From contig OZ243916.1 in the NCBI GenBank assembly GCA_965213675.1, forward strand, positions 3,776,001 to 3,840,000: DNA of 64,000 nt, written 5' to 3'. How positions within the stretch are numbered: the stretch's first letter is position 1; each line of letters starts with the position of its first letter. Under the pieces are notes generated by a model. It was not told the DNA's origin and did no database searches. It was given only the letters and a program-made list of their open reading frames with translations. Position numbers and translations under genes: made by a program. Positions 1 through 64,000 of the stretch are shown here, one piece after another. The DNA comes from an uncultured Candidatus Binatia bacterium. GTDB taxonomy: Bacteria; Desulfobacterota; Binatia; UBA9968; JAJDTQ01.

Positions 1-1032
1 GTGGGCGCGCAACACATGCGCTCGGGGCAGCTTCAGGCGGTGGTGGTCAACAGCGGCAACGCCAATGCCTGCACCGGTCCGGGCGGGCTCCAGGACGCCG
101 CTGCCATGTGCGCCGAGGCCGGGCGGCGGCTGGGCATCGACGCAGGCCGGGTGCTGCCATCGTCCACAGGCATCATCGGCGTGCGCCTGCCCATGGAAAG
201 GATCGCCCGGGGCATCGCCGCCGCCGCCGCGGCGCTCTCGCCCAATACCCTTCAGGACGCCGCCCATGCGATCATGACCACGGACAACGGCCCCAAGATC
301 GCGGCGGCCACCTGCCGAGTGGGCGGCCGCACCGTCCACCTCGCCGGTATCGCCAAGGGCGCCGGCATGATCGCCCCCAACATGGCCACCATGCTGTGCT
401 ACGTGCTCACCGACGCCGCCATCGCCCCGGCCGCGCTGCGCCCCATGGTGCGCCGGGCCACGGACGCCACGTTCCACGCCATCACCGTGGACGGCGACAC
501 CAGCACCAACGATACGGTGCTGTGCCTGGCCAATGGCGTTGCCGGAAACCCTCGCATCACCCGCGGCGGCGAGGGCGAGGACGTGTTGGAGCGGGAGATG
601 ACGCGGGTGATGAAGGAACTGGCGCTCAAGATCGTGGCCGACGGCGAAGGCACCACGAAGCTGGTGGAGATCCGGGTGGACGGCGCCCGGACCGCGGGCG
701 AGGCTCGCAAGGTGGCCTTCACCGTGGCCAACTCCAAGCTCGTCAAGACCGCCTTCTTCGGCCAGGACCCCAACATCGGCCGGTTCATGATGGCCATCGG
801 CAACGCCGGCGTGCCCGTGGTGGAGGAAACCATCGACGTGGCCCTGGGCAACGTCAAGGTGGTACGCCGCGGCCTCGCCGTCGGCACCCGCGAGTCCGCC
901 GCCGCCAAGGTCATGCAGCGCCCGTCCTTCACCGTGCGCATCAATCTCGGCATGGGCGACGCCCGCACGTCCGTGTGGACCTCCGACCTGGGCCACGAGT
1001 ACGTGCGCATCAATTCGGATTACCGCACCTGA
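1..1032 (+). CDS. argJ: Bifunctional ornithine acetyltransferase/N-acetylglutamate synthase (5'-truncated by window)
   Basis: Motifs NSGNANACTG, AIMTTD, KGAGMIAPNMATML (autocleavage Thr), DGDTSTND, DGEG, C-terminal YVRINSDYRT. Confidence 0.97.
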   Translation: MGAQHMRSGQLQAVVVNSGNANACTGPGGLQDAAAMCAEAGRRLGIDAGRVLPSSTGIIGVRLPMERIARGIAAAAAALSPNTLQDAAHAIMTTDNGPKIAAATCRVGGRTVHLAGIAKGAGMIAPNMATMLCYVLTDAAIAPAALRPMVRRATDATFHAITVDGDTSTNDTVLCLANGVAGNPRITRGGEGEDVLEREMTRVMKELALKIVADGEGTTKLVEIRVDGARTAGEARKVAFTVANSKLVKTAFFGQDPNIGRFMMAIGNAGVPVVEETIDVALGNVKVVRRGLAVGTRESAAAKVMQRPSFTVRINLGMGDARTSVWTSDLGHEYVRINSDYRT

Positions 1033-1074
1033 CACGGACTACCGCGCTCGACATTCAGTGAAGCCGGGGATCGA

Positions 1075-2517
1075 TCAGTCCTGAAGCTTGCTCCGGAGAA
1101 TCTCGTTGACCATCTGCGGATTGGCCTTGCCGCGGGTGGCTTTCATCACCTGACCCACCAGGAACCCGAAGACCTTCTCCTTGCCGGCCCGGTACTCTTC
1201 CACCTGGGCTGCGCATGCCGTCACCACTTCGTCCACCGCAGCGTCCAGCGCGCCGGTGTCGGATACCTGCTCCAGGCCCTTCTCCTTGACCACGGCATCG
1301 GGACCCTTGCCGTTCTCCAGCATCTCGGTGAAGACGGTCTTGGCGAGCTTGCCGCTGATGGTTCCCTCGTCCACCAGTTGCACCATACGCGCCAGGTCCG
1401 TGGCCGCAATCGGCCAGTGCTCGATGCGTAGCGCGGCGTCCAGCTTGCGTTCCTTGAGCACCCGGAACAGGTCGCCCATGAGCCAGTTGGCGATGGCCTT
1501 GGGATTGGCGTGAGCCCGGACCGCGGCCTCGAAATAGTCGGCCACGTCGCGCCGCTGGGTGAGGATGCCGGCGTCGTAGGCGGGCAACGCGTACTCTTCC
1601 ACAAAGCGGTTCCGGCGCTCTTGCGCCAGTTCGGGCAGGGTGGCGCGGATCTCCGAGACCCACTCCTCGCCGATCTCCAGCGGCAGCAGGTCCGGGTCGG
1701 GAAAGTAGCGGTAGTCGTGGGCATGCTCCTTGGAGCGCATGGACCGGGTGACCTCGGCGTCGGGATCCCAAAGGCGCGTCTCCTGCGCTACCGTTTGTCC
1801 CTCCGACAGTGCTTGTCCCTGGCGCCGGATCTCGTACTCCAGCGCCTTTTCCACCGCCTTGAAGGAGTTCAGGTTCTTGATCTCCACCTTGACGCCCAGC
1901 TCGTCGTCCCCCTCGGGCCGGAGCGACACGTTGGCGTCGCAACGGAAGCTGCCTTCCTCCATGTTGCCGTCGCACACCTCGAGGTATTCCAGGATAGACC
2001 GCAGGGTCCGGAGGTAGTCGCCGGCCTCGTCCGGGCTGCGCATGTCGGGCTCGCTCACGATCTCCATGAGCGGCACGCCCGCCCGGTTCAGGTCCACGAG
2101 GCTGTGGTCGCCGCGGGCGTCGTGGATGTTCTTGCCGGCGTCCTCTTCCATGTGGATGCGCGTCAGCCGCACCCGCTTCGCGGCGCCGTCCACGCTCACG
2201 TCCACGTGCCCGCCGGTGCACAGCGGCAGTTCGTACTGGCTGATCTGATAGCCCTTGGGCAGGTCCGGGTAGAAGTAGTTCTTGCGCGCCCAGCGACTGT
2301 GCCCGGCGATGGCGCAGTGGGTAGCCAGTCCAGTGCGTATGGTATGCTCGACTACCTTGCGGTTCAGCACCGGCAGCACCCCCGGAAACCCCATGCAAAC
2401 CGGGCAGGTGTTGCGGTTCGGAGCCTCTCCGAAACGCGTGGAACAACCGCAGAAGATCTTGGATTCGGTGAGGAGTTGCGCGTGCACCTCCAGCCCGATG
2501 ACCGTTTCGTAACTCAT
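1075..2517 (-). CDS. gatB: Asp-tRNA(Asn)/Glu-tRNA(Gln) amidotransferase subunit B
   Basis: [61 protein letters not shown]. Confidence 0.98.
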
Positions 2518-2585
2518 GGTCTCGCTGGGGTAACAGATAGGTCGGAGTGCCGCAATCGAGCCGCGCCGGCGCCGGCGACGTGAAT

Positions 2586-2705
2586 AGTCCTGTGCGCCCT
2601 TCCGACTTTCTTTTTCCCTGGCGGTGTCGCAAATCTTCGGACAGACACCGTGCGAATCGCCCGTGGTTGGCGGGCCATGGCGCCAAGAATCTCGGTGTCA
2701 GGACT
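2586..2705. repeat. Degenerate palindromic MITE-like element
   Basis: Ends AGTCCTG...CAGGACT are inverted; internal layout loosely resembles the 165-bp family at 25918/60514. Confidence 0.35.
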
Positions 2706-2729
2706 TTTCGGGCAGGGAGCTTACGAGTC

Positions 2730-2843
2730 GTCATCCCCGCAAAAGCTTGCCCTCGACCCCGATCGGGGGCGGGAATCCAGGGGTGGGAGGGCGGCGTGGT
2801 CCCCGCCTCACCCCACTCGGATTTCCCCTTCCGTGGGAATGAC
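2730..2843. repeat. REP/dRS3-like palindromic repeat (GTCAT(T/C)CCCGC...GCGGGAATCC family)
   Basis: First ~55 bp near-identical to 44858-44911; closes with GGGAATGAC. Confidence 0.8.
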
Positions 2844-2961
2844 GACGACAAGAACCAAAGGTCGAAGGCCGGGATCATTCTTGACGGCATTTGCAGTTTG
2901 CTGTTACGGGTCTCACAGTCATTTCTGCCGCCTAGGGGCTTCGCCCCGGCAAGGAGGAAAC

Positions 2962-4116
2962 ATGGCCAATCTCGCGGGCAAGTACGCCATCGCCGGCGTG
3001 GGAGAAACGCAGGTGGGCAAGCGGCCGGACGGCACCACGCACTCGCTGCACCTGGAGGCCATCCGCGCGTGCCTGGACGACGCCGGCATCCGCGGCGACG
3101 CGGTGGACGGGTTTCTCACCAACCAGCCACTGAACGACGCGCATCGGAGCTACGCCGTGCGGTTGGCGCACATGGCCGGCATCACCCCGGTGTACGCCAC
3201 CGACCTGGCCCTGGGCGGCGCCACACCCATCGCCATGGTGCAGCACGCCGTCATGGCCATCGACGCGGGCATGTGCAGCACGGTGCTGTGCGTGCACGCG
3301 CGCAAACGTTCCACCGGCGACGCCACCCCCGGATACCCCATCCGCCGAGGCGACGAGCACTGGGAGCGGCCCTGGGGCCACTTCGCCGCCGCCGCCGGCC
3401 ACGCCCTGGCGGCCCAGCGCCACATGTACGAATTCGGTACCCGCAGCGAAGACCTGGCGGAGGTCGCGATATCCACCCGCCGGCACGCATCGCTCAATGC
3501 CAACGCCACCATGCGCAAGCCCATCACCCTGGAGGACCACCAGCAGTCGCGCATGATCGTCGAACCGCTCCATCTGCTGGACTGCTCGCTGGAGTCAGAC
3601 GGCGGTGGCGCCGTGCTGGTGACGAGCCTGGAGCGCGCCAGGGACTTCCCCAAGCCTCCGGTGGTGATCCTCGGAATGGGGCAGCACCACCCCCACTTCA
3701 GCCTGCTGGACGCCCCCACCCTCACCACCCTGGGCGGGCGCAAGTCCTCGCGCATGGCCTACGACATGGCCGGCCTGGAGCCCAAAGACATGGACTTCGC
3801 CGAGCTCTATGACTGCTTCACCATCACCGCCATGATCACTCTGGAAGACTACGGCTTCTGCGAAAAGGGCGAGGGCAAGGACTTCGTCAAGAACGGCCGC
3901 ATCGGCATCGGCGGCGAAATCCCCCTCAACACCCACGGCGGCCTCCTCTCCCAGGCCCACCTCGAAGGCATGCTGCACCTCACCGAAGGCGCCCGCCAAC
4001 TCCGCCGCAACGAAGTCGAGCCCGAACGCCAAGTCCCCGACGCCAAGGTCGGCATCATCAGCGGCCACGGCGGCAGCCTGGCCATGCATGCGACGCTGAT
4101 CCTGGGAGCGGGGTGA
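2962..4116 (+). CDS. Thiolase-superfamily protein (SCP2/Ltp2-like, no nucleophilic Cys)
   Basis: SD AAGGAGG before ATG 2962; AIAGVGET, LLDCSLESDGGGA, ELYDCFT, NTHGGLLSQAH. Confidence 0.9.
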   Translation: MANLAGKYAIAGVGETQVGKRPDGTTHSLHLEAIRACLDDAGIRGDAVDGFLTNQPLNDAHRSYAVRLAHMAGITPVYATDLALGGATPIAMVQHAVMAIDAGMCSTVLCVHARKRSTGDATPGYPIRRGDEHWERPWGHFAAAAGHALAAQRHMYEFGTRSEDLAEVAISTRRHASLNANATMRKPITLEDHQQSRMIVEPLHLLDCSLESDGGGAVLVTSLERARDFPKPPVVILGMGQHHPHFSLLDAPTLTTLGGRKSSRMAYDMAGLEPKDMDFAELYDCFTITAMITLEDYGFCEKGEGKDFVKNGRIGIGGEIPLNTHGGLLSQAHLEGMLHLTEGARQLRRNEVEPERQVPDAKVGIISGHGGSLAMHATLILGAG

Positions 4117-4122
4117 CGCAGG

Positions 4123-4488
4123 ATGGCTGGGATGAGCCGGTTGTCAGCGTTGTGGGACTCGGTCTTGAACCTCATCCTCCCCGCGGGCGAACAACTGGCA
4201 ATTCTGGAAGCGGCTGGGGACAAGGCGGCTGTTGATGAGTTGGCGTTGGACTACGACGACGGCTTTCGCATGGTCAGCGACGGCGGGTTGCGGGGCCAAC
4301 TGACACACGGCGAGATCGCGGCGCTGATTGCCCTGGATCGGCAACTGGATCGCATGAGTGGCACAGGGAATGCCGACAACTGGACGGCAGAGGCGCTTCA
4401 CTCGTCCGAGTGTTGGAAGGAGGTCCGGAGGTTGGCGGCTGTTGCCCTCGCCAGCCGCCAGATCGCGAAAAAACGTTCTGCGGCTTGA
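4123..4488 (+). CDS. Hypothetical helical protein, 121 aa (SCO4402/immunity-protein-like)
   Basis: Intact ORF right after thiolase, lower GC3; DELALDYD...WTAEALHSSECWKEVRRLA pattern. Confidence 0.7.
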   Translation: MAGMSRLSALWDSVLNLILPAGEQLAILEAAGDKAAVDELALDYDDGFRMVSDGGLRGQLTHGEIAALIALDRQLDRMSGTGNADNWTAEALHSSECWKEVRRLAAVALASRQIAKKRSAA

Positions 4489-4508
4489 GGATAAGGGTGT
4501 GCGCGTAT

Positions 4509-5989
<1,481 letters not shown>

Positions 5990-5993
<4 letters not shown>

Positions 5994-6277
5994 TCAATGA
6001 TCTTCGGGACGCTGAGGAAGTCGTCGTCCCGGGCGGGGGCGTTGCGCAGCAAGTCCTCGGTCCGCGGCTGGTTGACGGCCCGGTCCGGGCGCAGGACGTT
6101 GACCACGTCCACCGCGTGGGACATGGGCTCGACGCTTTCGGTGTCGAGCTCGTTGAGCTTGTCCATGTAGTCGAGGATGCGGTCGAGCTGGCCGGTGAGT
6201 TGTTCCTGCTCGTCCGGAGTGAGGTCCAGGCGGGCGAGGGTGGCCACGTGCCGGACCTCTTCGCTGGTGATTTTCAC
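5990..6277 (-). CDS. gatC: Amidotransferase subunit C
   Basis: [15 protein letters not shown]...LNELDT...NAP...VPKII; overlaps gatA start by 4 bp. Confidence 0.95.
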
Positions 6278-6331
6278 GCCGATTTCTTATCATACGCCTC
6301 GAATGCCCGGCAAACGAACCTCCCCCGCACC

Positions 6332-6490
6332 CAGGACTCTTCAAAAGTCCGGTTTGCCCCTTTCCGTCATTCCCGCACCCCCGCCCCTGGATTCCCGCTT
6401 TCGCGGGAATGACGAAAAGGGGGCGCGGCAATGACAAAAGGGGCAAACCGGGAATGACGGAAAGGGAGCACCGGACTTTGAAGAGCCCTG
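6332..6490. mobile_element. 159-bp MITE with ~41-bp terminal inverted repeats and 10-bp target-site duplication
   Basis: Left end CAGGACTCTTCAAAAGTCCGG...TTTCCGTCATTCCC; right end reverse complement CAGGGCTCTTCAAAGTCCGG...TTTCCGTCATTCCC; flanked by CCCCCGCACC at 6322-6331 and 6491-6500. Confidence 0.88.
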
Positions 6491-7260
6491 CCCCCGCACC
6501 GCCCCGTCCCGGCCGCCTGCTGGCTCCGGAACGTCGTGGACCCGACGGCATCGTCTACGAAACGGATGCCCTCTCCCGGGGGTTCCGGTGCATCGCTGGA
6601 GTGGACGAGGCCGGGCGGGGGCCCCTGGCGGGGCCGGTGGTGGCGGCGGCGGTGGTGTTCGAGCCGGGCGCGTTCAACCCCGACATCAGGGATTCGAAGC
6701 TCCTGAGCGCCCGGAAGCGCGAGCGCCTGGCCGAGTGGATCAAGGAGCGGGCCGCGTCCTGGGCCGTGGGGGTGGCCGGTCCGGGCGAGATCGACCGCCT
6801 CAACATCCTGCGGGCGAGCCTCGTGGCCATGGCCCGGGCGGTCCGGGGCCTGATGGTCACGCCGGACTACCTCATGATCGACGGCCCTTACGGCATTCCC
6901 GCCGCCAGTCTGCTGGAGGACGGCGGCCCGTGGACCGCGGCGCCGGCGCAACGGACCCTCAAGGGCGGCGACCGGCTGTGCTTCTCCATCGCGGCGGCAT
7001 CCATCATCGCCAAGGTGGCCCGGGACCGCATGATGGTGGAGCTGGACACCCAATACCCGGAGTACGGCTTCGCCAGCCACAAGGGTTACCGCAGCCGCCG
7101 CCACTCGGACGCCTTGAACCGCTACGGCCCCTGTCCGGCCCATCGCCGCAGCTTCAAGCCGGTGCGGGAATCCCTGGAGCAGCGCGCGCCGCGCACCGTC
7201 CAGGCGGTGCCGGACGGCTTGTCGGCGCCGCTCTTTGGTGCCAGAAATAGGGATGGGTGA
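6454..7260 (+). CDS. rnhB: Ribonuclease HII (start codon lies inside the MITE; exact start uncertain)
   Basis: GVDEAGRGPLAGPVVAAAV, DSKLLS, IDRLNIL, SIAAASIIAKVARD, HKGY, HRRSF. Confidence 0.95.
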   Translation: MTEREHRTLKSPAPAPPRPGRLLAPERRGPDGIVYETDALSRGFRCIAGVDEAGRGPLAGPVVAAAVVFEPGAFNPDIRDSKLLSARKRERLAEWIKERAASWAVGVAGPGEIDRLNILRASLVAMARAVRGLMVTPDYLMIDGPYGIPAASLLEDGGPWTAAPAQRTLKGGDRLCFSIAAASIIAKVARDRMMVELDTQYPEYGFASHKGYRSRRHSDALNRYGPCPAHRRSFKPVRESLEQRAPRTVQAVPDGLSAPLFGARNRDG

Positions 7261-7624
7261 TGGCCGGAAGTCCCTGGGCAAGGCCGGAGAAGATCTCGCC
7301 GAGCGCTACCTCAAGCGGCAGGGTTACGCCGTGGTCGAACGCAACTACCGTTGCCCCCTGGGCGAAATCGACCTGATCGCCATCAACAGGCAGGCCGTGG
7401 TGTTCGTGGAGGTGAAGACCCGCAGGGTGGACACGTCCGGCGCGCCGCTGGAATCGGTCAACGCCGTCAAGCAGCGCCGGTTGAAGCGCGTCGCCCTTCA
7501 CTATCTCAACAAGCACCGGCTGCATGACCGGGACGTCCAGTTCGATGTCGTCGGAATTTCGCTCGGCTCGAATCCGCCGTCGGTTCGCCATGTGCGCCAT
7601 GCGTTTGATTTTTCGGAGCCGTAG
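7253..7624 (+). CDS. yraN: YraN/UPF0102 family endonuclease-like protein
   Basis: GKAGEDLA, NYRCPLGEIDLI, VFVEVKTR, FDVV; usual position after rnhB. Confidence 0.92.
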   Translation: MGDGRKSLGKAGEDLAERYLKRQGYAVVERNYRCPLGEIDLIAINRQAVVFVEVKTRRVDTSGAPLESVNAVKQRRLKRVALHYLNKHRLHDRDVQFDVVGISLGSNPPSVRHVRHAFDFSEP

Positions 7625-7630
7625 GCTTCC

Positions 7631-7700
7631 GTCACCCCGGGCTTGACCCGGGGTCCGGACGAGGGACTGACCCGTCCCGCTCCATCCAGGTCGGAGATGA
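7631..7700. repeat. REP-like palindrome (GTCAYSCCGGGCTTGACCCGG family)
   Basis: GTCACCCCGGGCTTGACCCGGGGTCC; second copy GTCATGCCGGGCTTGACCCGGCATCC at ~9068-9093. Confidence 0.65.
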
Positions 7701-7734
7701 CGGGAACGGAAGTTCGCACGGGAAGGGATGAGGG

Positions 7735-9015
7735 ATGATTGACGTCAGGATCCTGCGCGAGGACCCGGAAGGGTTGCGGAAGCGCATGGCCGCGAGGGGG
7801 ACGGACATCGACTGGGAGGCGGTCCTGAGAGCCGACCAGGAACGCCGGGAGACCCTCGCCCGCTGGGAGCGGCTCAAGGAGCGGAAGAACAAGCTCTCGG
7901 GCGAGATCGGCCGGCTCAAGAAAGCGGGCGGCGACGCCGCGGAGCTGATGGAGGAGATCGGCACGGTCAGCGCGGAGCTGGATGCGCTGGATCAACCGTT
8001 GGGGGAGACCGAGCGCCGGTTCAGCGAGTCCATGTTCGACATCCCGAACCTTCCGGATGCGGGCGTGCCCGTGGGCGAGTCCGAGGCCGACAACCCCGTA
8101 CTGCGGCACTGGGGCGAGGCGCCCGCCTTCAGCTTCACGCCGAAGAACCACTGGGAGATCGGAGAGGCGCTGGGGATCCTCGACTTCGCCCGGGGCGCCA
8201 AGCTCACGGGCGCGCGCTTCACTCTCTACCGGGGACAGGGCGCGCTACTGGAGCGGGCGCTGATCGCCTTCATGCTGGACCTTCAGACCCGCGAGCACGG
8301 GTACGAGGAGATCCTGCCGCCGTTCCTGGTGAACCGGGACACCATGACCGGCACCGGCCAGCTCCCCAAGTTCGAAGCGGACATGTTCCGCACCGCGGAC
8401 CCGGACTACTTTCTGATCCCCACCGCCGAGGTGCCGCTCACCAACATCCACCGGGAAGAGGTCCTCGACGCGTCCGACCTGCCCCGGTACTACTGCGCCT
8501 ACACCCCCTGCTTCCGCCGGGAGGCGGGCTCCTACGGCAAGGACATGCGCGGCCTGATCCGGCAGCACCAGTTCAACAAGGTGGAGCTGGTGAAGATCGT
8601 CGGGCCCGAAAGCTCTTTCGAGGAACTGGAGAAGTTGACCCGCGACGCCGAGGCCGTGCTCCAGCGCCTGGGACTGCACTACCGGGTGGTGGAGCTGTGC
8701 ACCGCGGACCTTGGCTTCTCCGCGGCCAAGACCTACGACATCGAGGTCTGGCTGCCGGGGCAGGGCACCTACCGGGAGATCAGCTCCTGCTCCAACTGCA
8801 CCGACTTCCAGGCCCGCCGCGCGGCCATCCGCTACCGCCCGGCCCCCAAGCAGCGCCCCCAGTTCGTCCACACCCTCAACGGTTCCGGCCTGGCCGTGGG
8901 CCGCACCCTGGTGGCCATCATGGAGAACTGCCAGCAGGAAGACGGCAGTATCGCCGTCCCGGAGGCGCTGCGTCCGTACATGGGGGGGTTGGAGCGCATT
9001 CCCCAGTTGAAATGA
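7735..9015 (+). CDS. serS: Serine--tRNA ligase
   Basis: [53 protein letters not shown]. Confidence 0.98.
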
Positions 9016-9137
9016 CGGCGGCCCCTCCGCACTTCGTGATCCCTGACTGTCTCGGGTTCCCCCACCCGTCATGCCGGGCTTGACCCGGCATCCAGGCCCT
9101 GGACCACCAGGGTCGTTCAGGAGTCGCCACGGTTTCT

Positions 9138-9670
9138 TCAGGACTCCCAGATCACACTGACCGGCATGGCGAACAACTTGGGCCCCACCTGCTGGATTCG
9201 GTCGCCGTCGTGAAGGACGATGCCACAGGCAAACCGCCGGCCCGCGCCTCCTTCAGGCGGGCCAATCCCTTGAAGTCACGCGGGTGGACGGTGGCGCCTG
9301 CCTTCGCGATTTCGGAATAGACAAGGCATTTCAGCAGCGGTCCCAGTTGCTGCCGGTCTCGGGCGATAGTGGCGGCATCGACCCGCCGAAGCGCGGCCAG
9401 CAGGCCCGGGTCCAGAAACTGAAGTTTAGGCCGTTTGACCAAACGCTTCAGCTCGTTGCGGCGCCCGCTGTCGCGAGTTTCGAAAAATCTCCGGCGAACG
9501 CCCGCTCCAGGAAACCGGGCGCTTCGCTCCGGGCGATCTCGGCTTGAGAAAAGGGCAGCAACTCAATGGTCTCGACGCGGCCTGCCAGCGAATCGGGAGA
9601 AATCGCGGCTCTGAAGAGGTCCACCGATCCGGTGATCAGATAGCGTCCCGGCCGAGGGTCGCGTGGCGAG
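9138..9670 (-). pseudogene. Decayed AAA-family ATPase (AAA_14 + DUF4143 type)
   Basis: Pieces PGRYLITGSVDL..DSLAGRVETIELLPFSQAEI / KRPKLQFLDPGLLAAL / KAGATV..DFKGL / RFACGIVLHDGD..LFAMPVSVIW, joined by deletions, a stop and a frameshift; N-terminal Walker A absent. Confidence 0.8.
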
Positions 9671-9754
9671 GCCTTCATCGTCAACCCGGGTGACGAACAG
9701 GCGGGCGTGATGGCGGCGACCCGCCAGCCGTCCCCGTGACCGACGACCGCCGGG

Positions 9755-10375
9755 CTAAGTCCGCCGCAAACCGGGATTCGCGAGGGTGGTGTCCTGGCCC
9801 GGCGGCGCTTCGTCGAGGGCCTCTTCGAGGGTCGGCCTCGGCGCCCACTCCTCGGGCGGCCTCGCCTCGCCGTCCCAGTCCACCTGATCGAGCCCCCAGA
9901 AGATCTCCAGGCTGTGGCCGTCCGGGTCGCAAAACTCCACCGACACCTGACAACCCGCCCGCCTGCGCCCTTGGAAATCGATGGGCACGTTGTGTTTCTC
10001 GAGATGGTCCCGGGCGCGGAAGACGTCGTCGAGGGTGGGGACCTCGAACGCCAGGTGATGCAGTTCCCGGCCCCCCGAAACCTCGCCGCCATTGCCGACC
10101 AGGCCGAGACCGTGATGGTCCTGGTTGAAACGCATGAAGACCATCCGGCCCGGGACCATGCTCTCGGGATAGACGTCGGAGACCTTGAAGCCGAGCACCT
10201 GGGTGTAGAAACGGACCGACGCGTCGATGTCCCGGACCACCAGCACCGCGTGCCCCATGTTGCCGATGCGGAAGGGCATGGCGGCCGGCGGCTGGAGGTT
10301 TTTCATCGCCTGGACCTCGGGACCGCGCAGCCCCTCCAGGTCCACCTTGCCCCGTTGGGTCATGTTCTTTGCCAT
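9755..10375 (-). CDS. VOC family protein (glyoxalase/extradiol dioxygenase fold)
   Basis: GHAVLVVRD..FYTQVLGF, DHHGLGL, LHHLAFEV, DPDGHSLEI. Confidence 0.88.
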   Translation of the reverse strand: MAKNMTQRGKVDLEGLRGPEVQAMKNLQPPAAMPFRIGNMGHAVLVVRDIDASVRFYTQVLGFKVSDVYPESMVPGRMVFMRFNQDHHGLGLVGNGGEVSGGRELHHLAFEVPTLDDVFRARDHLEKHNVPIDFQGRRRAGCQVSVEFCDPDGHSLEIFWGLDQVDWDGEARPPEEWAPRPTLEEALDEAPPGQDTTLANPGLRRT

Positions 10376-10514
10376 GTGGGATTTTCCTCCATCCGGGTGC
10401 GATTGTAACGTGATGTGGCTATACTATCGGCGGTTCAACTGATATTGTTGGGTGCCCTTCGCGGCGGCCGCCTGAGCCGTCGCGATCCGTCGCGATCAAA
10501 CATTGGAGGTTATC

Positions 10515-11828
10515 ATGGGTTTCTTGCCTCGTACCAGGTTCACTGCCCTGGTTGTCGCCGCCGTCGTGCTGCTCGGCGCTGGCGCCGCCGCGGCCCAGAC
10601 CGTCAAGGTGGCGGTTCCGACGTTCCTTACAGGCGGCGGCGCGCCCACCTACGGCGTCCCGGCCAAGAACGGCGTGGAGCTGGTGGTCCGCGCCATCAAC
10701 GAAGGCACCCTGCCGGCGCCCTACAGCAGTGTGGGGATGGCGGGCCGCAAGGTGGATCTGGTGGTGTACGACGAAAGCGGCGGCGGCACCAAGCAGGTCA
10801 CGGAACTGCGCAACAAGGTGCAGAAGGAGGGCGTGGACGTCGTGGCCGGCTACATCTCCTCCGGGAGCTGCGCCGCCATCGCCCGGGTGGCCGAGGAGCT
10901 CAAGGTCCTGACCCTTCTGTCGATTTGCGGCACGCCGCGCATCTTCGAGGAGCTGGTGAAGGAGCCGAAGTATCTCTTCCGCATCATCAACCACAGCACC
11001 GGCGGCAACGTGGGCGCCGCCCACTACGTCGTCAGGAAGCTCCGGGGCGAACTCAAGGACGGCTACATGGGCATCAACCAGAACTACGCCTGGGGCCAGG
11101 ATGCCTGGCGCGATTTCAACCTGGCCATGCAGACCCTGTCGCCGGAGTTCAAGCCCGCCAAGAAGCAGCAGTTCCCCAAGCTGTTCTCCGGCCAATACGG
11201 CACCGAGATCTCGGTGCTGCTCAGGGCCAAGGAGAAGCTGGTGCACTCGAGCTTCTGGGGAGGCGACCTCGAGGCCTTCATCGCCCAGGGTTCGGCCAGG
11301 GGACTGTTCAAGCGCAAGAAGTTCGTCCTCCCGGTGGGCGAGATCACGGCCCACCGCCTCGGCAAGAAGTTCCCGAAGGGTCAGCTCGCGCGCGGTCCCT
11401 ACGGATTGTACGCGGAGGGTATCGACACCCCGCTCAACAAGTGGTTCCGGAGCGAATTCCGCAAGGAATACAAGCAGTCGCCCTCGTCGCCGGCCTATCA
11501 CTACGCCGACAGCATCCTGGCCGCCAAGTACGCCTACGACACGGCCATGAAAGCCAACGGCGGCAAGTTCCCGTCCACGGACCAGGTGATCCAGGCGCTG
11601 GAGCACGCCACCTTCGACATCCTCGCCGCCAAGGTCAAGATGTCCCTCGGCAAGGGGCATCAGGCGGTCACGTCGGACCGCTGGGGCTATGCCGAGTGGG
11701 ACGATGCCAAGGGCGAGATCGTGGTCCGGGATGTGGTGGAGTTCAAGGCCGAGTGCGTGAACCCGCCTGAAGGGGTCCACGCGGCGGACTGGGTCAAGGG
11801 AGGCATGAAGGGCGCCAAGTGCGGCTGA
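10515..11828 (+). CDS. Branched-chain amino acid-type ABC substrate-binding protein
   Basis: Signal peptide (..AAAAQ), SD GGAGG, GYISSG, NQNYAWGQD; leads a LivHMGF-type operon. Confidence 0.9.
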   Translation: MGFLPRTRFTALVVAAVVLLGAGAAAAQTVKVAVPTFLTGGGAPTYGVPAKNGVELVVRAINEGTLPAPYSSVGMAGRKVDLVVYDESGGGTKQVTELRNKVQKEGVDVVAGYISSGSCAAIARVAEELKVLTLLSICGTPRIFEELVKEPKYLFRIINHSTGGNVGAAHYVVRKLRGELKDGYMGINQNYAWGQDAWRDFNLAMQTLSPEFKPAKKQQFPKLFSGQYGTEISVLLRAKEKLVHSSFWGGDLEAFIAQGSARGLFKRKKFVLPVGEITAHRLGKKFPKGQLARGPYGLYAEGIDTPLNKWFRSEFRKEYKQSPSSPAYHYADSILAAKYAYDTAMKANGGKFPSTDQVIQALEHATFDILAAKVKMSLGKGHQAVTSDRWGYAEWDDAKGEIVVRDVVEFKAECVNPPEGVHAADWVKGGMKGAKCG

Positions 11829-11854
11829 GCGGCGCTTCGGTCTAGTGTCTTCGT

Positions 11855-11895
11855 GACCCGGGCGCCGCACAGCGGCGCCCGGGTCCGTTTCTTTC
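11855..11895 (+). terminator. Stem-loop after SBP gene (terminator or mRNA stabiliser)
   Basis: GACCCGGGCGCCGC-ACA-GCGGCGCCCGGGTC followed by CGTTTCTTTC. Confidence 0.65.
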
Positions 11896-11917
11896 ATTCC
11901 CGCGCACGGGGGAACCG

Positions 11918-12820
11918 TTGGATCCCGAGCTGCTACTCATCATCCTCGTCGACGGACTCGTCTACGGTTCGTACCTGTTCATGGTGGCGGTGGGCCTGAC
12001 GGTCATCTGCGGCGTCCAGAAGATTCTCAACGTCACCCACGGAGCGCTCTACGCATTCGGCGCCTATCTCGCGGCCACGCTGCTGATCCTCTATTTTCGC
12101 GTGGACTGGCCCGAGTTCGGCGCCTTCGCCGTCATGTTGTTGGCGGCGCTCTTCCTCGGCGTGGTTTTCGGCGTGATCATCGAGCGCGGCCTGCTGCGCC
12201 ATCTCTACCACGAGGACGAGCACATCATCGTGCTGGCAACCTTTGCGGCTTTCCTGGTGCTGGAGGACGTGCTGCTGCTGATCTGGGGCACCGATCCCTA
12301 TCTTGCCCCGGAGCCTCTCGGGCTGCTGGGCGCGACGGAGATCGCCGGGCTGCCCTTCGACAACTACAGCCTGTCCATGGTGCTGCTGTCGGCGGTGGTG
12401 GCCGCGGTGCTCTGGTACGGGCTCAACCGCACCCAGTTCGGAAAGCTGCTCCTGGCGGTGATTTACGACCGGGAGCTGGCGCAGGCCATGGGGATCAACG
12501 TCAACCGCGTCTTTCTGCTGACCTTCATGGTCGGCTCGTTCCTGGGGGCGCTGGGCGGCGCCTACCAGGCGCCGGCGATCTCGGTGCAGCCTGGGATTGG
12601 CGTGGAGGTGATCGTGCTGGCCTTCGCCGTGGTGGTCATCGGCGGCATGGGGAGCATTCCCGGCGCGCTCATCGGCTCGGTGATCGTGGGCGTGGCGCGG
12701 GCGTTCGCGGTGCACCAGGAGCCGGCCCTGGAGCTGTTCGTCATCTACATGATCATGGCCGTGGTCCTCATCGTCCGGCCGCAGGGGCTGTTCGCGCCGG
12801 CCAGGCCGAGGACCATATGA
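11918..12820 (+). CDS. livH: BCAA-type ABC permease (LivH-like)
   Basis: GLVYGSYLFMVAVGLT..LNVTHG, AQAMGIN, VVVIGGMGSIPGA, RPQGL. Confidence 0.9.
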   Translation: MDPELLLIILVDGLVYGSYLFMVAVGLTVICGVQKILNVTHGALYAFGAYLAATLLILYFRVDWPEFGAFAVMLLAALFLGVVFGVIIERGLLRHLYHEDEHIIVLATFAAFLVLEDVLLLIWGTDPYLAPEPLGLLGATEIAGLPFDNYSLSMVLLSAVVAAVLWYGLNRTQFGKLLLAVIYDRELAQAMGINVNRVFLLTFMVGSFLGALGGAYQAPAISVQPGIGVEVIVLAFAVVVIGGMGSIPGALIGSVIVGVARAFAVHQEPALELFVIYMIMAVVLIVRPQGLFAPARPRTI

Positions 12821-13809
12821 GCTGGCGCCAGGACAAGACACTCTGGGGCCTCACCCTCGGCCTCGCGGCGCTGCTGCTGCTCAACTTCGTGGTGCCCGAC
12901 TGGTTCCGCAACATCCTGACGCTTTCGCTGGCACGGGGCGCGGTGGCGCTGGGTCTGCTGGTGCTGTGGCGCTGCGGGCTGATCTCCTTCGGCCACGCGC
13001 TCTATTTCGGCTGCGGCGCCTACACCGCGGGGCTCATGAGCCGGTACCTGGACCTCACCGACGCGTTTCTTGCCATCGCATGCGGGGTGGTGACCGCGGG
13101 CCTTCTGGCGTACGGCCTGGGGTTCCTGCTGCGGCAGTACCGGGGCATCTTCTTCGCGCTTTTGAACATGGCGTTCTCCATGATCCTCTATGGCGTGCTG
13201 GCCAAGCTGGAAGAGTTGGGGTCCACCGACGGCATCAGCCTGGAGGCAACCACCTACCTCTGGTACGCGCCGCTGGGGGCGGCGAACAAGACCGCGCTGT
13301 TTGTGTTCGCGGCCATGCTGACTTGGGGGGTGGCGGTGCTGGTGCACCTCTACCTGCGTTCCACCTTGGGCCACATGACCACCGCGGTGCGGGAGAACGA
13401 GATCCGCCTTGGCTACCTGGGCTATTCCGGGGAGCGGGCGGTCCATGCGAAATACGTGATCTCCGGATTGCTGGGCGGTTTCGGCGGCGCCGTCGCCGCT
13501 CTCACCATCGGTCACGTGGACCCGGACTCCATGGTCTACTGGCCGGTGTCCGGGGACTTCGTCTTCATCGCCATCCTGAGCGGCACCGGCAATGTCGCCG
13601 CGCCGTTCATCGGCGCGCTGCTGTACGAGCTGATCCGCACCTACGCCTTCGATCAGTTCCCGCAGATCTGGCAGTTGATCATGGGCGGCACGCTGCTGGC
13701 CATCATCATGTTTCTCCCCAACGGGCTGTGGTCGCTGGTGGAACGGCGGCGAATCAGGGTGGGGAAGGGCTCCCCCGACCGGCTCCGGACGAAAGAGGAA
13801 GAGGCATAG
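12817..13809 (+). CDS. livM: BCAA-type ABC permease (LivM-like)
   Basis: GLISFGHALYFGCGAY, AVRENE, PNGL; ATGA overlap with livH. Confidence 0.9.
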   Translation: MSWRQDKTLWGLTLGLAALLLLNFVVPDWFRNILTLSLARGAVALGLLVLWRCGLISFGHALYFGCGAYTAGLMSRYLDLTDAFLAIACGVVTAGLLAYGLGFLLRQYRGIFFALLNMAFSMILYGVLAKLEELGSTDGISLEATTYLWYAPLGAANKTALFVFAAMLTWGVAVLVHLYLRSTLGHMTTAVRENEIRLGYLGYSGERAVHAKYVISGLLGGFGGAVAALTIGHVDPDSMVYWPVSGDFVFIAILSGTGNVAAPFIGALLYELIRTYAFDQFPQIWQLIMGGTLLAIIMFLPNGLWSLVERRRIRVGKGSPDRLRTKEEEA

Positions 13810-13815
13810 CCGGTC

Positions 13816-15267
13816 ATGTCCGCGGTCCTGGAAGTCCACGATTTGGAGAAGTCCTTCGGCGCGGTGGTGGCCGCCCGAGACATTAACGTCGTGGTGGAGG
13901 AGGGCGAGACCATCGGCGTCATCGGCGCCAACGGCGCGGGCAAGACCACCTTCGTCAACCTGGTCACCGGCCATCTCCGCCCGAGCGGCGGCACCGTGGA
14001 GTTCATGGGCCGCAGCATTCTCGGGCTCTCGGTGCGCGCCATCGCGCGCCTGGGCCTGTGCCGCTCCTTTCAGGTGCCCCAGGTCTTCCTCTCGGAGACC
14101 GTCGCCGACAACCTGACGATGGCCTTTGGCGTTGCGGAGGAGGACGGGGCGGGCCTGCTGGCGCCGCTCATGGGGCAGGAGCGGGAGGCGCGGGTGGAAG
14201 CCCACTTGGCGCGCTACCAGATCGCGGAGTACCGGGACGTCATCGGCTCCGCGCTGCCCCAGGGCATCCGCAAGCTTCTGGACATCGCCATGGCCACGGT
14301 GCGCAAGCCCAGGCTGCTCATGCTGGACGAGCCCACCAGCGGCATCAGCGCGGAGGAGAAGTTCGCGATCATGGACATCCTGATGGCGGCGCTGAAGGAG
14401 GAGCGCACCACCGTGTTGTTCATCGAGCACGACATGGAGATCGTCGAACGCTACGTGGACCGCGTGCTCGCCTTCTATCAGGGCGAGATCATCTGTGACG
14501 CCCCCACCAGGCAGGCTCTGCGGGACGAAGGGGTGCGGGAATACGTGCTCGGCCGTGAGCCGGCCGCTGGTGCGGAAGCGCCGCCGGCGCCCGCGCGGGA
14601 TGCTCCGTCCGGCGACGATACCTTGTCGGTCAGCGGTCTCGACGTGAGCATCGGCGCCACGCCGATATTGCGCGGGGTGCATCTCGGCGTCCCGTCGGGG
14701 TCCATGTGCGGCCTCATCGGCCGCAACGGCGCGGGCAAGACCACCTTCATGCGCGCGGTCATGGGCGCGCTGTCCGCTCAGCGGGGCACGGTGCGGCTCG
14801 GCGACGTCGACCTTGCCGCGACCCCGGCCCATCACCGCGCCCATCTGGGCATCGGCTTCATGCCCGAGGACCGCCGGCTGGTGCCCGAGCTGACCGCCGA
14901 GGAGAACATTCTGCTGCCCGTGTGGGCCACCGCCGCAGCCAACGTCCAGGAGCGGCTGCGGTGGATCTATGGCCTGATGCCTGAAGTGGAGGAGTTCCGC
15001 GGGCGCGGCGCCACCAGCCTCTCCGGCGGCCAGCAGAAGTTCGTCGCCTTCGCCCGCGCCCTCATGTGCGGCACCCGGTTGTTGCTGCTGGACGAGCCGG
15101 GGGAGGGCATCGCGCCGATCTTCGCCCAGCGCATGGTGGAAATCCTCGACGACCTCAAGAAGGAGGGCGCCTCCGTTCTGGTCGCCGAGTCCAACGATGT
15201 CCACATCGCCAGGCTCCTCGACCGGACCTTCGTCATCGAACGCGGCAGCATCGTGGGCGACGGGTAG
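13816..15267 (+). CDS. Fused LivG-LivF double ABC ATPase
   Basis: Two Walker A motifs (GANGAGKTT, GRNGAGKTT) and two Walker B motifs (LMLDEP, LLLDEP) joined by a Pro/Ala linker. Confidence 0.9.
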   Translation: MSAVLEVHDLEKSFGAVVAARDINVVVEEGETIGVIGANGAGKTTFVNLVTGHLRPSGGTVEFMGRSILGLSVRAIARLGLCRSFQVPQVFLSETVADNLTMAFGVAEEDGAGLLAPLMGQEREARVEAHLARYQIAEYRDVIGSALPQGIRKLLDIAMATVRKPRLLMLDEPTSGISAEEKFAIMDILMAALKEERTTVLFIEHDMEIVERYVDRVLAFYQGEIICDAPTRQALRDEGVREYVLGREPAAGAEAPPAPARDAPSGDDTLSVSGLDVSIGATPILRGVHLGVPSGSMCGLIGRNGAGKTTFMRAVMGALSAQRGTVRLGDVDLAATPAHHRAHLGIGFMPEDRRLVPELTAEENILLPVWATAAANVQERLRWIYGLMPEVEEFRGRGATSLSGGQQKFVAFARALMCGTRLLLLDEPGEGIAPIFAQRMVEILDDLKKEGASVLVAESNDVHIARLLDRTFVIERGSIVGDG

Positions 15268-15373
15268 AGAAATGACGCCATGGACCGCGGATTGAGGTGA
15301 ACCGTGGCCCGACTTGTGGTAGTTTATGAATGCGACAGGACGTTTGAGCAGAGAAAGAAAAAGGAAGCACTGA

Positions 15374-16195
15374 ATGCCAACGCGAGTCCCCAATCTGTTG
15401 AATATTGTGTTGTTCTCCACGGTCGTGGTGGGTGCGGCCATCGGCTTGCCAGCCTACGCGTACTTTTACGGCTATTCCTGGGTCGATTGGGCCATGTTCG
15501 TGATCCTCTATATGATCACCGGACTTGGCATCACCGTGGGATACCATCGCCTGCTGGCTCATCGAAGTTTTGCCTGCACCGACTGGGTGAAGGGCCTTCT
15601 CCTGATCGCGGGAGGATGGGCTTTGCAAAACTCGGGTCTCCGATGGACGGCGGATCATATCCGCCATCATGCCCGATGCGACCAGGAGGAAGATCCCTAT
15701 AGCGCCAAGCTGGGATTCTGGCACAGTCATTGTGGCTGGCTGTTCTGGTCGGATCCCCATCAGGACGACCGGTTCGCCCGCAAGCTGCAACAGGACGCCG
15801 TGGTGATGTGGCAACATCGTTACTACGTTCCCATCGTGGTCTCCGGCCTGGCGCTTCCCTTCGTGGTGGGCTTCCTGTACGACGGCTGGTTCGGAGGGCT
15901 GGGATGTTTTCTGCTCGCTGGAGTCGGGCGGACCTTCTTCGTCCTGAACTCCACGTTTTGCATCAATTCCATTTGCCACCTGTGGGGCGCCCAACCTCAC
16001 GGAACAGCCGATTCCAGTCGTGACAGTTGGTGGGTCTCCCTCATCACCTTCGGAGAGGGCTACCACAACTATCACCACCGCTATCAAAGCGACTACCGGA
16101 ACGGCCCCCAGTGGTACAATTTCGATCCATCGAAATGGCTGATCTACAGTCTTTCCGTGGTGGGGCTGGCCAGTTCCCTGCGCCGGTACTCCTGA
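15374..16195 (+). CDS. Delta-9-type acyl-CoA/acyl-lipid fatty acid desaturase
   Basis: His boxes HRLLAH, HIRHH, GEGYHNYHH; DPSKW. Confidence 0.93.
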   Translation: MPTRVPNLLNIVLFSTVVVGAAIGLPAYAYFYGYSWVDWAMFVILYMITGLGITVGYHRLLAHRSFACTDWVKGLLLIAGGWALQNSGLRWTADHIRHHARCDQEEDPYSAKLGFWHSHCGWLFWSDPHQDDRFARKLQQDAVVMWQHRYYVPIVVSGLALPFVVGFLYDGWFGGLGCFLLAGVGRTFFVLNSTFCINSICHLWGAQPHGTADSSRDSWWVSLITFGEGYHNYHHRYQSDYRNGPQWYNFDPSKWLIYSLSVVGLASSLRRYS

Positions 16196-16395
16196 TCGGG
16201 ACAGGACACGGGCGCGCGCTGCCCCCAGCGCCTACCCGCTCGTTGCCGGCAACACTGGAGACCGTGCAGGGTCGCCACGACGGAACCCGTCAATTCGTCC
16301 CACCGTTTGGTCCGCCCGGACACGAGACCGCCGAACCCCGGAGCCCGTGGTTCAGGCCGTGCAGTCCATCCGTCGCGCCCGCTCCACGGTGGGCG

Positions 16396-17031
16396 TCAGG
16401 CCGGAGCGAGCACGAAGTCGAAGCGTCCGAGCCGGCCTTGGGGTGTGCGCGTCAGGTCCATCAACAGGTCGGCGTGGTAGATCCAGTCCCGCGCGTTCTC
16501 GCCGGACACGTCGGGAAAGAAGAGCTGGGTGGTGAGCAGGCGCGTGGACGGGCCCTGAATCTTGACGTGGATGTGCGGCGTGCGCCCTGTGTAGCGCACG
16601 GGCCGGATGGTCTCGAAGCGAAACGCCCCGGCGGCATCGGTGTATTGGTGGCCGCGATACCGGAAGCCCGAATTGTCGTAGCGGCCGTTCTCGTCGGTAT
16701 GCCAGATGTCCACCACGGCGCCGGCGATGGGACGGCAGTCCGGCGAAAGCACCAGGCCCTGCAGCACGAGCGGCTGGCCGCCCGTGTCCGGCTCCCGTAG
16801 ATGGGTGCGGAGCGGCGTGTCCGGTGTGTAGAACGGCCCCTCGGTCAGCTCGGGAATGGCGCGTGTGCAGTCAAGCGGCGGAGCGAGTCCAAGGGAACGG
16901 TTCGCCGCGGGACCGGAGAAGGGATAGCCCAGGAGCGTCGCCCGAGTACGGGCCAGACAGGAAAGGGTGGTGACACCTGCCGCCGCCGCCGCAATCAAGG
17001 CGGCGCGACGGGAGTACGTACGCTTGAACAT
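16396..17031 (-). CDS. Intradiol ring-cleavage dioxygenase-like protein with Tat-like leader
   Basis: TEGPFY, DIWHTDENGRY, YTGRTPHIHVK, TQLFFP; N-terminal SRRAAL. Confidence 0.85.
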   Translation of the reverse strand: MFKRTYSRRAALIAAAAAGVTTLSCLARTRATLLGYPFSGPAANRSLGLAPPLDCTRAIPELTEGPFYTPDTPLRTHLREPDTGGQPLVLQGLVLSPDCRPIAGAVVDIWHTDENGRYDNSGFRYRGHQYTDAAGAFRFETIRPVRYTGRTPHIHVKIQGPSTRLLTTQLFFPDVSGENARDWIYHADLLMDLTRTPQGRLGRFDFVLAPA

Positions 17032-17066
17032 GAAAAAATCATAAGCCGACCCGGGAGGATTGTAAA

Positions 17067-17456
17067 ACGGACTCCAGCCAAAGCCACGACTTTCTGCTTT
17101 ATGACGGCGAATGCGTCTACTGCCGGACATATGCACGGAAGTCCAGAATCAGGACAGGCAACGGGAAGCGGCTGCGCTTCATCGATGGCAGGAACGCCCC
17201 GCAACTGGTCGAGGAGTTCCGGCAGGACGGATGCGATATCGAGGACGGCATGATCCTGGTTCTGGAGGGGCGGCGTTACCAGGGACCCGAGGCCATGGAA
17301 GTATTGGGTTCCATGGCCACCGAACCCGGCTGGGTCAACAGGCTGACGCGATGGGTGGGGTCCAGCCCCGAACGGGCGCGCTTCGTCTATCCGTGGTTCC
17401 GGCGCTTGCGCCGGGCGGGTCTCTGGATGGCCGGCAAGTCGGGTTTCCGGCGATGA
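17067..17456 (+). CDS. DCC1-like/DUF393 thiol-disulfide oxidoreductase family protein (non-canonical start)
   Basis: In-frame LLYDGECVYCRTY upstream of the called ORF at 17250; GGAGG at 17054-58 then ACG at 17067; no in-frame ATG/GTG/TTG between upstream TGA 17031 and the CxxC. Confidence 0.75.
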   Translation, partial: TDSSQSHDFLLYDGECVYCRTYARKSRIRTGNGKRLRFIDGRNAPQLVEEFRQDGCDIEDGMILVLEGRRYQGPEAMEVLGSMATEPGWVNRLTRWVGSSPERARFVYPWFRRLRRAGLWMAGKSGFRR

Positions 17457-17485
17457 AGGCGGACAGCGGCCAACGTCGAAATCGC

Positions 17486-19090
17486 TTACACGTTCGTCTT
17501 CGCCTCTGCTGTCCCCGCCGCACCCGCCACCGCTGCGGGCGTCCCCTGCCCCCTGCGCGTCTTCAGGAACCACACCATCGCCACCAGCCCCAGGTACATG
17601 AGGCCGATCATGATGAAGAGCTGGTGGTAGGCGAGGGTGACGCCTTCGTTCAGGAGGCTGTATCCGAACAGTGACAGGGCGCGTTGGTCGAGGGCGATAC
17701 CGTATTGCCCGGCGTGCTGGAGCATGGCGCCGAGCTGGGCCAGGACGTCGTCGCGCAGGGGTTCGTTCAGGCGGGCGCCCAGCGCGGGAGTCATGGCTTC
17801 GACCTTGTAGAAGATGTGGCGTTCCAGGAGGAAGCTCAGGGTGGCGATGCCGAAGGCTTCGCCGAGGCCGCGGGCGAGGCCCAGGATACCGCTGCCCATG
17901 CGCGATTCGCCCTCGGGAAGCGCGCCCAGGGCGATGGAGTTGAGCGGCGCGTTGATGGTGGACTGGCCGATGCTCTTGAGTATCACCAGAAAGAAGATCA
18001 CGCCCACGCCGGTCCAGATGGTGACGCCGGAGAGACCGAACAGTGTCACCGTCAAGAGCGCGAGTCCCGTCACCAGCAGGATTTTGGGTCCGAACCGGTC
18101 CGACAGCATGCCCGCGAAGGGCGACACGATGCCCACGGCGACGGCCGCGGGGAGCATGAAGATGCCGGCCTGCAGGGGCGGGTAGAAGAGCGCCTTCTGG
18201 AGAAACAGGTTCAGGATGAAGCTGGTGCCGCGGAAGCCCATCACGCGGATCAACACGATCATGCTGGAGATGCTGAAGTTGAGGTTCTTGAAGTAACGGA
18301 TCTGCACGTAGGGGTGCTCGGCCCTCAGCTCGGCAATGATGAACGCCGCGATGAGCAGTGCGGCGGCGCCGAACAGCGACAGGACCCGATGGCTGGTCCA
18401 GCCCGCGGCCTGGCCCTGGGTGAGGCCCAGGAGCAGCGTCACCAACCCGCCCGTGAGGGTGAGAAACCCCAGTAGGTCGAAGGCGGAAGGCTGGCGGGAC
18501 GCGGACCGCCGGGGAAGGATGAACATCGCCGCCATGACGGCCAGGCTCAAGGTTGGCAGTGGCAGGTAGAAGATCGTCCGCCAGCTTATGTACTGGGCCA
18601 GGTAGCCCCCCGCCGGAGGTCCGAAGAACGGCCCCAGCGACCACCCGGTCATGAACAGCCCCATGGCCAGCCCGCGCTCATTGCGCGGGAAGGCCTCGTA
18701 CATGATGGACATGGATACGCCGATGAGCGGCCCCACCCCCATGCCCTGGATGATGCGGAAGAAGATCAGCGAGTTGACGTCCCAGGCGATGGAGCACAGG
18801 AACGAGCCCGCGCCGAAGGCGGCGGCGCTCAGGATGAACAGGTTGCGGTCGCCGATGCGCTGTCCCAGCCAGCCCACGCAGGGAATCAGAACGGTGCGGG
18901 TGATCATGAACGCGATCAGCACCCACTGGATCCGGTGGAGCGATGTGCCCAAAGACGACATCATCGCCGGGATGGCGGTGTCGACGCCGGTGATGCCCAG
19001 CCCGACGCTGATCATCCCCAGGGAAAGGGTGATGGTAATGGGCCACTTCCGGGAGGGATCGTAGATCTGGACGGGAGGTGCGGGCGTCAT
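17486..19090 (-). CDS. DHA2 (EmrB/QacA) MFS efflux permease
   Basis: 14-TM pattern, WLGQRIGDRN, FRIIQGMG, GPFFGPPAGG, SWRTIFY. Confidence 0.9.
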   Translation of the reverse strand: MTPAPPVQIYDPSRKWPITITLSLGMISVGLGITGVDTAIPAMMSSLGTSLHRIQWVLIAFMITRTVLIPCVGWLGQRIGDRNLFILSAAAFGAGSFLCSIAWDVNSLIFFRIIQGMGVGPLIGVSMSIMYEAFPRNERGLAMGLFMTGWSLGPFFGPPAGGYLAQYISWRTIFYLPLPTLSLAVMAAMFILPRRSASRQPSAFDLLGFLTLTGGLVTLLLGLTQGQAAGWTSHRVLSLFGAAALLIAAFIIAELRAEHPYVQIRYFKNLNFSISSMIVLIRVMGFRGTSFILNLFLQKALFYPPLQAGIFMLPAAVAVGIVSPFAGMLSDRFGPKILLVTGLALLTVTLFGLSGVTIWTGVGVIFFLVILKSIGQSTINAPLNSIALGALPEGESRMGSGILGLARGLGEAFGIATLSFLLERHIFYKVEAMTPALGARLNEPLRDDVLAQLGAMLQHAGQYGIALDQRALSLFGYSLLNEGVTLAYHQLFIMIGLMYLGLVAMVWFLKTRRGQGTPAAVAGAAGTAEAKTNV

Positions 19091-19108
19091 GGCGCGGCGG
19101 GACCCCGG

Positions 19109-19987
19109 TTACGGGCGTGCGACGCCGGCCGGCGTCGCGCTTTGCCCGCCATCCGGCTTCTCGATCCGGACCACCGCGAGCATGCCCACCCGGAGCCTGC
19201 CGCCGGCGTTCTTCACCGCGATCTTCACCGGCAGCTTCTGCGTGGACTTGATGAACACCCCGGTCAGTTTCTGCGGCGAGAACAGGGAAAACTCCGACGT
19301 CGTGGCCCCGCCCACTCCCCTGACCTCGCCCTCGAACTCGACGCCGGGATACGAGTCCAGCCTGACGGTGGCCTTGCTGCCGGGCCTCACGAAGCGGATT
19401 TCGGTCTCGTCCACATTGGCTTCCACCCAGTAGCGGCTTGTGTCCACCACCATGAACACCGGCTGGCCCGGCTGCACGAATTCGCCCCGGTGGACGTTCT
19501 TCTTCACCACCATGCCCGCGACCGGACTCCGGAGCGTCATGATCCCCAACCGGAACTCCAACTCCTGCAGGGCCGCCTCGGCCTCCCGCACCCGGGCCGT
19601 CTCCGCCAGCAGGCCGGCGTTGGAGCCTTCTTCGCCGCGCCCCGCTCCGTCCCCCGCACCGACCTCCCGCCGGGCCTGCTGCAACCGGCTTCGAGCGTAG
19701 TCCAGCGCCGCCTTGCGCCGCTGGATGCGAAGGGCGATCGCGCGCGTATCCAGCTGCGCCATGACGTCGCCGGGCGCCACCGCTTCGCCCTCGTCTTTGG
19801 CCAGCGCGCTGATCCTTCCGGGCACGCCCGCGCTGATGGTGACGATGTCGGCCTTGACCCGCGCGTCATCGGTGGTGATGGCGCCCAGCGACGACCACAC
19901 CCACGCGCCCACCGCCGCCGCGCCCAGCAGCATCACGATGGCGGTGCCCGCGAGCCATCTCTTCTTGTTCGATTCGCTTGCAGCCAT
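19109..19987 (-). CDS. EmrA/HlyD-family membrane fusion protein
   Basis: N-terminal TM, TDDARV, WVEANVDETEI, ATTSEFSL..KSTQKLPVKI. Confidence 0.9.
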   Translation of the reverse strand: MAASESNKKRWLAGTAIVMLLGAAAVGAWVWSSLGAITTDDARVKADIVTISAGVPGRISALAKDEGEAVAPGDVMAQLDTRAIALRIQRRKAALDYARSRLQQARREVGAGDGAGRGEEGSNAGLLAETARVREAEAALQELEFRLGIMTLRSPVAGMVVKKNVHRGEFVQPGQPVFMVVDTSRYWVEANVDETEIRFVRPGSKATVRLDSYPGVEFEGEVRGVGGATTSEFSLFSPQKLTGVFIKSTQKLPVKIAVKNAGGRLRVGMLAVVRIEKPDGGQSATPAGVARP

Positions 19988-20156
19988 GGGCGTCAGTGCC
20001 TGATGCGTTTCCGGATGTCGAACTCCTTACCCACGGCGCAAGCTCCCGGGCCACGCCGGCGGGATCTCTTGGGATGGCGCGTGTCCCTTTCGTATAGCGT
20101 GCCGTGGGGCACGCCGCGAACGCATGGGCCACTGTCCATGCCGTGGGGAATCCCGT

Positions 20157-21611
20157 ATGCTGCACCCCATGAAGGACATTCACTTCGTGGACACTACCCT
20201 GCGGGACGGGCCGTCGAGTCTCTGGGCCATGGGCATCCGTACGGACATGATGCTGCCCGTGGCCGCGCGGATGGATGAGGCCGGCTTCCTGGCCATGGAG
20301 ATCATCGCGTCGGCGTTTTTCAAGAAGTGCGTGCGCGAACTCAAGGACGACCCTTGGGCGCGGGTGCGGCGGGTGAAGGAGCGAGCGCCCAGAACGCCGC
20401 TTCGAGGCATTCGCAACCGCTACATGGCGGCGTTTCAGCACACGCCGCCGGCGGTGCAGCAACTGTGGCTCGAACGCCTCGCGGCCAACGGCATCAGCGA
20501 GTTGCGGACCTCCGACCCGTCCAACACCCCGGCGGTGTGGGCTGAGCAGGTGCGCACCGCGACCGCAGCCGGCCTGGAGACCATCGTCAACCTGATCTTC
20601 ACCATTTCGCCCAGGCATACCGACGAGTACTACGCCGAGCGCACACGCGCGGCCGCCAGGCTGCCAGTGAAACGCATCTGCCTCAAGGACCCGGGCGGCC
20701 TGTTCACGCCGGAGCGGACGCGGTCGCTGGCTCCGGTGGTGCTGGAAAACGCCGGCGCCGTCCCCGTGGAGTTCCACACCCATTGCAACAGCGGCCTCGG
20801 ACCCCTGTGCACCCTGGACGCCATAGAGGCCGGCATCCCCATCATCAACGCCGCGCTGCCGCCGCTGTCGGACGGTTCGTCCAACCCATCGCTGTTTCAC
20901 ATCGCGCACAACGCCCGCGTCCTGGGCTACAACCCGGTCATCGACGAGGACGGCCTGCGGCCGGTGTCGGAGCACTTCACGCGGGTGGCTCGCGAAGAAG
21001 GGCTCCCCACCGGGGAGCCGCTCCACTACGATGCCTACCACTTCCAACACCAGGTGCCCGGCGGGATGATCTCCAACCTGCGGCACCAGCTTGCCAACAT
21101 CGGCATGGGCGAGCGTCTCGGCGAGGTGCTGGAGGAGGCGTGTCGTGTGCGCGAGGAGTGGGGCTACCCCATCATGGTGACGCCTTACTCCCAGTTCGTC
21201 GGCAGCCAGTGCGCCATCAACGTGATCCTGGGCAAGCGCTACGAGCAGGTCACCGACGAGGTCATCCTGTATGCCATGGGCCACTGGGGCGAGGAGGAAG
21301 CCGCGTCCATGGACGCCGACGTGCGCGACCGCATCCTCGACCGCCCGCGGGCCAGAGAGTTGCGGAATTGGCAGCCCCCCGACACCTCGCTCCAGGAAGC
21401 AAGGTCGAAGATCGGCGGCCCGGGCGTGTCCGACGACGAGCTGCTGCTGCGCTATTTTACGTCCGAGGCGGACGTGCGCGCCATGCAGCAGGCGCCGCCC
21501 CGGTCAGCGAACGGCGGCGGTCTCGTGGGCCTGATCCGGTCGCTGACGGAGCGCTCCCAGACCAGGCAGATCCATATCCGCAGACCCGACCTGTCAGTGC
21601 GGCTGGGGTGA
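20157..21611 (+). CDS. Stand-alone pyruvate carboxylase B/oxaloacetate decarboxylase alpha-like carboxyltransferase (no biotinyl domain)
   Basis: DTTLRDG, CLKDPGG, HTHCNSG, HQVPGGMISNL, GYPIMVTPYSQFVG; no EAMKM. Confidence 0.88.
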   Translation: MLHPMKDIHFVDTTLRDGPSSLWAMGIRTDMMLPVAARMDEAGFLAMEIIASAFFKKCVRELKDDPWARVRRVKERAPRTPLRGIRNRYMAAFQHTPPAVQQLWLERLAANGISELRTSDPSNTPAVWAEQVRTATAAGLETIVNLIFTISPRHTDEYYAERTRAAARLPVKRICLKDPGGLFTPERTRSLAPVVLENAGAVPVEFHTHCNSGLGPLCTLDAIEAGIPIINAALPPLSDGSSNPSLFHIAHNARVLGYNPVIDEDGLRPVSEHFTRVAREEGLPTGEPLHYDAYHFQHQVPGGMISNLRHQLANIGMGERLGEVLEEACRVREEWGYPIMVTPYSQFVGSQCAINVILGKRYEQVTDEVILYAMGHWGEEEAASMDADVRDRILDRPRARELRNWQPPDTSLQEARSKIGGPGVSDDELLLRYFTSEADVRAMQQAPPRSANGGGLVGLIRSLTERSQTRQIHIRRPDLSVRLG

Positions 21612-21718
21612 ACCATCCCGCCCGGCGCCGCCGGCCCCGCTTTCCCGAGTGTGGCAAACCTTCCCGGCGTCGAAGCGTCAGGGCCATCCACCCGGAAGCG
21701 GGAACCGGGACTCCGCCC

Positions 21719-22759
21719 CTACGCGAGCCCGTAGAACCGCTTGGCGTTGTCGCAGAGGATCTTCCGCTTGAGGTCCGATGACAGGTCCGGACGTTCCAGG
21801 AACTCGGGAATGTCGGTGCCGAACTCCGACACGGCCTTCTCGTGGGGGTAGTCCGAGGGGTACATCAGGCAGTCCTCGCCGAACTCCCGCGCCACCACGT
21901 CGAGGATCCTCTCGTCCAACTCGCAGGTGACGAAGACGTTGCCTCCCTTGACGTATTCGCTGGGGAGCTTCTTCAGTGGGAAGTGCTTGCGCTTGCGGTC
22001 CACGTGAAACTTGTCGTCCATGCGCTCCATCATGTATGGGACCCAGCCGGCGCCGGCCTCCAGGTAGCCCACCCGCAGCTTCGGAAACAGTTCGAACACG
22101 CCGTCCAGCACCATGCTGGTCATCTGGATCATCTGCGCGATGGGGTGCTCCAGGGTGTGGATCATGGACATGGTCTGGAGGAAGTCGAAGCCCATGCCCT
22201 GGCTCGGCGCGCCGTGAATGGCCAACGGGGTGTCCAGCCGTTGCGCCTCCTCGTAGAGAGGATGGAAATCCGCGTGGCCGAAGCCCTTGTGCAACACGTT
22301 GACAGCGGGCAGCAGGCCGCCCACCATGCCTTGCCCGGTCACGGCGTGGCGCAGCTCCTCCACGGCCCGCGGCACGTCGTGCACCGGAAGGATGGCGACG
22401 CCCTTCAGACGCGGGCTCGTGCGCGTGTATTTGTCGTGGAACCAGTTGTTGTAGGCGCGCGCCAGGGCGCACGCCCAGTCGGCGTCCTGGATCAGGCCGA
22501 AGGCCAGCCCGGCGGTGGGATAGAGCACGGCCGCGTCGATGCCCGCGCCGTCGATGAACTCCAGCCAACCCTCCGGGGAGGTCTGGCTGGCCTTCTTCAC
22601 CCCCTTGACCGCGCCCCGGGGCCAGCCGTCCAGCGACGGGAACAGCCCGAACACCCTGTGCCTGCGGTGCCCCTCGTACGGGCCTTCGAAGTAGTCTTCC
22701 AGTTCGTCGTTGTCCTCGAGAATGTGCCCGTCGGCGTCGATGATGGGAACCTTGTCCAT
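21719..22759 (-). CDS. Amidohydrolase_2 family protein
   Basis: IDADGHI, YNNW, LEAGAGWVPY, SDYPH; SD GAGGAGG. Confidence 0.9.
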   Translation of the reverse strand: MDKVPIIDADGHILEDNDELEDYFEGPYEGHRRHRVFGLFPSLDGWPRGAVKGVKKASQTSPEGWLEFIDGAGIDAAVLYPTAGLAFGLIQDADWACALARAYNNWFHDKYTRTSPRLKGVAILPVHDVPRAVEELRHAVTGQGMVGGLLPAVNVLHKGFGHADFHPLYEEAQRLDTPLAIHGAPSQGMGFDFLQTMSMIHTLEHPIAQMIQMTSMVLDGVFELFPKLRVGYLEAGAGWVPYMMERMDDKFHVDRKRKHFPLKKLPSEYVKGGNVFVTCELDERILDVVAREFGEDCLMYPSDYPHEKAVSEFGTDIPEFLERPDLSSDLKRKILCDNAKRFYGLA

Positions 22760-22835
22760 GGATCGGTCCTCCTCGGTGGGGTGTCCCACGCTGGCTCACT
22801 GGCTCCAATATGCGCCGAGTCTCAGGTTGGCTCCC

Positions 22836-22998
22836 AGGAGCCTGCGCCGCGGGAAGTCACGGCTGTCAATCCGCTCTCATCCGTCCCTTCGGCCGCTCGA
22901 TTTCGTCAAGCAGGACCTGAACTTCTCCTGAAGTCACCGGCCGGAGGGACGACGATAGCGAGTCTTCGCTTTCGCGAATGACTGCGGGGCAAGCTCCC
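22836..22998. mobile_element. MITE family A, full-length (163 bp)
   Basis: TIR AGGAGCCTGCGCCGC / GCGGGGCAAGCTCCC; reverse-oriented homolog of 24163-24325. Confidence 0.85.
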
Positions 22999-23100
22999 GG
23001 GGCGAAAAGCAACAAGGTATCGGATAATTCGAGCAAAGCAAGAGCCGGTGAATTCCCGGATGCCGTTCGCGCGGCGCGAGGGGTCGCGGCATTCTCCTCC

Positions 23101-23129
23101 TTGACATTGCGGGCCGGTCTCTCTAACTG
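23101..23129 (+). promoter_or_regulatory. Putative sigma70 promoter of LLM gene
   Basis: TTGACA-17bp-TAACTG, ~40 bp upstream of GTG start. Confidence 0.45.
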
Positions 23130-23168
23130 TTCGGGATCAACCCGCATCGAATCAGCGAAGGAGTCAAT

Positions 23169-24164
23169 GTGAGTCTCAAGCTTGGCATCACCATCCCCAC
23201 GTACACTTGGCCGGACATGGACTACCGCATGGCGCGCACCGTGGTGCAGGACTATTCCCGGCGCACGGAGGCGCTGGGGTTCGATTCGCTGACGGTGTGG
23301 GATCACCTGACGGACGCGCCCGGGCTCTACGGCGGCTCGTGGATGGACCCGCTCATTTGCCTGTCGGCGGCGGCCGCGTGCACCGAGCGCATCAAGCTGG
23401 GGACCCACATCCTGGTGCTGCCGTTGCGCCATCCCGTATTGCTGGCCAAGGAGATCGCCACCCTGGACTACATTTCCGGCGGGCGTTTCTTCTTTGGCGT
23501 GGGACCGGGCTGGAGCAAGCCCGAATTCGACGCCATGGGCATTGACCTGCGCGAGCGCGGGCGCCGCACCGACGAGATCCTGGACGCGGTGAAGCGGTTG
23601 CTGACCGAGAAGCATGTCTCGCACAAGGGCGCGTTCTATGAGTTCGACGACGTCACCATCGACCCCCTGCCCCCCAAGTACCCGGAAGTCTGGGTGGCGG
23701 GCGGCTCGCGCATTCCCGACAAGCTGTCGCCGGACAAGCCCTACATGGTGAAGACCGTGATGCAGCGCATCGCCAGGCATGCCGACGTCTTCACGTGCCG
23801 CGCCTCGGGCAAGCTGGAGTGGGTCAGGCGCGACTTCGATACCGTGTCCGAGTTCTTGAAGTCCGTGGGGCGCGATCCCGCCACCCTGGGCTTCGGCCAC
23901 GTGCAGGCCACCTGGGTGGTGGACACCCAGGACCCGGAGGAGGCGCTGCGGCTCCAGCGTCCCCACATGGAGCGCATGATGGGCAGCAACCGGAGTTGGG
24001 AGCACCTGCAGGAGTGCTACATGGTGGGCAGCATCGATCAGATTGTGGAAAAGCTCAGGATACTCGAGAACGCCGGCATGGAACACGTTACCCTGCAACC
24101 CGCCGGCCCGGACATCGAGCAGGTGGAGTTGATCGCGGAGAAGATCAAGCCACATTTCGCCTAG
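23169..24164 (+). CDS. LLM-class flavin (possibly F420)-dependent oxidoreductase
   Basis: GFDSLTVWDH, IKLGTHILVLPLRHPVLLAKEIATLD..SGGRF, VWVAGGS. Confidence 0.9.
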   Translation: MSLKLGITIPTYTWPDMDYRMARTVVQDYSRRTEALGFDSLTVWDHLTDAPGLYGGSWMDPLICLSAAAACTERIKLGTHILVLPLRHPVLLAKEIATLDYISGGRFFFGVGPGWSKPEFDAMGIDLRERGRRTDEILDAVKRLLTEKHVSHKGAFYEFDDVTIDPLPPKYPEVWVAGGSRIPDKLSPDKPYMVKTVMQRIARHADVFTCRASGKLEWVRRDFDTVSEFLKSVGRDPATLGFGHVQATWVVDTQDPEEALRLQRPHMERMMGSNRSWEHLQECYMVGSIDQIVEKLRILENAGMEHVTLQPAGPDIEQVELIAEKIKPHFA

Positions 24165-24325
24165 GAGCCTGCGCCGCAGGAACTCGCGAAAGCGAAAATT
24201 CGCTATGGCCGTCCCTTCGGCCGCTCGATTGAGGAGAAACTCAGGTCAAATTTGACGAAGTCGACCGGCCGAAGGGACGGATGAGAGCGAATTTGCCGCG
24301 GTGCATTCCTGCGGCGCAAGCTCCT
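24163..24325. mobile_element. MITE family A, full-length (163 bp), overlapping the LLM stop codon
   Basis: AGGAGCCTGCGCCGCAGGAA...TTCCTGCGGCGCAAGCTCCT; nested inner IR GTCCCTTCGGCCG/CGGCCGAAGGGAC. Confidence 0.88.
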
Positions 24326-24358
24326 GGCGCGGTCGTCCGGGGGACAGGAGAACCGAAC

Positions 24359-25057
24359 GTGCGGACTTTGAACCTGACAGTGGTCGACGCCGGCGGCGGC
24401 CGCTCGGAGTTGGAGTTTCCGGTGGCGCGTATCCTGGATGCGGGCTTTACGGGCAAGAACCGGGAAGGGGCCATGAAGCACGTGGAGGAACTCAAGGCCC
24501 ACGGCGTGGCCGCGCCGGACCGCATCCCCGCCTATTTCGCGGTGACCCGGGAGATGGTCACCACCGACGATGAGATCGAGGTGCTGGGCGACGACACTTC
24601 CGGCGAGGTGGAAGTGGTGTTCCTGTTCCAGGGAGACGAGGTCTACATCGCCGTGGGCAGCGATCACACGGACCGGGAGCTGGAGAAGGACAGCATCCCC
24701 AAGTCCAAGGTCATCTGCCCCAAGGTGGTTTCCCGTGAGGTATGGAAGCTCGCGGACGTGAAGCCCCACTGGGAAAGGCTGAAGCTCCAGAGCTGGATCG
24801 ATGTGGGCGGCGCGCGCACCCTCTACCAAGAGGGGGCCTTGGCCGACTTTCTGACCGTCGACGACTTTCTTGACGGCGTGAGGGCCGTCGTGAAGGATGG
24901 GGCGCTGGACGGAATGGTGCTCTACATGGGCACCATGCCCAGCCTGGGCGGCGAGTTGCTGTTCTCGCCCACCTTCGAGGGACGCCTTTCCGACGAGGTG
25001 CTCAAGCGCGAACTGTCGCTCCGCTACCGCATAAGCCCCATCGACTGGCTCGCGTAG
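24359..25057 (+). CDS. DUF2848 family protein
   Basis: AGFTGKN..HVEEL..GVAAP, TSGEVE, VGSDHTDRELE, SKVICPK, YQEG; SD AGGAG before GTG. Confidence 0.85.
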   Translation: MRTLNLTVVDAGGGRSELEFPVARILDAGFTGKNREGAMKHVEELKAHGVAAPDRIPAYFAVTREMVTTDDEIEVLGDDTSGEVEVVFLFQGDEVYIAVGSDHTDRELEKDSIPKSKVICPKVVSREVWKLADVKPHWERLKLQSWIDVGGARTLYQEGALADFLTVDDFLDGVRAVVKDGALDGMVLYMGTMPSLGGELLFSPTFEGRLSDEVLKRELSLRYRISPIDWLA

Positions 25058-25123
25058 CCGCCCGGGCGGCTTGCACCCATAAGCGTTTCGAGGGACCGAG
25101 GAATCGAGAAATCGAGGAATATT

Positions 25124-25921
25124 GTGAGCGACCCACCCGCACCACCGATTCGTGTCGCCTCCATTCAGATGGGCATGGACGACGAGGGCAAGGCCTCCAA
25201 CATCCGGCGCGCCGCCGCGCTCATCGACGGTGTGGACGGGGCCGACCTGATCCTGCTGCCGGAAATCTGGAACGTCGGCTACTTCGCCTTCGACAACTAC
25301 GGCGCCGAGAGCGAGAGCCTGGCCGGCCCCACCGTGTCCATGCTGTGCGAGAAGGCCGCGGCCAAGGGCGTCTTTCTCTTCGGCGGCAGTTTCGTGGAGG
25401 AGGACGGCGGCGCCTTCTACAACACCAGCGTGCTCATCGACCGCCAAGGCGCAATCATCGGCACTTACCGCAAGATCCATCTCTTCGGCTACCAGTCCGA
25501 GGAAGCGCGCCTGCTGACGCGGGGCCAGACGCCCACGGTGGTGCACACGGAACTGGGCAGGTTCGGCTTGTCCACCTGCTACGACCTGCGCTTTCCGGAG
25601 TTGTATCGCCAGATGGCCGTGGCCGGCGCGGAGGTCTTTCTGGTGGCCTCGGCTTGGCCCTATCCGCGGCTCGAACCCTGGCTCCTGCTGAACCGGGTGC
25701 GCGCGCTGGAGAACCAGGTTTACCTGGTTTCCAGCAACTGCACCGGCAGCAACCGGGGCAAGGCCTTCGTGGGGCACAGCACCGTGGCCGATCCGTGGGG
25801 TACGGCATTGGCGGCCGCGGGTGACGGCGAATGCATCGTGCGGGCCGAATTGGATCTGGCCCGGATACCCGGGATCCGGACGACGTTTTCGGCATTCAAC
25901 GACCGGGTCCTGCTTGACTAG
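25124..25921 (+). CDS. Carbon-nitrogen hydrolase (nitrilase superfamily amidase)
   Basis: Triad motifs LPEIW, YRKIHLF, TCYDLRFPE; RALENQ. Confidence 0.92.
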   Translation: MSDPPAPPIRVASIQMGMDDEGKASNIRRAAALIDGVDGADLILLPEIWNVGYFAFDNYGAESESLAGPTVSMLCEKAAAKGVFLFGGSFVEEDGGAFYNTSVLIDRQGAIIGTYRKIHLFGYQSEEARLLTRGQTPTVVHTELGRFGLSTCYDLRFPELYRQMAVAGAEVFLVASAWPYPRLEPWLLLNRVRALENQVYLVSSNCTGSNRGKAFVGHSTVADPWGTALAAAGDGECIVRAELDLARIPGIRTTFSAFNDRVLLD

Positions 25922-26082
25922 TGTGGTGTCTGGTTAATACGCGTCATAATGTGCGGAGGATTTTTAGTTGTCGGCAAGGCGCGATGACGAGCAGTGGCGT
26001 GTACCACGCGAGGAAGAGCAACGCAGCCGACGGCGAAAAAGACCCGCAGATTATGACGCGAATTAACCAGACACCACACTAG
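25918..26082. mobile_element. MITE family B (165 bp incl. terminal CTAGs), long imperfect palindrome
   Basis: CTAGTGTGGTGTCTGGTTAAT...ATTAACCAGACACCACACTAG; left CTAG contains nitrilase stop; homolog at 60514-60679. Confidence 0.88.
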
Positions 26083-26148
26083 GAGCTTGCGCCGCAGGGA
26101 CGGATGAGAGCGGATTTGCAGCCGTGAATTCCTGCGGCGCAAGCTCCT
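26081..26148. mobile_element. MITE family A, short form (68 bp)
   Basis: AGGAGCTTGCGCCGCAGG...CCTGCGGCGCAAGCTCCT perfect 18-bp TIR; shares CTAG with MITE B. Confidence 0.88.
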
Positions 26149-26193
26149 GGGACAACCCGGATCCATTGCCACTTGGACAAAGGAGAGGAACAG

Positions 26194-26547
26194 ATGCCCA
26201 AGGAAGAACGAGAGTTTTTCAACACCGACACCATCGACTGGCGCCCTGTGGGAGCCGGGTCGGGAGCCACCGCCGAAGGGGTCATGGAGAAGATCCTGAG
26301 CGAGGACCCGGACACGGGGGACTACGCCCGCATGGTCAACTTCCCTGCCGGCGTGGAAACCGACGAGACCGTGGTGCATGACTTCTGGGAAGAGGTCATC
26401 ATCCTCGAAGGCAGCCTCATCGACACCCGCCTCAACCAGGAGTTCACCAAGGGCATGTACGGCTGCCGCCCGCCGGGCATGGTGCACGGCCCCTACAAGA
26501 GCCCCAACGGCTGCATCACCTTCGAATGTCGCTACTACAAGAAGTGA
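26194..26547 (+). CDS. ChrR-like cupin domain protein
   Basis: HDFWEEVIILEG, CRPPGMVHGP; SD AGGAGAGGA. Confidence 0.85.
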   Translation: MPKEEREFFNTDTIDWRPVGAGSGATAEGVMEKILSEDPDTGDYARMVNFPAGVETDETVVHDFWEEVIILEGSLIDTRLNQEFTKGMYGCRPPGMVHGPYKSPNGCITFECRYYKK

Positions 26548-26620
26548 CTCCAGCCGCGGGGCCGAGGCAATGTCCTGCGTCACCGGGCCGCTGACATGAC
26601 GATGCGAGTCCTGTTTGCCG

Positions 26621-26704
26621 CGTTCGTCCCGAGTTCTTCGACAGTGCTCGGAACGGGGCCTTCGACAACGCTCAGCACAGGTTCAGCGTAGCGAAGTCCA
26701 AGGA
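26621..26704. repeat. REP-like repeat (CGTTCGTCCCGAG..CTTCGAC..GCTCAG..CGAAGTC.AAGGA)
   Basis: Related copy at 48715-48773. Confidence 0.6.
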
Positions 26705-26882
26705 CTGGCATGCCGGATCATTGCAGGCTGCGGTCCGGTGACTGGCGCATCTTGTACAGGATCGAGAGAAGCGAGTGGCGCATTCTGGTCATCAAGATCG
26801 CTCCCCGAGGAGGAGTCTATCCGTGAAGCCTCAGATCATCACGAACAATGAGCCGAAGCCCGCCTTCGCGGTGATTCCCTAC
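26701..26882 (+). pseudogene. Remnant of RelE/ParE-type toxin (C-terminal half) plus first 20 codons of antitoxin
   Basis: RLRSGDWRILYRIERSEWRILVIKIAPRGGVYP* overlapping (GTGA) VKPQIITNNEPKPAFAVIPY. Confidence 0.75.
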
Positions 26883-26890
26883 GGCGCAGG

Positions 26891-28570
26891 CTACCAGGGT
26901 TTCAGATCCCCCTCCTCAAACGGAATCGGCTTCACCACCGGCTTCACTTCACCCCCGTCCTTCACCACCGAAATCCAGTTGAGGCAGTGCTGGTCGTCCC
27001 GTTCGGGGTAGTCGTCGCGGGTATGCTGGCCGCGTGATTCCTTGCGTTCGAGGGCGCAGGAGGCGACCATTTCGCCCACCCAGGAGAGGTTGGCGCATTC
27101 GAGGGACTTGATGAGGCCGCGGATGTTGCCGGCCTTGAGGCGCGGCACCTTTTCGTGGCGGATCTCCCGGAAGCGTTCCAACCCGGCGGCGAGGCCGCGC
27201 TCGTTGCGCACCACGCCAGTGCTCTCCCAGGCGATGTCCTTGATCTCTTCGTGCAGCTCGGCGGGGTCGAGTCCGTCCTCGCCCTTGAAGGCCTCGATGC
27301 GCGCGGCCTCGGCGGTCAGTTCGCCCGGCTCCAGCGCGCCCATCGCGGCGTCCGCCCCGTAGATGGCGGCGTACTTGCCTGAGCGGGCGCCCAACGCGAA
27401 GGCGCTGGCGATGGCGTTGCCGCTGAGGCGGTTGGAACCGTGGGTGCCGGTGGCGGACTCGCCCGAGGCGTAAAGCCCCTCGACTCCGGCCACCTCGCAA
27501 CGTTCGTTGATGTCGAGTCCGCCCAGGAAGGTGTGCAGCGCGGGCACCCACTCGAACCGGTCGGAGCGGGCGTTGACGCCGGCCTTGCCGAGCTTGGGAG
27601 TGTACTCGAACTGGATCTCGTCGTCCCATTTGTCGTCGGGGATGTAGGACGGATCGATGTAAACCGGGCCGCGCCCCTCGAGCATCTCCTTGTAGGTGGC
27701 GCCTACCAGGATCGCACGGGTGGTGCCTTCCAGCCGCGCCGGGTCGTATCGCTCCAGGAAGCGCTCGTTCCGCGAGTTGAAGAAGCGCCCGCCCTTGCTG
27801 GTGAAGGGAGACAGACCGGCCATGGAAATGGCCTGGCCGCCGGGGGCCGGGATCAGCGTGAACTCGAGGAATTCCAGGTTGGCCAGAGGCGCGCCGATGT
27901 CGAAGGCCGCGACATAGGCGTCGCCGGTGGTGAGGAAGTTGGCGCTGGTGTACTTCTGGATGCCGATGGCGCTGCCCGCGGCCAGCACCACGGCGCGGGC
28001 GCGGTAGGCGTGGACCGTGCCCTTCTGGACGTTGATGCCGAAGGCTCCGGTGACGCGGCCGTTCTTGCGCAGGAGCCTCGTGACCATGGTCCACTGGTGC
28101 ACCCGCACCTCGCGGTTGAAGACCTCCTTGCGGAGGGAGCCCAGCATGCCCACGCTGCCGCCCACTGGCGGGCAACTGCGCGCGAACGAACTGCCCAGGC
28201 GCTTCTCCTGGTAGAACTGCTTGCCGTCGGGGGTCTTCTTGAAGTGGAGCCCCAGTTCTTCCAGCTCCACGACACGGTCGGTCACTTCGTCGACGATGGC
28301 GCGCACGATCTTCTGGTTGGAGAGGTAGTCCCCGCCCACGATGGTGTCGCGGAAGTGCATGTCCTTGCTGTCGCGCGGGTCGGCGTGGGCAAAGGCTGCC
28401 TGCGGGACGCCGCCCGAGGTGGGGCTGGAACCGCTCCGCCCGAGCCGGCCCTTGTCCACCAGCACCACGTCCATGTTGCGCTTGGAAGCCTCCAGCGCCG
28501 CCATGCACGCGGCCAAGCCGCCGCCGATGATGAGAACGTCGCAGTCGGTGATGGGGATGGCGTCGCTCAT
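26891..28570 (-). CDS. FAD-dependent oxidoreductase, SdhA/FrdA/AprA/NadB superfamily flavoprotein
   Basis: IGGGLAA, DKGRLGRSGSS, TGDA, EGLYASGE, HGSNRLSGNA, RKESRGQHTRDDYP. Confidence 0.9.
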   Translation of the reverse strand: MSDAIPITDCDVLIIGGGLAACMAALEASKRNMDVVLVDKGRLGRSGSSPTSGGVPQAAFAHADPRDSKDMHFRDTIVGGDYLSNQKIVRAIVDEVTDRVVELEELGLHFKKTPDGKQFYQEKRLGSSFARSCPPVGGSVGMLGSLRKEVFNREVRVHQWTMVTRLLRKNGRVTGAFGINVQKGTVHAYRARAVVLAAGSAIGIQKYTSANFLTTGDAYVAAFDIGAPLANLEFLEFTLIPAPGGQAISMAGLSPFTSKGGRFFNSRNERFLERYDPARLEGTTRAILVGATYKEMLEGRGPVYIDPSYIPDDKWDDEIQFEYTPKLGKAGVNARSDRFEWVPALHTFLGGLDINERCEVAGVEGLYASGESATGTHGSNRLSGNAIASAFALGARSGKYAAIYGADAAMGALEPGELTAEAARIEAFKGEDGLDPAELHEEIKDIAWESTGVVRNERGLAAGLERFREIRHEKVPRLKAGNIRGLIKSLECANLSWVGEMVASCALERKESRGQHTRDDYPERDDQHCLNWISVVKDGGEVKPVVKPIPFEEGDLKPW

Positions 28571-28803
28571 GTGCCTGCCGAAGAGGTGGGCTTGGTGGCC
28601 GTCGCCTTTCTCTTCCTGGGCTGCAGCACGACCTCGATGGCGTCTTCCGGACAGACGAGTTCGCACAGGAAACAGTTGACGCAGTACTTGTTGCCGAAGG
28701 GAAAAACCTTGTCTTTCTTGTTGGTGAAACGGAACACGTCGGCGCCGCAGTCGTAGACGCAGATGCCGCAGCCGTCGCACTTGTGGGGGTCCACTCGTAT
28801 CAT
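28567..28803 (-). CDS. 2x[4Fe-4S] ferredoxin (AprB-like)
   Basis: CDGCGICVYDC and CVNCFLCELVCP; ATGA overlap with flavoprotein. Confidence 0.9.
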   Translation of the reverse strand: MIRVDPHKCDGCGICVYDCGADVFRFTNKKDKVFPFGNKYCVNCFLCELVCPEDAIEVVLQPRKRKATATKPTSSAGT

Positions 28804-28934
28804 GCATCACCCGATGGTTGGTGCCGATGACCCGAACGCGGAAATCTTTATTTCTCGAGTCAGGATCTAATGAATCAAGGAATTTAATGAATCGAGGACC
28901 TGTTCTCAACAACCCGCGGTATTCTGGACGCGAT

Positions 28935-30653
28935 CTACCTGGACAGCGACGATCTCCGTGAGCCGGCGAAACCGAGGCTGAGCGTGATTACTGGGGCGAG
29001 GCCCGCGGCGACGATGGCGAGGGCGGGAAGCGCCGCCTGCTCGAAGGCCTCGTAGGAGGCGTACTCGTACACGTGGGTTGCCAGGGTATTGAAATTGAAG
29101 GGCCGCAGGATCAGGGTCATGGGCAGTTCCTTCATGGCGTCGACGAAGACCAGCATCGCGCCGGTCATGAGGCTGCCCTGCAGCAGCGGGAAATGGATGC
29201 GGGCGAGCACGCCTCCCGGACGCTGCCCCAGGGAGCGGGCGGCCGCGTCCATGTTGGGCGTGATCTTGGTGAGACCCGCTTCCACCGAACCGAACGACAG
29301 GGCGAGGAAACGCACGGTGCAGGCGAACACCAGGGCGTACAACGTGCCGCTGAAGATCAGCCCGGTGGCCGTGCCGAAGTAGTGGCGCATGAAACCGTCC
29401 ACGAGGTTGTCCAGCGCCGCCGCGGGTATCAATACCCCCACCGCCAGCACCACCCCCGGGATCGCGTAGCCGATGCTCGCCAGGCGCGTGGCCGTGCGCA
29501 CGAAGGGGGTTCCGGACAGGCGCGCGCCGTAGGCGAGGAAGAGCCCGCCGCAAAGGCACGCCAGCGCGGCCACGCTCGCCACCGCCACGCTGTTGAAGGC
29601 GAGACCCAAGGTGCTGACGTCCACCGCGGCTTCGCTGCCGATGGCGGAGACGCCCAGCAGCGTGGCGGGAACCGCGAAGCCCAGGGCCACCGGCATGGCG
29701 CAGGCGAGGAACGCCAGAACGCCGCGTGTGCCGTGGAGGCACGCAATGGGGTCGCGCCGGGGCGCGGCCTGACTGAACTGGAAACGCCGCCGCCCGCGGG
29801 CGCTGTGTTCCAGCGCGGCCATCACCAGCACCAGGATCAGCACCATGGAGGCCAACTGCGCGGCGGCCGGCGCATTGTTCATCCCGAACCACACGCGGTA
29901 GACGCCGATGGTCAGCGTCTGCACCGCGAAGTAGTCCACGGTGCCGAAGTCGTTGAGGGTCTCCATCAGCGCCAGCAGCACGCCCACCACGATGGCCGGT
30001 CGCGCCAGCGGCAGGCCCACGCGCCTGAAGCAGCTCCAGGTACCGGCCCCGAGACCGCGCGCGGCGTCCCACAGGTTTTGGGTTTGCTCGACGAAGGCCG
30101 ATCGCGCCAGCAGGTAGACGTAGGGGTAGAGGACCAGCGACATGAACGTCGCGGCGCCCCCCAGGGAACGGATCTCGGGGAACCAGTAGTCGTCCGGGCG
30201 GTGCCAGTCGAAGAGTTGGCGCAGGCCCGTCTGCACCGGACCGGCGAACTCGAGCAGGTCGGTGTAGGCGTAGGCCGCGATGTAGGAGGGCATGGCCAGC
30301 GGCAGCAGCAACGCCCACTGAAGGACGCGCCGGCCGGGAAATTCGAACAGGGTGACCAGCCACGCGGTGCTCACGCCGATGATCAGCACGCCCGCGCCCA
30401 CGCCGGTGATGAGGAGCAGGGTCTGGCCGATATAGGTTCCCAGCACGGTGGCGGCCAAGTGCTCCCACGCGTCCCCGCTGTTGCCCAGGGCGATGCTGAA
30501 CACGGCCAGCAAAGGGCTGAAAAACAGTGCCGTAAGGGCGAGGATTCCGAGGGTCCAGGCGTTGAGCCGGGGAGACCGGAAGCGGGGGCTTGGGTCGGAA
30601 ACGTGCAGCGTGGCCGAGGCCCCGTCGCCGGCGGTGATCCAGGTGTCCTGCAT
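28935..30653 (-). CDS. Fe3+ ABC transporter permease (FbpB/FutB-like)
   Basis: LPLAMPSYIAAY, LARPAI..LMETLNDFGTV, FVDAMKELPMTLILRPFNFNTLAT. Confidence 0.92.
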   Translation of the reverse strand: MQDTWITAGDGASATLHVSDPSPRFRSPRLNAWTLGILALTALFFSPLLAVFSIALGNSGDAWEHLAATVLGTYIGQTLLLITGVGAGVLIIGVSTAWLVTLFEFPGRRVLQWALLLPLAMPSYIAAYAYTDLLEFAGPVQTGLRQLFDWHRPDDYWFPEIRSLGGAATFMSLVLYPYVYLLARSAFVEQTQNLWDAARGLGAGTWSCFRRVGLPLARPAIVVGVLLALMETLNDFGTVDYFAVQTLTIGVYRVWFGMNNAPAAAQLASMVLILVLVMAALEHSARGRRRFQFSQAAPRRDPIACLHGTRGVLAFLACAMPVALGFAVPATLLGVSAIGSEAAVDVSTLGLAFNSVAVASVAALACLCGGLFLAYGARLSGTPFVRTATRLASIGYAIPGVVLAVGVLIPAAALDNLVDGFMRHYFGTATGLIFSGTLYALVFACTVRFLALSFGSVEAGLTKITPNMDAAARSLGQRPGGVLARIHFPLLQGSLMTGAMLVFVDAMKELPMTLILRPFNFNTLATHVYEYASYEAFEQAALPALAIVAAGLAPVITLSLGFAGSRRSSLSR

Positions 30654-30739
30654 CTGCTGGCTGCTCCGGCCGCGGCCGGCGTGATGCTGCGCGGTGCGGC
30701 CGAGGGCGCGACTGAAGCCCGCCCTGCGTCAGATGCGGG

Positions 30740-30768
30740 AGGCTAGCACAGGAAATCCCGTGACTCAA
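30740..30768 (-). promoter_or_regulatory. Putative sigma70 promoter of iron permease
   Basis: Minus strand TTGAGT-17bp-TAGCCT with extended TG. Confidence 0.45.
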
Positions 30769-30796
30769 ACCCTTGACGTTTGACTGATGGAACTTT

Positions 30797-32788
30797 TCAG
30801 GAGCCTGTCGCCGAACGCGTCTGTTTTGGCTCACTTGTGACGGCCATGCCGGCACGCGTTCCGGCCGCCCCCGCGTCCGCCTGCTCCGCCGCACGGGCAT
30901 CCCGGTCCAGGTAGGTGCCACCGGTCAGGACTTGCGCCAGCATGCGCTCCAGGCGCACGGAAGCGCCAGCCTCGGTTGGTCCGGGCACGACGTGGAGTTC
31001 CCTTGGAGCCGACCCCACGGTGAGTTCATCATAGCCCCAGCGGGCGAGCATGCTGGCGCAGGTGTCGGATTCCTGCACGTCGAGGACCGCGGCGACGCCC
31101 GCGGTGTCCGTCTCCACCGTGACCTCGGTCGGCCGCCCGAAGAGATTGTGGTCGCTGCTGAGGGCTTCCTGGTAGGCGCCAACGAAAAGCACCGCCAGGG
31201 CGTAGGATTCGTCCCATGGCAACGAGTGCAGCTCGAAGGTCGAGCGCGGTTCCTGGGGGTGTGAGAATTTGTTGATGACGCCGTCCGAGTCGCAGGTCAG
31301 GTCCGCCAGGACGGCCTTGAGAGCAGGCCTTTCCTTGAGCCGGCTGGTGGGCATGATGGGGAACAGCATGTCCAGGATCCAGCTATCCGGCAATGACTTG
31401 AAGATCGAGAAGTTGAACGCGTGCAACCGCGCGGCGATGCGTTCGAGCGCCGCCTTGTCCTCTCCGTCGAAGCGTCCGTGGCGGGCGTAGCGGCTCGCCA
31501 GCTCGACGATGCGGGCAAAGGCGGACTCCGCCTGAGCGCGCTGCTTGAGCGAGAGGAAACCCAGCGAGAAGGCGGACAGCATCTCGTCCTTCTTCTGGTA
31601 GGCGTCGTGCAGGTACTCGCGCCAGTTCTTGCTGTTGATTTCCACCACCATGTCGTTGAGCTCGTTGACGGCGTCCACGTTGGACGCGCGCGCCCGGGCG
31701 CGTCCGGGCTTCGGGCTCGTCTTGGGCTGTTCGAGGGGATCCACCAGCAGCGCCGCATGGTGCGTCACCAGGAACCGGCCAGCCTCGGTGACGATCCGCG
31801 GTTCCGCGATGCGCGCCCGTTCCAGCACTTCCTTGGTGGTGTAGATGATATCGTTGGCGTACTCCTGAACGTTGTAGTTGACGCTGGAATCCGCCGAGCT
31901 GTTGCTGCCGTCATAGTCCACTCCGAGACCGCCGCCCACGTCCAGCGTGTCCAGGGGGACCCCCAATTCCTTCAACTCCACGTAAAACCGCAGCGCTTCC
32001 TGGAGCGCCTGCTTGAAGTTGCGGATGTTGGTGATCTGCGAACCCAGGTGGAAGTGCAGCAGGCGCATCCGGTCCAGCAGCCTGCATTCCTTGAGCAGCC
32101 GGGTGCAGTCCAGCAGGTCCGACGCGGTCAAGCCGAACTTGGAGAGGTCGCCGGATGATTCCTCCCAGCGGCCCATGCCGCTGGCGTTGAGCTTGACCCG
32201 TGCGCCCAGGCGTGGGCACGGCAACCCCTTGGCGCGCAGCTCCGCGATGAGTTCGTATTCCCGCGGGCGCTCGAACACGACGACGATGTTGTAGCCGGCC
32301 GCTCCGGCCGCGGCCGCCAGTTCGAGGTAGGCGGAGTCCTTGTAGCCGTTGCAGATGATCGGACCGGCACTGTCGCGCAGCATGGCCAGGGCGATGCACA
32401 GCTCGGCCTTGGTGCCGACCTCGAGGCCCGCGCCGTAGGGCCTCCCGGCCGCGCAGATGCGCGCCACGGTGGCCTTGCGGCTGTTGACCTTGAGCGGATA
32501 CACGGAGGTGTAGGAGCCGCGGAAGTCGAAGGTTTCGATGGCCGTCCGGAACGCGCGTTGGAGGGTTTCCATCTGACGGTCGATGAGTTGCGGGAAGCGC
32601 ACCAGCAGCGGCGGCCGGACCCCTCGTCCACGCAAGCGGGTGACGAGTTCGTGCAGGTCGACCTTGCCCGCGTTGGCCGGATTCGTGATGACCTCCAGGT
32701 GACCCGCGTCGTTCACGTTCACGGAGCCTTCGCCCCAGGAACGCCAGTGTGCAAACGGATCACCGGCTTCCAATGGCAGTCTTTTCAT
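30797..32788 (-). CDS. speA: Biosynthetic arginine decarboxylase
   Basis: YPLKVN (PLP Lys), CNGYKD, SKFGL, HFHLGSQI, DVGGGLGVDYDG, DLTCDSDG, GAYQE..HNLFG. Confidence 0.93.
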   Translation of the reverse strand: MKRLPLEAGDPFAHWRSWGEGSVNVNDAGHLEVITNPANAGKVDLHELVTRLRGRGVRPPLLVRFPQLIDRQMETLQRAFRTAIETFDFRGSYTSVYPLKVNSRKATVARICAAGRPYGAGLEVGTKAELCIALAMLRDSAGPIICNGYKDSAYLELAAAAGAAGYNIVVVFERPREYELIAELRAKGLPCPRLGARVKLNASGMGRWEESSGDLSKFGLTASDLLDCTRLLKECRLLDRMRLLHFHLGSQITNIRNFKQALQEALRFYVELKELGVPLDTLDVGGGLGVDYDGSNSSADSSVNYNVQEYANDIIYTTKEVLERARIAEPRIVTEAGRFLVTHHAALLVDPLEQPKTSPKPGRARARASNVDAVNELNDMVVEINSKNWREYLHDAYQKKDEMLSAFSLGFLSLKQRAQAESAFARIVELASRYARHGRFDGEDKAALERIAARLHAFNFSIFKSLPDSWILDMLFPIMPTSRLKERPALKAVLADLTCDSDGVINKFSHPQEPRSTFELHSLPWDESYALAVLFVGAYQEALSSDHNLFGRPTEVTVETDTAGVAAVLDVQESDTCASMLARWGYDELTVGSAPRELHVVPGPTEAGASVRLERMLAQVLTGGTYLDRDARAAEQADAGAAGTRAGMAVTSEPKQTRSATGS

Positions 32789-32934
32789 CGTCCCGTGGTA
32801 CCCTCCTTATGGTCTTTCGCCGGATGCTTCATCGGCGTCCGGCCCTGCCTTGAGCCGCCCAAGCCATTCCCGCCCCCCAACGTCACATTCGCTTGCGCGG
32901 AACCAGTGAGAGAGGGGCAACAATGCGACGGGCG

Positions 32935-32943
32935 ATTATACCA
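32935..32943 (-). promoter_or_regulatory. Extended -10 promoter upstream of speA
   Basis: Minus strand TGGTATAAT about 145 bp before the start. Confidence 0.55.
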
Positions 32944-32977
32944 TAGTTCACGGCGATTCGTGGGAGGGAGGGACGAA

Positions 32978-35089
32978 TCAGCGCGCCAGGCGCAGGGGCA
33001 AGTCCGCTTCCGGCTCGGGCGCGTGTCGTTCGGCCAGGTAGGCGTAGATGGCCTCCTGGGCGTGCGTGCGCTCGTCGCCGTCCGCGGGACGGTAGCGGTT
33101 GCGCAGGTCCTTGTCCAGCACCCGCGCCTTGACGTTGTCGTTCCAGAGGATGTGAAGCAGGTCCTTGAACTGCTTCTTGAGCGCGGGGTCGTAGATGGGG
33201 CAGGCCACCTCGACGCGGTGGTCCACGTTGCGCTCCATCCAGTCGCCGGAGGCCAGGAACAGCTTCTCGTCGCCCCCGTTGGCGAAGGCCATGACTCGCG
33301 AATGTTCCAGGAAGCGATCAAGAATGGCCGTGGCCTGGATGCGCTCGCTTACACGCTTGACACCCGGAACCAGTGCGAACATTCCCCGCACCATGAGACG
33401 CACGTCGACGCCGGCCTCGCTCGCTTCGTAGAGCTTTCGGATCAGGCCGCGGTCTTCGAGGTTGTTGACCTTGAGGATGATTTGGGCGGGCAACCCCTTG
33501 CGGGCATTGCGGATCTCGGTGTCGATGAACCGCGTGAGCTTGCGCCGGGTGTCGTAGGGGGACACCAGCAGGTGCTTGAAGGTGGTGCGGCGGTAGTTGG
33601 ACTCGAGGAAGCTGAAGACCTGCTTCACCTCACCGGTGATGCGTTCGTCCACCGTGAACAGGCTGTCATCCGTGTACACGCGGGCGGTGGTTTCGTTGAA
33701 GTTCCCGCTGCTGACATTGGCGTAGAGCACGGTCTTGCGGTGCGAGATCCGGGAGATGAGGATCAGCTTGGCGTGGACCTTGAGGCCCGGCACGCCGTGG
33801 ATGACGCGTACCCCTTCCTCCTGCAGCCGTTCCGACCAGTAGACGTTGTCCGCTTCATCGAAACGCGCCTGCAGTTCCATGACCACCGTGACCTTCTTGC
33901 CGTTGCGGCAGGCGTTGATCAGCGCGTTGACGATCTTCGAGTTCCGCGCCACCCGGTACAGGGTCATCTTGATGGAACGCACCTTGGGGTCGATGGCCGC
34001 CTGCCGCAGGAACTCGATGAGATAGTCGAAGGTCTGGTACGGGTAGTGCACCAGGATGTCCTGGCGCCGGATGGCCTTGAAGAAAGTGGTGCCTGCGTCG
34101 ATTTGCCTGTGCGGCAGCGGCGGCAAGGGAGCCGCCGACAGCTCCTTCGGGCCGATGCGTGGGAAGCCCATGAAGTCCTTGAAGTTGTGATAACGTCCGC
34201 CCGGGATGAACGGTCCCGACTGATCGTCCAGCCTCATCTTGTCCTTCAGCAGCTTGAGCAGGCGCCGCGGGATCTGGTTGTCATGGATGAAGCGCACCGG
34301 CGCGCCGGACCGGCGCTGCTTGAGGCCCTTGGATATCTTTTCGATGTAGCTCTCGTACAGGTCGTCGTCCAGGTCGAGCTGGGCGTCGCGCGTCAGCTTG
34401 ATGGTGTAGGCTTCGAAGTGGTCGAACGGGAATATCGAGAAAATGTCCTTGAGGCAAAAGCGGATGACGTCGTCCAGCAGGATGACGTAGTGCCGGTCGC
34501 CTGCCTGCGGCAGGATGACGAAACGCGACAACGCGCCGGTGGGAATCTCGATCAGTGCGTACTCCGACCGCCGGGAGCCGCTGTTGTAGAGCCAGATGGC
34601 CAGGTAGATGGCCTGGTCCTTGAGCTGCGGAAACTCCTTCAGGTGATTGATCATCAACGGGATCAGGGTCGGGCGCAGCTTCTGCCGGTAGAACTCCTGG
34701 ATAAAGGACTGCTGATCCCGGTTAAGCTCCTTCTCCGTGATGATGGAGATGCCGTGGCGGCGCAACTCGTCGAGCATGTTCTGGTAGATGCTCTCGAAGT
34801 CGGCCTGCTGCTCCAGGACGATGGCATGGATCTCCTGCAGGATCCGCGCCGGATCGTCGCCCATCAGGCGCTGCGCGCCGGCACCCATCTGTTCCAGGCG
34901 CCGCAGGTGCGCCACGCGCACACGGAAGAACTCGTCCAGGTTGGAAGAAAAGATTCCGAGAAAGCTCAATCGCTCCAGCAGGGGCACCGACGGGTCCGAC
35001 GCTTCCTGCAGGACGCGGCCGTTGAACGCAAGCCAACTGATCTCCTTGTTTCGCAACGGCAGCGTGGATTTTGATTTCCGTCCGGGCAT
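32978..35089 (-). CDS. ppk1: Polyphosphate kinase 1
   Basis: EISWLAFNGRVLQEA, SNLDEFFRVRVA, HYPY, ELQARFDE, LKVHAK, RFLEHSR. Confidence 0.97.
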   Translation of the reverse strand: MPGRKSKSTLPLRNKEISWLAFNGRVLQEASDPSVPLLERLSFLGIFSSNLDEFFRVRVAHLRRLEQMGAGAQRLMGDDPARILQEIHAIVLEQQADFESIYQNMLDELRRHGISIITEKELNRDQQSFIQEFYRQKLRPTLIPLMINHLKEFPQLKDQAIYLAIWLYNSGSRRSEYALIEIPTGALSRFVILPQAGDRHYVILLDDVIRFCLKDIFSIFPFDHFEAYTIKLTRDAQLDLDDDLYESYIEKISKGLKQRRSGAPVRFIHDNQIPRRLLKLLKDKMRLDDQSGPFIPGGRYHNFKDFMGFPRIGPKELSAAPLPPLPHRQIDAGTTFFKAIRRQDILVHYPYQTFDYLIEFLRQAAIDPKVRSIKMTLYRVARNSKIVNALINACRNGKKVTVVMELQARFDEADNVYWSERLQEEGVRVIHGVPGLKVHAKLILISRISHRKTVLYANVSSGNFNETTARVYTDDSLFTVDERITGEVKQVFSFLESNYRRTTFKHLLVSPYDTRRKLTRFIDTEIRNARKGLPAQIILKVNNLEDRGLIRKLYEASEAGVDVRLMVRGMFALVPGVKRVSERIQATAILDRFLEHSRVMAFANGGDEKLFLASGDWMERNVDHRVEVACPIYDPALKKQFKDLLHILWNDNVKARVLDKDLRNRYRPADGDERTHAQEAIYAYLAERHAPEPEADLPLRLAR

Positions 35090-35176
35090 GGCAACACGAG
35101 AGACTACTACAACGAAAAGCTCTGCTCAATTGTGCCGGTACAGGCTTCGCGACGCGTGGTGGAAGGCGTCCGGACT

Positions 35177-36052
35177 CTATCCCACCGCTTCGGCGTGATA
35201 CCGCCGATCATAATAGGCGGCGAGGTCGGCGCCCTTGCCGGGCGGCAACTCGAACGAGACCCGGAGATCCAGCGGCACCTGCAATCCGTCGACGTGGAGT
35301 TCCGTGGCGGCGGGCAGGGAGGACAACTCCTTGGCCGCGCCCTCCTCGTCGAGTTCCAGGGCTTGGCGCAACACCCCGAGCGCCTCCGTCCGGTTGGCCG
35401 GATCGTTGCCCCACCGGGTGGCCTCGGCGAGGCACTTGAGGAAGTTTATCAGTTCCTGCCGGTGGGCCGCCGCCCACGCGGTGGTGATGGCGAAGACCCC
35501 GCCCGGGTAGTTCGGCAGCACTTCGCGGTAATCCGCGATGCGGCGCATGCCTGCCGCTTCCGCCCGCTGGTCCCAAGGCGGGTTCAGGATGCCGGCGAAG
35601 GTCTTGCCGCTTTTCATGGATTCGAAGCGCGGCCCGGTGGCGCCCACCGGGTCCAGTTCGTAGTCGCCGCGCTTCAGGTCCAGCCCGTGAGCCAGCAGGA
35701 TCCTCCGGAGCACCAGGGCATAGGCCGTGTCCACCGCGTCCACCGCCAGCAAGCGGCCGCGCAGATCCTCCCAGTCGCGGATTTCGGGACGCACGTACAC
35801 CGGCAGTCCCATGCGCTCGGACGCCTGCGCCACCGCGTGGATGTCCGCCCTCTCGCGTCCGGACCAGGCGAGCACGTTGTCGAAGGCCGTGGAGGCGACG
35901 TCGTAGGTCCCGTCGCTCAGGCCGCGCATCTGTTGTGTCGAGCTGCGGGTGATGGTGGTCTCTACTTCCAGGCCGTGGGCGGCAAGGATGCCGCGTTGGC
36001 GGCTGATGACCACTGCGGGGTTTTCTCCGAAGGTGATGAAGCGAATGAGCAT
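35177..36052 (-). CDS. NMT1/TauA-like ABC substrate-binding protein (no signal peptide seen)
   Basis: STAFDNV, DLRGRLLAVDAVDTAYAL, VGATGPRF. Confidence 0.75.
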   Translation of the reverse strand: MLIRFITFGENPAVVISRQRGILAAHGLEVETTITRSSTQQMRGLSDGTYDVASTAFDNVLAWSGRERADIHAVAQASERMGLPVYVRPEIRDWEDLRGRLLAVDAVDTAYALVLRRILLAHGLDLKRGDYELDPVGATGPRFESMKSGKTFAGILNPPWDQRAEAAGMRRIADYREVLPNYPGGVFAITTAWAAAHRQELINFLKCLAEATRWGNDPANRTEALGVLRQALELDEEGAAKELSSLPAATELHVDGLQVPLDLRVSFELPPGKGADLAAYYDRRYHAEAVG

Positions 36053-36225
36053 GCGGGCCTCCAGCGTGTGGGTCAGTCCATGGCGTGTTCGTACACGAAC
36101 CCGCCGGCAACCGCCAGCGCTTCCGGCGCGTCGGCCCGCGCCCGGAGAAGTGTGGGGCGGGCTCGCCCGCGCCGGAGAAGGGGCGGGCTCGCGGCCCGCC
36201 CCCCGGGGAAGAGAACTATTGAGAA

Positions 36226-37829
<1,604 letters not shown>

Positions 37830-37897
37830 TTTGTCCCCCGTTTGAAGTAATTTCCAAGCTCCGCCGTTCACAAGGCGGGCCGGATGCCCTTGGGAGA

Positions 37898-37914
37898 AGC
37901 AAATCAGGTGCCAA
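37898..37914 (-). promoter_or_regulatory. Sigma54 (-24/-12) promoter of amtB-glnK
   Basis: Minus strand TTGGCAC-CTGAT-TTGCT, matches TGGCAC-N5-TTGCW. Confidence 0.88.
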
Positions 37915-37998
37915 CACGGAAGATGCAAAGCCAAGGCTGGATTGACCGGCGGAGAAGGACGTTTACGCCCCGCCAGCGGCGGAACCCATCGCCGCGCC

Positions 37999-38015
37999 TG
38001 CACAACAAACGAGCA
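37999..38015. promoter_or_regulatory. NtrC-like enhancer site
   Basis: TGCAC-AACAAAC-GAGCA versus consensus TGCAC-N7-GTGCA, ~85 bp upstream of the -24 box. Confidence 0.6.
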
Positions 38016-38205
38016 GATGCACAACGAGCAGGCGGATGAAGATGACGGCCGGGAGCTTGCCCGAGTGGTCGAAGTGGGGGGATGACCCCGGACAGGGCGA
38101 CCGCGAGTGACCTCAACATGGACCGGGGCAACCGGTGCCGGTGCGATGGCCGCTCGCCCATACAGGCGCCGAAACAAATCCCGCAGCGGCGACTGGCGCA
38201 AGTTC

Positions 38206-39960
38206 CTAGCCGGCGCGGAGTCGTTTTCTCAGGTTCGCGTGCTGCTCCTTGATCCCGGCCGGGAGCCGGTCTTCGAACTTCTCGAGGAACTCCGACTGGC
38301 TGCGCAGGTTCGTGCGCCAGCCTTCCCGGTCCACGTGAAGGAGGCGGTTCAGGGCGCCGCTGGCGAGGTCCGCTCCGGCGCAGTCGATGCTCGAAGGCTT
38401 GGGCACGTAGCCGATGGGGGTCTCGTCCGCGCTGCCGCCATCGCGGGAGCGCTCGATGATCCACTGGAGCACGCGCAGGTTCTCGCCGAAGCCGGGCCAC
38501 AGGAAGCCGCCGCGCTCATCTCTCTGGAACCAGTTCACGCGGAAGATTTTGGGCGGATGGGTCAGTCGCTTGCCCATGGAGAGCCAGTGGTTCCAGTAGT
38601 CGCCCATGTTGTAGCCGCAGAACGGCAGCATGGCCATGGGATCGCGCCGCACCACGCCGACGGCCCCGGTGGCGGCCGCGGTGGTCTCCGACGCCAGGGT
38701 GGCGCCGAGGAAGGTGCCGTGGGCCCAGTCGAAGGATTGATAGACCAGCGGAACCAGCTTCTGGCGCCGGGCGCCGAAGAGAATGGCGCTTATGGGAACG
38801 CCCTGGGGGTTTTCGCGCTCGGGGGAAATGGACGGGCATTCGCTGGCCGGCACGGTGAAGCGGCTGTTGGGATGGGCCACGGGGCCCTCTCGGGTGAGGT
38901 GCCACGGACGCCCGCGCCAGTCGGTGACGCGCTCGGGCACCGGATCGTCGTGCCCCTCCCACCACACGCCCCCGTCGGGCTTGAGGCCCACGTTGGTGAA
39001 GATGGTGTTCTTCTGGATCGTGCGCATGGCGTTGAGGTTGGTCCTGGAGTTGGTCCCCGGAACCACCCCGAAGAACCCGGCTTCGGGATTCACCGCCCAC
39101 AGGCGTCCGTCGTCGCCCACCCGCAGCCACGCGATGTCGTCTCCGACAGTGAACACGCGCCAGCCCTTCATGGACGCAGGCGGCACCAGCATGGCGAGAT
39201 TGGTCTTGCCGCACGCGCTCGGCAAAGCGCCGCACACGTACGTGGTCTCCCCTTCCGGACTCTCGATGCCGACGATCATCATGTGCTCGGCGAGCCAGCC
39301 TTCGCGCTCGCCCAGGACGCTGGCGAGGCGCAGCGCCATGCACTTCTTGGCCAGCAGCGCGTTGCCGCCGTAGCCGGAACCTACGCTCCAGATGGCGTTG
39401 TCCTGCGGAAAGTGGCAGATGAAGCGCCGGTCGATGCTCAGGTCCGCCTTGGAGTGGAGCCCGCGGGTAAAGTCGCCGGAATCGCCGAGGTGGTCGAGGG
39501 CGACCTGGCCCATGCGCGTCATGGAGCCCATGCTGAGCGCCACGTAGACGCTGTCGGTCACCTCGATGCCCACTTTGCTGAAGGGGGAGCCCGCTGGCCC
39601 CATGAGGAAGGGAACGACGTACATGGTGCGACCGGCCATGGAGCCGTCGAAGATCACCCGGAGCCTGTCGTAGGCTTCGTCCGGCGCCATCCAGTTGTTG
39701 GAAGGGCCGGCGTCGTCGCGCTCGCGGGAACACACGAAGGTCAGGTGCTCCGTGCGCGCCACATCGTTGGAGGCGCTGCGGTGGAGGTAACAGCCCGGCA
39801 GGCTCTTCTGGTCCAGCGGGATCAGGTCGCCCTCGCGGATCGCCAGTTGTGTCAGCCGCTCCCGCTCTTCCGCTGAACCGTCGCACCAGACGACATCATC
39901 GGGGCGGCACATGGCCGCCGCTTCCTTGACGAACTTCCGAACAGCCTCGTTTACTTCCAT
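38206..39960 (-). CDS. pckG: Phosphoenolpyruvate carboxykinase (GTP)
   Basis: DVAR, GSGYGGNALL, WLAEHM, PSACGKTNLAM, VGDDIAW, HPNSRF, DPMAMLPFCGYN. Confidence 0.97.
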   Translation of the reverse strand: MEVNEAVRKFVKEAAAMCRPDDVVWCDGSAEERERLTQLAIREGDLIPLDQKSLPGCYLHRSASNDVARTEHLTFVCSRERDDAGPSNNWMAPDEAYDRLRVIFDGSMAGRTMYVVPFLMGPAGSPFSKVGIEVTDSVYVALSMGSMTRMGQVALDHLGDSGDFTRGLHSKADLSIDRRFICHFPQDNAIWSVGSGYGGNALLAKKCMALRLASVLGEREGWLAEHMMIVGIESPEGETTYVCGALPSACGKTNLAMLVPPASMKGWRVFTVGDDIAWLRVGDDGRLWAVNPEAGFFGVVPGTNSRTNLNAMRTIQKNTIFTNVGLKPDGGVWWEGHDDPVPERVTDWRGRPWHLTREGPVAHPNSRFTVPASECPSISPERENPQGVPISAILFGARRQKLVPLVYQSFDWAHGTFLGATLASETTAAATGAVGVVRRDPMAMLPFCGYNMGDYWNHWLSMGKRLTHPPKIFRVNWFQRDERGGFLWPGFGENLRVLQWIIERSRDGGSADETPIGYVPKPSSIDCAGADLASGALNRLLHVDREGWRTNLRSQSEFLEKFEDRLPAGIKEQHANLRKRLRAG

Positions 39961-40253
39961 GCTTTCCCTCTAGTGTCGCCTTTCCGTTTCGCTGGCGCCC
40001 GTCGCGATGGTTTCCCGGCCGCCGCCGGGTTGACCGGGGCGTCGCTCTTGGGGGGAGTGCCCTTGGGATCGTTGGTGATGAAGTGCCCGCAGTTGATGCA
40101 GTAGACCGTGTAGGCCGGCTCCCGTGGGTGGCAGACGGTGTGGAAGTCGCGCTGTGAGCTGTTGATGGTGACGTCGACCTTGTAGAGCTTGATGACGACC
40201 TTGTGGCCGCAGTTCGGGCAGACTACCGTTTCAGGTACTTCCGTTGTGGCCAT
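39951..40253 (-). CDS. Small Zn-ribbon-like protein, 100 aa
   Basis: CPNCGH and CINCGH; host-like codon usage; SD GGGAG; overlaps pckG start. Confidence 0.72.
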   Translation of the reverse strand: MATTEVPETVVCPNCGHKVVIKLYKVDVTINSSQRDFHTVCHPREPAYTVYCINCGHFITNDPKGTPPKSDAPVNPAAAGKPSRRAPAKRKGDTRGKAWK

Positions 40254-40317
40254 CCGAACTCCCAGAAGGCTTGTCAATCCAATGCGCGCCTGATTGCCGC
40301 GCGCCGCCGCACCGGAC

Positions 40318-41436
40318 TCAGCACCAATAGTCTTCGCGGCCTCCCTGAACCCACCAGTTCTCCCGCGCCTGGATGTTCAACTCGAATCCCTTGCCGTGCT
40401 CACGCGCCAGTTCGTACAGTTTCTTGGCCAGGGCGATGTCCACGATGCCCTGACCCCCCTGGTTCTTGTACAGGATGACCTGGTCGTCGCTGGTGCGTCC
40501 CGGCGCCTTCCCGGTCAGGATGTCGGCGATGTCGATGACCTTGTCCCAAGTGATGATGCCGTCCTGCACCGGCCAGTAGATGTCGCCCTGCTGGGAGTCC
40601 ACGGCCTGCTCGCGCGAGAGGGCGACGACGAAGTCGCAGCGCCGCAGGGTGCCGTCGTCGATCTCCCGCCGCGGCTTGTCGAGGTTGCCGCTCTTCACCA
40701 GTTCGATGTTGCTGCCGATGACCGAGATGATGTACTGGCCCGGCTCCAGCCAGGAGCCGTCGATCACTGGCACGTTGGTGTTGGTCATGCACAGGACGAT
40801 GTCCACGTCCTGCGCGGCGCGCGGCGCTTCCGCCACCGGTTCCACCGGCACCTGGGTGACCTCGGTCATCTTCCGGGCGAAGGCTTCCCTGTGCGCCTGG
40901 GTGGGACTGTATACCTTGGCGCTGTCGATCTTCCGCAACTCGGTCAGGCCCACGAAGGTGGAGTAGGCTTGGTTGCCGGAGCCGTAGATGCCGACCGTGC
41001 GCGCGTCCTCCCTGGCCAACCGGTCGAGTCCCGCCAGGCTCGTGGCCGGCGTGCGCAGGTCCGCGACCCCGGCAGCGTGCTTGGGACGATGCGCCATGAT
41101 CCCCAGGAGGGTCCCCGTGTCGGCGTCGTAGACCAGCGCCAGTTCGGTCTGGTCGGGGTTGTAGGGCGGCCGCCGCTGCTGGTCGCCGACGATGGCCTTC
41201 CGGTGCAGCGCTACCTGCGCGCCCACGGCGCCGTAGCTCGACGAACCCCCGGCGTAGATGTTGAGCACGGTGTCGAACGGCGCCTCGGCCACGGTGCGGT
41301 GCAGGTTCAAGCGCTTGCGCGGCGCGTTGACGCCCTCGGCTGTGCCGATCCTTCTGAGCGCGTTCTCGGTAATCGAGACGGCTTCCGGAAAGGGAACCAG
41401 CTCGTCCACGTCCTGAGAATGAAAGAACAGCGCCAT
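40318..41436 (-). CDS. Ornithine cyclodeaminase/mu-crystallin family protein
   Basis: YDADTG, LRTPATS, GIYGSGNQA, RREID, GRTSDDQVILYK..G.GIVDIALA. Confidence 0.88.
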   Translation of the reverse strand: MALFFHSQDVDELVPFPEAVSITENALRRIGTAEGVNAPRKRLNLHRTVAEAPFDTVLNIYAGGSSSYGAVGAQVALHRKAIVGDQQRRPPYNPDQTELALVYDADTGTLLGIMAHRPKHAAGVADLRTPATSLAGLDRLAREDARTVGIYGSGNQAYSTFVGLTELRKIDSAKVYSPTQAHREAFARKMTEVTQVPVEPVAEAPRAAQDVDIVLCMTNTNVPVIDGSWLEPGQYIISVIGSNIELVKSGNLDKPRREIDDGTLRRCDFVVALSREQAVDSQQGDIYWPVQDGIITWDKVIDIADILTGKAPGRTSDDQVILYKNQGGQGIVDIALAKKLYELAREHGKGFELNIQARENWWVQGGREDYWC

Positions 41437-41660
41437 GAATGCCTCCACAGTGGCTGACGAGAATTCGCCGGGGCAGGAACAAACAGGTAGAGGCCTGCGC
41501 CGTGAGCCGCAGAACGGACACCTCACCGCCTCCTCCGCCGGGTCGAGATTAATCAATCAGATAGCCCGGCGACGGCGCAAACGCAAGGTGAAGGTCCTGC
41601 CAGGGGCGCGGAACCCGGAAAACGGTGCAATCGACGGGAAACGAAGGATTGCGGGCGCGG

Positions 41661-42488
41661 TCAGAACACCATCTCGATCCTGGATACGCAGCGGAACCCG
41701 TAGTAGGCATGTCCGCGGGCCTGCCGGCCCGGGTCCACGATGCGCCGCGACGTGGCGGTGAGGCCTTCGGGGTCGCTGGAGGCGTTGCCGCCCCGGGCCA
41801 CTCTCGGGTAGGGTACCCGCAGATCCTCGCGCCCGTCCTTGGGGTCATAGGGATAAGAGGTCGCGGTGGAGCGGGTCCACTCCCAAACCTGTCCGGCCAT
41901 GTCCAGCACGCCGTAGGGACTGCGCCCCTTGGGATGCCGTCCCACGGGAACCGACTCGCCGCGCCAGCCTCCGAAGAAGGCCAGCTCCGCCGTGGGCGGG
42001 CCGTTGCCCCACGGGTACAGCCGCCCGTCGGCGCCGCGCGCGGCCTTCTCCCATTCAGCCTCGCTCGGGAGCTTCTTCTCGAGCCACTTGCAGTACGCCA
42101 CCGCCCCGTGCCACGCCATCTCCGAGGCTGGGTGGTCCTGCCAACCCTTCTCCACCTGCCAAGTGTCCCCCACCGGGTGAATGCGGTTGTCGTCATCCAG
42201 CACGTCCAGGTACATCTCGCCCTCGGGTCCCACCGGTCCCTTGGCCTGGATGAACCGAGCGTACTCCTTCATGGTCACCAGGTTCCGGTCGATGAAGAAC
42301 GCGGGCAGGAAGACCTTGTGAGCCGGCCCCTCCCCCGGCGGACCGCCGTCCCGCCCCATGGTGAACTCCCCTGCCGGGATGAGCACCATGCCCGCGTGCC
42401 TGCCTTCGGCGGCGCCGGCCCCGCCGGAGTGGACGAGGACAAGGGCCAACGCGAGTGCTGTCGTAAGGGAGGAAAGTGTGGGTGTCAT
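41661..42488 (-). CDS. Secreted FGE-sulfatase (SUMF1/EgtB/NirV) domain protein
   Basis: Signal peptide, IPAGEFTMG, LPSEAEWEKAARG, DMAGQVWEW, GFRCV. Confidence 0.9.
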   Translation of the reverse strand: MTPTLSSLTTALALALVLVHSGGAGAAEGRHAGMVLIPAGEFTMGRDGGPPGEGPAHKVFLPAFFIDRNLVTMKEYARFIQAKGPVGPEGEMYLDVLDDDNRIHPVGDTWQVEKGWQDHPASEMAWHGAVAYCKWLEKKLPSEAEWEKAARGADGRLYPWGNGPPTAELAFFGGWRGESVPVGRHPKGRSPYGVLDMAGQVWEWTRSTATSYPYDPKDGREDLRVPYPRVARGGNASSDPEGLTATSRRIVDPGRQARGHAYYGFRCVSRIEMVF

Positions 42489-42507
42489 GTCCGTGGCCTG
42501 ACGCGCC

Positions 42508-42615
42508 TCAGTCGTTGAAGGTCTTCTTCAGCTCCGGTTTGTTCGCCTCCGGGATGTCCACCATCTGTTCCACGAGCGTCTGCAAGTCTCCAGGGATAGC
42601 GCGAAGAACAGTCAT
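42508..42615 (-). CDS. Putative 35-aa small protein
   Basis: SD AAGGAGG ~6 nt before ATG; GC3-rich second half; stop 19 bp before the FGE-domain gene. Confidence 0.5.
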   Translation of the reverse strand: MTVLRAIPGDLQTLVEQMVDIPEANKPELKKTFND

Positions 42616-42803
42616 GCGTCGCCTCCTTCCGGTGCGTCTGGTGTCCGTTCGGTTCAACCGGCCGGACAGGATACGAACGTCCTGTACCCCACGGACGCCT
42701 GTGGCGCCGGTGTCATGGCACCCCTCTATGTGACTTGTCCTCGGTTTGTCAAGGCAGCCGCCGCGCGCGTCGAACCCGCGCATGCCCGGCACCGGTTGAC
42801 AGA

Positions 42804-42832
42804 TTGACAGTGTCTGGGGCCGAGAGTAAGTT
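42804..42832 (+). promoter_or_regulatory. Putative sigma70 promoter of amidohydrolase
   Basis: TTGACA-17bp-TAAGTT. Confidence 0.6.
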
Positions 42833-42946
42833 CGGTGTCGGTTCGACAGGCTGGCTGGTTTGACGGGCCGGCTGCTTTGCGGCGGCGAGCAACGAGTCGG
42901 GACGACCACCGTCCCTTCATGAAACTCGTCCGGAGGTCCGAAGCCC

Positions 42947-44149
42947 ATGGCAACGCTAGAGATGAAATACGGCGTCGTCTCCGCGGATGATCACATCCAG
43001 GAGGCGCCCGACGTGTGGACCAACCGGATGTCCAAGGCGAAGTTCGGCGATGACATCCCGCACGTCGTTGAGTTGCCCGACGGCACGCAGACGTGGTCGC
43101 TGGGGGGCAACACCAAGGGATTCGGCGGGCTCGCACGGGTGTCGGGCGTCAACCCCAACGTGAAGCGGTGGGAGGACGTGCCTCCGTCCACGTACATGGT
43201 TTCGGAGCGCTTGAAGGTGCTGGACCAGGAGGAGCTGGACGCCTCGGTGCTCTTTCCCAACATCATCGGCATCACCAACCAGAACTTCCAGAAGGAGGGC
43301 AGCGAGGCTTTCCGTCTGGCTTGCATTCAGGCGTACAACGACTGGCTCATCGATGAGTGGCAGGACGTTACGCCCCGGTTCGTCGCCCAGTGCGTCACCC
43401 CCATGTGGGACGTGGATCTGTGCGTGGCCGAGATCCGCCGCGCGGTCAAGCGCGGCCACAAGGCCTTGGTCTGGCACGGCGCACCCCACATCCTCGGCCT
43501 CAAGCACTTCAACGATCCCTACTGGAACCCGGTCTATGAGACGTGCTGCGACCTGGACGTGCCCATCTGCCTGCACTCCACCGCGTTGCCCGCGCTGCCG
43601 CCCTGGGACTCGCTGGAGACGCGTGCGCGTTTCGCCCTGGGGGTGTCCATGACTTTCGTGAGCCACATGGAGATCGTCTCCAACATCCTCTACTCGGGCG
43701 TGTTCGAAAAGTTCCCCAAGCTCAAGACCATCAGCGTCGAGAGCGGCGTCGGCTGGCTCCCGTACCTGTTGGAGGAGCTGGACCACGAGTTCGACGAGCG
43801 CCGCGTGGCGGAGAACACCACCCTCACGCGCAGACCGAGCGACGTCTTCCAGTCCAATATGTGGGCGACTTTCTGGCACGAGCGCCACGGCATCCGCAGC
43901 CGCGACGAGATAGGCGTGGACAAGATCATGTACTCGGTGGACTACCCCCACGGCACCACCACGTTCCCCAAATCGGTGTGGTGCCGCACCCACTCGCTGC
44001 AGGACGTCACGTCCGCAGAGGAGCGCAAGAAGATCCTCATGGACAACACCGTCGAGCTCTACAAGCTCGACGTGGACGAGTCCGGCATTCAACAGCCCCT
44101 CTACGAGCCGGGCCCCATCAGCGTGGGGCCGCGGCCGGACGCGGTGTAG
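42947..44149 (+). CDS. Amidohydrolase_2 family protein
   Basis: SADDHIQE, AYNDW, PICLH, ESGVGWLPY, SVDYPH. Confidence 0.9.
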   Translation: MATLEMKYGVVSADDHIQEAPDVWTNRMSKAKFGDDIPHVVELPDGTQTWSLGGNTKGFGGLARVSGVNPNVKRWEDVPPSTYMVSERLKVLDQEELDASVLFPNIIGITNQNFQKEGSEAFRLACIQAYNDWLIDEWQDVTPRFVAQCVTPMWDVDLCVAEIRRAVKRGHKALVWHGAPHILGLKHFNDPYWNPVYETCCDLDVPICLHSTALPALPPWDSLETRARFALGVSMTFVSHMEIVSNILYSGVFEKFPKLKTISVESGVGWLPYLLEELDHEFDERRVAENTTLTRRPSDVFQSNMWATFWHERHGIRSRDEIGVDKIMYSVDYPHGTTTFPKSVWCRTHSLQDVTSAEERKKILMDNTVELYKLDVDESGIQQPLYEPGPISVGPRPDAV

Positions 44150-44160
44150 CCGCGACTCTC

Positions 44161-44229
44161 AGGAGCTTGCGTCACAGGGACGGATGAGAGCGGATTTGCA
44201 GCCGTGGATTCCTGCGGCGCAAGCCTCCT
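44161..44229. mobile_element. MITE family A, short form (69 bp)
   Basis: Near-identical to 26081-26148; right end overlaps TAG of the convergent VOC gene. Confidence 0.85.
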
Positions 44230-44647
44230 ACGCGTGCGCGGGGTCGCCGTACGTCATCAGCTCGATCAAGTTATCGTCGGGGTCGCGGACGTAGAGGCTG
44301 GTGCCGACGCCTTCGGAACCGGTGCGGGCCACGGGACCCGAGATCACGGCCACGCCGGCCTGTTGCAGGAAGTCCTGCGCTTCCTTCACGGTCCCTTGCC
44401 AGCGCAAGCAGAAATCCGCGCCGCCGGTGGCATAGTTGGGCGCATGCGTGGGACTCTCGGTCTCGTAGCGGTCCACCACGTAAAGGTTAATCTTCTGCGT
44501 CTCGCTGATGCGGATGATCGGCCGCTTGCCGCGCCCGCCCGGACGTTCCTGCCAACCCGCGTCGAGTCCGAGCCTGCGATAGAACGCGAAGGTCTCTTCC
44601 AGGTCCTTGACGACCAGCACCCAATGATCAATGGCTGCGATTCCCAT
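44228..44647 (-). CDS. VOC family protein (GLOD5-like)
   Basis: IDHWVLVVKD..FYRRLG, QKINL, GGADFC, GPVARTG, SLYVRDPDDNLIEL. Confidence 0.88.
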   Translation of the reverse strand: MGIAAIDHWVLVVKDLEETFAFYRRLGLDAGWQERPGGRGKRPIIRISETQKINLYVVDRYETESPTHAPNYATGGADFCLRWQGTVKEAQDFLQQAGVAVISGPVARTGSEGVGTSLYVRDPDDNLIELMTYGDPAHA

Positions 44648-44770
44648 GGTTTGTCCTCGCTGAGTCCGCTGGGGTAGGTGTGGCACACCTTCACACGATT
44701 TCACCGGACACGACACTAGTCCAAACCGCACCGGAAACACAAGACAAGGAAGGCCCTGTGGGAAGCGGCT

Positions 44771-44845
44771 CTCAGCGCGCCCGAGTTCTTCATGAGGGGC
44801 ATGCTGGGCATCTCCATGGTGGCGGTGCTGAGCGGCGGCGCGCCA
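44771..44845 (+). pseudogene. 75-bp remnant resembling a TctA (tripartite tricarboxylate transporter) segment
   Basis: LSAPEFFMRGMLGISMVAVLSGGAP with coding-like GC3, no start or continuation. Confidence 0.5.
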
Positions 44846-44857
44846 ACGCCTCGAACC

Positions 44858-44911
44858 GTCATTCCCGCGAAAGCTTGCCCTCGACCCCCATGGGGGGCGG
44901 GAATCCAGGGG
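44858..44911. repeat. REP/dRS3-like repeat
   Basis: GTCATTCCCGCGAAAGCTTGCCCTCGACCCC..GGGGGCGGGAATCCAGGGG, matches 2730-2783. Confidence 0.8.
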
Positions 44912-44922
44912 GGAGGGGTCTG

Positions 44923-45804
44923 CTACCCCTGCCCGGCGATGAAGCCCCGGACAACCTCGTTGAACTCCCGTGGATGCTCCCGGAAGGAGAAATGCCCCGC
45001 CCGGTTGATGATGTGCATCTGTGAGTGGCGCTCGCGCATGGTCAACAACTCGAACAGCCGCAGCCCCTGCGCCAGGGTGGCCGTGGGGTCGTTGTAGCCC
45101 CATATGAGCAGGGTGGGACGTTGCAGGCCGCGGTCGCGGATCCAGCCCAGGGTCTCTTCCTTCTGAAGCGAGTGTTTCGTCAGGAACAGGCTCTTGCGCA
45201 AGCCCCGGGTAACCATCCGATCCACGGTTTCCTGGTACTTGGGCAGTTGCGCGATCTCGGTCATGGAATCGAGCCAGTCCTCGGCGATGTGCGCGCCACT
45301 GTAAGAGTAGCGCTCGATCACCCAGCGCTGGCTCTCCCGCGTGAGCCGCGGTTCGGGAGCGCCGGCGAAGACGATGTGGTTCCGCCCCATGCCGGGCGCC
45401 AGTGTGTTGGTGTCCACCGGGATGCACGAACGCACCAGATCCGGGCGCTCAAGAGTCATGCGCGCGGCCACGTAGGCGCCGCGGGAGTGGCCCACGACGT
45501 GCACGCCGCCCAGCTTCAAGGCCTCGACAAAGCCGATGGCGTGGCGCACGGTGGCGGCCATGGTGTAGTCGTCGTCGCTGGGCGGGTTGTCGGTCAGGCC
45601 CTGTCCCAGCTTGTCCAGCGCGTAGACGTGAAACCACCGGGCGAGGGCGTCGAAGTTGAGCGCCCAGTCCAGGCTGCAGTCGGCGGCGTCGTTGGACCCG
45701 AACACGCCGCCGTGAATCAGCACGACATTCTCGCCGGCGCCCTTCTCGAAGTAACGGGTTCGAATACCGCCCACGTCAACGAATCTTTCCTCCGCGGTTC
45801 GCAC
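44923..45804 (-). CDS. Alpha/beta hydrolase (meta-cleavage product hydrolase-like)
   Basis: LIHGG, DKLGQG, GHSRG, WGYND, AGHF. Confidence 0.88.
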   Translation of the reverse strand: MRTAEERFVDVGGIRTRYFEKGAGENVVLIHGGVFGSNDAADCSLDWALNFDALARWFHVYALDKLGQGLTDNPPSDDDYTMAATVRHAIGFVEALKLGGVHVVGHSRGAYVAARMTLERPDLVRSCIPVDTNTLAPGMGRNHIVFAGAPEPRLTRESQRWVIERYSYSGAHIAEDWLDSMTEIAQLPKYQETVDRMVTRGLRKSLFLTKHSLQKEETLGWIRDRGLQRPTLLIWGYNDPTATLAQGLRLFELLTMRERHSQMHIINRAGHFSFREHPREFNEVVRGFIAGQG

Positions 45805-46247
45805 GGTGTTTCCTCCTGCACGGCAACCAAGGCGTCAGCACCCCTGCCCGCACGCTCCTGGAGCCCCCGAGAGGCTCACGCTCAACGATGACGGCACATT
45901 CACTCTTGCATCAAGTCTGAATGCCGATGGGCAGTCCGCGTCTGGTCATGGGGCGGCTACGATTCCGACTGGCTCCGGGACGTCCTTTGCCGCTCCGCCG
46001 ATGGCGAAGCGGCGTGTTCTTCGTTAACAATCCTTCCATGGAGGCTCGTTCATCATACGGGGATGGTGGTTCCCCGCGCAAGGCGAGCGCGCCCAGCGCC
46101 CGCTCCGGGAGCCGTCGAGCAGCAAGGGGCTGACGATGGCCTACATGATCACGGAAGCCACCAGGGGCAGGTACACTCAAAGGAAACACCGGACCTTGCA
46201 AGCCCCACCACCGGGGATATCCGGAGCATCAGCGGGGGCATCGTCGA

Positions 46248-46309
46248 TTGACACAACTCAAACGATTGGTTAAGAAATTCAATTACTTGTCACCATGACA
46301 AAACCTCAC
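46248..46309 (+). promoter_or_regulatory. LysR gene promoter with LTTR box
   Basis: TTGACA-17bp-TAAGAA, then ATGA-N7-TCAC in an AT-rich tract. Confidence 0.45.
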
Positions 46310-46316
46310 TAATGAT

Positions 46317-47297
46317 ATGAGTGAACCCAGGTTCAGAGTTCCCTCCACCAGCGCCCTGGTTGCGTTCGAGGCCACGGCCCGGCTCGGTGGCGTGATACGC
46401 GCTTCGGAGGAGTTGTGTACCTCCCAGTCAGCCGTGAGCCGTCACATCCGCAATCTCGAGACGAGGATCGGCGAAAAGCTCTTTCGGCGTCAGGGCCGGG
46501 GAGTGGTGCTGACAGTGGGAGGCCAAGACTATTATATCGCGGTGAAGGCCGCGTTGGAAAACCTGCATGCAGCCAGCAAGAGGCTTGGCTTGCCCGCGCC
46601 CACGGTGACCATCGCCTGCACGAAGGAGATCGCACACTTTCTGCTGCGACCCGCCTTTCCGCATTTCCGGCGCACGATGGACGACAACGCGCAGGTGCGC
46701 ATTCTGACCTGCGACTATGACATGCTGCAATTCCTTGCGCCGACGGGGATCGACATCCTCTTCGAGTATTCGGCCGCGCCGAGCGATCCCGGTGCCGTGA
46801 AGGTACTCGACGAGGAAATCGCGCCGATCGCCTCTCCGGCCCTTGTCAGGCGGTTCGCGCGGGTTCTCCGCAGGCATCCGCGCCATTGGGGGGAGGTTCC
46901 GCGTCTGGAATCGACCCAGGCCGGCGCAACGTGGGCGACGTGGACGACCTGGTTCAGCGCTCACGGTTGCGATCCTCCCAAGGCCTCAACGGAACCGTTC
47001 GACGATTATCGGGATTTGCTGGACGCCGCCGCGAGCGGTCTGGGCATGGCCATCGGTTGGAACGGCTTCGCGAACGCCTATCTGGAGTCCGGGCAGCTCG
47101 TCCGGCTCAAGGACAACTGGCTGCGGAGCCGCATCTCCCTGTATGCCATAACGACCCAGGCCGGCTCCGGCAACCGGAACGCGGCCCGTTGCCTGTCCAC
47201 GCTCGCCACCCTGGGTGAGGTGCTTCCCGGAGCGCGGCAGTTGTCGCCGCAACGACAGCCGACCCGCGGCCACGGCGCCACTCTCACACCCACCTGA
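46317..47297 (+). CDS. LysR-family regulator (GcvA-like)
   Basis: LVAFEATARLG..ASEEL..SQSAVSRHIRNLE..LFRR, AASGLGMAIGW. Confidence 0.9.
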   Translation: MSEPRFRVPSTSALVAFEATARLGGVIRASEELCTSQSAVSRHIRNLETRIGEKLFRRQGRGVVLTVGGQDYYIAVKAALENLHAASKRLGLPAPTVTIACTKEIAHFLLRPAFPHFRRTMDDNAQVRILTCDYDMLQFLAPTGIDILFEYSAAPSDPGAVKVLDEEIAPIASPALVRRFARVLRRHPRHWGEVPRLESTQAGATWATWTTWFSAHGCDPPKASTEPFDDYRDLLDAAASGLGMAIGWNGFANAYLESGQLVRLKDNWLRSRISLYAITTQAGSGNRNAARCLSTLATLGEVLPGARQLSPQRQPTRGHGATLTPT

Positions 47298-47339
47298 GAC
47301 GCGACCATGTGTCCGTGACGCGCACTCCATCACGGCGCG

Positions 47340-48626
47340 TCACAGCGCGGGCATGCCGAAGAAGCGCCGCAGCACGCGGCTCAGGTTGAACGCGTCCGCC
47401 GCTCCCGCGAATTCCCTCACGGAATGCATGGCCCACTGGGGTACCCCCACGTCCACGGTGCGCACGCCCGTTTCGGCCGCGGCCAACGGTCCGATGGTGC
47501 TCCCGCAGGCCATGTCGCTACGAACCACGAACGTCTGAACCGCCACGCCCTCCTCGGTTGCCAGCCGCCGGAAGATCGCGGCGGTCTCGCTGTTGGTTGC
47601 GTAGCGCTGATTGGCGTTGATCTTGATGACCGGGCCGTGGTTCAGCAACGGTCCGTGGTTGTCGTCGTGCCGGTCGGCGAAGTTGGGGTGGACGCCGTGG
47701 GCGTTGTCCGCGGATATGAGCATGGAGCGGGCCATGGCGCGGTGGCGTTCCTCCGGGCCGGGCAGAAGGCGTTCCAGCATTTGAGTCAGCATGGGGCCGC
47801 GGGCCCCGGAGGCGGTGGTGCTCCCCACTTCTTCATGATCGTTGCAGACGAGCAGCGCGACGGCGTCTCTGTCCGCTTCCAACAGCGCCCTCAGCCCGGT
47901 GAAGCAGCTCAGCAGGTTGTCCAGCCGCGCCGACGCGATGAATTCCCGCTCCAGTCCCACCAGGGCGGGCGGCTGGGTGTCATAAAGCACGAGTTCGTGG
48001 TCCAGGAGCCGGTCCACCTCGATGCCTCCTTCCTCCAACCGTTGCCGCAGCAAGGTGTTCAGGTCGAAGTCGTCCCCCTGCTGGCCGAGCACCGGGGGCA
48101 GATGCGTCTGCCGGTTGATGGAGCGGTTCTCGTTGGCGTCCCGGTCCAGGTGAATGGCGAGGCTGGGAATCACGGCCACCGGTTCCTTGAAATCGACGAG
48201 GCCGTGGGCGACGGCGCCGTCGCCGTCGAGATAGCTCACGCGGCCGGCGATGGACAGGTCGCGGTCGAACCAGGGATTCAGCAGCGCGCCGCCGTACACC
48301 TCGACGCCGAACTGCGCATAGCCTTTCCGGCGGATTTCCGGAAGAGGCTTGACCTTGAGGCACGGTGAATCGGTGTGGGCGCCCACCATGCGCAGGCCGC
48401 TCGCGGGAAGCGATGTTTCCACCGGCAAGGTCCAGGCGATGATGGATGAGTCGTTGCGCGTGGTGAAGTACCGCCCTCCGGGTCTCAGCGCCCACGGGTC
48501 GGTCTCGGGCCGGTGTTCGAAGCCGGCGTCCGTGAGGCGCCGCGCCATCGCGGCCACCGCGTGGAACGGCGTGGGCGACGCGCCCAGGAAGTCCATCAGA
48601 TCTCGGTTGAAGTTTGCTTGTTCCAT
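47340..48626 (-). CDS. apeB: M18 family (aspartyl) aminopeptidase
   Basis: [48 protein letters not shown]. Confidence 0.93.
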
Positions 48627-48714
48627 AAGTTGATGGCGCATCGGCGCAACGCAAGCCTGTCGGAGGGGTCAGGACCAACGGTGTCAAGCGGACAGTGCCG
48701 CCGATACGCTTCGC

Positions 48715-48773
48715 CGTGCGTCCCGAGCCCTTCGTAAGGTTCAGAACGGGTTTCGTGAAACGAAGTCGAAGGA
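48715..48773. repeat. REP-like repeat, related to 26621-26704
   Basis: CGTGCGTCCCGAGCCCTTCG..CGAAGTCGAAGGA. Confidence 0.55.
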
Positions 48774-48779
48774 CGTCGT

Positions 48780-49781
48780 TCAGCCGAGGCGGTACTCCCT
48801 CATGGGGTTGGTCACGGCGATATGCTCGATGGCGGCGGCGTCCAGGCCCGCCTTCTCCAGGCTGCCCAAGGGGTCGGGGTCGCCCGGCGGGAACGGCGCG
48901 TCGCCGCCGAGCAGGATGCGCTCGATGCCCACCATCTCCCGAAGGAACCGCAACGCGTCGCGGCTGTGTACGATGCTGTCGTAGAGGAAGCGGCGCAGGT
49001 AGGCGCTGGGCGGGTGCGCCGCTTTGTCGCCCGTGACGTTGCGGTCGGCGGCGGCGTGCATGCGGTCGAAGCGGCCGATGAGAAAAAGCAGGTTGCCGCC
49101 GCCGTGGGACAGCAGCAGACGCAGGGCCGGGAAACGGTCCAGGGTTCCGCTGAGCATCATGGAGCCCACCGCCAGGGTGGTGTCCATGGTGTAGGCGCAG
49201 GTCTGGTTCAGGCTGAACTTTTCGGCCCGGGGCAGCGGCTGGGGCAGGGACGGGTGAACGAATACCGGCAGGTCCAGGGCCTCGCAGGCGCTCCAGAACT
49301 CGTCCAGGGGCGTCTCCCCGAGATTCCGGCCGTGGACGTTGGCGGTGACGATGACGCCGGCGGCGCCGTTCCGGGCACAGCGCTCGAGTTCCCGCGCCGC
49401 CGCGGCGTCGTCGTTGAGGGGCGCCGAGGCCATCCACGAGAACCGCGCCGGCCGCGCCGCGCAGATCTCGGCGATGCCGTCGTTGAGGATGCGGTGCCAC
49501 GCGGCGCAGCGAGCGCCGGCGAGCCCGTAGCCGAAGATGTCGGTCCACACCGAAAGAATCTGCCGCGCCACCCGTTGCCCGTCCATCTCCGCGAGCCGCC
49601 CGTCCAGGTCCAGCAGGCCGGGAAGAAAGGGGCGCACCTCCAGGCCGTCGTCGAACCGGCAACACCGGGCGCCGGCCTTGCCCACCAGCGCGATGCCCAG
49701 TTCCACGCCTCGGGCGGACAACGCTTCCAGGGCCTTCGGCGGCACAAAGTGGGCGTGTACGTCAATGGCGGTCACGGGCAC
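48780..49781 (-). CDS. Amidohydrolase_2 family protein, ACMSD-like decarboxylase
   Basis: IDVHAH, PVFVHP, SHGGG, LGGDAPF. Confidence 0.88.
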   Translation of the reverse strand: MPVTAIDVHAHFVPPKALEALSARGVELGIALVGKAGARCCRFDDGLEVRPFLPGLLDLDGRLAEMDGQRVARQILSVWTDIFGYGLAGARCAAWHRILNDGIAEICAARPARFSWMASAPLNDDAAAARELERCARNGAAGVIVTANVHGRNLGETPLDEFWSACEALDLPVFVHPSLPQPLPRAEKFSLNQTCAYTMDTTLAVGSMMLSGTLDRFPALRLLLSHGGGNLLFLIGRFDRMHAAADRNVTGDKAAHPPSAYLRRFLYDSIVHSRDALRFLREMVGIERILLGGDAPFPPGDPDPLGSLEKAGLDAAAIEHIAVTNPMREYRLG

Positions 49782-50574
49782 GGTCCATCAGGGCCTTTTC
49801 CTGGCCCCCGTCGATTTCGATCATGGTGCCATTGACGAAGTGCATGAGCGGCGACGCCAGCATCACCACGAGTTGGGCCACCTCCGCGCTCTCGGCGATG
49901 CGCCCCAGCGGGATGGAGCGGGGCGCCAACTGATCGGCTTCCTCGTAGCTCAGGTCCATGTCCCGGGACATGGCCTGCACCAGGCCGGTCCAGCGCTCGG
50001 TGCGCACCGGGCCCGGGTTCACGGCCACAAAGCTGATGCCGTGCTTGCCGTACTGGCCCGCCAGCGACTTGGTCAGGTTCTGGCCCGCGGCGTTGGCCGC
50101 CCCCGGGGCGACCTCCCAATAGGACGTCTTGACGCCGTCGTTGCCGATGAGATTGACCACGCGCCCGCCCCCCTGCTCGCGCATGATCGGGAGAGCGTAG
50201 CGCATGCAGCGGACATAGCCCATGAACTTGAGTTGCAACGCCAGGTCCCAGTCGTCCTCGGTCAGGTTCTCGATGACCCCGCCGGGCGCGGCGCCGGCGT
50301 TGTTCACCAGGATGTCGATGCGCCCCAGGGCTTCCGCCGCGGCTTCGACGAAGCGGCGCGCGTCCTCGTCCCGGGTCAGGTCGGCGGTGAGAGGCACGAT
50401 CCGGCGACCGCTGGCCTGGGTCACCGCGGCGGCGACTTCCTCCAGCGGGCCAGCTCGCCGCGCGCACAGGGCTACGTCCACGCCTTCCCGCGCCAAGGCC
50501 TCCACGATGGCCTTGCCGATGCCTTCGCTGCCGCCGGTGACGATGGCGGTCTTGCCCTCAAGCTCCAGGTCCAT
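49762..50574 (-). CDS. Short-chain dehydrogenase/reductase
   Basis: TGGSEGIG, LVNNAG, NPGPVRT, IDGG; canonical YxxxK not evident. Confidence 0.9.
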   Translation of the reverse strand: MDLELEGKTAIVTGGSEGIGKAIVEALAREGVDVALCARRAGPLEEVAAAVTQASGRRIVPLTADLTRDEDARRFVEAAAEALGRIDILVNNAGAAPGGVIENLTEDDWDLALQLKFMGYVRCMRYALPIMREQGGGRVVNLIGNDGVKTSYWEVAPGAANAAGQNLTKSLAGQYGKHGISFVAVNPGPVRTERWTGLVQAMSRDMDLSYEEADQLAPRSIPLGRIAESAEVAQLVVMLASPLMHFVNGTMIEIDGGQEKALMDRARDRH

Positions 50575-50726
50575 GCTTCCTCCTGCCGCTACCCGGCGGC
50601 CTCTCCCCGACACTCGACGGCGGCGGTGGTCTGAATCTTCCGCGCTTCATCAGCGCCCCGGGCAGGACCCCGGCTGCCCACGCCATCGACGGCCGCCATG
50701 CGGCAAACCCGACAAGTTCCCGGCGA

Positions 50727-52244
50727 TCACGACTTCAAGCCCTCCGCTGTGGCGGCGAACAGATCGCGATAGCGCTCGCGCAACGCCGCCTTGGCTACCT
50801 TGCCCAGCTCATTGCGCGGAATCGTGTCCACGGCCAGGATACGCTTGGGCACCTTGAAGGACGCCAACTCTGTCTTGAGATAACCGATACAGGCGCGTTC
50901 GTCGAACGGCGCGTCCACGTCGGTCTCCACCACCGCAGTCACGGCCTCGCCGAAATCCGGATGGGGCGCGCCGAACACCGCGGACCCGGCCACGCCGTCG
51001 CAACGGTCGAGCACGTCCTCCACCTCCTTGGGGTAGACGTTGAGGCCGCCGGTAATGACCACGTCGGTCTCCCTGCCAAGGATCCGGATGCACCCCTCAT
51101 CGTCGATTTCCGCGACATCGCCGGTGACGAACCAACCGTCGCCTGTGAACGCCTGTTCGCCGGGCCGGTTCCAGTAGCCGCGGAAGACGTTGTGGCCACG
51201 GGTCTCCAGCACGCCGGTGGCGGCGGATTCGAACCGTCCGTGGTCGTTGGCCACACGCACGCGCACCCCCGGCAGCGGCCAGCCCACCCAGCCGCGGCGC
51301 CCGGCGGCGCCGGGCGGGACCGCGGTGATGATGGCCGCCTCGGTGGAACCGTAGCGCTCGATGATCTCCACGCCCGTGACCTGCTGGAACCGGCGCGCGA
51401 TGTCGGGCGGCAACGGCGCCGAACCGGAAATGGCCAACCGGAGAGCGCCTGCGGCCTCCCGGAGGCCGGGTTCTTTCAATAGCCGCGCGTAGTGTGTCGG
51501 CACCCCCATCATGACGGTGCAGCGACGCAACTCCCGGAGCACCGTTCCCGTCTCGAAACGCGGCACGAAACCGATGGCGCCGCCCGCCGCGAGCATGACG
51601 TTGATGGAGGTCAGTAACCCGTGGGCGTGATAGGCGGGCAGGGCGTGCAGGAGGATGTCCTCGCGGCCCAGTTGCCACACTTCCGCCAACGACCTGGCGC
51701 TGGCGGCCAGATTGCCGTGGGTGATGAGGGCGCCCTTGGGCCGGCCGGTGGTGCCGGACGTGTACAGCAGCGCCGCCGGCGCGTCATCGGGCAAAGCGTC
51801 CGCCCCCGAGCCAGCGGCGCATGCGCGGGCAAGGTCGCCAAAGGAGCCCTCGCTGCCGCGGAGCCCCTCAAGCCGGAACCCGTGTCGTACCGCGGCGGCC
51901 CGGAACGCCGGAATTTCGTCAGGGTCGCAGACGAACAGGGCCGGCCGCGCATCGGCCAAGAGCGACTCCACCTCCCGCGATGTGTAGGCCGTGTTCATGG
52001 GGTGAAGTACGGCGCCCGCCTTGAAACAGGCGTGGGCGAGGAACACGGCCTCGACGCATTTCCCCACACGGACCGAGACCCGGTCGCCCGTCTTGACGCC
52101 GCAGGCCGCCAATGCGGCGGCCGACTTGTCAATGGCCGTCAAGACTTCGCCCGTGGAGTAGGATGCGCCATCCGGCAAGACAAAGGCCGGGTCGTGATTC
52201 GCACGGTGGCGGTACAGCGCGTGAATGAGATTGTCGCCGGTCAT
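50727..52244 (-). CDS. Malonate--CoA ligase-like AMP-binding enzyme (MatB-like)
   Basis: MNTAYT, YTSGTTGRPKG, HALPAYHAHGL, MGVPTHY, ERYGSTE, GWFVTGD, NVYPKEVE. Confidence 0.88.
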   Translation of the reverse strand: MTGDNLIHALYRHRANHDPAFVLPDGASYSTGEVLTAIDKSAAALAACGVKTGDRVSVRVGKCVEAVFLAHACFKAGAVLHPMNTAYTSREVESLLADARPALFVCDPDEIPAFRAAAVRHGFRLEGLRGSEGSFGDLARACAAGSGADALPDDAPAALLYTSGTTGRPKGALITHGNLAASARSLAEVWQLGREDILLHALPAYHAHGLLTSINVMLAAGGAIGFVPRFETGTVLRELRRCTVMMGVPTHYARLLKEPGLREAAGALRLAISGSAPLPPDIARRFQQVTGVEIIERYGSTEAAIITAVPPGAAGRRGWVGWPLPGVRVRVANDHGRFESAATGVLETRGHNVFRGYWNRPGEQAFTGDGWFVTGDVAEIDDEGCIRILGRETDVVITGGLNVYPKEVEDVLDRCDGVAGSAVFGAPHPDFGEAVTAVVETDVDAPFDERACIGYLKTELASFKVPKRILAVDTIPRNELGKVAKAALRERYRDLFAATAEGLKS

Positions 52245-52267
52245 GGCCTGCGCTCTAAAGTAACTTG

Positions 52268-52296
52268 TTGATTGAGCGATCTGTAACCAGTAGACT
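52268..52296 (+). promoter_or_regulatory. Sigma70 promoter of coiled-coil gene
   Basis: TTGATT-17bp-TAGACT, 23 bp before ATG. Confidence 0.6.
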
Positions 52297-52319
52297 CCAC
52301 TCGAACGAAGGGAAGTGAC

Positions 52320-52739
52320 ATGGAGACATTGAAAGAATATGCAGGCGTGGCGGCGGCCCTTGGCGCTCTGGGTTTGTGGGCCATCAATGCCCAGGTCATG
52401 CCCGAGATCAACCGGGTGGAAGGCCGGATTGACGGGAACCTGTTGCTGCTCCGACAGATCGACCGCAAGATCGACCGCCATTTCGAAGCCCTGGGTACGA
52501 AGTTCAAGGCGATCGACGACAACTTCAAGACGATGGACGCCAAGTTCAAAACGATGGACGACAGGTTCGCGGCCATGGACAACAGACTCACGGCCATTGA
52601 CGTCAAGTTTGAACTCATCGATGACAAGTTTGAAGGTATCGACGACAGGTTCGAACGCATCGACGGCGAGTTGAAGACCATCCGCCACGACATCAAGACG
52701 ATTCTGTTGAGACTTCCGGACAAGGCAGCGGCCCGATAG
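52320..52739 (+). CDS. Membrane-anchored heptad-repeat coiled-coil protein, 139 aa
   Basis: N-terminal hydrophobic helix, then ~9 imperfect 7-aa repeats (I/M)DxKFxx. Confidence 0.8.
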   Translation: METLKEYAGVAAALGALGLWAINAQVMPEINRVEGRIDGNLLLLRQIDRKIDRHFEALGTKFKAIDDNFKTMDAKFKTMDDRFAAMDNRLTAIDVKFELIDDKFEGIDDRFERIDGELKTIRHDIKTILLRLPDKAAAR

Positions 52740-52744
52740 GCAGG

Positions 52745-53539
52745 TCAGCGGCCCTGGAACTCGGGCCTGCGTTTTTCCTCGAACGCCGACAGGCCTTCGC
52801 CATAGTCCGCGCTGGCGTCCGCGTCGAGGGAAAGCCGGCGGAGCGCTTCGCCGCCACTGTCTTCCCCCCGCGCCAGGGCGCCCAACGTGGCCTTGGCTGC
52901 GGCCACGGTCAGCGGCGCGTTGCCGGCCATGGCGCGGGCCAGGCTCCGCCCTTCCTCCAGCACTCTCCCCGGAGGCGTCAGGCGATGCACGGCGCCGCGG
53001 GTGTGGGCCGCGCGCGCGTCGCAGCGCTGGGCGCCCAGCAGCAGGCTGCGGACCACCGAATCCCCGAACACGCGGACGAACCGGGCAATGCCGCGCGGGT
53101 CGTAACCGAGCCCCAGGCGCGCCGCGGGCACCATGAACCAAGCGTCCTCCGCGGCGATGCGGAGGTCGCAGGCGCACGCCAGCGATGCGCCGGCGCCGGC
53201 GCAGGGTCCCGCGACGCACGCCACGGTGGGTTGCGGCACCGCCTCCAGTGCCCGCAGCGCGCTTTCCACCAGATCGTCATAGGCGCGCGTCGCGCCGGGG
53301 GCGCGAAGGCTCGCGAATTCCCGAATGTCCGCACCCGACGAGAACACCGTCTCGTCACCCGCTACGAGGATCACCCGCACCGCGCGGTCCCGCGCCACCG
53401 CCTTGGCGAAGCGCCGCAAGTCGCTCCACATACCGGCGCACAACGCGTTACGGCTGTCGCCGCTGCGGATCCGCAACTCGGCGACGCCGTCGGCCGTGGC
53501 CACGTGTATCGATCCCGCGGCCCCTGCGTTGTCGCTCAC
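52745..53539 (-). CDS. Enoyl-CoA hydratase/isomerase family protein
   Basis: RNAL, FSSGADIREF, GAGASLACACDLRIA, PAARLGLGY, AFEEKRRPEFQGR. Confidence 0.9.
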   Translation of the reverse strand: MSDNAGAAGSIHVATADGVAELRIRSGDSRNALCAGMWSDLRRFAKAVARDRAVRVILVAGDETVFSSGADIREFASLRAPGATRAYDDLVESALRALEAVPQPTVACVAGPCAGAGASLACACDLRIAAEDAWFMVPAARLGLGYDPRGIARFVRVFGDSVVRSLLLGAQRCDARAAHTRGAVHRLTPPGRVLEEGRSLARAMAGNAPLTVAAAKATLGALARGEDSGGEALRRLSLDADASADYGEGLSAFEEKRRPEFQGR

Positions 53540-54390
53540 GTCTCCCTCCGGTGCGCCATCCACGAGCCGTCGGCGACGGCGCTGAACAACTCCGCCAGGG
53601 CGGCGTTGACGGCGGCGGGTTCTTCCAGGGTCAGGGTATGGCCCGAGCGTGGTACCACCACCAGGGCGGCCGTGGGCGCGGTGCGTTTGAGAAACAGGCT
53701 GCCGTCCAGGCACGGGTCGTCCTCGTCGCCGACCATGACCAGCAGCGGAACGTCGAGACGCGACAAGGGTTCCTCCAGGTCCCACAGCGTGGGGCGCAGG
53801 CCCTGGACCTGGGACATGGTGAGGGCCAGGCCCGTGGGCGAATGGTCCGCGAGCGTCTTCTCGAACTCGGCGAAGCCTCGCGGGTCCTTGGATTCGAAGG
53901 GCCTGCGCATGGGGTAGCGGGCGTACTGGGCCGCGGCCTGCGTCATGGGTTCTTCGCGGAACATGCGCGCGATGTCCGCGCACATGGCGGCGCGCACCTC
54001 GCGTTCGGCGGGGTTCGAACCCCAGCCGCAGCCGATGGCGGCCACGGACAGGCAACGCCCGGGATGGTGGATGGCCACGTGCAGCGCGGTGTAGGCGCCC
54101 ATGGAATGCCCCACGATATGCGCCCGCTCCAGGCCGAGACCGTCAAGCACCGCCACGACGTCGTCGCGGGCCATGTCCTGGCCGTAGGCCTCGGGCGTCT
54201 CGGGGACGTCGGACGGCAGGTAGCCGCGGGCGTCCAACGCAACACAGCGGTGGGAGCGGGAGAAGTACCGCACCTGCGGCTCGAAGCTCCGGTGGTCCCC
54301 GGCGAACTCGTGAACGAACACGATGGGAACGCCCCGCCCGGACTCTTCATGGTAGAGGCGGGTGCCGTCTGGTGTGGTGATGGTCGGCAA
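53536..54390 (-). CDS. Alpha/beta hydrolase
   Basis: VHEFAGD, DARGY, GHSMG, GDED, SGH. Confidence 0.88.
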   Translation of the reverse strand: MPTITTPDGTRLYHEESGRGVPIVFVHEFAGDHRSFEPQVRYFSRSHRCVALDARGYLPSDVPETPEAYGQDMARDDVVAVLDGLGLERAHIVGHSMGAYTALHVAIHHPGRCLSVAAIGCGWGSNPAEREVRAAMCADIARMFREEPMTQAAAQYARYPMRRPFESKDPRGFAEFEKTLADHSPTGLALTMSQVQGLRPTLWDLEEPLSRLDVPLLVMVGDEDDPCLDGSLFLKRTAPTAALVVVPRSGHTLTLEEPAAVNAALAELFSAVADGSWMAHRRET

Positions 54391-54411
54391 GGGTTCCTCC
54401 CGCGTCCGCCG

Positions 54412-54813
54412 CTACCCCAGTCCCTTCCGGTGCATGCTCAGCAGCACGGCCGAGCCCACCGATACGCCCACGGCCACCAGGGAATAGATCACCGCCAGGA
54501 TGACGTCCGCCCCCGACGGCGGCGGGTTGCGGCTCCAGTACAGGAACAGGTTCACGACTACGTAGAGCGCGTAGGCGTGCGCCATCCCGATGACGAGGCG
54601 CTTCGTGTACCAAAGCCCCAAGCCGTAGACCACGAGGTAGACGCCGAACACCAGGCTCCACAACACCGCGTCTCCGCCGTTCAGGCGGTTCCCGAACAGG
54701 ACGAAACCGCTGTGCTCACTGAGTTGCAGCGGCTTGGAGAAGTTCGAGATCGCCAACAGCCAGAAACAAACGGCCAGGACGCGAAAAGTTCGGGTCAGTC
54801 GTGGCTCCAACAT
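54412..54813 (-). CDS. Hypothetical 4-TM membrane protein
   Basis: SD GAGGAG; four hydrophobic segments; host-like codon usage. Confidence 0.72.
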   Translation of the reverse strand: MLEPRLTRTFRVLAVCFWLLAISNFSKPLQLSEHSGFVLFGNRLNGGDAVLWSLVFGVYLVVYGLGLWYTKRLVIGMAHAYALYVVVNLFLYWSRNPPPSGADVILAVIYSLVAVGVSVGSAVLLSMHRKGLG

Positions 54814-54958
54814 CGGGGGCTCCTCGCGTGGCAACCAGGGTTTACCGGGCATCTTAGCACGAACCCGCGACCACAGCGCCAAGTCTGCAAGCATGGCGTA
54901 CAGGCGAAGGGTAGCCCTTGGTCCGTATGGGGATGCCCCCAGTTTCCCGCGATTCCCT

Positions 54959-57487
54959 TCACGACTCGCGCAGCGCCGTGGCGGGGGGCGTGCGGACCAG
55001 CTTGCGGGTGCCGAGGTAGCCCACCGCGGTGACCATCGCCATGCCGAACAGCGGCCCGGCGACCCAGAGGCGCGGGTGCAGGCCCGCCGGCAACTCGAAG
55101 ACGAACCGGTTCAGCGTGAAGGCGGTAACTTCGGCGCCGACCACGGCCACGATGCCGGCGAATGCGCCCAGCGCGGCGAACTCGGCCACCAGCGCGCCGG
55201 TGATGAGGCGGCGCGTCCCGCCCAGAGCGCGCAGCAGCGCTAGCTCCTTGAGGCGCTGGTCCCGGCTCGATTGAATGGATGCGATGAGCACCAGCAACCC
55301 CGCGCACAGCACCAGCGCCAGCACCAGTTCCACCGCCTGGGCGACGTGGGCGATGATGCGCCGCAGATGCGTGATGATCTGGTCCACGTCGATCACCGAG
55401 ACGGTGGGATGGCGCGAGAGCAGTTCGCTGAGGAACCCCTTCCGTTCCCGGGGCAGGTGGAAGCTCGTCATGTAGGTGGCGGGTTGGCCCTCCAGGGCGC
55501 CCGGTGACAGGATGATGAAGAAGTTGGGTTGCAGGCTGTCCCACGCCACCCGCCGCATGTTGGTGACCGTGGCGGTGAACGGCAGTCCGCCCACGTCGAA
55601 GGTCAGGGAGTCGCCCAGCGACAGCCCCAAGGCCGCGGCGTATTCTTCCTCCAGGGACGCCGCCGGCGGACCGCCGGCGGACCACCACTCGCCCTCCACC
55701 ACGACATTGTTGTCGGGCAGGTCGGCCAGGAAGGTGAGGTTGCGTTCGCGCCGGATTCCCGGCCGGCCGCGGCCGCCGGGACCGTCGCGCTCGTCGCTGG
55801 GTTCCTCGGGGCGCGCGCGCCGTTGCCGTTGCCACTCGGCGGCGGCCGTCCCATTCACCGTGGTGATGCGGCCCCGGATCATGGGAAACATCCGGCCGTC
55901 GTAACCGGCGCGGGCCTTGAGCAGGGTTTCCACCGCATCCACTTCGGCCGGCGCCACGTTCATCACGAACTGGTTGGGCGCCCGCTCGGGTATCCGGGCC
56001 TGCCACTCGTCCACCAGCGCGGTGCGCACCAGCACCATGATGAGCAACAGCATGACCGCGACCCCGAAGACCACGATCTGTCCGACGTTCTCCCGGTGGC
56101 GGCGGTGCAGCCCCGCGAGCGCAAGACGCCAGACGCTGCCGGCCTGCATGCCCAAGGCGCGCCCGCCGCGCAGCAGCACCAGCGCGAGGCCGGCGAACAC
56201 GCTTACAGTCACCGTCGCGCCCGCCAGCGCCCAGACCGTCAGCGCGACGTCGGCGCTGTACCAGATCAGGAGCCCAACCCCGCCCGCGGCGGCGCAGCCG
56301 TAGGTCACGGCCGAGGCGGTCCCCGGGGTGAGGTCCCGGCGGATGACTCGCATGGGCGATACGTCGCGCAGTCCCAGGAGCGGCGGCAGACCGAACGCCA
56401 GCACGCAGATGAAGCCGGTCAGAAGCCCCACCCAAACGGGCCGCGCGCCCGGCGACGGCAGCGACACGGGAAGGAAACCGCGGAGCGCGGCGAGGATGCC
56501 GAAATGAGCCAGCGCGCCCAGGGCGAGACCGGCGATGGCCCCGGCCACGCCGACGATCAGCAGCACGAGGGTGTAGCCCCACTGGACCTGCGACGGCGTC
56601 GCCCCCAGGGTCTTCAGCACGGCCACGTGGTCATAGTGCCGGCGCGCATAGCGGCGGGCGCTCAACGCCACGGCGACCCCCGCCAACAGCACCGTCAAAA
56701 GCCCGCCCAGCAGCAGGAAGCTCTCGGAGCGCCCCAAGGCGCTGTCAATGCGCGCGTTGGCCGAGCGCACGTCGCGCCAGCGGTAGGTGGAGCCCATCTC
56801 GTCGCGAATGGTGTCGTGAAGGGAACGCAGCGCATCGCCGTCCCCCGCCACCTGCAGGCGGTAGCGGATGCGGCTGCCCGGCTGCACCACGCGGGTGGCC
56901 GGCACGTCCTCCGCGCGCATCAGCAGCCGCGGCGCGAACTCCAGGAAACCGCCGCCCCGATCCGGCTCCGACGCCAGCACGGCCGTCACCGTGAATTCGG
57001 CGTAGCCCACGGCGACCGTGTCGCCCACCTGGACCCCCAGGGCCGGGAACAGGCGCGAGTCGAGCCAGACCTCGCCCGGCGCGGGGAGGCCGCCGGTGCG
57101 CCGGCCGCGACTGAAGGGCTCACCCGCCACCCGCAAGGCGCCGCGCAGGGGATAGCCCGGAGTCACCGCCTTGACGCTGGTCAGTTGACTGCGGCCGCTG
57201 TCGTCCGCGGAGACCATGGAGGGGAAACGGATGACATCGGCCAGGGCGAGGCCGCGCGCGGCGGCGAGTTCGCGGAAACGTTGCGGGATCTCGCGCGAGG
57301 CGTCGATGACGCGGTCGGCGCCGAGGAGCGAGGCCGATTCCGCCACCAGCGCGCGTTGCAACCGGTCGACGAACAGGCTGACGGCTGTCACCGCCCCCAC
57401 CGCCAGGACCAGAGCGGCGAGTAGCAGGCGCAACTCCCCGGCGCGCCAGTCGCGCATGGCGAGCCGCAGTGCCAGCGACAGGGTCAC
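54959..57487 (-). CDS. ybbP: YbbP-like FtsX-family ABC permease
   Basis: RDWRAGELRLL, VKAV..GYPLRG, LKTLGAT, APNQF, PNFF, LRALG. Confidence 0.9.
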   Translation of the reverse strand: MTLSLALRLAMRDWRAGELRLLLAALVLAVGAVTAVSLFVDRLQRALVAESASLLGADRVIDASREIPQRFRELAAARGLALADVIRFPSMVSADDSGRSQLTSVKAVTPGYPLRGALRVAGEPFSRGRRTGGLPAPGEVWLDSRLFPALGVQVGDTVAVGYAEFTVTAVLASEPDRGGGFLEFAPRLLMRAEDVPATRVVQPGSRIRYRLQVAGDGDALRSLHDTIRDEMGSTYRWRDVRSANARIDSALGRSESFLLLGGLLTVLLAGVAVALSARRYARRHYDHVAVLKTLGATPSQVQWGYTLVLLIVGVAGAIAGLALGALAHFGILAALRGFLPVSLPSPGARPVWVGLLTGFICVLAFGLPPLLGLRDVSPMRVIRRDLTPGTASAVTYGCAAAGGVGLLIWYSADVALTVWALAGATVTVSVFAGLALVLLRGGRALGMQAGSVWRLALAGLHRRHRENVGQIVVFGVAVMLLLIMVLVRTALVDEWQARIPERAPNQFVMNVAPAEVDAVETLLKARAGYDGRMFPMIRGRITTVNGTAAAEWQRQRRARPEEPSDERDGPGGRGRPGIRRERNLTFLADLPDNNVVVEGEWWSAGGPPAASLEEEYAAALGLSLGDSLTFDVGGLPFTATVTNMRRVAWDSLQPNFFIILSPGALEGQPATYMTSFHLPRERKGFLSELLSRHPTVSVIDVDQIITHLRRIIAHVAQAVELVLALVLCAGLLVLIASIQSSRDQRLKELALLRALGGTRRLITGALVAEFAALGAFAGIVAVVGAEVTAFTLNRFVFELPAGLHPRLWVAGPLFGMAMVTAVGYLGTRKLVRTPPATALRES

Positions 57488-57654
57488 GGCACGGACTCCG
57501 GCAGCGGCTGCGCGCGTGTCATGGGCGTTCCTCGGTGGCTGTGATCTTCCGGGTCATGGCGCGGCCCCCGGCGCAGGCGGCACCGTGAAGGCGCACAACG
57601 CAGGCGGCAGGCGCCTGATACGGCCCTCCAGGGGGGCAACCCGGTTGCTTCCGG

Positions 57655-58342
<688 letters not shown>

Positions 58343-58344
<2 letters not shown>

Positions 58345-59005
58345 GAAAGAATTCTCGATGGGACGAACACCGGCTCTGCTGATTAGACTGTTGGGGGGTT
58401 TCCTGCTCGTGGCCGCGCTCGCGGCGGCCGGACCCGTGCCGGCGGCGGATGCCAAGACCGTGCTGGTCTTGGGAAACAGTATCAGCGCCGCCTATGGACT
58501 TCAAACCGCCAAGGGCGAACGCGGCTGGGTGGAACTGCTGCGGCAGCACCTGGGGCAGCGCTTCCGCGTGGTCAACGCCAGCATCAGCGGCGACACCACC
58601 GTGGGCGGCCTGGCCCGCCTCCCCGGACTCCTGTCCCGGCACCGGCCGCACATCGTCATCATCGAGTTGGGCGGCAACGATGGCCTGCGCGGCTATCCCG
58701 TGCCGTCCATACAGGCCAACCTTCTGGCCCTGGCCCGCACGGTCCTCGCCGCTGGCGCCAGGCCCGTCCTCGCCGGCATGCAGATGCCTCCCAACCTCGG
58801 GCCGCGCTATACCCAGGCCTTCCGCCGGATGTACTACGACGTCGCCGCCCAGACCGGCGCAGCGCTGGTGCCCTTCCTCCTCGAAGGCGTCGCACTCAAC
58901 CCGAGACTCATGCAGGCCGACGGCATCCACCCCAACGCCCACGCCCAACCATGGCTCCTGCACAACGTCTGGCCCGCGCTGGCGCCGCTGCTGGTGGCGG
59001 AGTGA
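58343..59005 (+). CDS. tesA: Arylesterase/acyl-CoA thioesterase I (SGNH)
   Basis: GNSISAAYG, NASISGDTT, ELGGNDGLRG, DGIHP; divergent from ybbA as in E. coli. Confidence 0.9.
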
Positions 59006-59056
59006 GGTGATGCGCGCCGCGCCGTGGGAGCTGCCCCGCTCATGCCAACTTCACAA

Positions 59057-59124
59057 AGGAGCTTGCGCCGCAGGAATTCGCGAAAGCGGATTTGCCGCCG
59101 TAAATTCCTGCGCCACAAGCTCCT
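59057..59124. mobile_element. MITE family A, alternative short form (68 bp)
   Basis: AGGAGCTTGCGCCGCAGGAATTCGCGAAAGCG...CCTGCGCCACAAGCTCCT; followed by another end-like GGAGCTTGTGG. Confidence 0.82.
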
Positions 59125-59254
59125 GGGAGCTTGTGGGATCGAAGGCCCCGGTTGAACGGCCAAAGCGACCGGCCGTCGTCCTCCGCTTCGAACAACAAGA
59201 GGGTGACCGGTGTGTTCGATCAGCCTTGGACGTTCCGCGCAACCTACGGATGCC

Positions 59255-60490
59255 TCACGACGCCAGCGCCGCCAGCGGCTCGTTGGTGGCGGGATCCACC
59301 TCATAGGGTCCGGGCAGGCCCAGCTCCTTGGCGATCTCACGCATGGCGGGCAGGACCTCCTGGCCCATGAGCTTGAGCGTGCGCATCTGCGATTCGTGGT
59401 CCATGGCGCCGTCGCCGGTGCGGAAGATGATGATTCCGGGCCGCAGGTAGTCCATGATGTAGCGGATGTCCTCGACGCACTGCTCCGGGGTGCCCACGAT
59501 CATGCCCCTGGTGGCCACCTGATCCTCGAAAGAGGCCAGAGCGCCGGCCCGGGTCTTCCCCGTGGCGTCGGGCGCCACCATCTGCCGGCGCAGGGCCACC
59601 GCCTTCCGGCTGTTCAGCCCCGGAGGGCTCATGATCCACGGGATGGGCCTCTGGACGCCCGGGTCGAAGGGGCTCCGGACCCCCTGGGTCAGGGTGCGTC
59701 CCACCTCCATGGCCCTGGCCTTCGTTTCCTCCACGTGCACGAAGAACATGTAACCCATGTGCTGCGGTCCGGCCGCGTAGCCTTCCTCCTCCGCCGTCTC
59801 GTAGTAGACCTTGAACATCTCGCGGGTGAGCTCGAGCTGCGTCGAGAGCATGACGTAGGGGTAGCGGTGGCGGGCGCACCACTCCACGGTCTCCCGGCTG
59901 GAGGTGCCGGGCACCCAGATGGGCGGGTGAGGCTTCTGATACGGGACCGCCCAGGGGTTCACATACCGGTAGTGGAAGTGCTTGCCCTCCCAGCGAAAGG
60001 GGCCGGGGGTGGTCCAGGTCTTGATGAGGAAGTCGTGGGCCTCCTCGAAGCGTTCGCGGTTGTAGTGGGGCGGGATGTTGTGGCTGATGCTCTCGCCGCC
60101 GGAGCCGCGCACGATTCCCGGGATCAGCCGACCCCGGGAGATGACGTCGACCATGGCCAGTTGCTCGGCCAGCCACAAGGGATCGTCGTGGATGGGCAGG
60201 ATGTTGCCGAGCAGCAGGATCTTCACCTTGGTGGTGATGCGGGCGAGGATCGAAGCCTGAACGTTGGCCACGCCGTTCATGCAGAAGGGCGCGCTGTGGT
60301 GCTCGTTGACCATCAGCCCGTCGAAACCTACCTCCTCGGCGTAGACCTTCTCGTCGAGGTAGCGGTTGTACAGGTTGGCGGCGCGCTTGGGGTCGTACTC
60401 GGCGTTGCTGACCTTGTGGATGCCGGTGCCCCATTCCTCGGGCCAGTTGTCGACCTGCCAGGGCTCTTCGGTGAAGTGGCCGATGAACAT
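59255..60490 (-). CDS. LLM-class flavin-dependent oxidoreductase (paralog 1)
   Basis: GFDGLMVNEHH, LAEQLAMVDVISRGRL, PYQKPHPPIWVPG. Confidence 0.9.
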   Translation of the reverse strand: MFIGHFTEEPWQVDNWPEEWGTGIHKVSNAEYDPKRAANLYNRYLDEKVYAEEVGFDGLMVNEHHSAPFCMNGVANVQASILARITTKVKILLLGNILPIHDDPLWLAEQLAMVDVISRGRLIPGIVRGSGGESISHNIPPHYNRERFEEAHDFLIKTWTTPGPFRWEGKHFHYRYVNPWAVPYQKPHPPIWVPGTSSRETVEWCARHRYPYVMLSTQLELTREMFKVYYETAEEEGYAAGPQHMGYMFFVHVEETKARAMEVGRTLTQGVRSPFDPGVQRPIPWIMSPPGLNSRKAVALRRQMVAPDATGKTRAGALASFEDQVATRGMIVGTPEQCVEDIRYIMDYLRPGIIIFRTGDGAMDHESQMRTLKLMGQEVLPAMREIAKELGLPGPYEVDPATNEPLAALAS

Positions 60491-60513
60491 GAGTTACCTC
60501 CCGGCCCGTGACG

Positions 60514-60679
60514 CTAGTGACCTGTCTGGTTCATTCGCACCACAATCTGCTTGTCTTTTTCGCCGCCGGCTGCGTTGCTCTTCCTCGCGTGGTGCCCGCC
60601 ACTGCTCGTCGTCGCGCCTTGCCGACGACGAAAAATCCCGCGCATCTTGTGATGCACAATTAACCAGACAGGTCACTAG
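60514..60679. mobile_element. MITE family B (166 bp), reverse-oriented relative to 25918
   Basis: CTAGTGACCTGTCTGGTT...AACCAGACAGGTCACTAG; right CTAG contains the stop of the upstream LLM gene. Confidence 0.88.
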
Positions 60680-61911
60680 GAAGCCATCGCGGCAAGCGGC
60701 TCGTTGGTCCTGGGGTCGATGTCGTAGGGGCCCGGGAGGCCCAGCTCGTCGGCGATCTCCCGAAGCTTGGGCATGACCTCTTCGCCCATGAGCTTGAGGG
60801 TGCGCATCTGCGACTCGTGGTCCATGGCGCCGTCGCCGGTGCGGAAGATGATGGTCCCCGGCCGCAGTTGTTCCATGATGTAGCGTACCTTGGGGATGAC
60901 GCTGTCGGGGGTGCCGACGACCATTCCGTGGGTGGCCACCTGGTCTTCGAAGGTCGCCCTCGCTCCCGCGCGGGTGCGGCCGGACGAGTCCGCGGCCGTC
61001 ATCTTGCGCCGCAGGGCCCGGGCGCTGCGGGTGGCGATTCCCGGGGGCCCCGCGATATAGGGCCGCGGCCTCTGCGCGCCGGGGTCGTAGGGGCTCCGCA
61101 CGCCCTGAGTCAGGGTCCGGCCCACCTCCATGGCCCGTTTCTCCGTTTCCTCCACGTGAAAGAAGAACATGAAGCCGAGATGCTGGGGCCCGGCTTCATA
61201 ACCCTCTTCCCGGGCGGTGTCGCAGTAGACCCGGTACATCTGCTGGGTCAGGTCGATCTGGCTGGCCAGCATGATGTAGGGGTAACGATGGCGGGCCGCC
61301 CACTCCACCGTCTCCCGGCTGGAAGTGCCGGGCACCCAGATAGGCGGATAGGGCTTCTGCAACGGGACCGCCCAGGGGTTCACGTACCGGTAGTGGAAGT
61401 GCTTGCCTTCCCAGCGGAACGGGCCGGGGGTCGTCCAGGTCTTGACGAGGAAGTCGTGGGCCTCTTCGAAGCGCTCTCGGTTGAAGTGCGGGGGCACGTT
61501 GTGCGTCAGGCTCTCACTGCCGCCGCCGCGCACCACGCCGGGGATGAGGCGGCCTCGGGAAATCACATCGATCATCGCGATCTGCTCGGCCAGCCACAGG
61601 GGATCGTCGTGGATGGGCAGGATGTTGCCCAGGATCAGGATCTTGGCCTTGTGGGTGATGCGGGCGAGGATGGAGGACGTCACGTTGGCCACGCTGTTCA
61701 TGCAGAACGGGGCGCTGTGATGCTCGTTGACCATGATCCCGTCGAAGCCCATCTCCTCGGCGTAGACCTTTTCGTCCAGGTAGCGGTTGTAGAGGCCGGA
61801 GGCACGAACCGGGTCGTACTCGCGGTTGCTCACCTCCATGACGCCGGACCCCCAGGCCGCGGGCCAGTCTTCCTTCTGCCAGGGTTGCTCCGTGAAATGG
61901 CCTATGAACAT
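60676..61911 (-). CDS. LLM-class flavin-dependent oxidoreductase (paralog 2)
   Basis: Colinear with 59255-60490 over full length; SD GGAGG. Confidence 0.9.
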   Translation of the reverse strand: MFIGHFTEQPWQKEDWPAAWGSGVMEVSNREYDPVRASGLYNRYLDEKVYAEEMGFDGIMVNEHHSAPFCMNSVANVTSSILARITHKAKILILGNILPIHDDPLWLAEQIAMIDVISRGRLIPGVVRGGGSESLTHNVPPHFNRERFEEAHDFLVKTWTTPGPFRWEGKHFHYRYVNPWAVPLQKPYPPIWVPGTSSRETVEWAARHRYPYIMLASQIDLTQQMYRVYCDTAREEGYEAGPQHLGFMFFFHVEETEKRAMEVGRTLTQGVRSPYDPGAQRPRPYIAGPPGIATRSARALRRKMTAADSSGRTRAGARATFEDQVATHGMVVGTPDSVIPKVRYIMEQLRPGTIIFRTGDGAMDHESQMRTLKLMGEEVMPKLREIADELGLPGPYDIDPRTNEPLAAMAS

Positions 61912-61916
61912 CGATA

Positions 61917-62711
61917 TCAACCTCCCAGAAATTCAAGGACCGCCTTGGTGAATTCTTCCGGTTTCTCCATCTCGGGCATGTGCCCGCAGTCCTCGAGGAC
62001 GGCGGCCCGGGCCCCGGGTATTCCTTCCTTGTAGAGCTCGCAACTGCTGATGGGGACAATTCGGTCCTGCCTCCCCCACACGAGCAGGGTCGGGGTCGCG
62101 ATGGCCGGCAGGAGGTCCGGCAACGTGATGCTGTGCATGTAGGGACGCCAAGTGTAGCGGATGGCCGCCTCCCGGTTGGTCTCGACCTGTTCGGACTCGT
62201 CCGGAGTCCAGTCCTTGCCGTAGTACTTCAGGTATTCGGCCGATTCGTGGTCGTTGAAGGACTGTTGGAATGCGTCCTTGGCCGAGTGCAGGAAGTAGTC
62301 CCAGATCTCCCCCTCCCGAGGCTTGATGCCGGCCGCCCCCACCAGAGCCATTTTCGAGAAGATGTGGCTGTTGGCGGTGGCAAGCTCGGCGGCGATCCAG
62401 CCTCCCAGGGAAAAGCCGATGACGTTCAGCGGAGTCGACAGGCCCTGGTCCCGCACGAACCAGCTTACCCACGCGGACAGGTCCCGTACCGACATCAGCC
62501 AGTCCGGAAACGACGAGGTGCCGAAGCCGGGCAGGGAGGGAACGTACACGGAGTAGTGCTCGGCAAGAAGCCTGTGGGCCTCCAGCCAGTCCGGCACGCC
62601 CAGCTCGCCGTGGAGGATCAGCAGCGGCTCTCCGGAGCCGCCCCGCCGCAACTGCAGCGATGTTCCGGCCATGTCGAGGGTCTCTTCGATGAACGCGGGC
62701 GTGGTTGTCAC
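61917..62711 (-). CDS. Alpha/beta hydrolase
   Basis: LHGELG, SLPGFG, GFSLGG, WGRQD, CGHMP. Confidence 0.88.
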   Translation of the reverse strand: MTTTPAFIEETLDMAGTSLQLRRGGSGEPLLILHGELGVPDWLEAHRLLAEHYSVYVPSLPGFGTSSFPDWLMSVRDLSAWVSWFVRDQGLSTPLNVIGFSLGGWIAAELATANSHIFSKMALVGAAGIKPREGEIWDYFLHSAKDAFQQSFNDHESAEYLKYYGKDWTPDESEQVETNREAAIRYTWRPYMHSITLPDLLPAIATPTLLVWGRQDRIVPISSCELYKEGIPGARAAVLEDCGHMPEMEKPEEFTKAVLEFLGG

Positions 62712-62918
62712 TGGCTCCTCCGGTCTGGCGTTTTCAGGATGGATGTCAGGTTGCGTGGAGCATAGTCAAGAGCGTGGGGAACGTCAATGTGGATGGCGCT
62801 CGAAGACTTGGGGCGTCGAAGTCAAAGCGGTTGCTTCGTTGACGCGCCGGAGGAAATGCTCACCGGGCAGGGATAGGGGCGATCGCGGATCATCGTTTCC
62901 TCACAAGAATTGTTCGTC

Positions 62919-64000
62919 TCACGCCGTCCGCTTGCCTTCCAGAAAACAGCTCAAAACCAGCCCCGTCACGGCGGCGGCCAGCCCCACCAGGAAGGCCCAC
63001 CACAGCGCGTTCACCAGCGCGCCGGTGAGGATGGGCATGAGGTCGGCGGGGATCAGCGCGCGGGTGGCGGGGTCGAGGAGGTTCTGCGGGTTCAGGAGCC
63101 TTTGCAGCACGGACTCCGGCACCGATGCCTTCAGGTCCGCGGCGATGACCGTGAAGGCCGAGTTCATGCGTTGCAGCAGGATGCTGCCCATGATGCTGAT
63201 GATCAGCGCGCCGCCGATGGTGCGGAACAGCATGACGGTGGAGGTGGCCACTCCCAGGTTCTGGAAGGGCACCGCGCCCTGGGCGGCCACGAGCGCGGTG
63301 ACGTTGGTCATGCCCATGCCTGTGCCGGCCGCGAAGGTCGCCATGAGCATCACGGTCATGCCGCCGGCTTCTTCCAGCAACATGAAGGGGATGTAACCGG
63401 CGACCATCAGGCTCATGCCCGTGGCGCAGACCCGGCGGTACCCCCAGGAAGTCGTGACGCGGCCGGCGGTCATGGAGCCCGCGGTCCAACCCACGCTCAA
63501 CGGCAGCAGGGCCACCCCGGCCAGGGAGGCGCTGCCGCCCAGGGCGCCCTGGACGTACAGCGGCAGGAACCCGACGACGCCGAAGATGCCCATGGCCGCC
63601 AGCAGGCTGAGACCGGCGGGCCGGCTGTAGCCGGACAAGCGGAAGAGCGTCATGGGCAGCAGCGGATCCCTGGCCCGGCCTTCCCTCAGGATGAACAGCC
63701 CCAGCAGCACGACGACTCCCACCACCACCGATACGGACTCCGCCGTGATCAGGTCGATCTGGTTGGCCGCCACCAGAAGGCCGTAAAACAGCAGCATCAA
63801 CGCGGAGAGGAGAATCGCGGCGCCTGCGAGGTCCAGCGACCGGCGCGCGCCCTCGGCGCGTTGCTCGCGAAAGCCCGCGAGGATGAGCCCGGCCGCCCCG
63901 ATGCCCAGGGGAAGATTGATCCAGAAGATCCAGCGCCAGTCCCAGTACTCCGCGATGAACCCGCCGCCGGCCGGCCCGAGCACCGAGGCGACACCCCAGA
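62919..64000 (-). CDS. DHA2/MDR-type MFS transporter (5' part outside window)
   Basis: GPAGGG..WRWIFWINLPLG, DPLLP, PLYVQG, FRTIGG. Confidence 0.9.
   Translation of the reverse strand, partial: WGVASVLGPAGGGFIAEYWDWRWIFWINLPLGIGAAGLILAGFREQRAEGARRSLDLAGAAILLSALMLLFYGLLVAANQIDLITAESVSVVVGVVVLLGLFILREGRARDPLLPMTLFRLSGYSRPAGLSLLAAMGIFGVVGFLPLYVQGALGGSASLAGVALLPLSVGWTAGSMTAGRVTTSWGYRRVCATGMSLMVAGYIPFMLLEEAGGMTVMLMATFAAGTGMGMTNVTALVAAQGAVPFQNLGVATSTVMLFRTIGGALIISIMGSILLQRMNSAFTVIAADLKASVPESVLQRLLNPQNLLDPATRALIPADLMPILTGALVNALWWAFLVGLAAAVTGLVLSCFLEGKRTA

Follow-up and report, generated by a model that had tools for sequence, protein, structure and literature searches.

A putative ISAs1-type MITE at the 5′ end of rnhB in an uncultured Candidatus Binatia bacterium: a frameshifted gene with element-borne start codons and a recurrent spacing to −35-like hexamers

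Insertion sequences of the ISAs1 family in general have CAGGG ends and are flanked by direct repeats of 8–10 bp. Correia elements, in turn, generate TA duplications, and to our knowledge they are not known to replace the start codon of a gene. In Neisseria these elements are MITEs of ~100–160 bp that are co-transcribed, give rise to hairpins which RNase III cleaves, and change the expression of neighbouring genes (review PMC10969869). Also described there are intragenic MITEs, the Rickettsia palindromic elements among them: small repeats that reside within coding regions which are still translated. The review treats as known both intragenic MITEs that remain in frame and the cleavage of MITE hairpins by RNase III (PMC10969869). 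For the ISAs1 member ISArsp11, Table 3 of PMC6305408 gives the ends CAGGGCTGATGCAAAGTCG and a direct repeat of 10 bp. A further class of repeat pertinent to this work is defined by the 28-nt NTS consensus, given as CGTCATTCCCGCGMAVGCGGGAATCYRG in the description of the NTS, dRS3 and Ssn-related motifs (Chenal et al. 2025, PMC11893778).

Here we describe a small element at the 5′ end of rnhB, the gene for RNase HII, in a stretch of 64,000 nucleotides from an uncultured Candidatus Binatia bacterium (GenBank assembly GCA_965213675.1, contig OZ243916.1, positions 3,776,001 to 3,840,000 of the forward strand), which we refer to as the window and in which all positions are counted. Akin to the Correia elements it is a hairpin-forming MITE in the ~100–160 bp range, whereas TA duplications and different ends are characteristic of the former. 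It also differs from the Rickettsia palindromic elements, which leave the reading frame unbroken and extend the host protein by a peptide, since the insertion described here shifts the frame and necessitates a new start codon. With ISAs1 insertion sequences such as ISArsp11 (as tabulated in PMC6305408, Table 3) it shares the CAGGG-type ends followed by a CAAAGTC-type motif as well as duplications of 8–10 bp; in contrast to these, this copy has no transposase gene, a search of its genome found no ISAs1 transposase, and its interior is made up of NTS-type hairpins. On balance we favour a reading in which an ISAs1-type MITE took up its family's usual distance from a promoter, frameshifted rnhB as collateral damage and left the gene to be translated at a reduced level from starts within the element. 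The element and its component parts are as follows.

6332..6490, no strand assigned: hairpin-forming element of 159 bp with CAGG...CCTG ends and inverted arms, very probably a non-autonomous ISAs1-type MITE
6322..6331, no strand assigned: left copy of the target site duplication, CCCCCGCACC, 10 bp, present as a single copy in relatives
6491..6500, no strand assigned: right copy of the duplication, CCCCCGCACC; a contig from a relative (X5) joins 6321 to 6491 with 10 letters shared
6332..6375, forward strand: left inverted arm, comprising the terminal CAGGACTCTTCAAAAGTCCGG and a subterminal CGTCATTCC half-site (arm pairs I2, I3 and I5)
6449..6490, reverse strand: right inverted arm, assigned from the inverted-repeat pairing
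6387..6414, reverse strand: NTS/dRS3-type hairpin motif, an exact 28-nt copy located by regular expression with the published NTS consensus

The initial annotation of this locus had placed ATG 6303, the two 10-mer copies, the 159-bp element, the stop codon and the alternative starts, and upon re-reading of the sequence every one of these positions holds. The 10-bp duplication that flanks the element is perfect. Its arms pair over ~44 nt with a single indel, the pairing being composed of I5 (14 nt, 93%), I3 (19 nt, 79%) and I2 (18 nt, 100%), and the RNA of the element is predicted to fold with −107.8 kcal/mol (z −6.2). An Rfam scan of 5900–7400 identified no known RNA family; its hits were confined to hairpin models of microRNA precursors, and none came near its gathering score. 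The list of open reading frames contains no transposase ORF inside the 159 bp. The element thus combines the hallmarks of a MITE: small size, inverted ends, a duplication with a corresponding empty site, and related copies elsewhere.

The empty site is documented by comparison within the genus. We searched 41 related genomes with the protein encoded downstream of the element and then read the DNA upstream of each match. In every genus relative for which the sequence was usable, 22 in all, the element is absent and the site uninterrupted; among them are the three closest (G015, G022 and G012, with 91–93% protein identity) and 19 more. In these three, the ATG is followed by a single 10-mer (or a one-base variant of it) and then by the codons of rnhB without any break, and the ATG at 6303 together with the next 15 bases is conserved in the genus. 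Aligning the rnhB 5′ ends of relatives was the check proposed for the earlier claim, and it yielded the empty site along with a start at the 6303-equivalent ATG in all 22. Furthermore, the X5 contig, which stems from a relative, omits exactly 169 bases (6322–6490), with 10 letters common to both sides of the joint. Contigs from three runs of one study (X1–X3) span both junctions without difference; as the source sample may be among these runs, they are not counted as independent support. None of the X1–X3 contigs carries a joint across the element, and as contigs drop rare variants they are uninformative with respect to excision. The RNA runs X18–X20 contain 0.05–0.10 of the sampled words, a small share of the stretch. 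The arrangement of element, duplication and empty site in relatives lies far beyond chance. The proposal of a MITE with a genuine target site duplication is accordingly upheld, and that this is a MITE insertion can be regarded as virtually certain. The most plausible course of events would be the recent transposition into this species of a transposase-less ISAs1-type MITE bearing an NTS/dRS3 hairpin, in the course of which the 10-bp duplication typical of its family would have been produced.

The full element occurs as a single copy in its own genome, where the repeated part is the NTS-like core, alongside a few decayed relatives with similar ends. We looked through this genome for further complete copies and for an autonomous counterpart, without finding either; the 13–15-nt matches to the ends that it contains are no more than chance would give or form part of decayed relatives. 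The family is more conspicuous in other members of the genus: the end pattern, allowing for up to two mismatches, is present in 5 of 28 genus genomes and has 31 matches in G022. Seventeen complete elements could be delineated (including this copy and one from G003), those in G022 ranging in size from 78 to 251 bp. Nine of them are flanked by perfect 10-bp duplications and four by repeats that match at 9/10 positions; the remaining four consist of three rows that represent one triplicated locus with a 9-bp duplication, and one element with an 8-bp duplication. In a wider genome collection, the exact 20-mer of the element end was found in 14 stretches of one Candidatus Binatia MAG and in two of other phyla, the latter two being about as many as chance would produce in so large a collection.

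The ends of the element, CAGGA and CAGGG, and the duplications of 10, 9 and 8 bp in its family agree with both the end sequence and the repeat length of ISAs1 elements, and this combination points to the ISAs1 family as its source. A candidate full-length counterpart with near-identical ends is found in a genus relative, G017, on a contig of 2094 bp that starts and ends with CAGGACTATCCAAAAGTCG and CAGGGCTTTCCAAAAGTCCG, to which the element ends match at 17/20 positions. This contig encodes a protein of 594 aa that scores 181 bits with the ISAs1 transposase profile NF033564 (cut-off 70) and which in addition possesses an N-terminal DruA-like domain. The left inverted arm resembles the ends of both the G017 insertion sequence and ISArsp11. 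ISAs1 transposases are encoded in 9 of 27 other genus genomes, and searches for one in this assembly (G000) and in G022, G015 and G012 were negative. The end pattern of an insertion sequence in G003 gave a single match and was of no use. The initial annotation had pointed to the IS4 family as one in whose range a 10-bp duplication falls, and this length does indeed occur within the range of some IS4 subgroups. Set against this are the CAGGR ends and the 8–10-bp duplications, which fit ISAs1, the fact that the closest ends bound an insertion sequence whose transposase passes NF033564, and the distribution of ISAs1 transposases in the genus; no IS4 partner with the ends of the element turned up in the loci examined. 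We have therefore abandoned the IS4 attribution, whose likelihood we consider very small, and regard the element as in all probability of the ISAs1 type, as judged from its ends and duplications. ISAs1 is not mentioned in the main text of PMC10969869 or of the MITE census PMC11602168.

The centre of the element (6387–6414, reverse strand) agrees with the 28-nt NTS consensus at every position. Across the genome, the NTS motif occurs 31 times in exact form and 83 times with at most one mismatch, and there are 102 matches to dRS3; a small open frame of 99 aa (C1:2885325-2885540) matches GIY-YIG. The exact consensus is shared with the NTS/dRS3/Ssn-related motifs of PMC11893778, to which the many copies and the small GIY-YIG ORF, a candidate for an Ssn-type nuclease gene, may be added; what sets the present case apart is that the hairpin is carried within a DDE-type MITE with inverted ends and a duplication.

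The consequences for rnhB are best appreciated from the reading frames at the locus.

6303..6434, forward strand: ancestral rnhB start and 43-codon out-of-frame ORF, with ATG at 6303–6305 and stop TGA at 6432–6434
6431..6457, forward strand: mini-ORF of 8 codons, whose ATG overlaps the first stop and whose own stop overlaps ATG 6454, both overlaps being ATGA
6454..7260, forward strand: rnhB as currently called, 268 aa, with alternative in-frame starts at ATG 6409 and TTG 6478
7253..7624, forward strand: yraN-like gene, with an overlap of 8 nt at the rnhB stop

The assertion that the insertion frameshifts rnhB is borne out: 169 bases have been added and translation from 6303 ends at TGA 6432–6434 after 43 residues. 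The identification of ATG 6303 as the ancestral start has fared equally well, the codon being conserved in 22 of 22 relatives, whose public gene models begin there with MPGKRT or MSGKRT and encode 258–262 aa. It had also been put forward that the element supplies the only replacement starts, and the ATG, GTG and TTG codons in frame between the upstream stop and the GVDE motif are indeed confined to 6409, 6454 and 6478, all of them within the element; from 6491 to the GTG of GVDE the rnhB frame contains none. The public gene model of rnhB in this genome starts at ATG 6454. SD-like motifs precede two of the candidates, AAGGGG ~10 nt before ATG 6454 and GGGAG 9 nt before TTG 6478. In contrast to the Neisseria REP2 and Borrelia IR repeats, which are located upstream of genes by design, the starts in this element are a by-product of AATGAC units, three of which are present in its right half and create two overlaps of the ATGA type. 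TGA 6432–6434 overlaps ATG 6431, and TGA 6455–6457 overlaps ATG 6454, the latter in the RNase HII frame. Ribosomes initiating at the old ATG 6303 would open the hairpin and stop at TGA 6432, and re-initiation through the two overlaps in succession (6431–6434, then 6454–6457) would restore the rnhB frame. Such a relay can be proposed from the frames; it was spotted post hoc, the chance of the arrangement is estimated at ~1 in 9, and the frames are a consequence of how the AATGAC repeats are spaced. On this reading rnhB would still be translated, at a lower level, with ATG 6454 as its start or, less likely, ATG 6409 or TTG 6478.

rnhB now depends on element-borne starts or is slowly dying. The 256 codons downstream of the element are open, free of stops and frameshifts, and encode a protein that retains the catalytic motifs GVDEAG, IDG and ARD and scores 130 bits with PF01351 and 233 bits with NF000595 (cut-off 167). 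The family profiles begin at residues 22–36 of the post-element protein; the N-terminus consequently lies outside the domain, and a new one should be tolerated. This is the sole gene of the RNase HII family in the genome. The intact frame, the preserved motifs and the availability of three in-frame starts (two with SD-like motifs) plus the ATGA relay all argue against plain pseudogenisation, the alternative whereby rnhB was inactivated outright by the insertion, its ORF has not yet had time to decay and the in-frame starts are a coincidence of the AATGAC units. The substitution record is more favourable to a dying gene. On this lineage rnhB has accumulated 10 non-synonymous and 8 synonymous changes, well above the 10:36 of rnhB in three sister lineages (Fisher p 0.015) and the 17:53 of the neighbouring genes on the same lineage (p 0.020); nonetheless, the ratio falls below the ~3:1 that would be expected under fully neutral change. 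Two of the ten lineage-specific replacements affect columns that are invariant in the genus, D to G and P to S being among the changes there, and these add to the case for decay; the other eight are in variable columns, and with 47% of columns invariant this distribution (P 0.077) counts towards continued function. Pseudogenisation is further favoured by the burial of the candidate starts and their SD-like motifs in the very stable hairpin, by the presence of rnhA in the genome and by the dispensability of rnhB in model bacteria. Taken together, the loss of the gene is quite conceivable, if somewhat short of an even chance, and as far as the sequence allows a judgement the continued production of RNase HII is about evenly poised.

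Expression of rnhB could also be uncoupled from translation of the old start altogether, either by a promoter in the element or by an RNase III cut that frees the right arm and exposes an SD-like motif with ATG 6454 or TTG 6478. There are precedents in that RNase III cuts Correia-containing transcripts at their inverted repeats and several MITEs carry promoters (review PMC10969869), and the long perfect stem would make a plausible RNase III substrate; against it, the scan of 6100–6700 found no sigma-70-like promoter, and we deem this route unlikely. A literature search for MITE-supplied start codons returned an irrelevant top match. Taken alone, the insertion is an ordinary event in which a small transposon breaks the start of a dispensable repair gene; since the state that preceded the insertion is known, this clean natural case bears on whether a frameshifted bacterial gene is able to survive by re-initiating on starts borne by the insert.

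The position of the insertion is what sets the locus apart, and the spacing between element end and hexamer detailed below is the more interesting result, although it lies outside the original claim. rnhB is transcribed divergently from gatC, with the two start codons merely 25 bp apart, and the intervening DNA is organised as follows.

5990..6277, reverse strand: gatC, 95 aa, GTG start, from the ORF list
6286..6291, reverse strand: −10-like hexamer GATAAG, 16 nt after TTGCCG and 8 nt before the gatC GTG, function putative
6308..6313, reverse strand: −35-like hexamer TTGCCG of a putative gatC promoter, native in relatives, whose start lies 18 nt out from the left end of the element
6255..6320, no strand assigned: block of 66 bp conserved in the genus, synonymous positions included, which spans both divergent starts

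Read outward from the element towards gatC, the flank comprises the 10-bp duplication, 8 nt, TTGCCG (6313–6308), 16 nt, GATAAG (6291–6286), 8 nt and the GTG at 6277. TTGCCG matches TTGACA at 4/6 positions only, and a simple sigma-70 consensus scan of 6100–6700 reported no promoter and one terminator-like site, at chance level. The two hexamers may constitute a working promoter, in which case the gatC mRNA would be nearly leaderless. The initial annotation had surmised that the element may tune gatCA expression. This conjecture does not find support, given that the element ends 18 nt upstream of the hexamer and 11 nt beyond the end of the conserved 66-bp block, which is intact; the core of the gatC promoter would have come through the insertion unharmed.

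The same spacing recurs at other copies. We read the flanks outward from the element end and scored, by start index, every hexamer that matches TTGACA at 4/6 or more positions. The first data set comprised 72 distinct flanks, 43 from ends of this MITE family and 29 from a second ISAs1 family (in G006 and G020) whose end sequence is unrelated to that of the first. Eighteen of the 72 have such a hexamer at index 18, compared with a background of 3.4% (P 2e-11), and ten have a match of at least 5/6 there (background 0.57%, P 1e-11). Six flanks have their hexamer at index 19, a count that, index 18 aside, is not surpassed anywhere between 0 and 69. Within this MITE family alone, 7 of the 28 left-end flanks carry a TTG that begins precisely at index 18 (P 2e-8). 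For a third family, a 183-bp MITE in G013 with 51 distinct ends, the peak is at index 19 (16/51 flanks, P 3e-11); of the 24 complete copies of this family, 15 are flanked by a TTGACA-like hexamer on one side or both. An end placed 18–19 nt from the hexamer implies that the 8–10-bp duplication stops 8–9 nt before it. In a control with random positions the promoter score was 7.67 at insertion sites and 6.05 at random ones; the random positions are mostly coding, and we have hence relied on the position-specific tests instead. A candidate shared promoter motif, GATAAGAAATC, was dropped, its 13 genome matches within one mismatch having formed no family.

The insertion in rnhB conforms to this rule, the element having seemingly taken its family's usual place with one end 18 nt upstream of the TTGACA-like −35 hexamer of a putative gatC(A) promoter. 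Since 25 bp separate the divergent starts, the usual spot here coincides with codons 7–10 of rnhB, and with the position set by the distance to the gatC hexamer the damage to rnhB is probably collateral. We consider it likely that the promoter-distance habit accounts for the position of the element, and the spacing would reflect the choice of target rather than survival after insertion. The insert position is, in other words, non-random and fits a sharp 18–19-nt rule with respect to −35-like hexamers, common to three ISAs1-type families. Main texts in the literature searched contain no account of an ISAs1 target preference at promoters or of a fixed −35 distance, and in this respect the elements differ from the ISAs1 insertion sequences in print, for which we found no such distance described.

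Site-directed integration of this kind is familiar from the 'safe-haven' transposons Ty3, which inserts at Pol III promoters, and Tn7, which inserts at attTn7. The likeness resides in a fixed distance from a conserved landmark with genes being spared, the difference being that the landmark here would be a bacterial −35 hexamer. ISAs1-family transposition might, by analogy, be aimed at promoters, placing the element end 18–19 nt upstream of the −35 hexamer in a bacterial version of a strategy that normally spares genes; this is a tentative proposal, to which we would give not quite an even chance. The misfire at rnhB would then be due to the gatC promoter residing inside the first rnhB codons. 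If the rule is one of target choice, it would amount to a promoter-directed integration mechanism for the little-studied ISAs1 family, and such targeting would help to predict the landing sites of these elements and could be tested in laboratory strains.

The hexamer at a fixed distance may alternatively stem from a sequence preference of the transposase, or from selection for copies that are harmless or helpful to a nearby promoter. In favour of this, all insertions examined are old survivors and none is a de novo event, and a −10-like hexamer at a spacing of 16–18 nt accompanies only 11 of 24 hexamer flanks in the first data set and 5 of 17 in the third family. These counts have another side, for −10-like hexamers occur in 8 of 48 flanks without the −35-like hexamer in the first set (p 0.012) and in 3 of 31 in the third family (p 0.11), an enrichment that in the former speaks for promoters as the landmark. 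Precision to 1 nt in three families with unrelated ends would moreover be hard to achieve by selection alone. We think that sequence preference or selection is the less likely account, and the targeting of promoters also agrees better with one orthologous promoter-like site that has been hit twice independently, being occupied at the same distance by this MITE family in G003 and by the second family in G006.

The divergent starts of gatC (GTG at window 6277, minus strand) and rnhB (ATG at 6303, plus strand) are both covered by a 66-bp block (window 6255-6320) whose genus-wide conservation extends to synonymous sites. An obvious Shine-Dalgarno motif is absent at either start codon, and the two mRNAs may be leaderless and originate from overlapping divergent promoters. 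At the distal end of rnhB, the start of the yraN-like gene precedes the rnhB stop by 8 nt (window 7253-7260), and ribosomes translating rnhB may therefore be needed for translation of the yraN-like gene. Long open reading frames antisense to gatA and gatC (window 4144-5496, minus strand, among others) were rejected as genes and are artefacts of the high G+C content; one such frame, opposite gatA, spans 450 aa.

In two species (G003, locus L065; G006, loci L147/L148), an ISAs1-type element is present at one orthologous promoter-like site (TAGACT or TAGACG, 18 nt, TAAAA). The element is of a different family in each species, and its distance from the site is equal in both. The ISAs1 transposase of a third relative (G017, locus L095, on the 2094-bp contig C14) possesses an N-terminal DruA-like domain (PF14236, 73 bits) that precedes the usual PF13808 and PF01609 domains. 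In G022, a copy of the MITE family is interrupted by an IS110-family element of approximately 1.1 kb (bridge-RNA type, NF033542; L085:120-1520), whose insertion point is the edge of the NTS hairpin at GTCATT/CCCGCG, and the resulting composite retains the 10-bp duplication of the MITE, CCATTTGTCC. A similar junction is present in the source organism's own genome (G000), near C1:2440600-2440780.

The region of G000 that is densest in NTS-like repeats (2.85-2.93 Mb) contains a small GIY-YIG open frame of 99 aa (PF01541, 56 bits; C1:2885325-2885540, locus L106), which may encode an Ssn-type partner nuclease.

In each of three sequencing runs of one study (X1-X3), which possibly include the source sample, window 6521-6651 is represented by a second 131-nt contig with seven differences and a depth comparable to that of the main form; these runs therefore contain another strain or a close relative alongside it. 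Within the G000 assembly, small contigs duplicate stretches of the main contig with a few differences (C8:5060-5310 versus C1:2747400-2747650, and C17:6560-6680 versus C1:3971060-3971150), in agreement with the 8% contamination or strain-mixture figure of the assembly. One of these two small contigs runs on into an IS3-family element.
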